Notes under the pieces: model-generated
The model's input: the letters and a program-made list of their open reading frames with translations, nothing else
Told to the model about the DNA's origin: nothing
Database searches by the model: none
Position numbers and translations under genes: made by a program
Assembly: GCA_016177705.1 (NCBI GenBank)
Contig: JACOUT010000005.1
Span: forward strand, 222,374-286,373
Direction of reading: 5' to 3'
DNA: 64,000 nucleotides
Source: Deltaproteobacteria bacterium
Lineage (GTDB): Bacteria; Myxococcota; UBA727; VGSZ01
Shown here: one piece after another, positions 1-64,000 of the stretch
Position numbering within the stretch: position 1 is the first letter of the stretch
Layout: each line of letters starts with the position of its first letter

Positions 1-699
1 TACCGGGCGGCGCGGCGCGCCGGCAAGCACGGCGCCTTCATGGGCATCCAGGGCGGCAACGCGCTCGACCGCGACCTCGAGGCGCTCGACTTGATCGAGC
101 ACGACCTGATGCTGCGCGTGACGCTGGTGCACCTGTACAACTCGCGCCTCGGCACCACCAGCGCGCCGGCGCTGCACAAGGGCGAGGGCCTGACGACGTT
201 CGGCAAGGACTACCTCAAGCGCTTGAACGACAAGCGCATCCTGGTCGACCTGGCGCACATCTCGCGCGACGGCTTCATGAGCGCGGTCGAGGTCCACGAT
301 CGGTCGCAGCCGCTGATCGTCACGCACACCGGCATCGACGCGGTCCACCCGCACTGGCGCAACATCACCGACCAGCAGATCCGCGCCGTCGTCGACACCG
401 GCGGCACCATCGGCATCATCTACCAGATGGCGTTCTTGGGCGGGAAGCCGGCCAAGGTCATCGTCGACCACATGGCGCATGTCGTCGACGTGTTCGGCGA
501 CGACTTCGTCTCGCTCGGCAGCGACTGGGACGGCCTGATCTTCCCGCCGCGCGACATGCCCACCTGCCTCGAGCTGCCGCGGCTGGTGCAGATCATGCTC
601 GATCGGGGCTGGCGGGCCGAGCGCATCCAGAAGATCCTCGGCGGCAACTTCTTGCGTGTAGTGGGTCTGCTGCGCGGCGACGACGGAGCACGGACATGA
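1..699 (+). CDS. membrane dipeptidase (peptidase M19 family), 5'-partial
   Basis: ORF is open from nt 1 in frame 1. Motifs LVDLAHIS, HTGIDAV and GSDWDG are typical of renal-type dipeptidases. High GC3. Confidence 0.75.
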   Translation, partial: YRAARRAGKHGAFMGIQGGNALDRDLEALDLIEHDLMLRVTLVHLYNSRLGTTSAPALHKGEGLTTFGKDYLKRLNDKRILVDLAHISRDGFMSAVEVHDRSQPLIVTHTGIDAVHPHWRNITDQQIRAVVDTGGTIGIIYQMAFLGGKPAKVIVDHMAHVVDVFGDDFVSLGSDWDGLIFPPRDMPTCLELPRLVQIMLDRGWRAERIQKILGGNFLRVVGLLRGDDGART

Positions 700-2279
700 G
701 TACTGGCATCACGACCGGCCCCATGAAGAGCGAGACCGAGATCGGCGGCGTGTCGCCGGTGGATTTGCACGAGCTGCCCGTGGTGAAGACCACGCCGCTC
801 GCCGACATCGCGGGTGTCGTCGCGCGCGCGCGCGCCGCGCAGCCCGCCTGGGAGGCGCTCGGCTTCGAGGGGCGCGCCGCGCTGATGAAGAAGGCGTGCC
901 GCTTGCTGCTCGAGCGGCGCGAGCAGCTCGGCGCGCTCATCCGCGACGAGGCCGGCAAGCAACCCGCGCACGCGCAGTTGCACGAGGCCATCGGGCCGCT
1001 CGACTACGTCTCCGGCTGGATCAAGGTGGCGCGGCCGCAGCTGCGGCCGAAGCGGCTGCCCATCAACCCCATCGCCATGCCGGGCAAGAGCGCCAGCACC
1101 GAGCTGATCCCGCGCGGCGTCATCGGCATCATCGCGCCCTGGAACTACCCGCTCGGCGTCTACTTCAAGCCGAGCCTGCCGGCCCTGCTCACCGGCAACG
1201 CCGTCGTGCTCAAGCCCTCCGAGTACTGCCCGCGCACCGGCGCGCTGTTCGCGCAGCTGCTGTCGGAGGTGCTGCCGAAGGATGTGGTGCAGGTGGTGCA
1301 AGGCGCGCGCGACGTCGGCGCTGCCTTGATCACGTCGGGCATCGACGCGCTCTCCTTCACCGGCTCTCCCGTGGGCGGCCGCGCGGTGCTCAAGGCATGC
1401 GCCGAGCAGATGATCCCGTGCAGCGTCGAGCTCGGCGGTAAGGACCCGGCCATCGTGCTCGCCGACTGCGAGCTCGAGCGCACCGTGCTCGGCATCCTCA
1501 ACTGGGGCATTCACAACAGCGGCCAAGACTGCGGCTCGGTGGAGCGCGTCTACGTCGTCGACGAGATCGCAGATCGCTTCGTCGAGGCGCTCGGGCGCGC
1601 CGCGTCGCGCCTCAAGGTGCCGAGCAAGCCGGGCGACGTCGAGGGCGCGTCCATCGGCCCGCTATCGAACCCGATGCAGCTCGGCATCGTCGAGGCGCAC
1701 ATCGCCGACGCCGTCGCCAAGGGCGCCAAGGTGGTCACCGGCGGCAAGAAGACCGGCATCGGCTGCTGGCACGAGGCCACCATCCTCGATCGCTGCACGC
1801 AGGACATGCGCGTTGTCGCGGAGGAGACCTTCGGCCCGGTCATCGCGGTGGTGCGCGTCAAGGACGTCGAGCAGGCGATCACGCTCGCCAACGATTCGCG
1901 CTACGGCCTGAACGCGTCCATTTGGACCACCGACCTCGAGCGCGCCGAGCAGCTCGCGCGCCGCCTGCAGGCAGGCACCATTTTCATCAACAACCACGCG
2001 CTCACGGGCGCGATGCCGTTCGCGCCGTGGACCGGCGTGAAAGACACCGGCTACGGAGTCGCCAACAGCGAGCACGCGCTGCACACCTTCACGCGCCCAC
2101 GCACCATCTTCGTCGACCGCGGCCACGCCCCCGACCCGTGGTGGCTGCCGGCCGACCCGCTGCTCAAGGACATGGCTGAGCGGCTGGCCAAGGCACAGCT
2201 CGGTCAGCTCGTCGCTGCGCTCGGACTCCCCGGCGTCATGCGCGCCCGCAAGAAGAAGCTCCTCGATCTCGTGCGCTGA
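696..2279 (+). CDS. NAD(P)-dependent aldehyde dehydrogenase family protein
   Basis: ALDH hallmarks: catalytic Cys motif GQDCGSVERVYV, glycine motif GSPVGGRAV, ELGGKDP. ATGA overlap with the upstream gene. Start may instead be at 723. Confidence 0.8.
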   Translation: MSTGITTGPMKSETEIGGVSPVDLHELPVVKTTPLADIAGVVARARAAQPAWEALGFEGRAALMKKACRLLLERREQLGALIRDEAGKQPAHAQLHEAIGPLDYVSGWIKVARPQLRPKRLPINPIAMPGKSASTELIPRGVIGIIAPWNYPLGVYFKPSLPALLTGNAVVLKPSEYCPRTGALFAQLLSEVLPKDVVQVVQGARDVGAALITSGIDALSFTGSPVGGRAVLKACAEQMIPCSVELGGKDPAIVLADCELERTVLGILNWGIHNSGQDCGSVERVYVVDEIADRFVEALGRAASRLKVPSKPGDVEGASIGPLSNPMQLGIVEAHIADAVAKGAKVVTGGKKTGIGCWHEATILDRCTQDMRVVAEETFGPVIAVVRVKDVEQAITLANDSRYGLNASIWTTDLERAEQLARRLQAGTIFINNHALTGAMPFAPWTGVKDTGYGVANSEHALHTFTRPRTIFVDRGHAPDPWWLPADPLLKDMAERLAKAQLGQLVAALGLPGVMRARKKKLLDLVR

Positions 2280-2285
2280 CTTGTT

Positions 2286-2450
2286 GGAGGGTCTGATGCA
2301 GACCCTCCCCCGCAGCCGCCAGGGCCGCGAGCTTCGCTCGCTCGCCGAAGGGCGGCCGTGCGGCGCACGCGGGCACAGCCCGACGCGGGGCCCCCACCCA
2401 ACTCCGCTTCGCTGCGCTCGCGCCCGACTTCGAGCTCTCCGCCCGCGCAT
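2286..2450. repeat. intergenic repeat family, copy A (hairpin GGAGGGTCTGATGCAGACCCTCCC plus core GCACAGCCCGACGCGGGGCCCCCACCCAACTCC)
   Basis: Near-identical hairpin and core recur at 9545-9726 and partly at 45573-45690. Lies immediately 3' of the ALDH gene. Confidence 0.6.
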
Positions 2451-2757
2451 GGCGACGTTGCACGGGTTACGGGCAAGAGCAGGGGCATGGAGCTCAGCGA
2501 CGTTCGAAGATCCTCACGCCAGGCGCAGGCAAGCAGGCGGCGCATGCGCCGCTAAAAGTCGATTCCGTCGAGCCGCAACGCGCCGAAGTTGCCGTGCACC
2601 GGACGAACACTCCTGAGCCCGCCTCGCGCTTCCCCGCGAAGCGCACCACCACATTCTCCTGCCAGGTCGGCACAGGACTTGCGTAACGCGGTGCTGCGCG
2701 CGCGAACGCGCCTGCCCGACTGCGGTGCGCCAGTCGCCCACGCAAGAGGTTGCTTTC

Positions 2758-4410
2758 ATGTCCGACGGCGCCCCAGAAACGATCTCCGTGGCCACATGGG
2801 CGGAGCGCGCGCGCGTGCACCTTGGCGCGGGAAGCCTTCGCATCGTGACCGTCGCGAGCCAAGCCGACGTGCTGGCGTCGCTACGTCGCTCCGGCGCGCT
2901 CATCCCGCTCTCCAAGTCGGCGTACCCGGATAGCGACCTGCTACTGGTCCCACCAGAGCCCCGCATCGACGTCGAGCCGACGCGCTTCGTCACCTCCTCG
3001 AACGCGGCCGATGCGGGACCCCTGCATCGCTGGATGAGCGCAGCGTGGGTCGACAAGCGCTTCCGCCGCGCGCTCGCCGGAGCGAGCACGGGGCGCGAGC
3101 TTTGGGTGCTGCCCCTGCGCACGCGGGCGCTTGGCAGAGCCATCCCGACGGTGGTGGTCACCGAAGTCCCGTCGCTGGTGGCGACCTTGCTTCGGCTCGT
3201 GGAGCTCGACGACGACGTGCTGTCTGCCCCCGCCGGCACAGAGGTGGCGCGCTGCCTGGTCACCGAGGGTGGTCGCTCTCGCGGAGAGCGTTTCGTGTGC
3301 CTTGCCGTTGACGACCTCGAGCTCTGGTCGTCCGGGTGGTACTCGGGTCCGACCGCCATCGTCGAGGAGACGCTTGGCATTGCGTTCCCGTCATTGCTCG
3401 AGCGTGCTCCCGACGCCGGCTGTGCGGCCTCGGGGACCGTGAGTCTGTTCAATGCCCGAGGGAGGGCGCCGCGCACCGTCGCTTTCGTCGGCGGGGGGTG
3501 GGATGCACGCCTCGCAGCATCCTGGTCATCCTCGAGCGAGCGCGGCGGTACGTCGTCACTGATGAGCGACGGTCCGACGTGGTTTGCATCGGGCGACGGT
3601 TCGCTGCGATGCGGCACGCCGTTCCTCGGCTGCCGCCTTCCGCTGCGGTCGCTCCGACTGCCCGAGGCCGCGCCGGTCCTCGCGCGCCTGCGTTCGTCGC
3701 TGCTGTTCTCCAACGCCGCGCGCAGCGCACAGGGGATCCCATGGTGGGACGAGCGCGGGGACGCTCCGACGAGCCCCGAGGTGATCTGCTGGGACGGCAT
3801 GAGTGCGCGCCCTTCGCCTGCGCGCAGGGGCAGTCACACCGACGCAACCGTCATCGTCCCCTATGCCCTGCTCCAAGGCGACCAGGCCTCTCGCCTTTCG
3901 GCGGGCCTTCACGTCGACGCCGTGGTGTTCGTGATCGACGTCGCCGAGCCCGTCTCCGTGCTGCTCGAGCCGGCGTCCTTCAGCCAGGCCGTGGCGGTAG
4001 CGCTCGGCTTCGACGCCCTCACCGGCCATCTCCATGACCCGCTCGGGCTGCGCGCCTTCCCTGGCGACGTGGCCACCGGATTGCAGCGATGGCTCTCGCT
4101 CGGCGAACGCGTGGGTGTGCGCGCCTTCGTCTGGACCGTGCCTCGCTTCAGCTCGGGGCGCGGCGAGCAGCTCGCGGCACGCGAGATTGCGTCACTCATC
4201 GCCGCGGCGCTCGACGGGAACAAGGCTGCGCTCAGCTCCCCACTCGGCGCCGTCCACGCGGTGGCGCCCTACGGCCGTCCCGCGGAATCTGTGCGGGTCT
4301 TTGACGCTCTGTCCCGCGCGGTCGAGGAGCTCGGTTCGCGGTGCCCGCCTGCCCTCCGCCGGGCGCACGGCTCGCTCATCAGCGGTGCAGATTCTGCAGT
4401 AAACTCCTGA
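2758..4410 (+). CDS. hypothetical protein
   Basis: 551-aa ORF with strong GC3 bias. AAGAGG sits 9 nt upstream of the ATG at 2758. No recognisable domain. The opposite-strand ORF 2514-3800 is rejected. Confidence 0.55.
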   Translation: MSDGAPETISVATWAERARVHLGAGSLRIVTVASQADVLASLRRSGALIPLSKSAYPDSDLLLVPPEPRIDVEPTRFVTSSNAADAGPLHRWMSAAWVDKRFRRALAGASTGRELWVLPLRTRALGRAIPTVVVTEVPSLVATLLRLVELDDDVLSAPAGTEVARCLVTEGGRSRGERFVCLAVDDLELWSSGWYSGPTAIVEETLGIAFPSLLERAPDAGCAASGTVSLFNARGRAPRTVAFVGGGWDARLAASWSSSSERGGTSSLMSDGPTWFASGDGSLRCGTPFLGCRLPLRSLRLPEAAPVLARLRSSLLFSNAARSAQGIPWWDERGDAPTSPEVICWDGMSARPSPARRGSHTDATVIVPYALLQGDQASRLSAGLHVDAVVFVIDVAEPVSVLLEPASFSQAVAVALGFDALTGHLHDPLGLRAFPGDVATGLQRWLSLGERVGVRAFVWTVPRFSSGRGEQLAAREIASLIAAALDGNKAALSSPLGAVHAVAPYGRPAESVRVFDALSRAVEELGSRCPPALRRAHGSLISGADSAVNS

Positions 4411-4461
4411 GTCCTGCTGCTGAACTTGCACCAGATGCAGAATCGGCACTAGCGTCGCCGA

Positions 4462-5877
<1,416 letters not shown>

Positions 5878-5882
5878 TCTGC

Positions 5883-5898
5883 TGGCACGGGTGGTGCT
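5883..5898 (+). promoter_or_regulatory. candidate sigma-54 (-24/-12) promoter TGGCAC-N5-GTGCT
   Basis: TGGCACgggtgGTGCt has exact GG-N10-GC spacing. Located between the NtrC-like gene stop (5877) and the SulP start (5912). Confidence 0.35.
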
Positions 5899-5911
5899 TC
5901 GTCCGTCGACC

Positions 5912-7684
5912 ATGGACTCCAAACGCAAGCGCTTCGAAGTACCCCTGCCAAGGCTCGAGATCCGGCCGGCGGCGGCCCTGCGCCGCGCTTTCGCCAAGGG
6001 CTACGGGAAGGCGGAGTTGCGCGCCGACCTCATGGCGGGTCTCGTCGTTGGCGTGGTGGCGCTGCCCTTGGCGATGGCGCTGGCCATCGCGTCCGGCGTG
6101 CCCCCGCAACACGGGTTGTACACCGCGATCATCGGCGGCGGCCTGATTGCCCTCCTGGGCGGCTCGAAGACTCAGGTGTCGGGCCCGACCGCGGCCTTTG
6201 TCGTCATCCTGGTACCGATCACGATCAAGTTCGGCATCGCCGGGCTGTGCGTGGCCTCGCTCATGGCCGGCGTCATCCTCGTGGTCCTCGGCCTCCTGCG
6301 TTTGGGCCAGCTACTGCAATACGTGCCCTATCCGGTCACCACCGGGTTCACGGGAGGCATCGCCGTCGTCATCGCGACGCTGCAGGTGAAGGACTTCTTC
6401 GGCCTCACTGTCGAGCACATGCCCGAGCACTACCTCGAGCGCGTCGAGGCGCTCGCCGGGGCCGCGGCGACCGCGCGCTGGGGAGAATTCGCGATTGGCG
6501 CGTTCACGCTCGCGGCGCTACTGCTTTGGCCGAAGCTCACCACGAAAGTGCCAGCGCCGCTTGTCGCACTCACCCTGGCCACGGTGATCGCGGTGGCGCT
6601 CGGCAGGCTCATGCCGGGCTTCGAGGTTGCGACCATCGGCAGCCGCTTCACTTATCTCGTCGACGGCGAATTGCGCCACGGCATCCCACAAGCACCCCCG
6701 TTGCCGGTCCTGCCCTGGTTGCTTGCCGGTGCCGACGGCACTCCGCTCGGTCTCAGCTTCTCCACAATCCGCGCGTTGCTGCCCTCGGCGTTCGCCATTG
6801 CCATGCTCGGGGCCATCGAGTCGTTGCTGTCGGCGACCGTGGCCGACGGCATGGCCAGCACCAAGCACGACCCCAACGCGGAGCTGATCGCGCAGGGGGT
6901 GGGGAACATCGCCGCGCCCTTCTTCGGCGGCTTCGCCGCTACCGGGGCCATCGCGCGCACGGCGACCAACATCCGCTCCGGCGCCAAGTCTCCTATCGCG
7001 GCAATCACCCACGCCATCTTCATCCTGGTATCCGTGCTCCTGCTCGCGCCGCTCGTCTCGTACCTGCCCATGGCGTCGCTGGCGGCGCTGCTCTTGCTCG
7101 TCGCGTGGAACATGAGCGAGGTCAGACACTTCCTGCACACCTTGCGGGTGGCGCCGCGCAGCGACGTGTTCGTGCTGCTTGCGTGCTTCTCGCTGACCGT
7201 CCTCTTCGACATGGTCATTTCGGTGACCTTCGGCATCGTGCTCGCATCGCTCCTGTTCATGCGCCGCATGTCCGAGATCTCGGGCGCGCGAATGCTCGAG
7301 GAGAAGCACCATGAGCTTGACGAAGTCTTGCCACCCGGAGTGATGGTCTACGAGATCGCCGGTCCGCTGTTCTTTGGCGCGGCGCAGAAAGCGATGAGCT
7401 CACTGGAAACGACATCGACCAAGGCCAAGGTTGTGGTCTTCGACATCGAGGACGTGCCGGCCATCGACGCCACGGGCATGGTCAACTTCGAATCGGCCAT
7501 CGAGAGACTCCTGCACCAAAAGACCGCCGTCGTGGTCGCGGGTGCGCGACCGCAGCCCGCCGAGGTCCTCAAGAATGCTGGTATCGAGGCGCGCGACGGG
7601 CAGCTCATGTTCACCACCACCGTGCGAGAGGGCATCGAGCTCGCTCGCACCCTGGTCGGGCGCTCCGCCAGGTCCGCCGCATGA
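5912..7684 (+). CDS. SulP-family anion/sulfate permease with C-terminal STAS domain
   Basis: Conserved N-terminal block ADLMAGLVVGVVALPLAMALAIASGVPPQHGLYTAI, many TM helices, and a C-terminal STAS fold (VVFDIEDVPAIDATG). An alternative GTG start at 5864 overlaps the upstream gene. Confidence 0.85.
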   Translation: MDSKRKRFEVPLPRLEIRPAAALRRAFAKGYGKAELRADLMAGLVVGVVALPLAMALAIASGVPPQHGLYTAIIGGGLIALLGGSKTQVSGPTAAFVVILVPITIKFGIAGLCVASLMAGVILVVLGLLRLGQLLQYVPYPVTTGFTGGIAVVIATLQVKDFFGLTVEHMPEHYLERVEALAGAAATARWGEFAIGAFTLAALLLWPKLTTKVPAPLVALTLATVIAVALGRLMPGFEVATIGSRFTYLVDGELRHGIPQAPPLPVLPWLLAGADGTPLGLSFSTIRALLPSAFAIAMLGAIESLLSATVADGMASTKHDPNAELIAQGVGNIAAPFFGGFAATGAIARTATNIRSGAKSPIAAITHAIFILVSVLLLAPLVSYLPMASLAALLLLVAWNMSEVRHFLHTLRVAPRSDVFVLLACFSLTVLFDMVISVTFGIVLASLLFMRRMSEISGARMLEEKHHELDEVLPPGVMVYEIAGPLFFGAAQKAMSSLETTSTKAKVVVFDIEDVPAIDATGMVNFESAIERLLHQKTAVVVAGARPQPAEVLKNAGIEARDGQLMFTTTVREGIELARTLVGRSARSAA

Positions 7685-8493
7685 GCAGGAAGAACCACGC
7701 GTCCGATCCTACCTTGAAAGAGCGCCTCGCCTCGGGCCACGAGGTCGAGGATGACGCAGTCGATCGGCTGCTGCCGCCGTGGGTATCCGCGCTCTCGGAG
7801 GTGCACTGGACGCCGGTAGCGGTGGCAGCCGCCGCAGCCGCGTTTCTGACCGACGAGAGGCGGCAGTCGGCGCGGGTGCTCGACGTCGGCGCCGGCGCCG
7901 GCAAGTTCTGCGTGGTCGGCGCCGCCTCGACGGGAGCGCGCTTCGAGGGCGTCGAACGAAACCCCACGCTGGTGGGGGTCGCTACCTTGCTCGCGCGCGA
8001 CATCGGTGTCGACCGCGTACATTTCCATTGTGCCGCCATGGAGCAACTGGATTGGCAGAGCTACCACGGGCTCTACTTCTTCAATCCCTTCGGCGAGTAC
8101 TTCATCGAGGACGGCAGCAAGATCCTCGAGGGGCAGCCGCGTGGATGGCGAGCCTACGCCCACCAAGTTCGCACCGCGATCGCCAAGCTCTACCTGATGC
8201 CGACCGGCACGCGGGTGGCGACCTACCACGGTCTCGGCGCGAGCTTGCCGCCGGGTTTCGACCTCGTCGCAACCGAGCGCTTCGGCACGGGGATCCTGCG
8301 ATGCTACATTCGGCGCGACCCCCTCTCGATCGCTTCTCCGCATCCCCCGGAGGACTTCTTCGAGCGGCCCGGCATCTTCGAGGAGCCCACCGCGGTCCTT
8401 CGCCCAGCCTGGAACAACGACGGCGAAGCGGGAACGGACGCCGGGCATGGCCCGCCGCTCGCTTGCGACGAGGGCGAGCTCGAGCACGAATGA
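7681..8493 (+). CDS. class I SAM-dependent methyltransferase
   Basis: Motif I VLDVGAGAGKF. ATGA overlap with the SulP stop. GC3 somewhat lower than neighbouring genes. Confidence 0.6.
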   Translation: MSRKNHASDPTLKERLASGHEVEDDAVDRLLPPWVSALSEVHWTPVAVAAAAAAFLTDERRQSARVLDVGAGAGKFCVVGAASTGARFEGVERNPTLVGVATLLARDIGVDRVHFHCAAMEQLDWQSYHGLYFFNPFGEYFIEDGSKILEGQPRGWRAYAHQVRTAIAKLYLMPTGTRVATYHGLGASLPPGFDLVATERFGTGILRCYIRRDPLSIASPHPPEDFFERPGIFEEPTAVLRPAWNNDGEAGTDAGHGPPLACDEGELEHE

Positions 8494-9341
8494 GCCAACG
8501 AGCCGCGACTTTCGACGAGGTGCGTCAGGGGCGCTCGCTCGCCATTGTCGACAACGGCTGCTGCGCGCGCGGCGCAGGAGGAGCAGGTCGCGCGCGTCAT
8601 GCTCAACCTCGAGAGCAAACCAAGCGATCTACGTCTCTCGTTGCGGTCCTGCAGCCCGATGAGCGCGATGTACTTCTCGACGCCATGGCGGAAGGCCGCA
8701 CTGAGGCAGAGGCACGTCGCCAATGATGGCTCTTTGACTCGCGCGGTCTCGTGGTGTCGGCGCGACAGAACGGCTCCCTCGCGGGTCACAAGGCGAAGCT
8801 CGCGCACGAGCATGAGCCCGTTGCCACGCTGCTCGGCGCGGTCGAAGCGCCGCACCCCACCGCGCTGATCGGCACCTCGACGCAGGCGAACGCGTTTGAT
8901 GACGCAGTGCTCGCGCGCATGGCGGCCGAGAACGAGCGGCCCATTGTCTTCGCCTTGTCGAACCCAACTGCCGTGGCCGAGTGCGCGGCCGAGGGCGCGA
9001 CCCGGGCGACCCACGGCCGCGTGCTCTTTGCCAGCGGAAGCCCCTTCGCCCGGGTCAGCTTCGGCGGCCGAACCTTCGAGCCCGGGCAGGGCAACAACGT
9101 CGACATCTTTCTGGGCGTTGGCCTCAGAATACTGGCGGCGCGGAGCCATCTCGCTACCGACGAGATGTTCCTGGCTGCGGCCAAGGCGCTGGTGGTGGAG
9201 GTCGCTGACGACGATCTCGCAGTCGAGCGAATCTTGCCCAAGCTCTCGCGCCTGCGGGAGGTGTCGGTGCGAGTCGCTTGCAGGGTCGAGGAGGTTGCCT
9301 TCGCTCGAGGCATCGCCACCATCCCGAGGCCCGTGGACTAG
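8494..9341 (+). pseudogene. NAD(P)-malic enzyme gene remnant (C-terminal ~280 aa only, frameshifted, in-frame TGA at 8727)
   Basis: Residues from 8751 align with the malic-enzyme C-terminus (FALSNPT...ECAAE...ASGSPF...PGQGNNVDIFLGVGL). Upstream, EAEARRQ*WLFDSRGLV matches EEARKKIWLVDSKGL but is interrupted by a stop. The GAGGAG NAD-motif region is in another frame. The N-terminal ~300 codons are absent. Confidence 0.7.
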
Positions 9342-9544
9342 GATGCCGCGGCGCGTGCTCTCATGTGGTCTCCGAACTACCCCGACTGTCTTTCGATGGA
9401 TGGAGGTGGGGCCCCGACGGCCGGATCGTGAACGGGGCGCTTGGTTCGGCGCCGTCGACTCCGCGCCCGCGGGCGGCGTCGACGACTTGGCGAGTTGCCA
9501 CAGCGCGGTTCGAGATTCCTCACACCGGGCGCGCACGTTGTCTG

Positions 9545-9726
9545 GGAGGGTTCGATGCGGACCCTCCCCTGCGCACGCACAGCCCGACGCTGGTGCGGTG
9601 GGCTCGCCCGAATGGCCGTGAACCCTCCTCCGCGCGGGCACAGCCCGACGCGGGGCCCCAACCCAACTCCCGTCGCTGCGGCTCCTGCCTCGCTCCGCTC
9701 GGCCTCGTTCAGGTGGCGGAGGGCAG
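9545..9726. repeat. intergenic repeat family, copy B (hairpin GGGAGGGTTCGATGCGGACCCTCCC plus two CACAGCCCGACGC cores plus CGCTGCGGCTCCTGCCTCGCTCCGCTCGGCCTCGTTC tail)
   Basis: Shares the hairpin and core with copy A and the tail with copy C. Lies between convergent gene ends. Confidence 0.6.
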
Positions 9727-9761
9727 TTCGAAACCCGTCGTACCGGGCGCGCTCCGGCGAG

Positions 9762-10298
9762 CTACTTCTTGGCGGGTGCGGGCGCGGCGGGTGGCGGCGG
9801 CAGCAAGACAGCGTCGATCACGTGGATCAAGCCGTTCGACACCGGGATCGACGCGATCACGTTCGCGTCGTTGATCGTGACCTTGCCGTCCTTGGCGACG
9901 TGGATGGTGGTCTTGCCGCCGTTGGCCATGCCGAGCGTCTCGCCGTCCTTGAGCCACTTGAGCGGCAGGGCCGAGGTGGTCACGTGGTACTGGAGGATCT
10001 TGGCGAGGTCGTCCTTCTTCTCGGGCTTGAGCAGGCCCTCGACCGTGCCCTTGGGCAGCTTGTCGAATGCGGCGTTGGTCGGCGCGAACACCGTGAAGGG
10101 CCCCGGGTTCTTGAGCGACACCACCAAGTCGGCGGCCTTGACCGCGGTGACCAACGTCGTGTGATCAGGCGAGCCCGCCGCGGTGTCGACGACGTCTTTG
10201 GCGGTCGCCGCCTGCCCTTGCGCGAGCGCCGCGGCGGCGGCGAGCGCGAGCGGCGCGGCGGCGAGGAGGAGGAGGCGGGGCAGGGCGGCGCGGGTCAT
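9762..10298 (-). CDS. fasciclin (FAS1) domain secreted protein
   Basis: Signal peptide MTRAALPRLLLLAAAPLALAAAAALA. FAS1 motifs TVFAPTNAAF and VIDAVLLP. Confidence 0.8.
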   Translation of the reverse strand: MTRAALPRLLLLAAAPLALAAAAALAQGQAATAKDVVDTAAGSPDHTTLVTAVKAADLVVSLKNPGPFTVFAPTNAAFDKLPKGTVEGLLKPEKKDDLAKILQYHVTTSALPLKWLKDGETLGMANGGKTTIHVAKDGKVTINDANVIASIPVSNGLIHVIDAVLLPPPPAAPAPAKK

Positions 10299-10623
10299 GG
10301 CAGGGCTCCTTCGGGTCGAGTTCGGTGACCGGCGTCGACCGTTTGCATCCGTCGTGCGCAGTTGCGCCGCGTCCGGACGACGTGCCACGCGCTTCGAGGG
10401 GGCGACGCCGGCGCCAAATGCCCCACATCGTGCGCCCTGCTGCACACGATCGCGCCGCGCTTCTTGATGGCAGTCACCTTGTCATCGGCAGCGTGGCGCT
10501 CGAGAGGCCCGAGAAGATTGGCGTGTCCTACATTGGACCCAACTCCCCGACATAGCTGCGCCTTTTTCCCCCTGCCCCGATGCGTTTCGCGGATCTAGAC
10601 GAGCGCTTCGCTCGAGGTCCTCG

Positions 10624-11952
10624 ATGTCGCTGCTCACCGTCCGTCTCCCGATCGCCGGCCTGCCGGTCGCCCTGTTGGTCGCCCTCTTGGTCGCGCTGAG
10701 CACGTCGTGCCCGCAGACCATCGCCGTGCTCGGCTGTGAGTCGCCACGCGACTGCGACCCGGGCCAGCTCTGCGTCGACAACGCCTGCGTGGCCGCTGAC
10801 GCGGTGCCGTGCACCACCGACGGCGAGTGCAATGTGGCGAACGGCGAGATCTGTCTCGCCGGCATTTGCCAGGTGAGCGACGGGCCGCCGCCGGGTGGCT
10901 GCACGCAATCGTCGGAGTGCTCGATGACGCAGTTCTGCAACACCGCCACCGGGCTGTGCGCCGACCTGCCCGACGGCTGGTGCCGCCAGGAGAGCCAGTG
11001 CCCGGCCGAGCTGCCGACCTGTTCGGCGCAAAACGACAACGTGCCCGGTCGCTGCGTCGAGTGCGTCACGGCGGACGACTGTGGCGGCCAGGAGTGTGTG
11101 CACCCCGGCGTCTGCACCGACTACACCTGCCCGCCCAACAGTACGCCCATCGGCGAGGAGTGCCGCTGCAACTCGGGCTACGTCGACGACGGCGCCGGCG
11201 GCTGCCGGGTGCAGCCGGGCGAGGGCGAGGGCGAGGGTGAAGGCGAGGGTGAGCCGCCCGGCCCAGGGCCCGAGTGCGACGGCGCCGATCCGCTCGGCGG
11301 CCTGATGTGCATGATGTCCGGGCCGTACAACACCTGCGATCCGGCGGCCAACCAGTGCATCTGCGACGAGTTCACGCTGCTGCTCTCCTGCCTCTTCTCT
11401 GGCGCGCCGAACTTCCAGACCTGTTTGTGCGACGAGGCGCCCGCCGAGGGCGAGGGCGAGGGCGAGGGTGAGGGTGAAGGCGAAGGCGAAGGCGAGGGTG
11501 AGCTGCCCGGGGCGAACGAGAGCTGCGTGAGCGGCGGCGTCGCGGGCGAGTGCCTTGCCGGGCTCACCTGCGTCTACGTCGGCGATCCGCCGAGCGCCGG
11601 CTCCTGCAAGTACCCCTGCGATTTCAACTTCGACTGCCCCGCCGCGCTCACCTGCGTCTCCGGCTTGTTCGCCGACGGCTCGGGCTTCTGTGCCGACGAG
11701 CGCGCCCCCGGCGATAGCTGCAACGGCGACTTCTTCCACTCGTCGAACACCTGGATGGGCACCGACACCTTGTGCACGCTCGCGCCCTACGCGGACATGG
11801 CCGACAACCGTTGTGTCGCCGGCACGTGCCAAGAGGTGTGCGCGTACAACCCGGATCCGAACCCGGGCACGATTCGCGACTGCTTCAGCGGCACGTGCGG
11901 CGCGCTCGGCACCGTCTCGGGAATCGACGGGCAGGCAGCGATCTGCCAGTAG
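10624..11952 (+). CDS. secreted cysteine-rich repeat protein with two (Gly-Glu)n linkers
   Basis: Signal peptide and TM-like N-terminus. Many C-x-D-C-x-G-x-C-type modules. (GE)n stretches at 11218-11256 and 11446-11502. Confidence 0.7.
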   Translation: MSLLTVRLPIAGLPVALLVALLVALSTSCPQTIAVLGCESPRDCDPGQLCVDNACVAADAVPCTTDGECNVANGEICLAGICQVSDGPPPGGCTQSSECSMTQFCNTATGLCADLPDGWCRQESQCPAELPTCSAQNDNVPGRCVECVTADDCGGQECVHPGVCTDYTCPPNSTPIGEECRCNSGYVDDGAGGCRVQPGEGEGEGEGEGEPPGPGPECDGADPLGGLMCMMSGPYNTCDPAANQCICDEFTLLLSCLFSGAPNFQTCLCDEAPAEGEGEGEGEGEGEGEGEGELPGANESCVSGGVAGECLAGLTCVYVGDPPSAGSCKYPCDFNFDCPAALTCVSGLFADGSGFCADERAPGDSCNGDFFHSSNTWMGTDTLCTLAPYADMADNRCVAGTCQEVCAYNPDPNPGTIRDCFSGTCGALGTVSGIDGQAAICQ

Positions 11953-11961
11953 CGCCCGCGC

Positions 11962-13299
11962 TCACCCCACCGAGAACGTCGACGGCGCCTGCTCGAGGCT
12001 GACGCCCGACAGCAGCCGTACGAACGTGGCCAGCAGGTGCGGGTCGAACTCGTGCTTCATCTGCGTGCACATCATCGCGATGGCGACGTCGGGCTTGAAC
12101 GCCTCACGATAGGGCCGCGCCGAGGTGAGCGCGTCGAAGGTGGAGCAGACCCGGATGATGCGCCCGTACAGCCCGAGGTTCTGCAGGTGCCAGCGCGCTT
12201 TGCCTGCCTTGAGGTCGTGCTCGATGCGGAAGTAGGGCTGCTTGGCCTCGTGCGCAGCCAGGATGCAGCGCAAGGCGCCGAGGTCGAGTGGCCGCGCCTT
12301 CAACATCACCTTGGCCGAGATGAACGGGTTCTGCGCGACGACGGTGCGCTCCTGCTGGGTCAGCGAACCGACCTTGTTCAGGATCGCCGGGTCGGCGCCC
12401 GCCACGCCCACATCGTGAAAGAGCGCGGCGCGCCCGAGGTCGAAGAGCTGCTCGCGCCCAAGGCCGAGCTCGGAGCCGACCACGATCGCCATCAGGCAGG
12501 TGTTGACCGAGTGGTACTGCAAGTACTCGTGGCTTTGCCTCGTCGTGGTCATGCCGAGGAACATGTTGCGCTCGATGGGCGCGCTCTTGCCGTCCGGGCC
12601 CTTCTGCTCGAAGCAGATGTCGACGAAGTCGCGCACCAGCCGCACCGCGGGCGCCATGGTCGGCAGGTCGTCTTTGCCCGCGCCCACCGCCTCGGTGAAC
12701 TTCTTCATGTAGGTGACGGCGCGCGCGTACACCGCATAGGCGTACTTCTTGCGGTCGATCTTTCGGTTCTGCGCGATCTCGGTCTCGCTCCTCTTGTGCA
12801 ACAGCTCGACGATGGCGCGGTACTTGGCGACCTTGACGTTGACCAGGCCTTCGAGCGTCTCGAGGCTCTGCTCGGCTTGCGAGAACGCGCGCAGGAAGGT
12901 CTTCAGCTCCTGCACGGTGACCGGGCGCGTGGCCTGCAGGCCGCCCATGTCGCGTTCCTTCAGCTCGTTGGTCAAGGAGCGCACGTTCTCGAGCGAGGAG
13001 AAGTCGACGGTGATGATGGTGCCGTTCAGGCTCAACACCGTGCCGGCGGCGGCCAGATCGAACTTGCCATCGACGGCGATGACGGTGTTGATGTTCTCGC
13101 GCAACTGCTCGAGCGGCTGGGAGAAGATGGCGTTCTCAGCGTCGTACATGCGCACGTTTCTGATCAGCATGTAGAGCGTGGTGATCGACTGGCGCCCGAG
13201 CTCCTGCAGCTTTCCCTTGCGCCCCTTGGCCGCCTGCCCCTCGGTGGCGAACAACGAGGGGACGAGCTGCACCTTGCCGATAGCCTGCCCGCCGGTCAT
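11962..13299 (-). CDS. HD-GYP domain protein (putative c-di-GMP phosphodiesterase-like)
   Basis: HD motif AALFHDVGVAG and the GYP-region motif GRIIRVCSTFDALTSARPYR. Its start overlaps the upstream gene stop (ATGA). Confidence 0.7.
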   Translation of the reverse strand: MTGGQAIGKVQLVPSLFATEGQAAKGRKGKLQELGRQSITTLYMLIRNVRMYDAENAIFSQPLEQLRENINTVIAVDGKFDLAAAGTVLSLNGTIITVDFSSLENVRSLTNELKERDMGGLQATRPVTVQELKTFLRAFSQAEQSLETLEGLVNVKVAKYRAIVELLHKRSETEIAQNRKIDRKKYAYAVYARAVTYMKKFTEAVGAGKDDLPTMAPAVRLVRDFVDICFEQKGPDGKSAPIERNMFLGMTTTRQSHEYLQYHSVNTCLMAIVVGSELGLGREQLFDLGRAALFHDVGVAGADPAILNKVGSLTQQERTVVAQNPFISAKVMLKARPLDLGALRCILAAHEAKQPYFRIEHDLKAGKARWHLQNLGLYGRIIRVCSTFDALTSARPYREAFKPDVAIAMMCTQMKHEFDPHLLATFVRLLSGVSLEQAPSTFSVG

Positions 13300-15083
13300 G
13301 CCTGGGGTACTCCGCCGGGGCCGGACATGCGCCGTTTGACCTCGAGCGCGGCCGCCGCGGCCGCCTCGAGCACCTCTTTCGAGTGGTGCCGCTCGTCCTT
13401 GGCGACCTCGACCAACAGCTGTAGCGCCGGCAAGCCGGGCGCGGCCTGCAACGCCGAGATGGCCATCAGCTTGCGGTCGTCGACCTTGCGGCCACGCAGC
13501 AAGCCGCTCTTCTCGGCGAAGATGGCGCGCACCCAGCCCTGCGCCTTGTTGCTCTCCACCTTGGCGACCGCGCCGATGAGCGCCCGTTTCTCACCATCGG
13601 GCTTCTCCTCGAAGTCCTCGGCGCTGACCGCGCCGAGCAGCACCGGCTCACACATGGCGGACGGGTACTCGGCGAGCAGGCGCGCGGCGTGCGCGCGCAT
13701 CTGCGGCACTTCGTGCGTGCGGAAGGTCTCCTCGATGATCTCGAAGCAGCGCTGGTCCTTGGTGCGCGCGATGGTGGTCAGGCCCTCCATGCGCAGCACG
13801 GCGTTCTCGTGCTTCAAGATGGGCGCGAACAAGGAGACCTTGTCGGGCGGGTTCACCTTGTCGATGATGTAGAGCAGGTCTTTCGCCAGGTTCGACGAGG
13901 CCGTCGGCAGCCGGCGCGCGAAGATGGGCACGCCCTGCTGGCCGACGCTGATCATGACGTCGCACACCAGGCGTCGGTGTTGCACCGAGGTCAGCGTGTC
14001 GAGCAGATCGAGCAACTGCAGCGTGACGGTGGGGCCGAGGCGCATCAGGTAGCGCTTGAGGCCGTCGAGGTCCTTGGTGCGGCCGCTGTTGAGCGCCGAG
14101 CCGATGGCGCGCACGCGCTGGCCCTCGTGCATCAGCAAGAACAGGCGATCGGAGCAGGTCTTGGCCATCTGCCGGTTGGCCGACAACAGCGCGGCGTCGC
14201 GCGAGGTCATCTCGCACTGATCGAGCAGTCGATCGACCATGCCGAACTGGCCCTCGAGGATCAGGCCGTCGAGCAACTGCTCGAGCGCTTGCTCGAGGTC
14301 GCTCAGCTCGCGCTCCGTCGAGGGCATCTTCATGACCTCGAGGAGGATGTTGCAGATGCGGCGCAGCAGGTCGCGCTCGTCGGCGATCACCTCCTGTTGC
14401 ACGCTCTTTCTGTCGGCGCGATCCACGGTCTGCTGCGTGACCACGGTCTGGCGGATGGCCTCGAGCTGCTCGAGGCGCACGTCGAGGTCCGCGATGCTGA
14501 CGCGGGCGAAGCCGATGCCGTCGTTGGTGTCGGAGCGCAGCGAGTCCTGCAGGAAGGTCAGCACCTTCTCTACCTCGATCTCGACCTCGCTCTGTTCCCC
14601 TTCCTCGCCGAGGTCGAAGTCGGTGACCACCACCCACTCGATGCCCTGGAACTCCTGCTTCCACAGGTGCGTGACCAGGTCGTCCTTGCCCTCGCCTCGC
14701 CGATAGTCGACCACCGCGAGGAAGAAGCGCACCAGCTCGAGCGCGGTCACGCCCTCCTTGAACGTCAAGAGGCGGATGCCGGCCGCCCACAGCGGGTAGA
14801 TGAGGTTGCTCTCCTGCTGGTCGTCCTCGAACAGCGGCGTATCGCCGACCACGAAGGTCGAGACCTCGAGCTTGAACTCACAGACCTTGTGCACCTGCAG
14901 GTAGGCGGCGAGCAGGCCGTGCGCCGTCGCCATGTAGCTCTCGAACTGATCGCTGCGGTGTCGGTTGAAGGCGGCCTGCTTGATGGCCTTCTTGATCTCG
15001 ACCAGCACGCGCCGCAGGTGGCCCAGGTCGCTGTCGGCCATGCGCTCGCTGCGCGCGGCCACCGGCTCCCCGGTTCCCTCCAT
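13296..15083 (-). CDS. hypothetical protein with HEAT/ARM-like C-terminal repeats
   Basis: ~596-aa ORF with strong GC3 bias, co-operonic with the HD-GYP gene. The start (15083 or 15038) is uncertain. The antisense ORF 13689-16772 is rejected. Confidence 0.55.
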   Translation of the reverse strand: MEGTGEPVAARSERMADSDLGHLRRVLVEIKKAIKQAAFNRHRSDQFESYMATAHGLLAAYLQVHKVCEFKLEVSTFVVGDTPLFEDDQQESNLIYPLWAAGIRLLTFKEGVTALELVRFFLAVVDYRRGEGKDDLVTHLWKQEFQGIEWVVVTDFDLGEEGEQSEVEIEVEKVLTFLQDSLRSDTNDGIGFARVSIADLDVRLEQLEAIRQTVVTQQTVDRADRKSVQQEVIADERDLLRRICNILLEVMKMPSTERELSDLEQALEQLLDGLILEGQFGMVDRLLDQCEMTSRDAALLSANRQMAKTCSDRLFLLMHEGQRVRAIGSALNSGRTKDLDGLKRYLMRLGPTVTLQLLDLLDTLTSVQHRRLVCDVMISVGQQGVPIFARRLPTASSNLAKDLLYIIDKVNPPDKVSLFAPILKHENAVLRMEGLTTIARTKDQRCFEIIEETFRTHEVPQMRAHAARLLAEYPSAMCEPVLLGAVSAEDFEEKPDGEKRALIGAVAKVESNKAQGWVRAIFAEKSGLLRGRKVDDRKLMAISALQAAPGLPALQLLVEVAKDERHHSKEVLEAAAAAALEVKRRMSGPGGVPQA

Positions 15084-15198
15084 GATCGGCTGGGGCGCGC
15101 GCGTCGACACCGGCCGCAGTTTACCGGCCAACGCCCCGCGGAGCCAAAAGCGCGGCACGGGCGTGGAAAACGGCCCGCCGACCGGGTACTCGGCCGTG

Positions 15199-17175
15199 AT
15201 GTCCGAGGAATCTCGCCAGGAGCGCTGGAGCTTCCTGCTGGTGGTCGGGGTGGCGGCCGGCGTCATGCTGCCGTTGCTCGGCGCCGTCGGCTACTTCGAC
15301 CCCTGGGAGACCCACTACGCCGAGGTCGCCCGCGAGATGGCCGCGCGCGACGACTACCTCTACCCCTTCTGGAAGGACAGCTACTTCTTCTCGAAGCCGG
15401 TGCTGCTCTTCTGGCTGACGGCCCCCATGTACAAGCTGATCGGCGCCGCCGATCCGACCGGGCCGATGGCGCAGACCGCCGAGCTCTTCGGCCGGCTGCC
15501 GTCCGCGCTCTCGTCGATCCTGTGCGTCGCGGTGGTGTACTGGGCGGCGCGCCGCCTCTGGAGCCGCCGCGCTGCCGTGCTGTCGTCGCTGGTGCTCGCC
15601 ACCATGCCGGTGTGGGCGTTCCTGTCGCGCCAGGCGATCACCGACATGCTGTACGCGGCGCCCGCGAGCGCCGCGCTGCTGCTGTTGGCGGTGGCGCTGT
15701 TCGACGAGGACACGCCCACCGAGGAGCGGCGCCTGCCGCGCTGGCTCGTCGTCGTCACCGGCGTGTTCCTGCTGCCGCAGCTCGTCGAGATCGGGCGCAC
15801 GGGACAATTCTTGAACCGCGTCGAGCTCTTCGGCAGCGAGTCCGCGACCAGGCTGGCCGCGTGTCTCGCGCTCGGTCTTTGCGGCCTCGCGCTCTTGGTG
15901 TGGTTGGCGCGCACGGCGCGCGATCCGCTGCTGCACGCCGCGGCGCTCTTGTTCGCGCTCTCGACGCTGGCGAAAGGCCCGGTCGGCGTGGTGCTGTGCG
16001 GCGGCGCGCTCGTCATCGCGGTCGCGCTGCTCGGCGAATGGTCGCGGCTGTCACGGCCCGCCGCCGTCACCTCGACGGTGCTCTACCTCGCGGTCGCCGC
16101 GCCCTGGCCGGTGGTGATGAGCGTCTTCCCCGGCCTCGACGAGGGGAGGAAGACCTGGGTGCAGCGCTTCGTGCTCTACGACCTGCTCGGCCGCGTGGGC
16201 GGCGCCGCGCACGGCGACCGCGGCTCCTTCGACTACTACCTGCGCTACCTCGGCTGGGGCTTGTTCCCCTGGAGCGCGCTCTTGCCGTTCGCGCTCGTCG
16301 ACGCGTTGCGCGAGCGCGCCCGCACGCCCTCGGCGCGCTTCACGCTGTTGGTGTGCGTTTGGGCCGTGCTGGTCTTCGTCTTCTTCACGGCCACCGTCAC
16401 CAAGTTCCATCACTACGTGTTCCCGCTGTGCGTGCCGGCGGCGCTCTTGATCGGGCGCTGGCTCGACACGCTGTGCGACGACGAGCGGCGCGTGCCCGTG
16501 CTGCTCGCGCTGTTCGCGGTGGCGATGGCGGTGCTGATCGGTCGCGACCTGGTGACGGAGCCGTGGCAGCTCATCGACCTCTTCACCTACCACTACAAGA
16601 GCTACAAGCCCGACTACTACTTCCCCTCCGACCTCGAGTGGCGCGTCGGTCTCGGCGTGGCCTGCTTCGGCGCCGCCGCGCTGCTCGGCGCCGGCGCGCT
16701 GGTCGACGGCATGCTCGGCGAGCGTCCGCTCGGCGCGCGCCGTCCCTGGTGGGTGCACGCGCTCATCGGTGACGCGCGCGCCAACGGCGGCCTCGTGCTC
16801 GGCGCCGTCGCCGCGGCGCTCGTGTTCACGCTGTTCGCGGTGCAGGTCCACTTCAATCGCGCGAGCCAGCACTGGAGCCAGCGCTGGATGTTCCAGACCT
16901 ACGAGGCCATGAAGGGGCCGGACGAGCCGATCATCGCGTACCAGATGGATTGGAAGGGCGAGACCTTCTACGCCAAGAACCGCGATCTGCAGGTGAAGAA
17001 GAGCGCCGCCGACTTGAAGAAGCTGATCGAGCGGCCCGGGCGCGAATTCGTGCTGGTGCAGACCGACCGCTTCGGCGGCATGAAGAGCGCGCTCGGCAAG
17101 GAGTACGACGACAAGATCAAGGTCGTCGATCGCTCGAACCAGAAGTGGTACCTGGTCACCATCGACGACAAGTGA
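15199..17175 (+). CDS. PMT/ArnT-family (GT39/GT83-like) integral membrane glycosyltransferase
   Basis: N-terminal block DPWETHYAEVAREMAARDDYLYPFWKDSYFFSKPVLLFWL is typical of dolichyl-phosphate-mannose-type transferases. It has many TM helices. Confidence 0.75.
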   Translation: MSEESRQERWSFLLVVGVAAGVMLPLLGAVGYFDPWETHYAEVAREMAARDDYLYPFWKDSYFFSKPVLLFWLTAPMYKLIGAADPTGPMAQTAELFGRLPSALSSILCVAVVYWAARRLWSRRAAVLSSLVLATMPVWAFLSRQAITDMLYAAPASAALLLLAVALFDEDTPTEERRLPRWLVVVTGVFLLPQLVEIGRTGQFLNRVELFGSESATRLAACLALGLCGLALLVWLARTARDPLLHAAALLFALSTLAKGPVGVVLCGGALVIAVALLGEWSRLSRPAAVTSTVLYLAVAAPWPVVMSVFPGLDEGRKTWVQRFVLYDLLGRVGGAAHGDRGSFDYYLRYLGWGLFPWSALLPFALVDALRERARTPSARFTLLVCVWAVLVFVFFTATVTKFHHYVFPLCVPAALLIGRWLDTLCDDERRVPVLLALFAVAMAVLIGRDLVTEPWQLIDLFTYHYKSYKPDYYFPSDLEWRVGLGVACFGAAALLGAGALVDGMLGERPLGARRPWWVHALIGDARANGGLVLGAVAAALVFTLFAVQVHFNRASQHWSQRWMFQTYEAMKGPDEPIIAYQMDWKGETFYAKNRDLQVKKSAADLKKLIERPGREFVLVQTDRFGGMKSALGKEYDDKIKVVDRSNQKWYLVTIDDK

Positions 17176-17187
17176 CGTCGACGTCGA

Positions 17188-17928
17188 TTAGAACAGCATG
17201 GCGCGCAACGCGCCCTGCGGCTCGAGCAGCGGAGGTGTCGGCAGGTCCGGCATCGGTGCCTTGGGCGGCCGCGGCGCCGTGGGCCGCTTGCCGGGCGCGG
17301 CCGGCGCGCGCTTCTTGCCCGGCTGCGAGGGGTGCGCGGCCTCGAACACGCCCGGAAACGCGTCGCCGTCGTCGCCCGGGCGCTTGTCCTCGGCCGACAG
17401 CGCGTACGCGATGGGGATGCCGATGATCGACGCGGCGAAGCCCGCGAGCACGCCGATGCCGCCGGCCAACGCCAGGAGCTGCGTGCCGCCCGTGAACGCT
17501 GCGAAGTAGATCGCGCCCACGCTGACGCCGCTGACGACGAGGCCGGCGTAGGACGCGATGATCGGCCAGATGGCCGGCGCGCGCGTGGTGCCGAAGCGAT
17601 CGCCGATCCAGGTGCCGGCGTAGCCGGCAGCGGCCGGCAGCAGGCATGCGCCGCACGCCATGAACGGACAGAGGTAGGAGGTGACCCCGATCGCGGGCAG
17701 CATCACGGCGTAGGTGGCGCAGGCCCCGGCGAGCTGCAGGGCCGCGACGATGGTCACGTCGAGCCCTTCGGCGTCGCGCTCGTCTGGCGGTGGCGCGGCC
17801 GTCGACGGTTCGCGAGGCGCCTCGGGCGCGGTCGACGCCACCGGCACGCGGCTGCCGAGCAGCTCGGGCTCGTCTTGCGCCGCGGCGGGCGTCAACAAGA
17901 GTGCCAGCCCAACCGCGGTCAGCGCCAT
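17188..17928 (-). CDS. hypothetical membrane protein (signal peptide plus several TM helices)
   Basis: MALTAVGLALLLTPAAAQ signal peptide and hydrophobic core. Start inferred. Confidence 0.45.
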   Translation of the reverse strand: MALTAVGLALLLTPAAAQDEPELLGSRVPVASTAPEAPREPSTAAPPPDERDAEGLDVTIVAALQLAGACATYAVMLPAIGVTSYLCPFMACGACLLPAAAGYAGTWIGDRFGTTRAPAIWPIIASYAGLVVSGVSVGAIYFAAFTGGTQLLALAGGIGVLAGFAASIIGIPIAYALSAEDKRPGDDGDAFPGVFEAAHPSQPGKKRAPAAPGKRPTAPRPPKAPMPDLPTPPLLEPQGALRAMLF

Positions 17929-17960
17929 GGACCGACGATCCACCGAAACGTGGTCGGGGT

Positions 17961-19223
17961 TCAACGTGCCAGGAGCACCGCACCGAAGAAGCCGTCGGTG
18001 CCGTGGCGCGCCGAATCGACGCTGAGGAACTCCCCCGGCAACGACACGCCGTGCGCCGCGAGCACGGCGCCTGCGTCGACCGCGACGAACGCCGGATAGC
18101 GCGCCAAGAAGCCCTCGACGACGCGCTCGTTCTCTTCGGTGAGCAGCGAGCACGTGGCGTACACCAACCGCCCGCCCGGGCGCACCAGCGGCGCGTAGCC
18201 CTCGAGGATGGCGCGCTGCTGCGTCGCCAGCCGCGCCACGTCGTCGACCGTCAGCGACCACGCCGTGTCCGGGTTTCTGCGCAGCACGCCGGTGCCGCTG
18301 CACGGCGCGTCCACCAGCACCACGTCGGCGCGTCCGGCGAGCCGCGCCTTCTTGTCGACGTCGCCGACGCGCAGGTTGTGCACGCCCGCGCGCGCGGCGC
18401 GGCGCGACAGGTCATGGCGTCGACGCTCGTGTGGCTCGAGCGCGTAGAGCGTGCCCTTGCCGCCCATCTGTGCCGCCAGGTGCAGCGTCTTGCCGCCGGC
18501 GCCGGCACAGCCGTCGACGACGGTCATGCCCGGCGCGGCCCCGCACAAGAGCGACACCAACTGGCTGCCCTCGTCTTGCACCTCGAACAGTCCGGCGGTG
18601 AAGGCGCGGGTCGAGAACAACTCGGCGCGGAACTCGAGCACGACGCCGTCGGGAGCGAGCGCGGCGCGGCGTGCGACGACGCCCTCCTCGGCGAGCGCAC
18701 GGACGAGCGCATCCGGATCGGTGCGCAGCCGGTTGGCGCGCAGCGTGGTCGGCGGCGCCTCTGCAAAGGTGGCGCACAGCGCGCGCGCGGCCTCTCCGCC
18801 CCGCTCGTCGACGAAGCGCTGCAACAGCCAGCTCGGCACCCCCAGGCGCACGTCGTCGGGCGCGCCATCGGTGGCGCGCCAGGCTTCGGCGAGACCGCGC
18901 CCGCCGGCCGGGTCGATGGGCAGCTCGCTCGGCGGTAGCCGCCGAGCGCCAACCAGGTACAGGCAGGCGAGCGCGCCCCGCGTCGGCTCGGCCGACAGGC
19001 CGCGCGCGGCCAGCTCGAGCCGCCGGCGCACCCGCCACATGCCCTGCGCTACGTCGACGACGAAGCCGCGCTCGGCGCCGCGTAGCTCGTGGCGCCCGCG
19101 CAGGAAGGTCGCTACCACGGCGTCGAGCGGGGCCCGTCCCCGGACGCCGGCAAGAAAGAGCGCGCCGGCCGCGTCGAGCAGCCGGGCGGTGGGACGGCCG
19201 GGGAGCGGATGTGCAACGGTCAC
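17961..19223 (-). CDS. rsmB: 16S rRNA (cytosine-C5)-methyltransferase RsmB/Sun family
   Basis: NOL1/NOP2/Sun motifs: VVDGCAGAGGKT, DAPCSGTGV, and the catalytic PGGRLVYATCS. Confidence 0.85.
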   Translation of the reverse strand: MTVAHPLPGRPTARLLDAAGALFLAGVRGRAPLDAVVATFLRGRHELRGAERGFVVDVAQGMWRVRRRLELAARGLSAEPTRGALACLYLVGARRLPPSELPIDPAGGRGLAEAWRATDGAPDDVRLGVPSWLLQRFVDERGGEAARALCATFAEAPPTTLRANRLRTDPDALVRALAEEGVVARRAALAPDGVVLEFRAELFSTRAFTAGLFEVQDEGSQLVSLLCGAAPGMTVVDGCAGAGGKTLHLAAQMGGKGTLYALEPHERRRHDLSRRAARAGVHNLRVGDVDKKARLAGRADVVLVDAPCSGTGVLRRNPDTAWSLTVDDVARLATQQRAILEGYAPLVRPGGRLVYATCSLLTEENERVVEGFLARYPAFVAVDAGAVLAAHGVSLPGEFLSVDSARHGTDGFFGAVLLAR

Positions 19224-19323
19224 ACGGGAGGGGTCGGCTTGCGTCTAGACTGGTCCGACCGCCTTTGACGAGTGGTGCTGGGGCGAGTGAGCCGTCTTCA
19301 GGAGCAGTTTTAGGAGGAAGAGT

Positions 19324-20265
19324 ATGCAGTGCAGCAACTGTGGGAGCGCGCTCGCGCCCGGTCAAGCGACGTGTTCGGCCTGCGGGCTCGTTGTCGGCGG
19401 CGGCGCCAGCGTCGGGGCCTTCGGTGAACGGCCGGTGGAGGCGCGGCCGATGCCGCCGCCCGGCCCCTACAACATCCGCTTCGGCGTCAGCGAACCGCTG
19501 ACCGAGACCTTCCGGCTGTGGGGCAACGACCTCGGCCGCCTGGTGCTGATGACGCTCATCCCCTACGGCTTCCTGCTGCCCTTCGGCATCGGCTTTGGTG
19601 TCTGGGCGGCGATCTCGATGTCGAGCGGCGGCGAGCCGTCGACGACGCAGTTGGTCATCCTCGGCTCCGTCGGCTTCGCATTGGCGGTGGTCGCGGGCGT
19701 GCTGATGCTGGCCTCGAGCGCCGGCGCCATGCTGCTGGCCGACGACAAGGAGCGCACGGGCGGCACCGGCCTCGGCGTCTGGCAGGCCTTCCTCGGCGGC
19801 CTGGCGCGCTCGGGCTGGCTCATCCTCGCCAACCTGCTCTACGTCGCCATCATCGTCGTGCTCTGGGGCGTCCCCTTCGCCGTTCCCGTGGCGCTGCTGG
19901 TCGAGACCGAGCAGCCGCTGTGGGCGCTCGGCTTCGTGCCGGCGCTCGGCACCTTCGTGGCCGGCGTCTGGTTGCTGACCCGCCTGATGCCGATGCTGCC
20001 GCTCATCGTCGTCGAGGAGCTGAGCGTGGGCGTGGCGCTCTCGCGCGCCTGGCAGCTCACCGCCGGCCGCGCGCTCGACGTGTTCCTGGCCAACCTGGTG
20101 TTCGGCGTGGCGCTGATGGGCATCTACATGGCCGTCGGCATCATCAGCATCATCCCGCTGCTCGGCCTGCTGATTCAGCTCGCCGCCAACATCATCCTCG
20201 GCAGCCTGCAGAGCGTGTACGCGTTCACGCTCTACGCCGGCCTCGTGAGCACGCCCAAGCGCTAA
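19324..20265 (+). CDS. zinc-ribbon membrane protein, hypothetical
   Basis: N-terminal CxxC...CxxC, then multiple TM helices. AGGAGG sits 8 nt upstream of the ATG. Confidence 0.6.
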   Translation: MQCSNCGSALAPGQATCSACGLVVGGGASVGAFGERPVEARPMPPPGPYNIRFGVSEPLTETFRLWGNDLGRLVLMTLIPYGFLLPFGIGFGVWAAISMSSGGEPSTTQLVILGSVGFALAVVAGVLMLASSAGAMLLADDKERTGGTGLGVWQAFLGGLARSGWLILANLLYVAIIVVLWGVPFAVPVALLVETEQPLWALGFVPALGTFVAGVWLLTRLMPMLPLIVVEELSVGVALSRAWQLTAGRALDVFLANLVFGVALMGIYMAVGIISIIPLLGLLIQLAANIILGSLQSVYAFTLYAGLVSTPKR

Positions 20266-20283
20266 CGACGACGGACAGCGACT

Positions 20284-29328: not shown

Positions 29329-30720
29329 ATGCTCACCGCGCTGCTGCTCACGTTCACGGCCGCCGTGCCCGCGCACACCTGCGGCCTCGCCCGCACCGAC
29401 GCCTTCGCGCTCGAGCCGCTCTACGGCGCCGCCGCCGCCAGCGACGGCCGGCATGCCTACGTCTTTGGCGGGCAGGGCTCGAGCAAGCAGACGCGCGATC
29501 TGCTGGTGTTCGACGCCGCCACGCCGCGGCCCAAGCGCAGCGTCGTCAAAGGCGCCACGGCTCGTCGCTACCACGCCATCGCGGTGCGTGAGCCTTGGCT
29601 TTACGTGCTCGGCGGCGAAGGCGACGGCAGGCTCGCGCCCGCGGAGCGCATCCACCTCGACTCGCTCGCGGTCGAGCAGCTCTCGCCCCTGCCGGTGCCG
29701 CGCCTGTTCGTCTCGGCCGCCTGGCACGACGGCAAGCTCTACGTCGCGGGCGGCGAGACCGCGCAGGGCCGCAGCGCGCGCGTCGACGTCTACGACGCCG
29801 ACACGGGCGGCTGGAGCGAAGGCCCCCCGCTCGCCGAGGCGCGCGACACCAAGCTGGTCGACGTCGACGGCACGCTCTACGCGGTCGGCGGTTACCGCGG
29901 CGACAACGTTGCGTCGGCCATGGTGGAGCGCTTGGCCCCGGGCGCGCGCAGCTGGGAGCGCGCCGCCGACCTGCCGGTGGCGACGAGCGCCCACGCCGCG
30001 GTCGCGCTCGGCGGCAAGCTGTACGCGCTCGGCGACTACACCGAGCTTGGCCGGCTGTTGGTGCTCGACGTCGCGACCGAGAGGTGGTCGGCGGCGCCCT
30101 CGTCGTTCCTGCCTCGTCGTCACGCTGCGGCTACCACGCTCGGCGACGCCGTGCTGCTCGTGGGCGGCAACGTGCGATCGAAGGGCCCGGGGACGCGCAT
30201 GGTCGAGCGCTTCGTGCCCGCGTGCGCCAACGTCGCGCCCGCCCCGACCTGCCTCGCGTTGCGCGACCAGGCGGGCGACGGCGCCGGCGCGCTCGCCGAG
30301 GTGCGCACGCTGTGCGGTGCCGTGCCCGATCTCGATCGCCGCCTGGCGTCGGCCGCGCTCGCCGACGGCGACCGCGCCGCGGGACTTCGCCACCTCGAGC
30401 GCGCCCTGACCTCCGCGTCGGCCTCGCCCGCGAGCCTCGCGCTCGTGGGCAGCCTCGCGAAGAAGGGCCTCTCCGCCGAGGAGCGCGCGGCGTTTGGCGT
30501 GCTCGGCCGCGATGTCGCGCGGCCGCTGTACGTGCCGAGCGTCGACGCCGAGTACCGCTGGATGAGGAGCTTCGCCTGTCCGCCGGGGCAGAAGGCCAAG
30601 CGCGCGCGCCAAGCGCTACGCAAGGACCAGCTCGATGTGCTCGAGATCGAGTGCGCCGGCAAGGCGGCGGGATCGCTCTACTTCGACTTCGAGACCCTGC
30701 CCGAACAAGCGCAGCCCTGA
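29329..30720 (+). CDS. Kelch-repeat beta-propeller protein
   Basis: Repeated LY(V/A)xGG blocks (LYVLGG, LYVAGG, LYAVGG, LYALGD, LLVGG). Confidence 0.7.
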   Translation: MLTALLLTFTAAVPAHTCGLARTDAFALEPLYGAAAASDGRHAYVFGGQGSSKQTRDLLVFDAATPRPKRSVVKGATARRYHAIAVREPWLYVLGGEGDGRLAPAERIHLDSLAVEQLSPLPVPRLFVSAAWHDGKLYVAGGETAQGRSARVDVYDADTGGWSEGPPLAEARDTKLVDVDGTLYAVGGYRGDNVASAMVERLAPGARSWERAADLPVATSAHAAVALGGKLYALGDYTELGRLLVLDVATERWSAAPSSFLPRRHAAATTLGDAVLLVGGNVRSKGPGTRMVERFVPACANVAPAPTCLALRDQAGDGAGALAEVRTLCGAVPDLDRRLASAALADGDRAAGLRHLERALTSASASPASLALVGSLAKKGLSAEERAAFGVLGRDVARPLYVPSVDAEYRWMRSFACPPGQKAKRARQALRKDQLDVLEIECAGKAAGSLYFDFETLPEQAQP

Positions 30721-30795
30721 GAAGGCGCCGTTGGGCGCCTGCGCACAAGGGACGCGCCCACTGGTCTGTGTGCGCGCCGTGCATACGATGTGCCC

Positions 30796-32130
30796 ATGAT
30801 CTCGATCAGCGTGCTCATGTGCCACGCGCCCATCGTGGTGCCAGCCGTCGGCGGCGCTCGCGCGAACGCCTGCCGCGCCTCGACGCGGGCGATGGCCAAG
30901 GCCGCGCGCCGCGTGGTCGAGGCCCGTCCTGAGGCGATCGTGCTGCTGTCGCCGCACACGCCGCGCGTGCGCGGCGCTTTCTCACTGGTCGCCGGTCCGC
31001 GCGTGAAGGGCGACCTCGGTGACTTCGGCGCCGAGCAGACGAGCTGCGACCTGCCGCGCGGCGAGGGCGTGGTGCGCGCCATCGGTGAGGCCTGTCGCGA
31101 GGGCGGCGTTGCGCTCGAGGAGATCAGGCTGCGCCGGCTCGACCACGGCGCCATGGTGCCGCTCGCCTTCCTCGTCGAAGCCGGCTGGCGAGGCGAGACC
31201 GTGGTGATCGGCATGCCCGCCGAGCCCACCGCGGAGGAGACGGCCGCGCTGGGGCGAGCGATCAAGAAGGCCGCCGAGGGCAAGCGCTGGGCGCTCGTCG
31301 CCTCGGGCGACTGCTCGCATCGCCTCGTGCCCGAGGCGCCCGCGGGCTTCCACCCACGCGCCGTCGAGTTCGATCGCGCGCTCGTCGAAGTCGTGCACGC
31401 CGGCGACGACGCCGAGCTGTTCCACATGGACGAGGCGCTGCGCGAGCTGGCCGCCGAGGACGTGATCGACACCGCGCAGGTCGCGGCCTCGTGCACCACG
31501 TCGTCGGCGCGGCGCGAGGTGCTCTCCTACGAGGGCCCCTTCGGCGTCGGCTACCTGGTGGCGGTGCTGAGCGTCGGTGAAGACTCCGGCGACGACAAGA
31601 AGCTCGAAGGCCTGGTTGACGTCGCCGAAGCGGCGCTGCACCAGCACCTGCATGGCGGGCGCCGCCATGGGAGCGCCGCGCTCGACGCGGGCAACTTCAC
31701 GGGCGTGTTCGTCACCTGGCGCAAGAACGGCGACCTGCGCGGCTGCATCGGCCGCATGACGCTCACCGGCAGCGTCGCCGACGCCGTGCGCGAGCTCGCC
31801 GTCGCCGCCGCCGTCGACGATCCGCGCTTCCCGCCGGTGACCAAGGAAGAGCTCGGCGAGCTGTGCGGCGAGGTGACGCTGCTGCACCCGACCGAGCCGG
31901 TCGACGACGTGCGCCAGCTCGACCCGCGCATCTTCGGCGTCGAGGTGTCCGCCGGTTGGCGGCGCGGCGTGTTGCTGCCCGACCTCGAGGGAGTCGATAC
32001 CGTCGAGGAGCAGCTGGCGATCGTGCTGCGCAAGGCGGGCATCGCGCGGCACGAGAGCTACCAGCTGCGCCGTTTCCGCGCGCAGAAAGTGGTGCGCAGC
32101 GTCGCGCGCGCACCGACGGGGGCCGTATGA
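30796..32130 (+). CDS. fused LigB/Memo-like class-III extradiol-dioxygenase-fold domain plus AMMECR1 domain (AmmeMemoRadiSam B-A fusion-like)
   Basis: N-terminal half: SPHTP, DHGAMVPL and SGDCSH, which are LigB/YgiD-like metal ligand motifs. C-terminal half: AMMECR1 signature RGCIG and RGVLLP. An alternative GTG start is at 30790. Confidence 0.65.
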   Translation: MISISVLMCHAPIVVPAVGGARANACRASTRAMAKAARRVVEARPEAIVLLSPHTPRVRGAFSLVAGPRVKGDLGDFGAEQTSCDLPRGEGVVRAIGEACREGGVALEEIRLRRLDHGAMVPLAFLVEAGWRGETVVIGMPAEPTAEETAALGRAIKKAAEGKRWALVASGDCSHRLVPEAPAGFHPRAVEFDRALVEVVHAGDDAELFHMDEALRELAAEDVIDTAQVAASCTTSSARREVLSYEGPFGVGYLVAVLSVGEDSGDDKKLEGLVDVAEAALHQHLHGGRRHGSAALDAGNFTGVFVTWRKNGDLRGCIGRMTLTGSVADAVRELAVAAAVDDPRFPPVTKEELGELCGEVTLLHPTEPVDDVRQLDPRIFGVEVSAGWRRGVLLPDLEGVDTVEEQLAIVLRKAGIARHESYQLRRFRAQKVVRSVARAPTGAV

Positions 32131-33197
32131 CGGACACCAACCACCCGGCCCGCTACTGGCACGCCGAGGGCGGCCGCTTCCGCTGCGAGGTGTGCCCGCG
32201 TGCGTGCCTGGTGTCGCCGGGACAGAAGGCATTCTGCGTCGTGCGCGAGGGCGGCGAGCAGGGCATGGTGCTCACCACGTACGGGCGCTCCTCGGGCTTC
32301 TGCATCGATCCCATCGAGAAGAAGCCGCTCAACCACTTCTACCCGGGCACGCCCATCCTGAGCTTCGGCACCGCGGGCTGTAACCTCGGCTGTCAGTTCT
32401 GCCAGAACTGGGACATCTCGAAGGCGCGGCACGACGACGCCTTGCAGTCGGAGGCGTCGCCCGCGGCCATCGCGCGCACCGCGGTCAAGGTGGGGGCCAG
32501 GAGCGTCGCCTTCACCTACAACGACCCGACCATCTTCCTCGAGTACGCCATCGACACTGCCGAGGAGTGCAGGAAGCTCGGCGTGCACCCGGTGGCGGTC
32601 ACCAACGGCTACATCCACGGCGAGGCGCGCGTCGACCTCTATGCCGCGATGGACGCGGCCAACATCGACCTCAAGGCCTTCACCGAGAAGTTCTATCGAG
32701 ACGTCTGCCTGGCGCACCTCGAGCCGGTGAGGGAGACGCTCAAGCACGTCGTCAAGCACACGTCGTGCTGGGTGGAGATCACCACGCTCTTGATCCCGGG
32801 CTACAACGACGACGACGCGGAGATCGACCAGCTTGCCACCTGGATCGCCACCGAGCTGTCGCCCGAGGTGCCGCTGCACTTCTCCGCGTTCCACCCCGAC
32901 TACAAGCTGCTGAACGCGCCCGCCACGCCGCCCGCGACGCTGACGCGCGCCCGCGACATCGCGCGCAAAGCGGGCCTGCGCTACGTCTACACGGGCAACG
33001 TGCACGATCCCGCGGGCGCCTCGACGTACTGTCCGGGGTGCGGTGCGCTCGTGATCGAGCGCGACTGGTACACCCTCGGCGCGTGGCACGTCCGCGAGGG
33101 AGCCTGCGACCGGTGCGGCACGCGCATCGCCGGGCGCTTCGACCTGGAGCCGGGGCAGTGGGGCGCGCGTCGTCAGCCGCTGCGCATCACGGCGTAG
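32127..33197 (+). CDS. AmmeMemoRadiSam system radical SAM enzyme
   Basis: CNLGCQFC radical-SAM cluster motif. ATGA overlap with the upstream gene. C-terminal Cys cluster CPGCG...CDRCG. Confidence 0.8.
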   Translation: MTDTNHPARYWHAEGGRFRCEVCPRACLVSPGQKAFCVVREGGEQGMVLTTYGRSSGFCIDPIEKKPLNHFYPGTPILSFGTAGCNLGCQFCQNWDISKARHDDALQSEASPAAIARTAVKVGARSVAFTYNDPTIFLEYAIDTAEECRKLGVHPVAVTNGYIHGEARVDLYAAMDAANIDLKAFTEKFYRDVCLAHLEPVRETLKHVVKHTSCWVEITTLLIPGYNDDDAEIDQLATWIATELSPEVPLHFSAFHPDYKLLNAPATPPATLTRARDIARKAGLRYVYTGNVHDPAGASTYCPGCGALVIERDWYTLGAWHVREGACDRCGTRIAGRFDLEPGQWGARRQPLRITA

Positions 33198-33967
33198 GCA
33201 GCGGCCGCTTCGGCGGTGCGCACCGGCTCGCCGACCCGCTTGGCGCGCCACAGCAGACCAAACGGCGTCACGGTGGGCGGCATCAACTCGACCACCTCGG
33301 TCTGATAGCCGGCGGCCTCCAGGCGCAGCGTGCGCTCGGCGTCGATGATCGCCTGCGCGAAGCGTCGCTGTACCAGCGCATGACGCGGCAGGCCCACGGT
33401 CTTCGCCCAGCGATCTGCGTTTCCCTGTGCCGGCACGTGCGTGGCGAGCCCGTCGTGGGTGCGCGTCGCCGCGGCGCCGTAGCAGCAGGGCACGAGCAAG
33501 ATGCGCTTGGCGGAGCACGAGATGGCGCGATCGATGACGGCGTCGCAGGCCTCGCCACAGGCATGGAGCGCGACCACCAGGTCGGGCGCCTCGGGCCACA
33601 GCGCGGCGTCGGCGACGGTGCCGGCGCGAAGCTCGACCCGGTCGTGCACCCCGAGCGCACGCGCGCCCTCGCGCGCGTGTGCCAAGCGCGCGTGATCGCT
33701 CTCGATCGCGACCACACGCGCGCGCGCCTCCGGATCCGCCAGCGCGAGCAACAGCATGCCGGCGGCGGACTTGCCGGAGCACGCGTCGACGACGACGACC
33801 GGCGTCTTGGGCGCGCGTTTGGCCTGCAGCGGTGGCAGCGCCCTGGTCAGCTCCTCGAGCAGCGCGGTCAGCTCGAGGGCCTTCTGACGGTCCTCCTTGC
33901 GCAAGGCGCCGCCGCGCAGAAAGGCGCGCGCCAGCATGTCCTCGACCAGTTCCTTCGGGATTCGCAC
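33173..33967 (-). CDS. class I SAM-dependent methyltransferase
   Basis: Motif I VVVVDACSGKS. GTG start. Convergent overlap with the radical SAM gene. Confidence 0.6.
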   Translation of the reverse strand: MRIPKELVEDMLARAFLRGGALRKEDRQKALELTALLEELTRALPPLQAKRAPKTPVVVVDACSGKSAAGMLLLALADPEARARVVAIESDHARLAHAREGARALGVHDRVELRAGTVADAALWPEAPDLVVALHACGEACDAVIDRAISCSAKRILLVPCCYGAAATRTHDGLATHVPAQGNADRWAKTVGLPRHALVQRRFAQAIIDAERTLRLEAAGYQTEVVELMPPTVTPFGLLWRAKRVGEPVRTAEAAAAYAVMRSG

Positions 33968-33978
33968 GCTGGGACGCT

Positions 33979-35232
33979 ATGCTGCCGACGACCATGCGTA
34001 ACCCCCTGGACGGCAAGCGGGTCCTCGTGGGCGTGGGCGGCAGCATCGCCGCCTACCGCGCCTGTGACGTCGTGCGCCGCCTGCGGGAGCTCGGCGCCAC
34101 CGTGCGCGTGGCGCCGACGCGCGCCGCGAGCGCGTTCGTGACGCCCATGACCTTCGAGGCGCTCGCGGGCGCGCCGTGCCTCGGCGGCGTGCTCGAGGTC
34201 GAGCGCGGACGCATCCCCCACGTCGAGGAGGCGCACGCCTGCGACGTGGTGCTGGTGGCCGCCGCCACCGCCGACCTGCTCGCCAAGATGGCGCAGGGCC
34301 TGGCCGACGAGGCGCTGTTGGCGACGCTGCTCGCGTTTCCTGGCCCCGTCGTGGTCGCGCCCGCCATGGAGAGCGGGATGTGGTCGCACGCGGCCACCCA
34401 GGCGAACGTCGCCACGCTGCGTGCGCGCGGCGTGCACGTGGTCGGCCCGGTCGAGGGGCCGCTCGCCTCCGGTCGAAGCGGCGCCGGGCGCATGGCGCCG
34501 GTCGATGACCTCGTCGAGGCGGCCGCCTGGGCGGTGTGCGCCAAGGACCTCGCCGGCAAGCAGCTCGTGATCACGGCCGGGCCCACCGTCGAGGATCTCG
34601 ACCCCGTGCGCTTCTTGTCGAACCGCTCGTCGGGGCGCATGGGCGTGGCGCTCGCCGTGCAGGCCGCGCGCCGGGGCGCGCAGGTGGTGTTGGTGCACGG
34701 GCCGCTCAAGGTGGCAGTACCCAATGTGCCCGGCCTGACGGCGGTGGCGGCGCGCGCCGCCGGCGAGATGCACGAGGAGACCGTGGGCCGCGCGGCGCGC
34801 GCCGACGCGGCCATCCTGTGCGCCGCCGTGGCAGACGCGCGCCCGCGCACGCAGGCGAAGCGCAAGCTCAAGAAGAGCGAGGGCCAGCTCAAGACCATCG
34901 AGCTCGTGCCCACGCGCGACATCCTGGCCGACCTCGGTGCTGCGCGCCGAAAGAAGAAGGCGCGCCGGCCGGTGCTGGTCGGCTTCGCCGCCGAGACCGG
35001 CGACGTGCTCTCCTACGCGCGCGGCAAGCTCGAGCAGAAGGGCTGTGACCTGATCTGCGCCAACGACGTCGCCGAGGCAGGCAGCGGCTTCGACGTCGAC
35101 ACCAATCGCATGCTGCTCGTCTGGCCACACGAGGAGCGGTGGCTGCCGGCGTGCAGCAAGGATGAGGCCGCCTGGCATATCCTCGACGAGGTGGCTGTGC
35201 TGCTCTCCCGCACGACCAGGCGGCGCTCGTGA
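33979..35232 (+). CDS. coaBC: bifunctional phosphopantothenoylcysteine decarboxylase / phosphopantothenate-cysteine ligase
   Basis: Flavoprotein N-terminal domain (KRVLVGVGGSIAAYRA). CoaB domain motifs ITAGPT, RFLSNRSSGRMG and KLKK. Confidence 0.85.
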   Translation: MLPTTMRNPLDGKRVLVGVGGSIAAYRACDVVRRLRELGATVRVAPTRAASAFVTPMTFEALAGAPCLGGVLEVERGRIPHVEEAHACDVVLVAAATADLLAKMAQGLADEALLATLLAFPGPVVVAPAMESGMWSHAATQANVATLRARGVHVVGPVEGPLASGRSGAGRMAPVDDLVEAAAWAVCAKDLAGKQLVITAGPTVEDLDPVRFLSNRSSGRMGVALAVQAARRGAQVVLVHGPLKVAVPNVPGLTAVAARAAGEMHEETVGRAARADAAILCAAVADARPRTQAKRKLKKSEGQLKTIELVPTRDILADLGAARRKKKARRPVLVGFAAETGDVLSYARGKLEQKGCDLICANDVAEAGSGFDVDTNRMLLVWPHEERWLPACSKDEAAWHILDEVAVLLSRTTRRRS

Positions 35233-36029
35233 AGCGCTTCGAGGACGGCCTGTCGGACGAGGGCAGAGCCGAGGGCGAGGTCATCGCCGAGATCGCCGGC
35301 GTGCCGGTGCGCACCAGCGACAACGCCGGTTCCTACTACTGCGCGCACGCCTGGTGGACCGTCACCGGATGGGCCGGCAGCGACGACGCCACGGCGGCGA
35401 TTGATCACGAGGGTGAGCCGCTGGTCGGCTTCCTGCACGTGCCCGCTGACCCCGAGACCACCGGCGATCCTGCGCCGGAGCGCGATCGCCACGCCGCGTT
35501 GCGCGAGGTGGTCGCCGCCGCGCTGCGCGGCTGGCTCGATCACCTGCCGGAGGGCGCGCGCGTGCTGTTGACGGGTTTCTCGGCCTTCGCAGGCGTCGTC
35601 GACAACCCGACCGGCGCCTTCACCGGCGACCTCGGCGAGGTGGCGCGCGCGGTCGCGCTGGCGACCGGCAGCGAGGCGCTGGTCGACGTCGCGACCGGCG
35701 CCGTGCGCGGCCGCGGCCTCGAGGTGGTGAGCGTGGTGTTGCCGGTCGACGATCGCTCGCTCGCTCGCTCGCGCGCGGGCTCGTTGCCCGAGTTGCTCGC
35801 GCGCGTGCGGCCCCACGCGGTCTTGTCGATGGGCGTGCATCGGGTCACCGACCACTTCCGCGTCGAGGTAGTGCCGACCAGCGCTGGTCTCGTCGTCGGC
35901 GAAGGCGACGCGCGCCACAGCTTCGAGCCACGACCGGTGCAGCGCCGTGGCGACGTGCGCTCGCTCGCGCGCGCCATCGCGCGCGGCAGCTCACGCGGCT
36001 ATTCAGGTGGCCGTGGCGGCGGCGCCTGA
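35229..36029 (+). CDS. pyroglutamyl-peptidase I (C15)-like protein with apparently permuted motif order
   Basis: A Cys-motif-like TSDNAGSYYCAH and a His-motif-like GFLHVPADPE precede the block VLLTGFSAFAGVVDNPTGAF, which resembles the C15 N-terminus. Confidence 0.45.
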   Translation: MKRFEDGLSDEGRAEGEVIAEIAGVPVRTSDNAGSYYCAHAWWTVTGWAGSDDATAAIDHEGEPLVGFLHVPADPETTGDPAPERDRHAALREVVAAALRGWLDHLPEGARVLLTGFSAFAGVVDNPTGAFTGDLGEVARAVALATGSEALVDVATGAVRGRGLEVVSVVLPVDDRSLARSRAGSLPELLARVRPHAVLSMGVHRVTDHFRVEVVPTSAGLVVGEGDARHSFEPRPVQRRGDVRSLARAIARGSSRGYSGGRGGGA

Positions 36030-37115
36030 CGCGCGCAGCGCCAACAGCTCGCGCAGGCAGCGTCGCACGAAGCCGGGGCCCCCATAGACGAAGCCGGTAT
36101 AGGCCTGCGCGACCGCGGCCCCCGCGTCGAGCTTGGCCTGCAAGGTGGCGCCGTCCTCGACACCGCCCGCTCCCATGAACGCGAGCTTGCCCTGGTACTC
36201 GCGCGCGAGCGTGCGCAGCAGCTCCGTGGAGCGTGCGAACAACGGCGCGCCCGAGATGCCGCCGCCGCCCTCGGGCACGGGGCCCTGAAGCCCGGTCGGG
36301 TCGATGGTGGTGTTGGTGAGCACCAGGCCGCGGCAGCCCGCGTGCAGCGCGGCGTCGGCGCAGGCGCGCGCGTCCTCGAACGCTAGGTCGGGTGCCAGCT
36401 TGACCAGCACCGGCCGAGGCGCCGTGCGTTTGGCGTTGTCGCCGCACACCACGTCGAGCACGCGCGACAGCTCGTCCTTCTGCTGCAGGGCGCGCAGCCC
36501 CGGCGTATTGGGGCTCGACACGTTGACGACGACGTAATCGGCCACGTCGGCGACGGCGCCGAAGGAGGCGCGGTAGTCGTCGGCGGCGTCGGCGTTGTCC
36601 ACGACCTTGCTCTTGCCGATGTTGACGCCGACCGGGATCTTCACCCGACCCGCGTGGCGCCACCGCTCCAGGCGTTGCACGCACGCGACCGCGCCCTGGT
36701 TGTTGAAGCCCATACGGTTCTTGAGCGCGCGATCGGCCGGCAGGCGGAACAGCCGGGGCCGCTCGTTGCCCGGCTGCGGGCGCGCGGTCACCGTGCCCAC
36801 CTCGACGAAGCCGAAGCCGAGCGCATGCCAGGCCGGCACCGCGACCGCGTCCTTGTCGAAGCCCGCGGCGAGCCCGAGGGGGTTCGGGAACACCAGCCCG
36901 AAGGCCTCGGTGCGCAGGGAGGGTGCGCGCGCCACGTCAGACGTCGGCAGATCGACCGAGCACACGCGCGACCACACCGACAAGGACGCCATCGCCAGGT
37001 GGTGCACGCGCTCGGCGTCGACGGAGAACAGCAGCTTGCGCCCAACGCGCCACGTGGCCGGCACGGGCGGGGCAGGGGTCACGGCGGCGGCTGTCCGGGC
37101 GATGGAGTCGGCCAC
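36003..37115 (-). CDS. pyrD: dihydroorotate dehydrogenase (quinone), class 2
   Basis: Motifs GFGFVEVGTVT, NRMGFNNQG, VNVSSPNTPGLR and LVLTNTT. Confidence 0.85.
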   Translation of the reverse strand: MADSIARTAAAVTPAPPVPATWRVGRKLLFSVDAERVHHLAMASLSVWSRVCSVDLPTSDVARAPSLRTEAFGLVFPNPLGLAAGFDKDAVAVPAWHALGFGFVEVGTVTARPQPGNERPRLFRLPADRALKNRMGFNNQGAVACVQRLERWRHAGRVKIPVGVNIGKSKVVDNADAADDYRASFGAVADVADYVVVNVSSPNTPGLRALQQKDELSRVLDVVCGDNAKRTAPRPVLVKLAPDLAFEDARACADAALHAGCRGLVLTNTTIDPTGLQGPVPEGGGGISGAPLFARSTELLRTLAREYQGKLAFMGAGGVEDGATLQAKLDAGAAVAQAYTGFVYGGPGFVRRCLRELLALRASGAAATAT

Positions 37116-37137
37116 GCTCGGGCCTTATCATCCGATC

Positions 37138-38961
37138 ATGGCGACGCGCATCGGGGGCGGTGAGACCTTCATGCCACCGGCGGGCACCGACACCCGCATG
37201 GATCGGCAGCGCGAGGAATTCCTGCGCCAGTTGCGCGAGGCGCAGCTCAGCCACAACAACCGCGAGGGCGAGCAGGTGCTCGACCACGTGGTGCGCGTGC
37301 TGCGCAAGAACCGCGAGCTCGACGCCGCCGAGGGCCTGCGTGAGCGCAAGAACGACGCGGGGCAGGGCCCGGATCGCCAGCGCTTGAGCGAGCGCGTCGA
37401 TCGCGCAGAGCGCGCGCCCGAGCGGGGCGCCGAGCGCAACGCCGAACGCCGGCTCGACGACGCGCCTCGGCTGATCGCCGAGTTCCAGCGTGAGCACGGT
37501 CTGCCGCCCACCGGGCGCCTCGATCCAAACACCGTCAACGCCCTGCAGGAGAAGGGCGCGCTGCCGCCCGCCGCGCAACCGGCGCAGCCGGGCACCGTCC
37601 ACGTCGAGCAGGCCGGCGAGCTCGCCGATCCGGGGCGCACGCCGCTCCGCCCCGAGGACAAGGAGGCGACGCGCCGTTTGCAGTCGATGCAAGAGCAGGC
37701 GGCGCGCACACGCGTCGAGGGTGGCCCGCGCAAAGACGGCGCGCCGCGCACCGAGCCGAGAAACGTCGAGCGCGCGCTCGACAAGCAGGCGCTCGACCGG
37801 CAGCGCGATCGCGCGCTCGATCGGCCCGTGGAGCGTTCGCCGATACCGGAGCGCGCCGCCACCGATGCGCACGCCGCCGATCGCAACCGCGACACCAACC
37901 GCGTCGACGCGGTGCCCGACCCCTCGCACCTGCTCGCGTCGTTGCTGACGCCCGGGCTCGCCGGCAAGAGGAGCCAGACCGACGAGGCGATGAAGGCCTC
38001 GGCGCCGCAGGACGCGCCGCCGGCGCCGCCGAAGGGCGAGAGCGCCGACCCGAAGAAGACCAAGGCAACCAACGAGGACAACCACGAGGCGCTGCGGGAC
38101 TCCAAGGTCGATCGCGTCGTCGACCAGAAGCCGACCGTGCGCCGCGCGCTCACCGACAGCACGACCTCGCGCACCGCGGCCGACCGCGACGTCAAGCGCG
38201 ACCCGGTTCGCCCGCAGGCGCCGCCCGACAAGCAGGCGCCCACGGCGGACGTGGCGGCGCGCGCGCCGCTCTCGTCATCGGCGAACGCCGACGACAGGAT
38301 GCGCCTGGACACCGTGCTCGCCTCCCAACAGGCGGTCGAGCGCGGCGTGCAGGAGGCCACGGGCGATCCCCACGCCACCAAGGGCGCGGGCGAGAAGGCA
38401 GGCGAGGGCCAGGGCGTGCGCGGCCAGGGCGGCGCGCAGGGCGGCGGCACGCCCGAGGCCGCCGGCGTCGACGCGGCAGCGCCGAACGTCGAGGGGCCGC
38501 CCGGCCACGAGACGGTGCAGGGCAACGCCAAGGCGGGCGACGACGACTTCCTCGACGACGAGCGCGGCAACGCCAACGTGAGAGGCCAGGGCGAGGAGGG
38601 GGTCGGCGAAGGCGAGGGCTTCTGGCGCGTGCCGCCGCTGTCGGAGCAGGTGCGCGCCGCGCTCGACACCATCACGCGCGACGCCGACACCACCAGCGCC
38701 GCCACCTACTCGTGGGACGTGACCTTCTACCGACCGGGTGTCTACGGCCCGGGGCAGCCGGCGCCCGAGATCTGGCGGCTCGTCGTCGCGCGCGCCACCG
38801 CCTTCGACACGGTGTGGCGCGAGGCCTGCGACGCCATCACCATCAAGTACCTCTACCTCGAGCCCGACACCGAGCCGCCGACCATGGACGACTTCGTCTG
38901 GGCGCTGCGGCGCGCGCGCGTGCGCGAGGCGTCCGATTCGCCGCCGTCGTCGAGCGGGTAG
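37138..38961 (+). CDS. highly charged low-complexity protein with PG_binding_1-like domain
   Basis: RLIAEFQREHGLPPTGRLDPNTVNAL. Long R/D/E-rich region. Start alternatives at 37171 and 37198. Confidence 0.55.
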   Translation: MATRIGGGETFMPPAGTDTRMDRQREEFLRQLREAQLSHNNREGEQVLDHVVRVLRKNRELDAAEGLRERKNDAGQGPDRQRLSERVDRAERAPERGAERNAERRLDDAPRLIAEFQREHGLPPTGRLDPNTVNALQEKGALPPAAQPAQPGTVHVEQAGELADPGRTPLRPEDKEATRRLQSMQEQAARTRVEGGPRKDGAPRTEPRNVERALDKQALDRQRDRALDRPVERSPIPERAATDAHAADRNRDTNRVDAVPDPSHLLASLLTPGLAGKRSQTDEAMKASAPQDAPPAPPKGESADPKKTKATNEDNHEALRDSKVDRVVDQKPTVRRALTDSTTSRTAADRDVKRDPVRPQAPPDKQAPTADVAARAPLSSSANADDRMRLDTVLASQQAVERGVQEATGDPHATKGAGEKAGEGQGVRGQGGAQGGGTPEAAGVDAAAPNVEGPPGHETVQGNAKAGDDDFLDDERGNANVRGQGEEGVGEGEGFWRVPPLSEQVRAALDTITRDADTTSAATYSWDVTFYRPGVYGPGQPAPEIWRLVVARATAFDTVWREACDAITIKYLYLEPDTEPPTMDDFVWALRRARVREASDSPPSSSG

Positions 38962-38998
38962 CGCGCCGCGCGTTGGCGCCGGCTACACTGGCGAGGTG

Positions 38999-40384
38999 AT
39001 GCGGTCCGCATGGCTGCTCCTCGCCTCCCTGTCGCTCCTGGCAGCGGGGGATGGCTGCCCCCAGGCGCCGGTGGCGCTCGCTTGTGATGATGACGGCGAG
39101 TGCCCGTCGGGAGCCGTCTGCGGCCCAGGCGGCATTTGCGTCGCGGTCGCGGAAGGTGAGGGAGAGGGCGAGGGCGAAGGCGAGGGTGAAGGAGAAGGCG
39201 AGGGTGAAGGAGAAGGCGAGGGTGAAGGAGAAGGCGAGGGTGAAGGCGAGGGTGAAGGGGAGGGCGAGGGTGAAGGGGAGGGCGAGGGTGAGGGTGAGGG
39301 TGAGGGCGAGGGTGAGGTAGATCCGTTTCCCTTCACGCCAGCCCACTTCGTCCCGAGTGACTATCTGCCTGGTCCGTCGGTCGTGGTGAGCTGTGGGCTC
39401 GACTTCAACACTGACCTTGGCCAGTTCTTCGGCACCTGCGCGCCCACCGGCGTGAGCGTTGCGCTCATCAGTCAGGCCGGCGCGCCACAGATCCGCGTGC
39501 TGGCCGTTGACGACTTGGAGATCCGACCCGGCGCCCGCCTGAACGTCTTTGGCTCGCGCGCGCTCTTGATCGCCGCCTACAGCGGCCCCGTGATCATCGA
39601 CGGCACGCTCGACATCTCGGCAGCCCAGGGCTTGGCCGGCGCGGGCGCGAGCTCCGTCACCTGCCAGGCGCACGGCGGCTCAGGCGCCGACGGCGGCAGC
39701 GCCGGCAGTGGTGACCCTGCGGGCGCCGGTGGCGGTGGCGGCGGCTTCGGTGACGCGGGCGGCAGCGGCGGCGGTGCGGTCGGCGTGTCGTCGGCGAGCG
39801 GCGGCAGCAGCGCGCCCGCAGAGGGCAGGCTGCGCGGTGGCTGCGCCGGAGGGCGCGGCGGTCGCACGTTCGGCTTCAACGGCGCGGGCGGCAACGGCGG
39901 CGGCGCCGTCGAGATCTCGGCTGCGGGCGTGATCCGCATCGGCGGCGGCGGATCGGTGCTCGCGCGCGGCGGCGGCGGCCGCGGCGGTGACGACACCCGC
40001 GGCGGCGGCGGCGGCGGCGGCGGCAGCGGGGGCGCGATCCAGCTCGAGGCGTCGACGCTCGACCTGCAGGGCACTCTGGCGGCGACGGGCGGCAGCGGCG
40101 GCGGTGGCAGCAAGGACCAGGACGAGCGCGGCGCAGACGGCGCTGCGGGCTCGATCGACGGCACCGCGGCGTCGGGTGGCAGCGCTGCCTCCAGCTCCGC
40201 CGGCGACGGCGGCACCGGCAGCGGCCTGGTCGGCGAGAGCAAGAACGGCGGCGCGGGCACCAGCACGAACGGCGCGGGCGGCGGTGGCGGCGGCGGCGGC
40301 GGACAGATCGAGCTGCGCGTGCTCGGCGGCTGTACGCGCGACCCCGGGGCCATCGTCGACCCCGCCGTCAGCTCCTGCCCCTGA
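38999..40384 (+). CDS. Cys-rich / (Gly-Glu)~26 linker / Gly-rich beta-helix-like lipoprotein (paralog 2)
   Basis: Signal peptide/lipobox MRSAWLLLASLSLLAAGDGC. (GE)n spans ~39153-39310. The Gly-rich domain is homologous to the protein at 24901-26247. Confidence 0.7.
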   Translation: MRSAWLLLASLSLLAAGDGCPQAPVALACDDDGECPSGAVCGPGGICVAVAEGEGEGEGEGEGEGEGEGEGEGEGEGEGEGEGEGEGEGEGEGEGEGEGEGEGEGEVDPFPFTPAHFVPSDYLPGPSVVVSCGLDFNTDLGQFFGTCAPTGVSVALISQAGAPQIRVLAVDDLEIRPGARLNVFGSRALLIAAYSGPVIIDGTLDISAAQGLAGAGASSVTCQAHGGSGADGGSAGSGDPAGAGGGGGGFGDAGGSGGGAVGVSSASGGSSAPAEGRLRGGCAGGRGGRTFGFNGAGGNGGGAVEISAAGVIRIGGGGSVLARGGGGRGGDDTRGGGGGGGGSGGAIQLEASTLDLQGTLAATGGSGGGGSKDQDERGADGAAGSIDGTAASGGSAASSSAGDGGTGSGLVGESKNGGAGTSTNGAGGGGGGGGGQIELRVLGGCTRDPGAIVDPAVSSCP

Positions 40385-40386
40385 CC

Positions 40387-41334
40387 CTACCGAGGTGCCG
40401 GAAGCTCTACCTGAGCCGTCGCGGCCCGCACCGGCAGCGGCTCGCGCTTCGGTAGGTGGGCGAGCAGCTGCTCCTTGACGCAGCGGGCCTTGGGGCCGCC
40501 GGTGACGTCGTCGAGCTGGATGCGCCCCTCACCGTCGATGCGCGCGCTCGCCTGCAGCGGCGGTCCCTGGAGCGCGTCGCAGGAGGCCAGCGCCTCGAGC
40601 CCGCTGACGCCGAGCCAGCGCGTCAGCACCTTCTCGCCGTCGAGCGTGTCACCAGCCACCTTGACGGTGCGCCGCAGCCCGCCGTGGTCGCCCGGGCCGA
40701 GGCGCTCGGCGCCGCTCAGGGCGGCAAACCAGGGGTCTCGCAGCAGCGCCTCGTCGGAGCGCCTGGTCTCCTCGTCGTCTGCCTCGTCGACGTGGCAGAC
40801 GAGGTCGCGGCACTCGACGCGCGCGCTCGCCGGGAAGAAGGTGCGCACGCGTGCCGCCAACGCCTGGTTGTCTTCGCCGCCCTCGAACTGCTGGTCGAGG
40901 TTGAAGCGCGAGAGCGCGCCGAGGTCTTGGTTCAGCGAGCGCACCATCTGCTTGCACAGGGCAAGCTCGGCGGCCGCGTCGGTGGGCGCGTGTCCGACCG
41001 GCGGTGCCGCCACGTCGACGCCGGCGCCGCGTACGTTGGGCTCGACGCCGCCCACGCTCTGCGGCGTCGGTGCGAGCACGGATGATGGCGCCACCGAGCT
41101 CGAGGGGCGGAGCAGCGCGACGCCGAGCGCGAGCGCGAGCGCGAGGTTGAGCGCCAGGCTGGCAACGAGCGCCTTCAGGTCGATGTCCCCTTCCGAGGCG
41201 CACCATTGTAGCGGAGCTTGGCGAGCGCGAGCCAGGCGCAGTCGGCAACGGCGGCTCGCGATCTCGCAGGTCGGATCCTCCGATCGCCCGACGGACGTCG
41301 CGCCTATGAGCCGGGCGCGATGTGACGCCGACAC
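40387..41334 (-). CDS. hypothetical membrane-anchored protein
   Basis: Strong GC3 bias on this strand and a single TM helix LKALVASLALNLALALALGVALL. GTG start is uncertain. Confidence 0.45.
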   Translation of the reverse strand: MSASHRARLIGATSVGRSEDPTCEIASRRCRLRLARARQAPLQWCASEGDIDLKALVASLALNLALALALGVALLRPSSSVAPSSVLAPTPQSVGGVEPNVRGAGVDVAAPPVGHAPTDAAAELALCKQMVRSLNQDLGALSRFNLDQQFEGGEDNQALAARVRTFFPASARVECRDLVCHVDEADDEETRRSDEALLRDPWFAALSGAERLGPGDHGGLRRTVKVAGDTLDGEKVLTRWLGVSGLEALASCDALQGPPLQASARIDGEGRIQLDDVTGGPKARCVKEQLLAHLPKREPLPVRAATAQVELPAPR

Positions 41335-41357
41335 ACTCTGCAGGCACGGAGGTTGTC

Positions 41358-42428
41358 ATGAGCAGCATGCGCGTCGGCGGGGTGGACATCGAGGAGCTGA
41401 TGAGCCGGGTGGGCGGCGCCATGGACCGCGCGGCGCGGGCGCGCGAGGCGGCCATCAAGGCCGCCGAGCAGGCCAAGGCCGCCGAGCAGTCGGGCGCGGC
41501 CGGTCAAGGGTGTGGGTGCAAGGGGACCGGCGGCGCCGCGCAGAGCGGCGAGCAGGAGCGCACGGCGCAGCGAGCGCCGGTCGACCCGGCGGTGCAGTCG
41601 GGCGCGCGCGCCTGCGCGTCGGGCAGCGAGCAGGTGCGGCGCAACAGCGTCGAGCCGGCGCCGCGCACGCGCGAGCAAACGCTGCGCCGCGGTGACAGCG
41701 GCGAGCAGGTGCGCGAGCTGCAGCGCGGCCTCAACACGCGCGGCGCCGAGCCCAAGCTCGTCGAGGACGGGCGCTTCGGGCCCAAGACCGAGCGTGCGGT
41801 CAAGCGCTTCCAGAAGGAGCAGGGCATCCCCGGCAACGGCGTGGCCGGGCCAAAGACGCGCGAGGCGCTCGGCAAGAGCGAGCGGCCGACCGTTCCGACG
41901 CGCCCCGAGCGTCCCACGGGCCCGGAGCGCCCGACCGGCCCCGAGCGTCCGACCGGCCCCGAGCGTCCGACCGGCCCCGAGCGCCCCGGCACTCAGCGCT
42001 CGGTCAAAGGCTTCCGCGAGATCAATGAGCAGAAGCTGAAGGACATGCTGCCGCCGCAGGCCAAGCACCTGGCGCGTTCGTTCATCGACGCGGGCCGGCG
42101 CCACAACGTCGACCCGGCGGTGCTCGCCGCCATCTCGAAGCACGAGACCGGCAACTTCACCTCGAGCGCGTTTCGCAACAAGAACAACGCTATGGGCGTC
42201 TCGAACGCGCGCGGGCCCATCCAGATGGCCTCGCACGAGGCGTCGATCGACAAGATGGCCAAGCTGCTCGGCTCGACGTCGTCCGGGCCCTACAGGAACG
42301 CGCGCTCCATCGCGGAGATCGGCCGCATCTACGCGCCCATCGGCGCCGGCAACGACCCGACCGGGCTCAACAACCATTGGGTCACCGGCGTCGCGCGCTT
42401 CGCCGACCAGTTCGCGCGCGCGCGCTGA
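41358..42428 (+). CDS. peptidoglycan-binding (PG_binding_1) protein with C-terminal glucosaminidase-like domain and (ERPTGP)5 repeat
   Basis: GGAGG sits 7 nt upstream of the ATG. PG_binding_1 motif in LRRGDSGEQVRELQRGLN...GRFGPKTERAVKRFQ. The C-terminal domain assignment (HETGNF...NNAMGV) is tentative. Confidence 0.6.
   Translation: MSSMRVGGVDIEELMSRVGGAMDRAARAREAAIKAAEQAKAAEQSGAAGQGCGCKGTGGAAQSGEQERTAQRAPVDPAVQSGARACASGSEQVRRNSVEPAPRTREQTLRRGDSGEQVRELQRGLNTRGAEPKLVEDGRFGPKTERAVKRFQKEQGIPGNGVAGPKTREALGKSERPTVPTRPERPTGPERPTGPERPTGPERPTGPERPGTQRSVKGFREINEQKLKDMLPPQAKHLARSFIDAGRRHNVDPAVLAAISKHETGNFTSSAFRNKNNAMGVSNARGPIQMASHEASIDKMAKLLGSTSSGPYRNARSIAEIGRIYAPIGAGNDPTGLNNHWVTGVARFADQFARAR
41893..41985 (+). 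repeat. 18-bp tandem repeat x5 encoding (ERPTGP)5
   Basis: cccgagcgtccgaccggc units seen directly within the CDS 41358-42428. Confidence 0.8.
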
Positions 42429-42977
42429 TCAGCCGACCAGCATGGACGCGGCCAGCTCGGTGGCCGTGCCCTGGTCGCACAGCTCCTCGACGAGCGCGAG
42501 CGAGAAAGCCATCGCCGTTCCCGGTGCACGGCTGGTGATGACGTTGCCGTCCTTGACGACGGCGGTCGAGCGCTGCACGTCGGCGCCGCCGAGCTGCTCC
42601 TCGAAGCCGGGGTAGCAGGTGGCGCGCTTGCCCTTGAGCAAGCCTGCCTTGGCGAGCGCGATGGGAGCGGCACAGATGGCCGCCACGATGCGGCCGGCAG
42701 CGCTGTGCGCCTTGAGGAAGGCCTGCACGCCGTCGTGGTCGCGCAGGCGCGCCGCTCCCGGCATGCCGCCGGGCAGCACCACGAGCTGGTAGCGGTCGCC
42801 GGCGTGGTCGGCGAGCAGCGCGTCGGCCTCGAGCGCCAGGTGATGGGCGCCCACGACGCGCTTCTTCTCCACGCCGAGCACGTCCACCTTGACGTCGGCG
42901 CGACGCAGCACGTCGATGATGGTGACCGCCTCGGTCTCCTCGAAGCCATCGATCAAGAGCACGGCGGCGCGCGACAT
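42429..42977 (-). CDS. DJ-1/PfpI (ThiJ) family protein
   Basis: Motifs VLLIDGFEETE and AICAAP (nucleophile-elbow Cys), plus LVVLPGG. Confidence 0.8.
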   Translation of the reverse strand: MSRAAVLLIDGFEETEAVTIIDVLRRADVKVDVLGVEKKRVVGAHHLALEADALLADHAGDRYQLVVLPGGMPGAARLRDHDGVQAFLKAHSAAGRIVAAICAAPIALAKAGLLKGKRATCYPGFEEQLGGADVQRSTAVVKDGNVITSRAPGTAMAFSLALVEELCDQGTATELAASMLVG

Positions 42978-43153
42978 GGATCACCTCCGATCCCGCCAAT
43001 ACCATCGCCGGCGGCCGGGGGCGTGTGGGCCTCGCCTGCGCCGCAGATCTGCGTGTCGGATCCGGGGAAGGTCCCGGCCGCCTGCGGGAAAGGAGGGGTG
43101 TGGCAAAGCCCGCGCTTCTCTGCGCACCCTCGGCCGGGACCGCCCGGTCCAGC

Positions 43154-44248
43154 ATGGCCCACCCGCCGCCGTTTCCTGAGCTCGTTCGCGCGGCTGCGCT
43201 CGGCTGCGCGCTCGCCGCCGCGCTCACCGGCGGCTGCCTCGCGCACGGCCGGCCGGTGGCGCTCGACGACCAGACCACCGCGCCAGCCGCCGCCCGTGGC
43301 GCCTCGCCCATCGAGTTGCGCGAGAGCGACGTCGAGCTGGTGGTGCAGGGCGAGCCGCTCGACGCCGCCGCGCTGGACGCCACGCGCGCCCACGTCGCGC
43401 GCATGCTGACGCGCCTGCACGGCAGGCCGGCACAAGGGGCGCTGCGGGCGCAGACCCGGCTCACCATCACCACGCCGCGCCCGCCGCTCGTCGTCACCGG
43501 CCCCTACCGGCGCTACGCCTTCGAGATCGAGACCGAGCTGCCTGGCATGCGCGTGGTGCACACCGCGCCGCGCACCGTGCTGGCCGACGACGACGGCCTG
43601 TTCGCGCTCGAGCAATGGGGGTTCTTGGCCGCCGGCGCGCAGGGGGTGCTCTCGCTCGCGCTCGCGGGTGCCGGCATCGCCATCGCCGGTGACGACGCCA
43701 ACCAGGCGACCTCGTGGTTGCTGTTCTCGGCGGCGCCGGTGGCTGCCGGCGCGGCGCTGACGGCGGTGACCGCCGCCGCGCTCTCGGGACACGCCGCCGC
43801 ACACGCGAGCCGGCGCGCCTCGGACGCGCTGCTGGAGACGCTGGTCGAGCATGCCGCCGACGTGCACGACGACCTGGCGCGACGCGGCGAGCAACCGTCG
43901 GCACCCGCCTCGGCGGCGGGCGCCAGCGCCATCACGCTCACGCTGCACGATGAGCTGGCGTGCGTCTCGCGCGTCGAGCTCGAGCGCGACCTGGAGGCGC
44001 TCGTGCCCGCGTCGTCGAGCGCGCGCTTCCTGCTCGAGGCGACCGTGCGCGCGGGCGCCAAGGACGACGCCAAAGAACAGGTGCTGGTGCGGCTGGTGTT
44101 GAGCCGGCCGGGCTCGTCGAGCGCGCTCGCCGAGCGCGAGCTGACCGTGGCGCGCGCCGACTGCGGCACGCTGGCGCGCGCGGTGGCGCGCATCGCCCGC
44201 ATGCAGATCGAGGCGGCCGCGCCGACGGACGCGGGAGGCGCCCCGTGA
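43154..44248 (+). CDS. hypothetical lipoprotein
   Basis: Signal/lipobox AAALGCALAAALTGGC. Its stop overlaps the start of the ECF sigma gene. Confidence 0.55.
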   Translation: MAHPPPFPELVRAAALGCALAAALTGGCLAHGRPVALDDQTTAPAAARGASPIELRESDVELVVQGEPLDAAALDATRAHVARMLTRLHGRPAQGALRAQTRLTITTPRPPLVVTGPYRRYAFEIETELPGMRVVHTAPRTVLADDDGLFALEQWGFLAAGAQGVLSLALAGAGIAIAGDDANQATSWLLFSAAPVAAGAALTAVTAAALSGHAAAHASRRASDALLETLVEHAADVHDDLARRGEQPSAPASAAGASAITLTLHDELACVSRVELERDLEALVPASSSARFLLEATVRAGAKDDAKEQVLVRLVLSRPGSSSALAERELTVARADCGTLARAVARIARMQIEAAAPTDAGGAP

Positions 44249-44817
44249 GCGGCGAGGTGCACGTGCTGCACGTGGTGCCGGGCGGCACCGCGGCGCCGAG
44301 CCCGCCGCCGGTGGCGGTCGACGAGCTGTTCGCGGCGCACGCGCCCTTCCTGGTGCGCACGCTCGAGCGCCTGACCGGCAATCGGGCGCAAGCGGAGGAT
44401 CTGGCACAGGAGGCCTTCCTGGTGGCGCACCGTCGGCGCGCCGACCTGCGCGCCGACGGCAACCCGCGCGCCTGGCTCTACCGCGTCGCCATGAACCTGC
44501 TGCACAAGAGCCGCCGCAGCTTCGCGCGCGAGCTGTTGTTCCTCGGACGCGTGGTCGGAGAGCGCGCCACGCAGGCGCGCGCCGGCGAGCCCGAGCAGGC
44601 GACGCTCGAACGCGAGCGCGCACGGCGCGTGCGAGCGGCCGTGGCCAAGCTGCCGCTGGTGCACCGCGAGGTGTTCGTGCTCTTCGAGCTCGAGGGTCTG
44701 TCGGGCGCCGACATCGCGCTCATGCTCGACGTGCCGGTGGCGACGGTGTGGACGCGCCTGCACCGCGCGCGCGAGGCGTTTCGCGCCACGTGGGACAAGA
44801 CGGAGGCGGCCACATGA
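44245..44817 (+). CDS. ECF-type RNA polymerase sigma-70 family factor
   Basis: Region 2 (EDLAQEAFLVAHRR...AWLYRVAMN) and region 4 (SGADIALMLDVPVATVWTRLHRAR). Confidence 0.8.
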   Translation: MSGEVHVLHVVPGGTAAPSPPPVAVDELFAAHAPFLVRTLERLTGNRAQAEDLAQEAFLVAHRRRADLRADGNPRAWLYRVAMNLLHKSRRSFARELLFLGRVVGERATQARAGEPEQATLERERARRVRAAVAKLPLVHREVFVLFELEGLSGADIALMLDVPVATVWTRLHRAREAFRATWDKTEAAT

Positions 44818-45515
44818 GCGACCCGCGACGCCTGTTCGACGATCCCGAAGCGCCTGCCGAGCTGCGCGCCGCGCTCGCCGCCGAGCGGCACCTGGGCGAG
44901 CAGTACGACCCCACGGCGCTCGGCGCGCGCGTCGCGCAGGCGGTGGCGGCGGGCGCGCCCCTCGGCGCCGGCGCGCTCGGCACCAGCTGGTGGCTTGGAC
45001 CCAAGGCGATGCTCGCCACCGCGGTGGTGAGCGCCGCGCTCGGCGCCGGCGGGCATGCGCTCTACACGGAGTACGCGGCTGCGCCCGCGGCGCCGGTCGC
45101 GCCGACGACGGTGGTGGCGCCCGCACCGGCGGCGCCGGCCGTCAGCGCGCCGCCTGCAGAGGCATTCGCAGCGCCGCCGCCGCCCGCCAAGGCCCCGACC
45201 GTCGCGCAGTCAACGCCGCGCGCGCCGCGTGACGCGCGCGCGCCGGGCGCGCTCGCCGACGAGCTGTCGCTCTACGAACGCGGCGAGGCGGCGCTGGTGG
45301 AGGGCCACTACGACATCGCGGTGCGCGAGCTCGAGCGCTACCTCGGCGAGTTCCCGCGCGGCACGCTGCGCGCGGAGGCGGAGCTGGCGCTGGTGCAGGC
45401 GTTCGCCAAGAGCGGCCGCTGCGAGCGGGCGGACGCGCGGGCGCGGCGCGCGGCGGCGGGGGCGCACCGCGAGGCGCTGCTGGCGGCGGCGGCGCGCTGT
45501 GGCGTCGAGCGGTAG
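44814..45515 (+). CDS. anti-sigma factor (single TM, C-terminal TPR-like region)
   Basis: ATGA overlap with the sigma gene. TM helix ATAVVSAALGAGGHALY and a Pro/Ala-rich linker. Confidence 0.6.
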   Translation: MSDPRRLFDDPEAPAELRAALAAERHLGEQYDPTALGARVAQAVAAGAPLGAGALGTSWWLGPKAMLATAVVSAALGAGGHALYTEYAAAPAAPVAPTTVVAPAPAAPAVSAPPAEAFAAPPPPAKAPTVAQSTPRAPRDARAPGALADELSLYERGEAALVEGHYDIAVRELERYLGEFPRGTLRAEAELALVQAFAKSGRCERADARARRAAAGAHREALLAAAARCGVER

Positions 45516-45572
45516 GGAGCGGCGTTCGAATCGCACGGGGCGCGTTCCGTTCTCATTGCGCGTGCCGTGGGC

Positions 45573-45690
45573 GGGGAGAAGCCCAGGGTTTCTCCCCGCC
45601 GCGGGCGGAGGCCGACGACGTCTCCCTCCCTTCCTCCGTCGCTGCGGCTCCTGCCTCCCTCCGTTCGGCCTCGTTCGGGGGCGGAGGTGG
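45573..45690. repeat. intergenic repeat family, copy C (hairpin GGGGAGAAGCCCAGGGTTTCTCCCC plus CGTCGCTGCGGCTCCTGCCTCCCTCCGTTCGGCCTCGTTC tail)
   Basis: The tail is near-identical to copy B (9665-9712). Lies between convergent genes. Confidence 0.55.
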
Positions 45691-45800
45691 TGGCGACGTG
45701 TTCTTGAGCGTGTCGGGTTTGGGCGTTGCGCTGCTCGCTCCGCGGGCGACGCGCGACTCCGCTCGCCTCGCGGCTTGCTCGCGGCGTTCTCGGCGCTCCG

Positions 45801-46334
45801 CTAGCCCATCATCTGCAGCAGCGTCGTGGTCGTTCGCCAGTTGCGGATCGTCATCTCTTTGTAGATCGGCAACGACACCACGCGCCCCAGCTTGCTCTGC
45901 GTCGCCTTGCTGATCAGGCGCGAGAAGTACAGCACGCCCGCGCCGGCGTGCGCCTGGTCGACGCCCTCCTTCATCGGGACCTTCGCGATCGCGGCGGCCG
46001 CAGTGAGCGGCGCGTTCAGGAAGATCACGTCGTAGCGGTACCTTGTCGACTCCTTGCCGAAGCCCCTGGGCGCGCGCGCCACGATCGCCGCCATCTCCAC
46101 CTGGCTCCGCAGGACCACCTTGGTTTGGCAGTCGAACGTGGCGTGGAGCGCCGCCTCCAGGCGCCGCGCGATCTCCGCTGGCTTCGCCCGAGCGGAGAAG
46201 ACGACGTTTCCGCTCTGGATATACGTCGCGACGTCCTTCAACCCCTGCTCCTCGAAGCAGGCCTTGAGGTCCGTCATCCTGATGATGTGCTTCCCGCCGA
46301 CGTTGATGCCGCGGATCAAAGCGACGTATTTCAC
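45801..46334 (-). CDS. DUF1697 family protein
   Basis: N-terminus VKYVALIRGINVGGKHIIRMTDLKACFEEQGLKDVATYIQSGNVVF. GTG start with GGAG upstream. Confidence 0.65.
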   Translation of the reverse strand: MKYVALIRGINVGGKHIIRMTDLKACFEEQGLKDVATYIQSGNVVFSARAKPAEIARRLEAALHATFDCQTKVVLRSQVEMAAIVARAPRGFGKESTRYRYDVIFLNAPLTAAAAIAKVPMKEGVDQAHAGAGVLYFSRLISKATQSKLGRVVSLPIYKEMTIRNWRTTTTLLQMMG

Positions 46335-46500
46335 GCGTCGACCATACTCCCGCTGCCGTGCTCGTCGGCGGCTGGTCGACGACAGCCTCGACCCGCGCGC
46401 GAGGACGAGCATACCCGTCGGATACTGGAAGAACGCGTGCGCGGCCGGATCCCAGAGGGATCCGGCCGCGCACGCTCGGTCAGGAAGAGCGCGTCGACGC

Positions 46501-47436
46501 TCAGGGCGCGTCGCCCCCTGCCGCAGCGTCGTCAGCGGTCGCCTCCTCCGGCGCGGGCTCGCTGCCGGCCTCACCGCCCACCGGCTCACCCGCCACCGCC
46601 AACACCTGGATCGAGAACCCGCTGATGCCGAGCGACACCGGCGGCTCACCCTCGAGCGGGTTCGGCGACAGGTCGAAGGTGCCGAGCTGGTTGGCCGCGC
46701 CCTCGCGCTCGCCCCAGGCGAACGAGTCGTCGATGTGGAAGGTGACACCGACGTCGACCGCCTGCGGCATCGAGTGGCTCACGTTGACGGCCTCGGGGCT
46801 CAGGAAGGTGACGCGGTACAGGCCGCCGCTGGTGTCGACGACGGCGCCCGGGTACGGCGCGGGCCAGTTGACCGCCTGCGAGGAGTCGAGCGGCATGCGG
46901 AACTCGGACGAGTCGAAGTCGGCGTGGTACTCGCCCTGGGTGCGCGGGCCGAGCTCGCCGTCGTCGTAGTCCGACAGCGCGTAGTCGACCGCCAGGGTGC
47001 CCGCGTGATCGCCGCCCGCGAACGGCACGTGCGCGGTGGCGTCGACGGCGAAGCGGGTGTTGGCCAGCGTGACGCGCATCAGCGGGTAGCTGCCGGGCGG
47101 GATCGAGCCGACGTCGACGTCGACGAAGGTGGCGCCCGCCACCAGGTCGGTGATGATCGGCTGATCGTTTCGCAGCAGCACGTGCGGCTCGGTGTCGAAC
47201 GGCGAACGCAGCAGCTCGACCGAGAGGATGCCGGCTTTCAGCTCCGATGGCGTCTGGCGGCCGAGCACGCCCTCGAGCAGGTTCGGCATGCAGGTCAGGC
47301 AGTCCTCCTCGGCGGTGAGCGCCGCGACCTTGAGGTTCTTGCCGGTGGTGACCGGGGTGAAGGCCTCGCTGCCGCCGCAGGCCGCGAACAGCACACAGCA
47401 CGGGATGAAGGTGACCAACGTCGTCAGGCTACGCAT
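46501..47436 (-). CDS. hypothetical lipoprotein
   Basis: Signal/lipobox MRSLTTLVTFIPCCVLFAACGG. Acidic C-terminal tail. Confidence 0.55.
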   Translation of the reverse strand: MRSLTTLVTFIPCCVLFAACGGSEAFTPVTTGKNLKVAALTAEEDCLTCMPNLLEGVLGRQTPSELKAGILSVELLRSPFDTEPHVLLRNDQPIITDLVAGATFVDVDVGSIPPGSYPLMRVTLANTRFAVDATAHVPFAGGDHAGTLAVDYALSDYDDGELGPRTQGEYHADFDSSEFRMPLDSSQAVNWPAPYPGAVVDTSGGLYRVTFLSPEAVNVSHSMPQAVDVGVTFHIDDSFAWGEREGAANQLGTFDLSPNPLEGEPPVSLGISGFSIQVLAVAGEPVGGEAGSEPAPEEATADDAAAGGDAP

Positions 47437-47655
47437 GGCAGCGCTCTCCTCGTTACGGGTGGTGCGCGAGCGGCAGCCGCTCGACGCGCGTTCTCGTGGT
47501 GAGAACAACCATCCTTTTCCGGAGGAGGCCCGGACCTTCCCTGATCCGGCCCGCAATTCGCGCGGCGTGATCGCGGTCGCGCCTGCCACTGCGCCTGCCA
47601 GAAAGCGAACGCCGCCCAAGCGGGCGGCGTTCACGAACACGAGCGCGGGCTCAGT

Positions 47656-48141
47656 TCACTTCTTGGGCGCGGCCGGCGGCGGCGGCGGGGCCGGCGGCGC
47701 GGCCGGCGCGGGCGCCATCTTCGCCACCATGGCGCCGAAGTCCTTTTGCAGCCCGCCCACCTTGTCCATGGCGGCCTTGACCTTGGCGTCGGCCTGCATC
47801 GCCTTCATGTCGTGCTTGACGGCGGGCCACGCGGCTGCGCCCTTCATCTGGTCCGCTGTCTTGGTGAGCGCGGCGGCGCTCTCCTTGTAGCTGGCCGCGA
47901 GCTTCTTGAGCGCGTCCGCCTCAGCGGTCGCGTTCTTGTCGCCCTTGATGGCGCCGATGAACGCGGCGTGCGCCTCGGCCTCCTCGGCGTAGGCCGACAT
48001 CAGCTCGGCGACCTTGGCCGGCATGCCGGCGGCATCGGCCGTCATCTGGCCACAGGTCTTGGCCGGGTGGTCACCGGCGAGCGCGACCGACACGAACAGG
48101 GCGGCGGTACCGAACACGACGAGCGTTGCGAGCTTCTTCAT
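47656..48141 (-). CDS. small secreted hypothetical protein
   Basis: AGGAGG sits 6 nt upstream of the ATG. Signal peptide MKKLATLVVFGTAALFVSVALA. Pro/Ala-rich C-terminus. Confidence 0.6.
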   Translation of the reverse strand: MKKLATLVVFGTAALFVSVALAGDHPAKTCGQMTADAAGMPAKVAELMSAYAEEAEAHAAFIGAIKGDKNATAEADALKKLAASYKESAAALTKTADQMKGAAAWPAVKHDMKAMQADAKVKAAMDKVGGLQKDFGAMVAKMAPAPAAPPAPPPPPAAPKK

Positions 48142-48226
48142 GGGAGCCTCCTGGCGCGGGAGCCTGCACCCCGGCACCAGTGGCGCACAAGCGCGCGCGT
48201 GCGCCGCTCCCGGTAAAAACCATGTA

Positions 48227-48457
48227 ATGCTCCGTCGCATGCCGATCGTCGCGGGCATCACCACCAACCTCGAGCAGCGCCGAAAGCTGCACGCCGCCGA
48301 CAAGAAGACGCTGCGCAAGTGGGCGCTCGCCAACGGCGGCAAGTCCTTCGCCACCCGCGAGCTGGCGCTCGCGTGGTTGAAGGCGCAGCCGGGCGAAAAA
48401 GACCCGAACACCGCCAGCGCGCCCGGCGCCTGGTTCGGCTTCACGTTCGAGTACTGA
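48227..48457 (+). CDS. small protein with GIY-YIG-like core motif (truncated or degenerate)
   Basis: AGITTNLEQRRKLH resembles the GIY-YIG motif GITTDLERRLKEH. High GC3. The N-terminal beta-strand of the fold appears to be missing. Confidence 0.35.
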   Translation: MLRRMPIVAGITTNLEQRRKLHAADKKTLRKWALANGGKSFATRELALAWLKAQPGEKDPNTASAPGAWFGFTFEY

Positions 48458-48506
48458 CCTTCGAGTACTGACGTTCGACGACGGACCTTCGAGGTCTGGC
48501 GGAGCC

Positions 48507-51500
48507 TCAGAACTCCCAGCGGTACCAGACGTCGCCGCCGAGGTCGCCCCACTGGTTGGCGCACGAGGGGCAACTGCCGTCGTCCTCGGAGTTCCACACC
48601 AGGCGCAGGCGCACGTTGTTGTCGAAGCGCTTCTCCCACTCGACCTTCTGCTCGGTGCCACTGCCGGTGGCGTCGACCAGCGTCGACTGCAGCCGCAGGC
48701 GGCTGCCGTCGAGCGCCTGCAGGCCCGGGTTCACCTCCATGCCGAGCGCCACCGCCGGCACCGAGGCGCCGGCGCGCATGGAGAACTGCGAGGTCAGCTT
48801 CAGCTCGTCGAGCGCGAGCACGTTGGAGCGCCGCACCGCCTCGGGCAGCACGCGCTTCAGCTCCTTGTCGAGGCCGGTGTAGGCGCTCACCACCTCGAGG
48901 CCGGCCACGCCCGCGCTGCCTCCAGCGTCGCGCACCTCGTACTGCGTGAAGCCGAAGGTCAGGAGCGAGACGATGTCGATCTCGGACAGCTCGGGGGTGG
49001 AGGCGAGCTGGATGGTCGGCGCCTGCGCAGGGCCCGACAGGTGGGCAGTGACGTCGTAGTCGTGCACGCGCGTCTCGGCCTCGACGTCGAGCACCGGCAT
49101 GATGCGGTAGGTGTCGACGAAGTCGACCGCGCCGCGCGCGATGCGGTAGCGGTTGCCGCGGAAGGTGGCGTTACCGCGGATGAGCTGCACGCCGCCCTTC
49201 AAGCCGGGGCGCTCCTCGGTGCCGGTGAGGAACAAGTCGCCCTTGGCCTCGAGGTCGAGCACGTTGTTCTCGACCACGATGCCGCGGTCGGCGATCAGGT
49301 GGACGTCGAAGCGCACGTCCTCGTCGTCGCTGTCGAGCGAGTCGAGCGCGCTGGTGCGCCGCCGCAAGTCGGGCAGCAGGCGCTCCCAGTTGATGTCCTC
49401 GCCGTAGCGGGCCGAATGGATGCGCAGCTCGCCGCCGAGCGTGGGCAGCGCCGCCTCGCCGCGCAGTGTCAGGCGCCCGGAGCTGGTGGTGTCGAGCCAC
49501 TTGGGCACCTTGAGGCGCAGCCGCTGCGTGCGCAGCTCGACGTCATAGGAGTCGACGCCGTCGCTGCCGAGCGTGACCGCGCCTTGGGCCTGCAGCTTGC
49601 CGCCGCCATCGGCGCGCGCGCTGGCGCGCTCGATGACGACGTTGGGGCCGCGGAACGATAGCTCGGCCTCGAGGTCGGCAAGCGCGGGGAACGACGAGCC
49701 CTCGAGCGCCAGCTCGCCCTTGGACAAGAAGCCCTGACCGCTCATCTCGGCGTGGTCGAGGTCGCCGGTGATCGCGACGTCGAAGGAGAAGCGCCCGGCG
49801 GCGTGCTGCGCTCGTGGCCACACGCGCGACAGCGCCGCGAGCGAGCCGCGGCCCGACAGCGAAAGGTCGAGCGCGTCGTCGGCGAGCAGGCCGCGCGCCG
49901 AGATCAGGTCGACGTCGTCGCCGACCAGATCGAGCAGGTCGAAGGTCACCTGCGTGCCCTGGAAGTGCGCGGCCACGTCGGTCTTGGCGTGGAGCTGCAG
50001 GCCGCGCGTGACCAGCGAGAGCTGATCGATGGCGAGCGCACCGCGGCTCTGGCGGAAGTGCTTGAACTCGCCGCGCGCCTCGACGTCGCCGCCGAGCGTC
50101 ACGGTCACGCCCTCGGGCAGGGTGTCGGGCGGCAGCAGGGGCGCGAGCGAACCGTGCCGCACAGCGACCGCCGCGTCGTACACGAACGGTGAGCGCGTCT
50201 CGACGTGCACCGCGCCGCTACCGCGCCCGCTCAGCATCTCGCCCGTGAGCGTGAGCACGCGGCCGGCGTGCGCCAGCTTCACGTCGGCGTTGCCGATGGG
50301 CACCCTGCCGTACGCCGCCCCCTGCAGTTGCGCGGTGCCGGTGAAGCCGGGATCGCGCGCGAACAGACCGAGCTTGCCCTCGACGTCGAGCGTGCCGGCG
50401 AACGGCTTGGGCGCGTCTTTGAGCGCATCGATGCCGGCGAGCTGCGCGCCGATCAGCGCCATCTCGCCCAGCAGATCGCCGTCGGCGCGACCGACGCTCA
50501 TGGCGGCGGCACCCCTGCCGCCCGCCAGCTCGACCTCGAGCGAGTCGAGGAAGAAGCGCTCGAGCGTCAGGTGGAAGGCGCCGGTACCGGTCAGGTGCTG
50601 CGCCAGCAGCGTGGCGCCGGCCAACAGCTCGAAGGAGCCCTCGCCCTGCATGTGATCGAAGGTGCCGTCGCCCACCGCGCCCGTCATCGCCACCCTGCCG
50701 CGCACCGGGCCGTCGAGCTCGAGATCCTCCCGCAAGAAGCCGAGCACGCCGTCGACGTAGATCGGGGGCACGATGGCGCGCAGGTCCTGGGCCAACGCGC
50801 CATCGAACTGCGCGTCGACCGTCAACAGCGGCGACTCGAGCACCACGCCCTGCGCGTCCGGCGGCAGCTCGTTGAAGTCGAGCACGACGTCGCCGGCGTA
50901 GCGCGTGCGCCCGCTCTTGGTGGCGGTCACTTCCTTGAACGACAGCACATTCTTGAACAGGTGCACGTTGCCGGCGGCGTCGCCGAAGGCGAAGTCCTCG
51001 AGCGCGAACCCCGCCACGTCGAGCTCGGCGGTCAAGACCGGCGCCGACTGCGGGCCCTCCAGGTGCACGTGCCCGCGCCCGCCGCCCGCGAAGGTCAGCG
51101 TGCCGATGCGGTTGTTGGCGCTCGCGAAGTCGGCGCGTTCGGCGGTGGCGTCGAGCAACAGGCCGCGGTTCACGTCGTAGAAGATCTGAAAAAAGCCCTC
51201 GCCCCTGGTGATGCCGTCGTCGACGCCACCCTCGAAGCGCAGCCCCTCCTCGTCGATGCGGATGGCCACCGACGGCGCGGCGATGGTGCGCGGCACGTGT
51301 AGCACCAAGCGCTCATCCGGCACCTTGCGCACGTCCTCGCCGGCGACCTTGACGCCGTTGAAGACGCCGCCGCCCTTGCCCTCGAGCTGGAACGGACGCA
51401 GTGTGCCTGCCACCTCGGCGTCGCCGTCGATGATGGTGTCGGCCCACGCGCCCGGCACCCCGAGATCGGCGACCAGGTCGTAGATGGAGAAGGTGTCCGC

Positions 51501-52595
51501 GCTCGCGCGCACGCGCGTGTGCAAGGCGTCGTCGAATTGCACGGTGGCGTCGCCGCGCAGCGTGGTGCCTGCCCAGGTCCAGGACGTGTCCTCGACGTGC
51601 ACCTGGCGCTCATCGGCGCTGAAGCGAGTCCGCAGCGAACCGAGCTCGAAGCCGTCGACGACGATGGAGGCGGTCTCGAGCTGGCCGGCAGCGGTCAGAT
51701 CCTTGGCGCCGGGCTTGCCCTCGACGTGGGCGCTGACGATGGCGCCACCCTTGACGGCCACCGGCAGGTGCAGGTGTGCGAGCGCGGCGCCCAGGTCCGC
51801 GCGCGCGGCGACGTCGGCGGTGAAGGCAGGCACCAGGCCGGGCGAGCCGAGCACCACCTCGCCGGCCACCGACAGCTCGGTGTCGTCGGCGGCCAGCGTG
51901 ACGTCGGAGACGCGCACGCGCGACGGATCGAGCAGGCCGTCGCCCTTGACCACGATGCGACCGCCGAACGAATCGACCGTGATGATGTCCTCGCCTTCGT
52001 CGTCGAGGGGGCGGCGCACTTCGGCCTGCGCCACGGTGAACTTGAGGCGGTGCTCGTCGCGGCCGCGGTCGCCCAGCCGCATCTCGATGCCGTCGAAGTG
52101 CGCGCTGACGCGCTCCTTGCCTTGCGAATGCACGCGCAGCTCGACGGTGCCGCCGTGCAGGCGCAGATCAGCGACGTCGACGCGCGGCAGCTCGACGGTG
52201 CCACCGCCCTGCGGGATGAGGATGCCCGCGATGGCGCCGTCGACGACGCGTAGGTCGACGCGCGGGCGCACCACCTCGAGCCGCTCGAGGCGCACGCGCC
52301 GCTCGAACAGCTTGAGCGGCGCCACCTCGGCCTGCACGCGCTCGGCGGAGAACAGCGCGCGCCCGTCGGCGCCCTTGAGCAGCACGGGGCCCATGTCGAC
52401 GCGCGCGGTCTGCGGGTCGACCTCGATGTGCGCCACCACCAGCGTCAGGCCGAAGCGCTCCTGCAACGCGTCCGACAGCTCACCGAGCGCGAAGGTCAGC
52501 GTGGGCTCGCTGGTGAGCGCGCGCACCACCAGCGCCACGCCGATGCACAGCAGCGCGAGCCGAATGGGCAGACGTGGACGACGACGACGCGCCAC
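48507..52595 (-). CDS. tamB: translocation and assembly module subunit TamB (AsmA-like, DUF490 C-terminus)
   Basis: N-terminal TM anchor, 1362 aa of beta-rich repeats. Conserved C-terminal block FRGNRYRIARGAVDFVDTYRIMPVLDVEAETRV...SEIDIVSLLTFG. Confidence 0.8.
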   Translation of the reverse strand: MARRRRPRLPIRLALLCIGVALVVRALTSEPTLTFALGELSDALQERFGLTLVVAHIEVDPQTARVDMGPVLLKGADGRALFSAERVQAEVAPLKLFERRVRLERLEVVRPRVDLRVVDGAIAGILIPQGGGTVELPRVDVADLRLHGGTVELRVHSQGKERVSAHFDGIEMRLGDRGRDEHRLKFTVAQAEVRRPLDDEGEDIITVDSFGGRIVVKGDGLLDPSRVRVSDVTLAADDTELSVAGEVVLGSPGLVPAFTADVAARADLGAALAHLHLPVAVKGGAIVSAHVEGKPGAKDLTAAGQLETASIVVDGFELGSLRTRFSADERQVHVEDTSWTWAGTTLRGDATVQFDDALHTRVRASADTFSIYDLVADLGVPGAWADTIIDGDAEVAGTLRPFQLEGKGGGVFNGVKVAGEDVRKVPDERLVLHVPRTIAAPSVAIRIDEEGLRFEGGVDDGITRGEGFFQIFYDVNRGLLLDATAERADFASANNRIGTLTFAGGGRGHVHLEGPQSAPVLTAELDVAGFALEDFAFGDAAGNVHLFKNVLSFKEVTATKSGRTRYAGDVVLDFNELPPDAQGVVLESPLLTVDAQFDGALAQDLRAIVPPIYVDGVLGFLREDLELDGPVRGRVAMTGAVGDGTFDHMQGEGSFELLAGATLLAQHLTGTGAFHLTLERFFLDSLEVELAGGRGAAAMSVGRADGDLLGEMALIGAQLAGIDALKDAPKPFAGTLDVEGKLGLFARDPGFTGTAQLQGAAYGRVPIGNADVKLAHAGRVLTLTGEMLSGRGSGAVHVETRSPFVYDAAVAVRHGSLAPLLPPDTLPEGVTVTLGGDVEARGEFKHFRQSRGALAIDQLSLVTRGLQLHAKTDVAAHFQGTQVTFDLLDLVGDDVDLISARGLLADDALDLSLSGRGSLAALSRVWPRAQHAAGRFSFDVAITGDLDHAEMSGQGFLSKGELALEGSSFPALADLEAELSFRGPNVVIERASARADGGGKLQAQGAVTLGSDGVDSYDVELRTQRLRLKVPKWLDTTSSGRLTLRGEAALPTLGGELRIHSARYGEDINWERLLPDLRRRTSALDSLDSDDEDVRFDVHLIADRGIVVENNVLDLEAKGDLFLTGTEERPGLKGGVQLIRGNATFRGNRYRIARGAVDFVDTYRIMPVLDVEAETRVHDYDVTAHLSGPAQAPTIQLASTPELSEIDIVSLLTFGFTQYEVRDAGGSAGVAGLEVVSAYTGLDKELKRVLPEAVRRSNVLALDELKLTSQFSMRAGASVPAVALGMEVNPGLQALDGSRLRLQSTLVDATGSGTEQKVEWEKRFDNNVRLRLVWNSEDDGSCPSCANQWGDLGGDVWYRWEF

Positions 52596-52670
52596 CGCGG
52601 CAGTATCGCGTCGCCGGTGACTCCGCGCCAGTTGGGGGCCACTGCCGTGCCAGCTACCGGGCAGTGCAGC

Positions 52671-52997
52671 TCACAGCAGGAACTTCACCCGCTCGTCGCC
52701 CTTGAGCGCGGCGTAGATCGAGTACACCTCGTCGCCGGAGGTGACGTACAGGTCGAGCGTCAGGCTCTCATACGCGCCGTGGGCCGAGGCGCGCACCCAG
52801 TGCTCGTCGTCGCGTACGGTGCGGCCGAGCACCTCGCCCACGCGCTGCAAGAGCGACGCGACGAAGCCCCCCGTGGCGCGCCCGATGGCCTTGAAGCGGA
52901 ACACGCAGGGGAACTGCACCAAGTCGTGGATGCGCCGCTGCTCGATGCCCGTGCCGAGAGACCAACCGAGGAGCGGCCCTGCGTGGTCGTCGCCCAT
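52671..52997 (-). CDS. DUF493 / YbeD-family (UPF0250) protein
   Basis: FPCVFRFKAIG hallmark of the YbeD family. Confidence 0.7.
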   Translation of the reverse strand: MGDDHAGPLLGWSLGTGIEQRRIHDLVQFPCVFRFKAIGRATGGFVASLLQRVGEVLGRTVRDDEHWVRASAHGAYESLTLDLYVTSGDEVYSIYAALKGDERVKFLL

Positions 52998-53069
52998 GTG
53001 CCCAATGGTAGCGCGCGCAAAACGGGCGTGCCTGATCGCGCTCGGGCGGACACTTGCCTACACAGGGCG

Positions 53070-54539
53070 TCAGCGGCCGTTCTTCACCGGCACCTGGCGC
53101 AGGATCTCCGAGAGATAGGTCCAGAAGCGCGTCACCGACGGGATGTCCACGTGCTCGTCGGGCGAGTGCGGGTAGCGGATGGTCGGGCCGATCGAGACCG
53201 CCTCCATGTGCGGGTATGCGGCGCGGATGATGCCGCACTCGAGCCCGCCGTGCGTCGCGGTCAGCTTGGCTGCCTTGCCGAATTTCTCGGAGTAGGCGCG
53301 TTGGCAGACGGCGAGGAGCTGCGACTTCACGTCGGGCGCCCAGCCCGGGTAGGCGCCGAACACCGTCACCTCGGCGCCGAGCAGCTCGAAGACCGCGCGC
53401 AGCGTCTCGGCCACGTCGGTCTTTTTGGAGTCGACCGAGCTCCTGAACATGCAGTGGACCTTGAGCACGCCCTTGGCGAGGTCGACGATGGCCAGGTTGT
53501 TCGACGTCTCGGTGACGGTCGGCATGTCCCGCACCATGGCGAAGGCGCCGTGCGGGCAGGCGACCAGCGCGTCGAGCACGCGATCACCGTCCGCCTTGGC
53601 GAGCGCCTTCTGGGGTGCGCGCAGCTTCTCCGTCGTCACCGTCAGGCCCGGGTCGACCGCGGCCAGCTCGGCCTTGGCCGCCCTGGCGGCGGCCGCGACC
53701 GCCGCTTGGGCGCGCTCGACGTCCTTGGCCGCCACCACCACGACGGCCTCGGCGCTGCGCGGGATGGCGTTTCGCAGGTCGCCGCCGGCGAATCGCGACA
53801 GGCGCAGCGGCACCTGGTGACGCGCCGACGTCAACACGCGCGCCAGCACCTTGTTGGCGTTGCCGCGCCCGAGGTGGATGTCGACGCCGGAGTGGCCGCC
53901 CTTGAGGCCGGCCACTGCCACTTTGATGGCGGCGGAGCCCTTGGGCACCGCGCGCTCGGTCTTCTTGTGCGCGGCCTTGAGGTCGGCGCCGCCGGCGCAA
54001 CCGATGCAGATCTCGCCCTCGTCCTCGGAGTCGAGGTTGAGCAAGAGGTCGCCGTGCAACAGGCCCTCCTTGAGGCCATTGGCGCCGCTCATGCCCGTCT
54101 CCTCGTCGACGGTGAACAGCGCCTCGATGGGCCCGTGCGCCAGATCCTTCGACTGCAACACCGACAGCGCGGTGGCGACGCCGATGCCGTTGTCGGCGCC
54201 GAGCGTGGTGCCGGTGGCGCGCACCGCCTGGCCGTCGATGCGCGGCAGGATCGGGTCACGCTCGAAGTCGTGCTTCGAGTCGGCGGTGCGCTGCGGCACC
54301 ATGTCGAGGTGGGCCTGCAGCACCGTCGTGCGTCGGTTCTCCATGCCGGGCGTCGCCGGCTTGCTGACGATGACGTTGCCCGCCTCGTCCAGCCGCGCCG
54401 GCAGGCCCCAGGAGCGCGCCAGCGCGATGATGTGCGCCGCCGCCTTGCCCTCCTTCTTGGAGGGGCGGGGGATGGCGCAGAGCTTCTCGAAGTGCTGCCA
54501 GAGGGGCTTGGGCTCAAGACCAGCGAGGACGTCCGTCAT
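53070..54539 (-). CDS. pepD: aminoacyl-histidine (Xaa-His) dipeptidase, M20 family
   Basis: Motifs LQAHLDMV, GADNGIGVA and VDEETGMSGA. The length and order are typical of PepD. Confidence 0.85.
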   Translation of the reverse strand: MTDVLAGLEPKPLWQHFEKLCAIPRPSKKEGKAAAHIIALARSWGLPARLDEAGNVIVSKPATPGMENRRTTVLQAHLDMVPQRTADSKHDFERDPILPRIDGQAVRATGTTLGADNGIGVATALSVLQSKDLAHGPIEALFTVDEETGMSGANGLKEGLLHGDLLLNLDSEDEGEICIGCAGGADLKAAHKKTERAVPKGSAAIKVAVAGLKGGHSGVDIHLGRGNANKVLARVLTSARHQVPLRLSRFAGGDLRNAIPRSAEAVVVVAAKDVERAQAAVAAAARAAKAELAAVDPGLTVTTEKLRAPQKALAKADGDRVLDALVACPHGAFAMVRDMPTVTETSNNLAIVDLAKGVLKVHCMFRSSVDSKKTDVAETLRAVFELLGAEVTVFGAYPGWAPDVKSQLLAVCQRAYSEKFGKAAKLTATHGGLECGIIRAAYPHMEAVSIGPTIRYPHSPDEHVDIPSVTRFWTYLSEILRQVPVKNGR

Positions 54540-54698
54540 GGGTGCCGACTAGCGCGTGGCACGGCGTCAGGCCAGTGGGTGCACGCCGTACAAGCGCCTA
54601 CACCGAGAAAACTCGCGGACCGGGGTGTCGTATCGCGCGCGCCTGCTGGACAAGCTCGCCGGCAGCGACCATGACGGCCGCGGGGGTGGAGGCTGGGC

Positions 54699-55682
<984 letters not shown>

Positions 55683-55841
55683 GGCAGACGTCGTTCGTCC
55701 CCGGTTGACGGCCCCGTGAGAGGCGGGGAGAACGCGCCATCCATCAAGGGGTCGGCCGCCGGGTGCGGTCTGGTCCCACGCCCTGCGAGGCGGGACGGCA
55801 TGACGCCGCGCCCGCGTCATCGAGGGGAGAGGAGCTGAGTC

Positions 55842-56582
55842 ATGTCCGGAACCACCGGCCCCACCGCCATTTCCGCCACCATTCGCGCCAAGCAGGGCAA
55901 GGGCGCCTCGCGCCAGGCCCGCCTGGCCGGTTCGGTCCCCGCCGTCATCTACGGCATGAAGAAAGATCCGCTCGCCGTCACGGTCGACCCGCGCGAGCTG
56001 GCCAAGGCCGTCACCGGGCCGCTGCGCAGGAACGCGGTGCTCACGCTCAACCTCAAGGACGCCGCCGGCAAGGCGCAGGGCGCGCGCCACGTGCTGGTGC
56101 GCGAGCTGCAGATCCACCCGGTGCGCCGCACGCCGTCGCACGTGGACTTCCTCGAGCTCGATCCCAAGGTGCCGGCGCTCATGAAGGTGCCCCTCGAGGT
56201 CACCGGCAAGTCGAAGGCAGTGGCGGACGGCGCCAAGCTCCAACTCGTGGTGCGCACCATCAACGTCAGCGTGGTGCCGACCGAGGTGCCCGAGAAGCTC
56301 CTGCTCGACGTCACCGGGCAGGGCTTCGGCGTCATGCGCGCCAAGTCGCTGACCATGCCGAAGGGCGTCACGCTGCTCGACTCGATCGAGATGCCGATTG
56401 TCTCCGTGCGCATGCCGCGCGGCGACAAGGAGGAAGAGGCGGCAGCGGCGGCGGCGGCGGCAGCGCCGGCCGAGGGCGCGGCGCCTGCGGCGGGTGCGGC
56501 GGACGCCAAGGCGGGCGCGGCTGCGGCCCCGGCGGCGGGCAAGGACGCGCCGAAGTCCGACGACAAGGGCAAGAAGAAGTGA
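55842..56582 (+). CDS. rplY: 50S ribosomal protein L25 / general stress protein Ctc
   Basis: L25/Ctc N-terminal domain (RQARLAGSVPAVIYG) plus an Ala/Lys-rich tail. The prs-rplY-pth order is conserved. Confidence 0.85.
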   Translation: MSGTTGPTAISATIRAKQGKGASRQARLAGSVPAVIYGMKKDPLAVTVDPRELAKAVTGPLRRNAVLTLNLKDAAGKAQGARHVLVRELQIHPVRRTPSHVDFLELDPKVPALMKVPLEVTGKSKAVADGAKLQLVVRTINVSVVPTEVPEKLLLDVTGQGFGVMRAKSLTMPKGVTLLDSIEMPIVSVRMPRGDKEEEAAAAAAAAAPAEGAAPAAGAADAKAGAAAAPAAGKDAPKSDDKGKKK

Positions 56583-56620
56583 TCGGGCGCGCCCTGAGCG
56601 CCTGAGAACTGGCCCTCGCT

Positions 56621-57223
56621 GTGTGGCTCATCGTCGGGCTCGGCAATCCCGGGCGCGAGTACGCGGGAACCCGACACAACGTCGGGTTCCTGGTCGTCGA
56701 CGTGCTGGCGCGGCGCCACGGCGCGGGCGCCTTCGCGGCGAAATTCAAGGCCGACGTGGCGCAGGCCAAGGTGGGCGGCGCGAGCGCGCTGTTGCTCAAG
56801 CCGCAGACCTTCATGAACCTGTCGGGGCAGGCGGTGCAGCCGGCCATGGCCTTCTACAAGGTCGCGCTCGAGCACGTGGTGGTGGTCCACGACGACCTCG
56901 ACCTCGAGCTCGGCCAGATCAAGCTCAAGCGCGGCGGCTCGCCGGCGGGGCACAACGGGCTCAAGAGCATCGACAGCCAGATCGGCCAGAACTACCTGCG
57001 CGTGCGCGCGGGCATCGGCCACCCGCGCAGCAAGGCGCCCGAGGGCGCAGCGCCGCGCTCAGGCGGCGTGGTCGGCCACGTGCTCGGCGGCTTCAAGGGC
57101 AAGGACGCGGAGGAGGCGGCCATCCTCGTCGAGAACTGCGCCGACGCGGTCGAGGAGCTGATCGCCGGCGGCCTCGAGAAGGCGCAACTGCGTTTCCACA
57201 GCCTGAAGCCCAAGGGCAGCTGA
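56621..57223 (+). CDS. pth: peptidyl-tRNA hydrolase
   Basis: Motifs LIVGLGNPG, TRHNVGF and GHNGLKS. GTG start. Confidence 0.9.
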   Translation: MWLIVGLGNPGREYAGTRHNVGFLVVDVLARRHGAGAFAAKFKADVAQAKVGGASALLLKPQTFMNLSGQAVQPAMAFYKVALEHVVVVHDDLDLELGQIKLKRGGSPAGHNGLKSIDSQIGQNYLRVRAGIGHPRSKAPEGAAPRSGGVVGHVLGGFKGKDAEEAAILVENCADAVEELIAGGLEKAQLRFHSLKPKGS

Positions 57224-57230
57224 ACGCTGC

Positions 57231-58223
57231 TCAACGCTTCTTCAGCAGGCTCGGCAGCGACAGCACGGCTATGGCGACCACGATCAGCGCGGCGCCCAGC
57301 AGCTCGAAGGTCGAGGGCAGGGCAGCGGCGAAGATGGCGGCGCTGGCGAAGCTCGCCACCAGGCCGGCCAGGATGCTCGAGGCGCGGTTGACCGGCACGC
57401 AGAAGGTGTTCTCGCGCTTGTCGAGCAGGATCAGCCCGCCAAAGATGCCGGTGCCCTGCGAGAGCAGGCCCACCGCCAGGATCCAGCCGATGGTCGGCTC
57501 GCTCCAGATGTCGACGAAGCCGCGTTGCAAGTCGAGCGCCACCGGCGTGCTGCCGAGCAGCGCCCACAGGGCAAGCACCACCACCACGAGCGGCGTGGCC
57601 ACCATCTGCTCCTCGACGAAGTAGCGCGTGTTGGCGTCGGGATCCTCGCTCTTGGCGCTGCCGCTCATGATGCGCAAGCGCACGAAGTACGACGCGAGGT
57701 AGAGGCCGATGTCGAGAGCGGCGGCGCCCGAGAGCACGAAGCCGCCCTTCTCGGCGAACACCACGATGAGCGCGACCAGCGAGAGGGCGAGCGCGGTCCA
57801 GGAGGTCCACTGCACCCGGCGGCGGGAGATGGCATCGACGATGGGCGCGATGACCAAGACGCCGCCGCGCATCAGCAGCATGGCGAACACGATCGAGATG
57901 CCGTCGAAGGTGTAGGCGAGCGTGGTGGTGACCACGATGGTCGCGGTGCACGCGCCGGACACGAGCAGGCGCGGGCGCGGCACCGGCACCGACCAGCGCC
58001 AAAGCTGCCGGTGGGTGGCGAAGCGCCACCAGCGCGCGACCGTCAAGAAGGTGAACATGCCGACCACGGAGGCGAGCACCGTCGAGGGCAGCAGCACGAA
58101 GCCGTCGATGGGCGCCGCCATGCCGTCGAGCTGCCCCTTGGAGAGGAGCTTGGCGAGCGCGCTGTAGGGCGCGTAGCAGGCGAAGTAGCCGAACGCGAAC
58201 CACCAAATGGAGAGCCCGCGCAT
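57231..58223 (-). CDS. integral membrane protein, hypothetical (about 10 TM helices)
   Basis: Strong GC3 bias and hydrophobic segments throughout. No family recognised. Confidence 0.5.
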   Translation of the reverse strand: MRGLSIWWFAFGYFACYAPYSALAKLLSKGQLDGMAAPIDGFVLLPSTVLASVVGMFTFLTVARWWRFATHRQLWRWSVPVPRPRLLVSGACTATIVVTTTLAYTFDGISIVFAMLLMRGGVLVIAPIVDAISRRRVQWTSWTALALSLVALIVVFAEKGGFVLSGAAALDIGLYLASYFVRLRIMSGSAKSEDPDANTRYFVEEQMVATPLVVVVLALWALLGSTPVALDLQRGFVDIWSEPTIGWILAVGLLSQGTGIFGGLILLDKRENTFCVPVNRASSILAGLVASFASAAIFAAALPSTFELLGAALIVVAIAVLSLPSLLKKR

Positions 58224-58248
58224 CGCCCGATGGTAGCGGCAACACGAT

Positions 58249-58300
58249 CCCCGTGCCCGTGCCCGTGCCCGTGTCCGTGCCCGTGTCCGTGCCCGTGCCC
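58249..58300. repeat. (CCCGTG)n hexanucleotide microsatellite, ~8.7 units (two units TCCGTG)
   Basis: Read directly from the sequence. Lies in the divergent intergenic region ~50 nt upstream of the 58349 ATG. Confidence 0.9.
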
Positions 58301-58348
58301 GAATTCACCCGATTGACACGAGCGCAGGTCCGCGCGACAGATCGCATC

Positions 58349-60559
58349 ATGGAAAAAACGAACGTTTCTTTTTCCGTGATCCCGCTCCTGACCGTGGCGC
58401 TCGCCATCGCCTGCGCCCCGCCGGTGGCCACCGCCTCCTTTCCTGCGCCCGACGCCGAGCCCACCTGGGGCCAGGCGCCCTTCCCCTCGGACCTGTTCGT
58501 GCAGGACGGCCGCATCGGGCCCATCGCCGGCATCGAGCAGCTCGCGCCCGCCGCGGTCGACGCGCTCGGCGCGCAGCTCGCCGCCCTCGACGGCTTCGGC
58601 TTGCGTCCGGTGATCGAGCTGCCGATCGTCGGCCCGGTCGACAGCGCCACCATCCCGGCCAGCAGCCGGGACGCCGCGGCACCGCTGTTCGTGCTCGACG
58701 TCGACGAGCGTTCGCCTGCCTTCGGCAGCGTGGTGCCCTACGACTGGCGCTGGGACGTCGAGGGCGCGCGCATCAGGGGCGCCATCGGGCGTGGCGGCGT
58801 GCTGCGCGAGCGCACCCGCTACGCCGCGGTGCTGACTGAAGGCGTGCGCGGCGTGGGCGGGCGGCTGGGACCGGCGCCCGGCTTCATCGCGCTGAGGGAC
58901 GCCGCCCTCGAGGCGCTGCCGGTTCGCTTCCAGAGCACGCGCGCCGCGCTCGACGCCGTGGTGCGCCTGACCGGGCGCACTGACGTCGTCGCGCTCGCCA
59001 CCTTCGTCACGCAGGACGCGCGCGGCCCGGTCATGGCAGCGCGCACGGCCCTCGACGCGCTGCCGGCGCCGACCATCACCTTCCCGAACCCCGCGGTGAT
59101 CTTCGCGGGCGCCGATCGCCTGACGGCGCTGCTCGGCACCGCGCCGAGAGACGAGCAGGGGCGTTCGCGCCTCGGCTGGGGTCAGCCCGAAGGCATGGCG
59201 CACGACGGCGTCGCCGCGCTCGGCACCGGCGTGCTCACTGGCGTCACCTTCCGGCGCCCGGAGCGTGACGGCGACACCGGCAACCTGCCGGACGCGGGCA
59301 CCTGGCTGCTCGACGCCGACGGCGCGCCGGCGCTGCAGGGGTCGGCCTCATTCCCCATCAGCGTCGCGCTGCCGTCGGGCGTCATGCCGGCCGCGGGGTG
59401 GCCGGTCGCCATCTTCGGCCATGGCCTGGGCGCCGGGCGAAACCAGATGCTCGCCTTCATCGAGACCTTCGCGCGCGCCGGTTACGCCACCGTCGCCATC
59501 GACGGCGACGGCTTCGGCAGCCGCTTCATCGACAAGGACGAGCGCAACGACGTGGCGCGCCAGCTCGGCGACGGCTACGGCGGCAGCCACGTCGGGCCGG
59601 ACGGCTTCGGCGACGTCGAGGGTCCGGTGACGTCGTACGGGCTGTTCCACGACTTCGTCAACATCGCGGCCATGCGCGATCAGATGCGTCAGAGCGTCAT
59701 CGACCTGTCGCAGGTGGTGCGCGCGCTACAAGACCCCGCGCTCGACCTCTCGGCGCTGGTGTCGGGCGCGCGCGTCGACGGCGCGCGCATCGTCTATCTG
59801 GGCGAGAGCTACGGCGGCGTGCTCGGCGCCACCTTCGCCGCGGTCGAGCCGAACGTGACGCTCTTCGTGCTCGACGTGCCGGGCGGCGGCATCCTCGACT
59901 ACGCCGCGGCCAACGCGCCCAAGCTGCGCCCCTTCCTCGAGCTGTTCCTGCCCTCGGCCTACGGCTCGGTGGAGCCGCTCGACCGCTTCAGCACGCTGTT
60001 GTCGCTCGGCAGCGCCATGCTCGACGGCGCCGACCCGATTTCGTTCGCGCCCCACGTGCTCAAGGAGCGCGCCAGCGTGGCCGGCGCCGAGCTGCCGCCG
60101 CGCCACGTGCTGATCCTCGAGGCCATCAACGACGAGATCATGGCCAACGGCGCCACCAACGCGCTCGCGCTCGCCATGGGCATGCCGATCCTCGGGCCCT
60201 CCTACGACGGCGATGCGCGCTTCAGCTCCGTCGACGGCACGGCGCAAGGCAACCTCGACGGGCAGACCGCGGTGATGATCCAGCAGTCGCCCGCCTGCCA
60301 CGGCACCAACTGGACGCGCGAACAGGGCGAGCGCGAGTGGGGCTTGTACGGCGAGGACGATATCGAGCACCTGGCGCTCGAGACGCCGGTGTTCATCAAC
60401 AACCCGATCCGCCAGACGCACGAGCTGCTGGTGGGCGTGCTGCGCGATCACGCCGAGGGGCGCGTGCCGTCCGTGAGCCACCCCGCGCCGCCGCGGCAGG
60501 ACTTCGACGACGACGGCGTGACCGACAGCGAGGATTCAAGTCCGTGGGGCCAGCCGTAG
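58349..60559 (+). CDS. secreted alpha/beta-hydrolase fold lipoprotein (putative lipase/esterase)
   Basis: Signal/lipobox LLTVALAIAC. Nucleophile elbow YLGESYGG. A TTGACA -35-like hexamer at 58312. The upstream in-frame (PV)n stretch is probably not translated. Confidence 0.65.
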   Translation: MEKTNVSFSVIPLLTVALAIACAPPVATASFPAPDAEPTWGQAPFPSDLFVQDGRIGPIAGIEQLAPAAVDALGAQLAALDGFGLRPVIELPIVGPVDSATIPASSRDAAAPLFVLDVDERSPAFGSVVPYDWRWDVEGARIRGAIGRGGVLRERTRYAAVLTEGVRGVGGRLGPAPGFIALRDAALEALPVRFQSTRAALDAVVRLTGRTDVVALATFVTQDARGPVMAARTALDALPAPTITFPNPAVIFAGADRLTALLGTAPRDEQGRSRLGWGQPEGMAHDGVAALGTGVLTGVTFRRPERDGDTGNLPDAGTWLLDADGAPALQGSASFPISVALPSGVMPAAGWPVAIFGHGLGAGRNQMLAFIETFARAGYATVAIDGDGFGSRFIDKDERNDVARQLGDGYGGSHVGPDGFGDVEGPVTSYGLFHDFVNIAAMRDQMRQSVIDLSQVVRALQDPALDLSALVSGARVDGARIVYLGESYGGVLGATFAAVEPNVTLFVLDVPGGGILDYAAANAPKLRPFLELFLPSAYGSVEPLDRFSTLLSLGSAMLDGADPISFAPHVLKERASVAGAELPPRHVLILEAINDEIMANGATNALALAMGMPILGPSYDGDARFSSVDGTAQGNLDGQTAVMIQQSPACHGTNWTREQGEREWGLYGEDDIEHLALETPVFINNPIRQTHELLVGVLRDHAEGRVPSVSHPAPPRQDFDDDGVTDSEDSSPWGQP

Positions 60560-60622
60560 CTGCCCGGCCTTCAACGGGCCGCGAGCCGTCGAGCGGTTCG
60601 CGGGCCCGCCGGGCGGCAGGGC

Positions 60623-60985
60623 TCAGCGTGTCACCGCGAACCAGCGCCCCTCCGGATCCGAGAACGCGAAGTTCCGCATGCCGAAGTGCTCGCCCACTTC
60701 GCTCGCCGCCACGCCGCGCTCCACCAGCCGCGCCCGTGTGGCATCGAGGTCGTCGACATGAAAGCACAGGGACGGCGTGCCCAGGTTGAGCCCGTCCGGG
60801 TTGTTCTTCATCATCTCGAGCGGCACAAGCTCGAACGCGAAGTCCTGGTCAGCGAAGCCGACCTGCGCGATCGAGAACGCCCCGGCCTTGGTGCGCTTCT
60901 TCTCGATCATGCCGACCTGCTCGATCCAGAAGCGGCGACAGGCCTCCGCGTCCATCACGTAGAGCACGACATAGCCGACCTTCAT
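60623..60985 (-). CDS. VOC (glyoxalase/bleomycin-resistance) family protein
   Basis: GGAGG sits 5 nt upstream of the ATG. betaalphabetabetabeta-type motif MKVGYVVLYVMD...GTPSLCFHVDDLDA. Confidence 0.65.
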   Translation of the reverse strand: MKVGYVVLYVMDAEACRRFWIEQVGMIEKKRTKAGAFSIAQVGFADQDFAFELVPLEMMKNNPDGLNLGTPSLCFHVDDLDATRARLVERGVAASEVGEHFGMRNFAFSDPEGRWFAVTR

Positions 60986-61088
60986 GGAGCCTCCTCGAGG
61001 TGCGCCGGCACCATACCAATCCGCCGGAGAGGTCGAAGCTCGAGCGCCACGCGCGAGGTCGGTGGCGCGTGTCGCAATCGCGCCAAGC

Positions 61089-61748
61089 TCAGGAGCACGT
61101 GAGCGCCACGGCCACCTCGCGGGCGCCACGCACCCCCGCCTCCACGAAGCGCGGGTTGATGGTCGTCTCGCGCGACACGATCTCCTGCACCCGAAAGTGG
61201 CGCTGGTAGAGCCGCTGCACCTCGGCGAGCGGCACGCTCCATGGTGGACCCTCGAGCTTGCTCTGGTCGTAGTCGAAGGTGATCAGCAAGCCGCCGGCGC
61301 CCGGCTCGAGCAGCGAAGCACAGGTCTCGACGTAGCGAGCGCGCGTGGCAGGCGACAACGCCACCAGCGCGGCGCGATCGTAGAGCCCGCCGAACGTCCC
61401 GCAGCGTGCGGGGGTCAACGCCAGGAAGTCGGCACACCACAGCTCAACCGGGGTGGCAGCGTCCGTGCTTCGAAACGCTCGGATGTCGTCGCGCTCCTCC
61501 TCCTCCATCGGTGTCCCGTGCTCGGCGAAGAACTCCCGACAGGCGCGCTCGACGATCTCCACGCCCACCACGGCGTGGCCGCGGCGCGCGAGCCACAGCA
61601 GGTCGTGGGCCTTCCCTGCCAGGGGCACGAGCACCCGCGCGGCGGGGGCCAGGAGATCCGCGTGCTGCTGCAAGAGCGCGTTGGGCTTTCCCTCGTGAAA
61701 GCCGATGTGCCCCGTGTCCCAACGCTCCTGCCAGAACGATCGCTCCAT
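61089..61748 (-). CDS. thiopurine S-methyltransferase (TPMT) family protein
   Basis: N-terminal FWQERWDTGHIGFHEG, VLVPLAGKAHDLLWLARRGHAVVGVE and FDYD-type C-terminal block. Confidence 0.7.
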   Translation of the reverse strand: MERSFWQERWDTGHIGFHEGKPNALLQQHADLLAPAARVLVPLAGKAHDLLWLARRGHAVVGVEIVERACREFFAEHGTPMEEEERDDIRAFRSTDAATPVELWCADFLALTPARCGTFGGLYDRAALVALSPATRARYVETCASLLEPGAGGLLITFDYDQSKLEGPPWSVPLAEVQRLYQRHFRVQEIVSRETTINPRFVEAGVRGAREVAVALTCS

Positions 61749-62247
61749 CAGGCGTCCACCTCAGCGGCAGCCTAGCCCGCGCCTCTGCCCGGCGCAGGCA
61801 GCTCGGTGTCGCTGGCTAGACGGTGGTCCGTCGGGCGGCGGAGCGGGGAACGGGGGCCGTCGCCGCGGCGCTGGTCCTCGGCCCCATCGGCGTCGTGATT
61901 GCTCGCGCGGCCGCCGCCAGCCGTTTGCGGTCGTGTCTTTCGGCGGCGGGCGTCTCGCGCAAGTCGTCTACGTGCCTTTCGGTGGCCGGCTCGCGGTTGG
62001 CGTCGTCACGCGGGGCGGTGGCGATGCAAGCGTGCTGCGGGCCTGCGGGCGCGCCGCGTCGACGACCCCCGCTCCCCGCTCCTCGCGGCACCACGAGGCG
62101 GTCGGACGGACATAGGCGCGACGCTCGTTCAGGACGCGAATTCTCCCGCACGAAGACGAGCGTCGTGGGGACAGCCCCTAGGCGAGCCTGCACGCGGCCA
62201 GGTGGTGAGCGTGCGGCGACCGCAGTAGCCTTCCACGTCCGCTGGCC

Positions 62248-63327
62248 GTGCCATGCGCGCTGGCGGCAGGGGGGGCGATGCTGTTGCTCGCGCTTGCGCT
62301 GGCCGCGCAGCCGATGGGTCAGCCGGGATCGATCGACGGCGGCCACGTCGTCATTGGGCCGACCCGCGCGTTCGCGGACCAAGAGCGCGCCGCGCTCGCC
62401 TGTGTCGCCACGAACGGCGTGTGGCGCTGTGACCCGGAGCTGCTGCGCGCCTTCAACGCCGAGGACACGACCACCATCGATGCGCCCGCGGGTGTGTCGG
62501 TGTCCGTGAAGCTCGTGGTTGGTCCGCGCCAGAACACGGGTGCGTCGGCAGGCAGTTCGCAGAGGTGCGTAACGGCGGTTCATGTTGACGTGACGGCCAC
62601 GCCCGAGCCGGTGGTCGTCGACTGGGGAGGCGCCACGCTCACGGTCGACGGGGAGAACGTGAGTGTCGCCGGCGATGCGCCGCTCGGGGGGCTCACGGCG
62701 GATCTCGAGCCGGCAGCGCACGGATGCCTAGCTGCCGACGACGCGCGGACACGGAAGCTCACGCTCGAGGTGCCGCTGCGCGTCGGCGACGCCACCGGCC
62801 GCCTCCGCGTCGACGCGACCCGACGCGTGCTCTCCGTCGACGAGAAGACCGCGCTCGCGCTCGTCAACGCTCCACAGGAAATGCCGCCACCCGACCACAA
62901 GCAGCCGCCCTTTCCAACCGAAAGCGCGGCCATCGGTGCAGGCATCGGCGCTGCCATCGGTGCGCTCGCGCTCGGCGGCCTCGTGTTCGCGGCGTCCTTG
63001 CGGGTCTACAACACCAGTGTCAGCAACGGCGACTACCTCATTCCGGTCGTGAACGGCGGCATCGGGTTGGTGCCTGGCTGCTGTGCGGGCTTCACCGCAG
63101 GAGGGTTCGTGGGGTTGGCCGTGGGATTGGCCAAGGACGATGCGGCGCACGGCGACACGTCGACGCACAAGCCGCCGAGGGAGGCGAGCGCAGGCGGCTA
63201 CGCCGCCGTAGCGAGCAGCAAGCCGCCAGCTACGACGGCGCGCGCGCCTGAGAAACGAACGAACCACAGCAGAAGGGCGTCAGCGGATCCTGGCCCAACG
63301 GAACGAACCGTAGTGCCGCCAAGCTGA
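62248..63327 (+). CDS. hypothetical exported/membrane protein
   Basis: High GC3. Signal peptide-like N-terminus and a Gly-rich TM segment (AAIGAGIGAAIGALALGGLVFAA). Start approximate. Confidence 0.5.
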   Translation: MPCALAAGGAMLLLALALAAQPMGQPGSIDGGHVVIGPTRAFADQERAALACVATNGVWRCDPELLRAFNAEDTTTIDAPAGVSVSVKLVVGPRQNTGASAGSSQRCVTAVHVDVTATPEPVVVDWGGATLTVDGENVSVAGDAPLGGLTADLEPAAHGCLAADDARTRKLTLEVPLRVGDATGRLRVDATRRVLSVDEKTALALVNAPQEMPPPDHKQPPFPTESAAIGAGIGAAIGALALGGLVFAASLRVYNTSVSNGDYLIPVVNGGIGLVPGCCAGFTAGGFVGLAVGLAKDDAAHGDTSTHKPPREASAGGYAAVASSKPPATTARAPEKRTNHSRRASADPGPTERTVVPPS

Positions 63328-63344
63328 AGGCCAGGTCCGCTGGC

Positions 63345-63380
63345 GCAGGTCAAAGACGGGACCTCGTTGTCCCGTCTTTG
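63345..63380. terminator. perfect 11-bp-stem hairpin (CAAAGACGGGA-cctcgttg-TCCCGTCTTTG), putative bidirectional terminator
   Basis: Lies between the convergent 3' ends of CDS 62248-63327 and the tRNA-Ser. No U-tract. Confidence 0.5.
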
Positions 63381-63389
63381 ACACAACAC

Positions 63390-63476
63390 AGGAGCGGGAG
63401 GGATTCGAACCCTCGATACCCTTGCGAGTACGCCAGATTTCAAGTCTGGTGCCTTCAACCACTCGGCCACCGCTCC
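63390..63476 (-). tRNA. tRNA-Ser (anticodon UGA)
   Basis: Manual fold: 7-bp acceptor GGAGCGG/CCGCUCC, 3-bp D-stem, anticodon stem CCAGA/UCUGG with loop CUUGAAA, long variable arm, T-arm GAGGG-UUCGAAU-CCCUC. CCA is not encoded. Confidence 0.85.
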
Positions 63477-63522
63477 GTCGTCAGTTGTAGCAGAACGCGC
63501 ATCGGCTAGCGTCCCGTTCGTC

Positions 63523-64000
<478 letters not shown>

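Follow-up and report, generated by a model that had tools for sequence, protein, structure and literature searches.

A modular non-coding interspersed repeat located past the stop codons of genes in a 64-kb stretch of Myxococcota DNA

The 64-kb stretch of DNA analysed in this study (hereafter the window; proteins MBI1946164-MBI1946199) carries a repeat that is modular, occurs in further copies in the genome, lies at non-orthologous sites and bounds a 7.5-kb block of genes. In our reading, which is held with a little more than even confidence, it is a lineage-restricted, non-coding mosaic interspersed repeat of Polyangia-like Myxococcota, probably spread by copying or recombination.

The window has no dispersed non-coding repeats other than copies A (2282-2450), B (9499-9754) and C (45518-45700). 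A and B are 74% identical over 148 nt (sensitive blastn, query A 2280-2460, E 1e-18), and B and C are 78.6% identical over 98 nt (blastn, E 8e-17), against background matches of at most 34 bits within the window. When the whole window was compared with itself, these two pairs were the two top dispersed repeats, and the remaining self-matches were coding low complexity of the (GAGGGY)n type or a local palindrome. An nhmmer profile built from the copies recovered no fourth copy in the window and, in about 1 Mb of fetched loci, none beyond the ones named in this study (e.g. L033, L031, L022 and L086). The intergenic family of three copies in 64 kb, which a sequence-only reading of the window had described, is confirmed.

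On the + strand, the unit has the order X, hairpin module H, core K, C-rich linker, tail T and X. The parts of the three copies, together with the block between A and B, are as follows.

2280-9761, no strand: block bounded by copies A and B, which are in direct orientation
2282-2313, + strand: module H of copy A, a 10-bp hairpin GGAGGGTCTG-ATG-CAGACCCTCC with short flanks; fold -18.6 kcal/mol, z -5.1
2314-2367, + strand: internal segment of copy A, a degenerate K1 and the spacer GCTCGCCGAAGGGCGGCCGTG, common to B ('long form'); from alignments
2368-2405, + strand: module K and linker of copy A, K being CGCGGGCACAGCCCGACGCGGGGCCCCC and the C-rich linker ACCCAACTCC; 100% to consensus over 38 nt, 35/35 to L033
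2406-2450, + strand: diverged tail T' of copy A, with weak alignment to T of B and C and no stable hairpin
2492-2530, + strand: X right of A, GCTCAGCGACGTTCGAAGATCCTCACGCCAGGCGCAGGC; nhmmer E 1e-7
9499-9538, + strand: X left of B, CACAGCGCGGTTCGAGATTCCTCACACCGGGCGCGCACGT; nhmmer E 2.8e-10
9544-9568, + strand: module H of copy B, an 11-bp hairpin; fold -20.5 kcal/mol, z -3.4
9570-9629, + strand: K1 part of copy B, with GCACAGCCCGACGC at 9577-9590, a spacer and a degenerate second 3' arm of H, GAACCCTCCTCC; from alignment
9630-9670, + strand: K2 and linker of copy B, a stable hairpin CCGCGCGGGC-ACA-GCCCGaCGCGG and the linker CCCCAACCCAACTCC; -22.4 kcal/mol, z -3.0
9671-9725, + strand: tail T of copy B, pyrimidine-rich, with the 3' partner GGCGGAGGGCAG; 39/39 identical to L033
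9716-9754, + strand: X right of B, nhmmer E 6.6e-8; its end lies about 8 nt short of the stop codon of fasciclin (9762-9764, minus strand)
45518-45547, + strand: tentative degenerate X left of C, a weak nhmmer match (E 4) also recognised by eye, 2 nt past the stop of gene 44814-45515
45570-45600, + strand: hairpin H' of copy C, of other sequence at the same position as H (inverted repeat I2); -33.8 kcal/mol, z -5.6
45600-45636, + strand: diverged core K' of copy C, CGCGGGCGGAGGCCGACGAC and a C/T-rich linker; from alignments, with no stable fold
45636-45700, + strand: tail T of copy C, a long hairpin closed by GGGGGCGGAGGTGGTGGCGACG; -36.5 kcal/mol, z -2.5

Each module is supported by shuffle controls. 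The H pattern has two matches and one self-complement, where 0.01 are expected; the K 14-mer GCACAGCCCGACGC is present at 2373, 9577 and 9638, where 0.25 matches are expected and none of 100 shuffles reached three; and the 36-nt T pattern, degenerate at its two variable positions, has exact matches at 9675-9710 and 45641-45676, where none is expected. Most of what had been described from the sequence was recovered in this way: the core occurs twice in B (9577 and 9638), the tail is common to B and C, the hairpins of A (GGAGGGTCTGATGCAGACCCTCC, 2286-2308) and B (GGAGGGTTCGATGCGGACCCTCC, 9545-9567) are near-identical, the core that they share, given as about 40 nt, comes with its linker to 38-39 nt at 97-100% identity, and the hairpin attributed to C itself has 14-15 bp. 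The 'relic' proposed at 10534-10560 was not upheld, as it has only about 11 nt (ACCCAACTCCC) in common with the repeat and sits in a divergent-promoter block (TCCTACATYGGACCCAACYCCCCGACAT) that is kept in a relative without the repeat.

K is CGCGGGCACAGCCCGACGCGGGGCCCC (core CGGGCACAGCCCGACGCGGGGCCCC), identical in A, in the second copy of B, in L033 and in L031, and it is built from two small palindromes, CGGGC-ACA-GCCCG and GGGGCCCC. It folds well only with an outer CCGCG/CGCGG pairing, in B (z -3.0) and in L033 (in the whole-unit fold). Since a stable fold is seen only where this outer pairing is present, K is conserved as sequence and not as structure. Both H (23-25 nt) and K (about 26 nt) are extragenic and lie past stop codons. 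The linker is CCCCCACCCAACYCC, and T is pyrimidine-rich, with a convincing hairpin in C only; the C-over-G skew of K and T on the + strand is +0.16 to +0.29, compared with a 95th percentile of 0.19 for the window. B contains a tandem duplication, [H-K1][degenerate H-K2], and A has the inter-K spacer of B; because of this common spacer both are termed 'long forms'.

The fourth motif, X (GCGGTTCGAAAYTCCTC...CCGGGCGCGC; consensus GCGGTTCGAAAYTCCTCnnnCCGGGCGCGC; about 35-40 nt), is located on both sides of H-K-T in B and L033, after A, and weakly before C. The left and right X of one unit are 65-80% alike, compared with 95-100% for the H-K-T modules between genomes, and variation among the X copies has a three-base period. 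A partial inverted partner of the right-hand X of A is found at 2604-2618 (inverted repeat I1). The X motif, the tandem [H-K] duplication in B and the bracketing of a 7.5-kb block by A and B are points absent from the sequence-only reading. Four other assignments were tried and rejected. A coding X would give ...RAR-x-EE-x-RTAL on the minus strand or GSKLLKPGA on the plus strand, but the surrounding ORFs are not protein-like, the frames differ between copies and the codon usage is unfit. A tRNA T-arm or att remnant for GGTTCGAA lacks T-stem pairing. An IS91-type GTTC/CTTG target at the left junction is seen in L033 and A in inconsistent register and is not consistent in B, and a small ORF initiated by a Shine-Dalgarno sequence and the ATG of the H loop would enter a different downstream frame in every copy.

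With respect to genes, A is located between an ALDH gene (696-2279, +) and a PEPCK-like gene (2725-4410, +), and starts 3-7 nt past the ALDH stop codon (2277-2279). The PEPCK-like gene is preferred as the right-hand neighbour to a minus-strand ORF at 2514-3800, which has the wrong codon-position G+C pattern. B is located between a C-terminal malic-enzyme remnant (8751-9341, +) and a fasciclin gene (9762-10298, -), and C between a gene at 44814-45515 (+), itself after an ECF sigma factor, and a DUF1697 gene (45801-46334, -); one DUF1697 homologue, of 72% identity, carries the organism name Polyangia bacterium. As had been stated, A, B and C are non-coding and lie 3' of a gene; this gene is on the same strand. 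The unit is co-oriented with its upstream gene in five of five cases (A, B, C, L033 and L031), and starts 2-50 nt past the upstream stop, or 160 nt in B. No credible coding signal was found in the repeat, and scans of the units gave no canonical sigma-70 promoter and, at A, B and C, no U-tract (intrinsic) terminator, the hairpins being followed by a C-rich tract instead. The approximately 35 genes of the window are all ordinary chromosomal genes, with no transposase, integrase or RAYT among them.

An exact 18-mer of K was scanned against 185,579 species representatives (GTDB, one genome per species). Of the 36 loci obtained, nearly all are chance coding matches and three are real (L033, L031 and L022); among 49 metagenome loci, again almost all chance coding matches, only L086 (a JGI contig) was added, with the sequence of L033. 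Since no representative genome has more than one exact 18-mer core, the repeat does not appear to be a high-copy family in any sampled genome. L033 (Myxococcota MAG SJ783) has a complete, compact X-H-K-T-X unit with about 115 nt between the X motifs ('short form'), L031 (Myxococcales MAG) has another hairpin with K and the linker, and L022 (Myxococcales MAG) has, past tRNA-Thr, a reverse-oriented tandem array of three K units of 16 nt. The L033 unit has 95.7% identity with B across 92 nt and matches A at 32/32 (module H) and 35/35 positions; by module, it is 95-100% identical to the window copies. It is a mosaic of H of A, K, and T of B, and this mosaic identity points to exchange among copies. 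The genes of its locus encode an RHS/LTD protein, a DUF433-DUF5615 pair and DUF1697, the last being the sole protein family in common with the window (55% identical), and the rest are unmatched; the element occupies a non-orthologous site.

Searches of other collections gave no further relatives. Viral scans with the K, T, H and X patterns yielded chance matches only, and the plasmid collection yielded no match; neither did the element translated in one frame against 5.8 billion proteins, nor its six-frame chimera among the candidates listed from the same set. In Rfam, a tRNA alone reached the gathering threshold over the whole window, and the regions of A, B, C and L033 gave at E<=10 only sub-threshold matches of at most 19.5 bits, which are read as chance. 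The literature, searched by sequence and by topic, contained no described family, and the earlier statement that the repeat cannot be assigned to a named family is in agreement with both results.

Assembly data point to more copies in the host genome. A de Bruijn graph breaks only where another locus in the sample has identical 31-mers. Of the Logan k=31 contigs with 100% identity to the window, two (L001 and L002) stop at 2312, in H of A, and two others (L135 and L130) stop at 9704 and 9679, respectively, both in T of B. The stretches common to L033 and the window copies A and B (2282-2313 and 9675-9713) have their edges at these positions. Because the contigs break there, another locus in the sample must have the same 31-mers. 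This means that one or more copies lie beyond the window, for which a short form composed of H of A, K, and T of B would be suitable. The more diverged C assembles through in contigs L127, L133 and L134. In two strains of the window organism (99.5% identical), three of seven differences fall within the approximately 215-nt C unit, and the second strain has a 4-nt indel at the foot of the C hairpin. Since the strain differences fall so often in the unit, the identity across genomes is unlikely to stem from strong purifying selection and is better explained by recent transfer or by conversion from a common 'master' copy.

The block between A and B includes a PEPCK-like gene, a sigma-54 activator, a SulP transporter, a methyltransferase and the malic-enzyme remnant, and has neither a compositional anomaly nor a recombinase. 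In a relative (L137), the ALDH gene is 88% identical at the nucleotide level and the fasciclin gene with its neighbour 78%; the gap between ALDH and fasciclin is 829 nt with one unrelated 204-aa gene inside, and modules H, K and T are absent. Homology between the window and this relative is interrupted from the stop codon of ALDH to that of fasciclin. It is unlikely that the second boundary of the block falls at another unit by chance, the expectation being of the order of 5% for three units and about 45 intergenic regions. The native 3' end of ALDH, as kept in the relative, is X-like and has equal spacing to H, a resemblance that is only suggestive.

Direct repeats at both ends of a block that is missing from the relative could mean that X and/or K are crossover sites of a site-specific, att-like or cassette-like system, with H-K-T units and gene blocks as cassettes exchanged at X, and with A and B as the attL/attR-like ends of an integrated 7.5-kb island. 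Such a system would be consistent with the X-like ALDH end and with the exact 27-nt core that A and B have in common inside otherwise approximately 74%-identical units. The L033 locus would fit as well. Within 1.8 kb it has X four times in one orientation, either 8-42 nt past a + strand stop or immediately behind T, and these copies mark off a toxin-antitoxin pair, the H-K-T unit and a DUF433'-DUF1697 segment; a segmental duplication of 219 nt (76% identity) also has its left edge exactly between the GG and the TT of X. However, A and B align colinearly from end to end and are not chimeras with B-O-P'/P-O-B' arms, so that an attL/attR chimera model is not supported; no recombinase is encoded in the block, the window or the L033 locus; complementary RYYYAAC/GTTRRRY boxes ending an imperfect palindrome of at least 57 nt, as in integron attC sites, were not found; and the genes of the block are large and of housekeeping type instead of small cassettes. 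Overall, a site-specific system of this kind is rather unlikely. The more particular proposal that X (perhaps K) is the crossover site of an undescribed Myxococcota cassette-type recombination system is doubtful. Under it, gene blocks, DUF1697, toxin-antitoxin pairs and H-K-T would be shuffled between chromosomal sites at X by a recombinase encoded elsewhere in the genome, and blocks bounded by direct repeats, such as 2280-9761, would be left behind.

The copies might instead be paralogous functional RNAs, that is, a conserved structured RNA under selection in the form of a 3'-UTR element or a 3'-derived small RNA. RNA folding does not favour this for whole units, the folds of which are no better than those of shuffles (z -0.2 to -2.1), and no Rfam family matches. 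K is 100% conserved in sequence despite loss of the outer stem in A and L031, K' and T' are unfolded, and the copies differ by module duplication, a 54-nt insertion and tail replacement, with strain differences concentrated in C and with unrelated host loci. Module H behaves differently: its stem differs between A and B at two pairs, by a compensatory U-A to C-G substitution and by a C-G to U.G substitution that is valid on the + strand only, and in C and L031 its place is taken by hairpins of other sequence (z -1.9 in the latter). Together with the strict co-orientation with the upstream gene and the very high conservation of the short form across genomes, these features keep a structured RNA under consideration as an unlikely explanation.

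Without any dedicated element or function, the copies could be passive leftovers of segmental duplication or rearrangement, patchily homogenised by gene conversion. B adjoins the rearranged malic-enzyme remnant, L033 has its local segmental duplication, and the DUF1697 gene is 93% identical at the nucleotide level to the gene of a relative, with unrelated flanks, all of which would be in keeping with such an origin. This origin is improbable in view of a 115-nt unit at unrelated loci of two genomes with no flanking homology, K alone in two more genomes, a consistent placement and orientation past stop codons, and repeated sequence that is non-coding only. Chance similarity in GC-rich DNA, which the sequence-only reading had itself named as what would refute it and for which the 71% G+C of the window and its many weak GC-rich pseudo-repeats might speak, is practically excluded by E values of 1e-17 to 1e-18 against a background of at most 34 bits, by shuffles with 0-0.25 expected matches, and by an independent near-identical copy in another genome.

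A possible scheme for the preferred reading, a mosaic interspersed repeat, can be described as follows. The source copy would seem to be the short form found in MAG SJ783, with its approximately 115 nt; A and B would be long forms that have diverged and carry a duplicated [K-spacer] inside, and C would be an old, diverged short form. The repeat would be a small mobile element, either non-autonomous or driven by recombination, and copies may have been placed directly past stop codons, in the orientation of the upstream gene, at or beside X-type sequences, so that X may be a preferred target or junction. Spread may have occurred by a trans-acting enzyme or by gene conversion between copies. Once settled, copies would provide portable homology, and A and B would have become the direct terminal repeats of the 7.5-kb block upon its gain. 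Since the unit is strictly co-oriented with the upstream gene, a transcript-end function for that gene, by means of the hairpin and the C-rich, rut-like tract, is plausible.

Several observations weigh against the mosaic interspersed repeat. There are only three copies in 64 kb, and no H-K-T repeat in 26 kb of two relatives; no terminal inverted repeats, target-site duplication or pair of empty and filled sites was seen; and where the window has the block, the relative L137 has another gene, which could reflect insertion or replacement. The approximately 35 genes of the window lack a transposase, integrase or RAYT, and the units lack a U-tract terminator.

Myxococcota genomes are large and highly rearranged, and to our knowledge interspersed non-coding repeats have hardly been described in them. 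A defined mosaic element would be a handle on the gain and loss of gene blocks in these genomes, as the repeat marks gene ends, breaks short-read assemblies, is nearly identical in distinct genomes and flanks, on both sides, a lineage-specific block of 7.5 kb. It may also be a marker for strain typing and for the diagnosis of assembly errors. If X is a recombination site, a new gene-shuffling system would be at hand; if H-K-T is a portable transcript-end module, it would give insight into termination in high-GC bacteria without U-tract terminators.

Among known systems, MITEs are also small, non-coding, non-autonomous intergenic repeats, two copies of which can bracket and move a gene block. 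Unlike MITEs, the repeat has no terminal inverted repeats, the unit ends being direct X motifs, and no short duplicated flank indicative of a target-site duplication is present at the A, B and L033 junctions. Integron attC sites, VCRs and CALINs are similar in being species-specific repeats that stand past genes in one orientation; small genes including a toxin-antitoxin pair are delimited in L033, and the junction contains GTT. However, attC sites are imperfect palindromes of at least 57 nt whose outer boxes R'' and R' are complementary, and X, of about 35-40 nt, does not have this form: it contains GTTCGAA, GTTCGAT or GTTAGAA as the inner part of an arm, and the candidate partner boxes lie 33-56 nt off and pair imperfectly. 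No integron integrase is encoded in the window or in the 4.7-kb L033 locus, and unlike integron cassettes the block of the window has large genes of housekeeping type.

REP and BIME sequences act as stabilisers of mRNA 3' ends, attenuators and recombination substrates, and the copy number of REPs is typically above 100 per genome. As in the REP/BIME sequences of Enterobacteria and Pseudomonas, which are RAYT-associated, the units are short, GC-rich imperfect palindromes, extragenic and past genes, mosaic and non-autonomous; H (23-25 nt) and K (about 26 nt) are within the 20-40 nt of the extragenic imperfect palindrome that defines a REP or REPIN. At least one account describes a BIME as one REP in alternating orientations (PMC2817692). 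Here, in contrast, H, K and T bear no sequence relation to one another and all point the same way, and neither the doublet of a REPIN nor the layout of a BIME is found. Further differences are that a conserved GTAG-type 5' tetranucleotide was not noted, that no RAYT is among the approximately 35 window genes, and that, compared with more than 100 REPs per genome, the repeat is seemingly low-copy (three in the 64-kb window and at least one inferred). The earlier proposal of a REP/MITE-like element or RNA motif stands as far as a modular, interspersed, non-coding repeat is concerned, and for H as an RNA motif; the MITE hallmarks and the REP doublet or BIME layout have to be set aside.

The BOX element of Streptococcus pneumoniae has the form boxA-boxB(n)-boxC, and is intergenic and hairpin-forming, without coding capacity and not known to have a dedicated transposase. 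The two are alike in being modular with a variable middle module, as K occurs once or twice here and as three tandem 16-nt units in L022, and in being intergenic, hairpin-forming and non-coding with no known dedicated transposase. They differ in sequence, to which there is no relation, in phylum, and in the direct X flanks and the strict co-orientation with the upstream gene that are seen here. Overall, the repeat is best read as new, lying outside Rfam and the literature searched and apart from REP doublets, BIMEs, MITEs, integron attC sites and intrinsic terminators, and its closest analogues in behaviour are the REP/BIME and pneumococcal BOX mosaics.

Besides the hairpin (H), core (K) and tail (T) modules, a second repeated motif, X, is present with the consensus GCGGTTCGAAAYTCCTCnnnCCGGGCGCGC, both in the window and in L033, the locus of MAG SJ783 that carries a compact X-H-K-T-X unit. 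In every case X lies on the same strand as H-K-T, and it is positioned at the junctions where genes, H-K-T units and duplicated segments meet. Several of the copies are followed, 60-100 nt further downstream, by a partial inverted partner.

X copies (strand of H-K-T) and H hairpins with start-like signals
Window 2286-2308, H hairpin
Window 2492-2530, X
Window 9499-9538, X
Window 9544-9568, H hairpin
Window 9716-9754, X
Window 45518-45547, X (weak)
L033 2726-2764, X
L033 3461-3502, X
L033 3507-3530, H hairpin
L033 3616-3656, X
L033 4490-4530, X

In these H hairpins, GGAGG is followed 5 nt on by an ATG within the loop, giving a Shine-Dalgarno-like site and a start codon, and in copy A and L033 the loop ATG forms an overlapping TGATG. 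The reading frames downstream of this ATG are different in each copy.

Strings of the repeat also occur elsewhere. In a Lake Baikal Myxococcales MAG (locus L022, 2263-2424), the K core appears in reverse orientation as three tandem 16-nt units (GCACAGCCYGACGCGG), located after tRNA-Thr(CGT) and a hairpin. The linker string ACCCAACYCCC is also found within a conserved block at window 10515-10600 (TCCTACATYGGACCCAACYCCCCGACAT ... TTTCCCCCTGC.CCGATGCGTT), which is common to the window and the relative L137, and which falls within the divergent promoter region separating the fasciclin gene from the DUF7107 gene.

The window holds other repeats as well. Long tracts of the hexanucleotide (GAGGGY)n lie at 11217-11525, 39116-39345, and 25928-26112 (complement), encoding Gly-Glu repeats in at least three genes, and the Logan contig L130 terminates inside one of them, at 11246. 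At 41894-41986, within a peptidoglycan-binding/glucosaminidase gene, about five copies of TCCGACCGGCCCCGAGCG form a tandem repeat with an 18-nt period. Separating the DUF1697 gene from the upstream minus-strand gene, a near-perfect 41-nt palindrome occupies 46435-46475 (CGTGCGCGGCCGGATCCC-aga-GGGATCCGGCCGCGCACG); it probably represents a terminator hairpin that lacks a U tract.

On comparison with locus L136 (3090-3392), the malic-enzyme gene of the window is broken at 8630-8750. In a 99.7%-identical strain (SRR22387838) the coding sequence of the N-terminal part runs on; by comparison, the window lacks the N-terminal half and carries the 51-nt segment 8630-8680 in inverted orientation. The window's arrangement is confirmed by the independent Logan contig L135.

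L033 contains a local segmental duplication (2731-2948 versus 3625-3836, 76% over 219 nt) spanning the upstream region and 5' part of a DUF433 gene; its second copy is truncated and then followed by DUF1697, which adjoins the repeat there as in the window. The DUF1697 gene of the window (45807-46336) has 93% nucleotide identity to that of a relative (L128, 2870-3399), with homology that ends at the ORF ends and neighbouring genes that are not alike. These observations may point to movement of the single gene.
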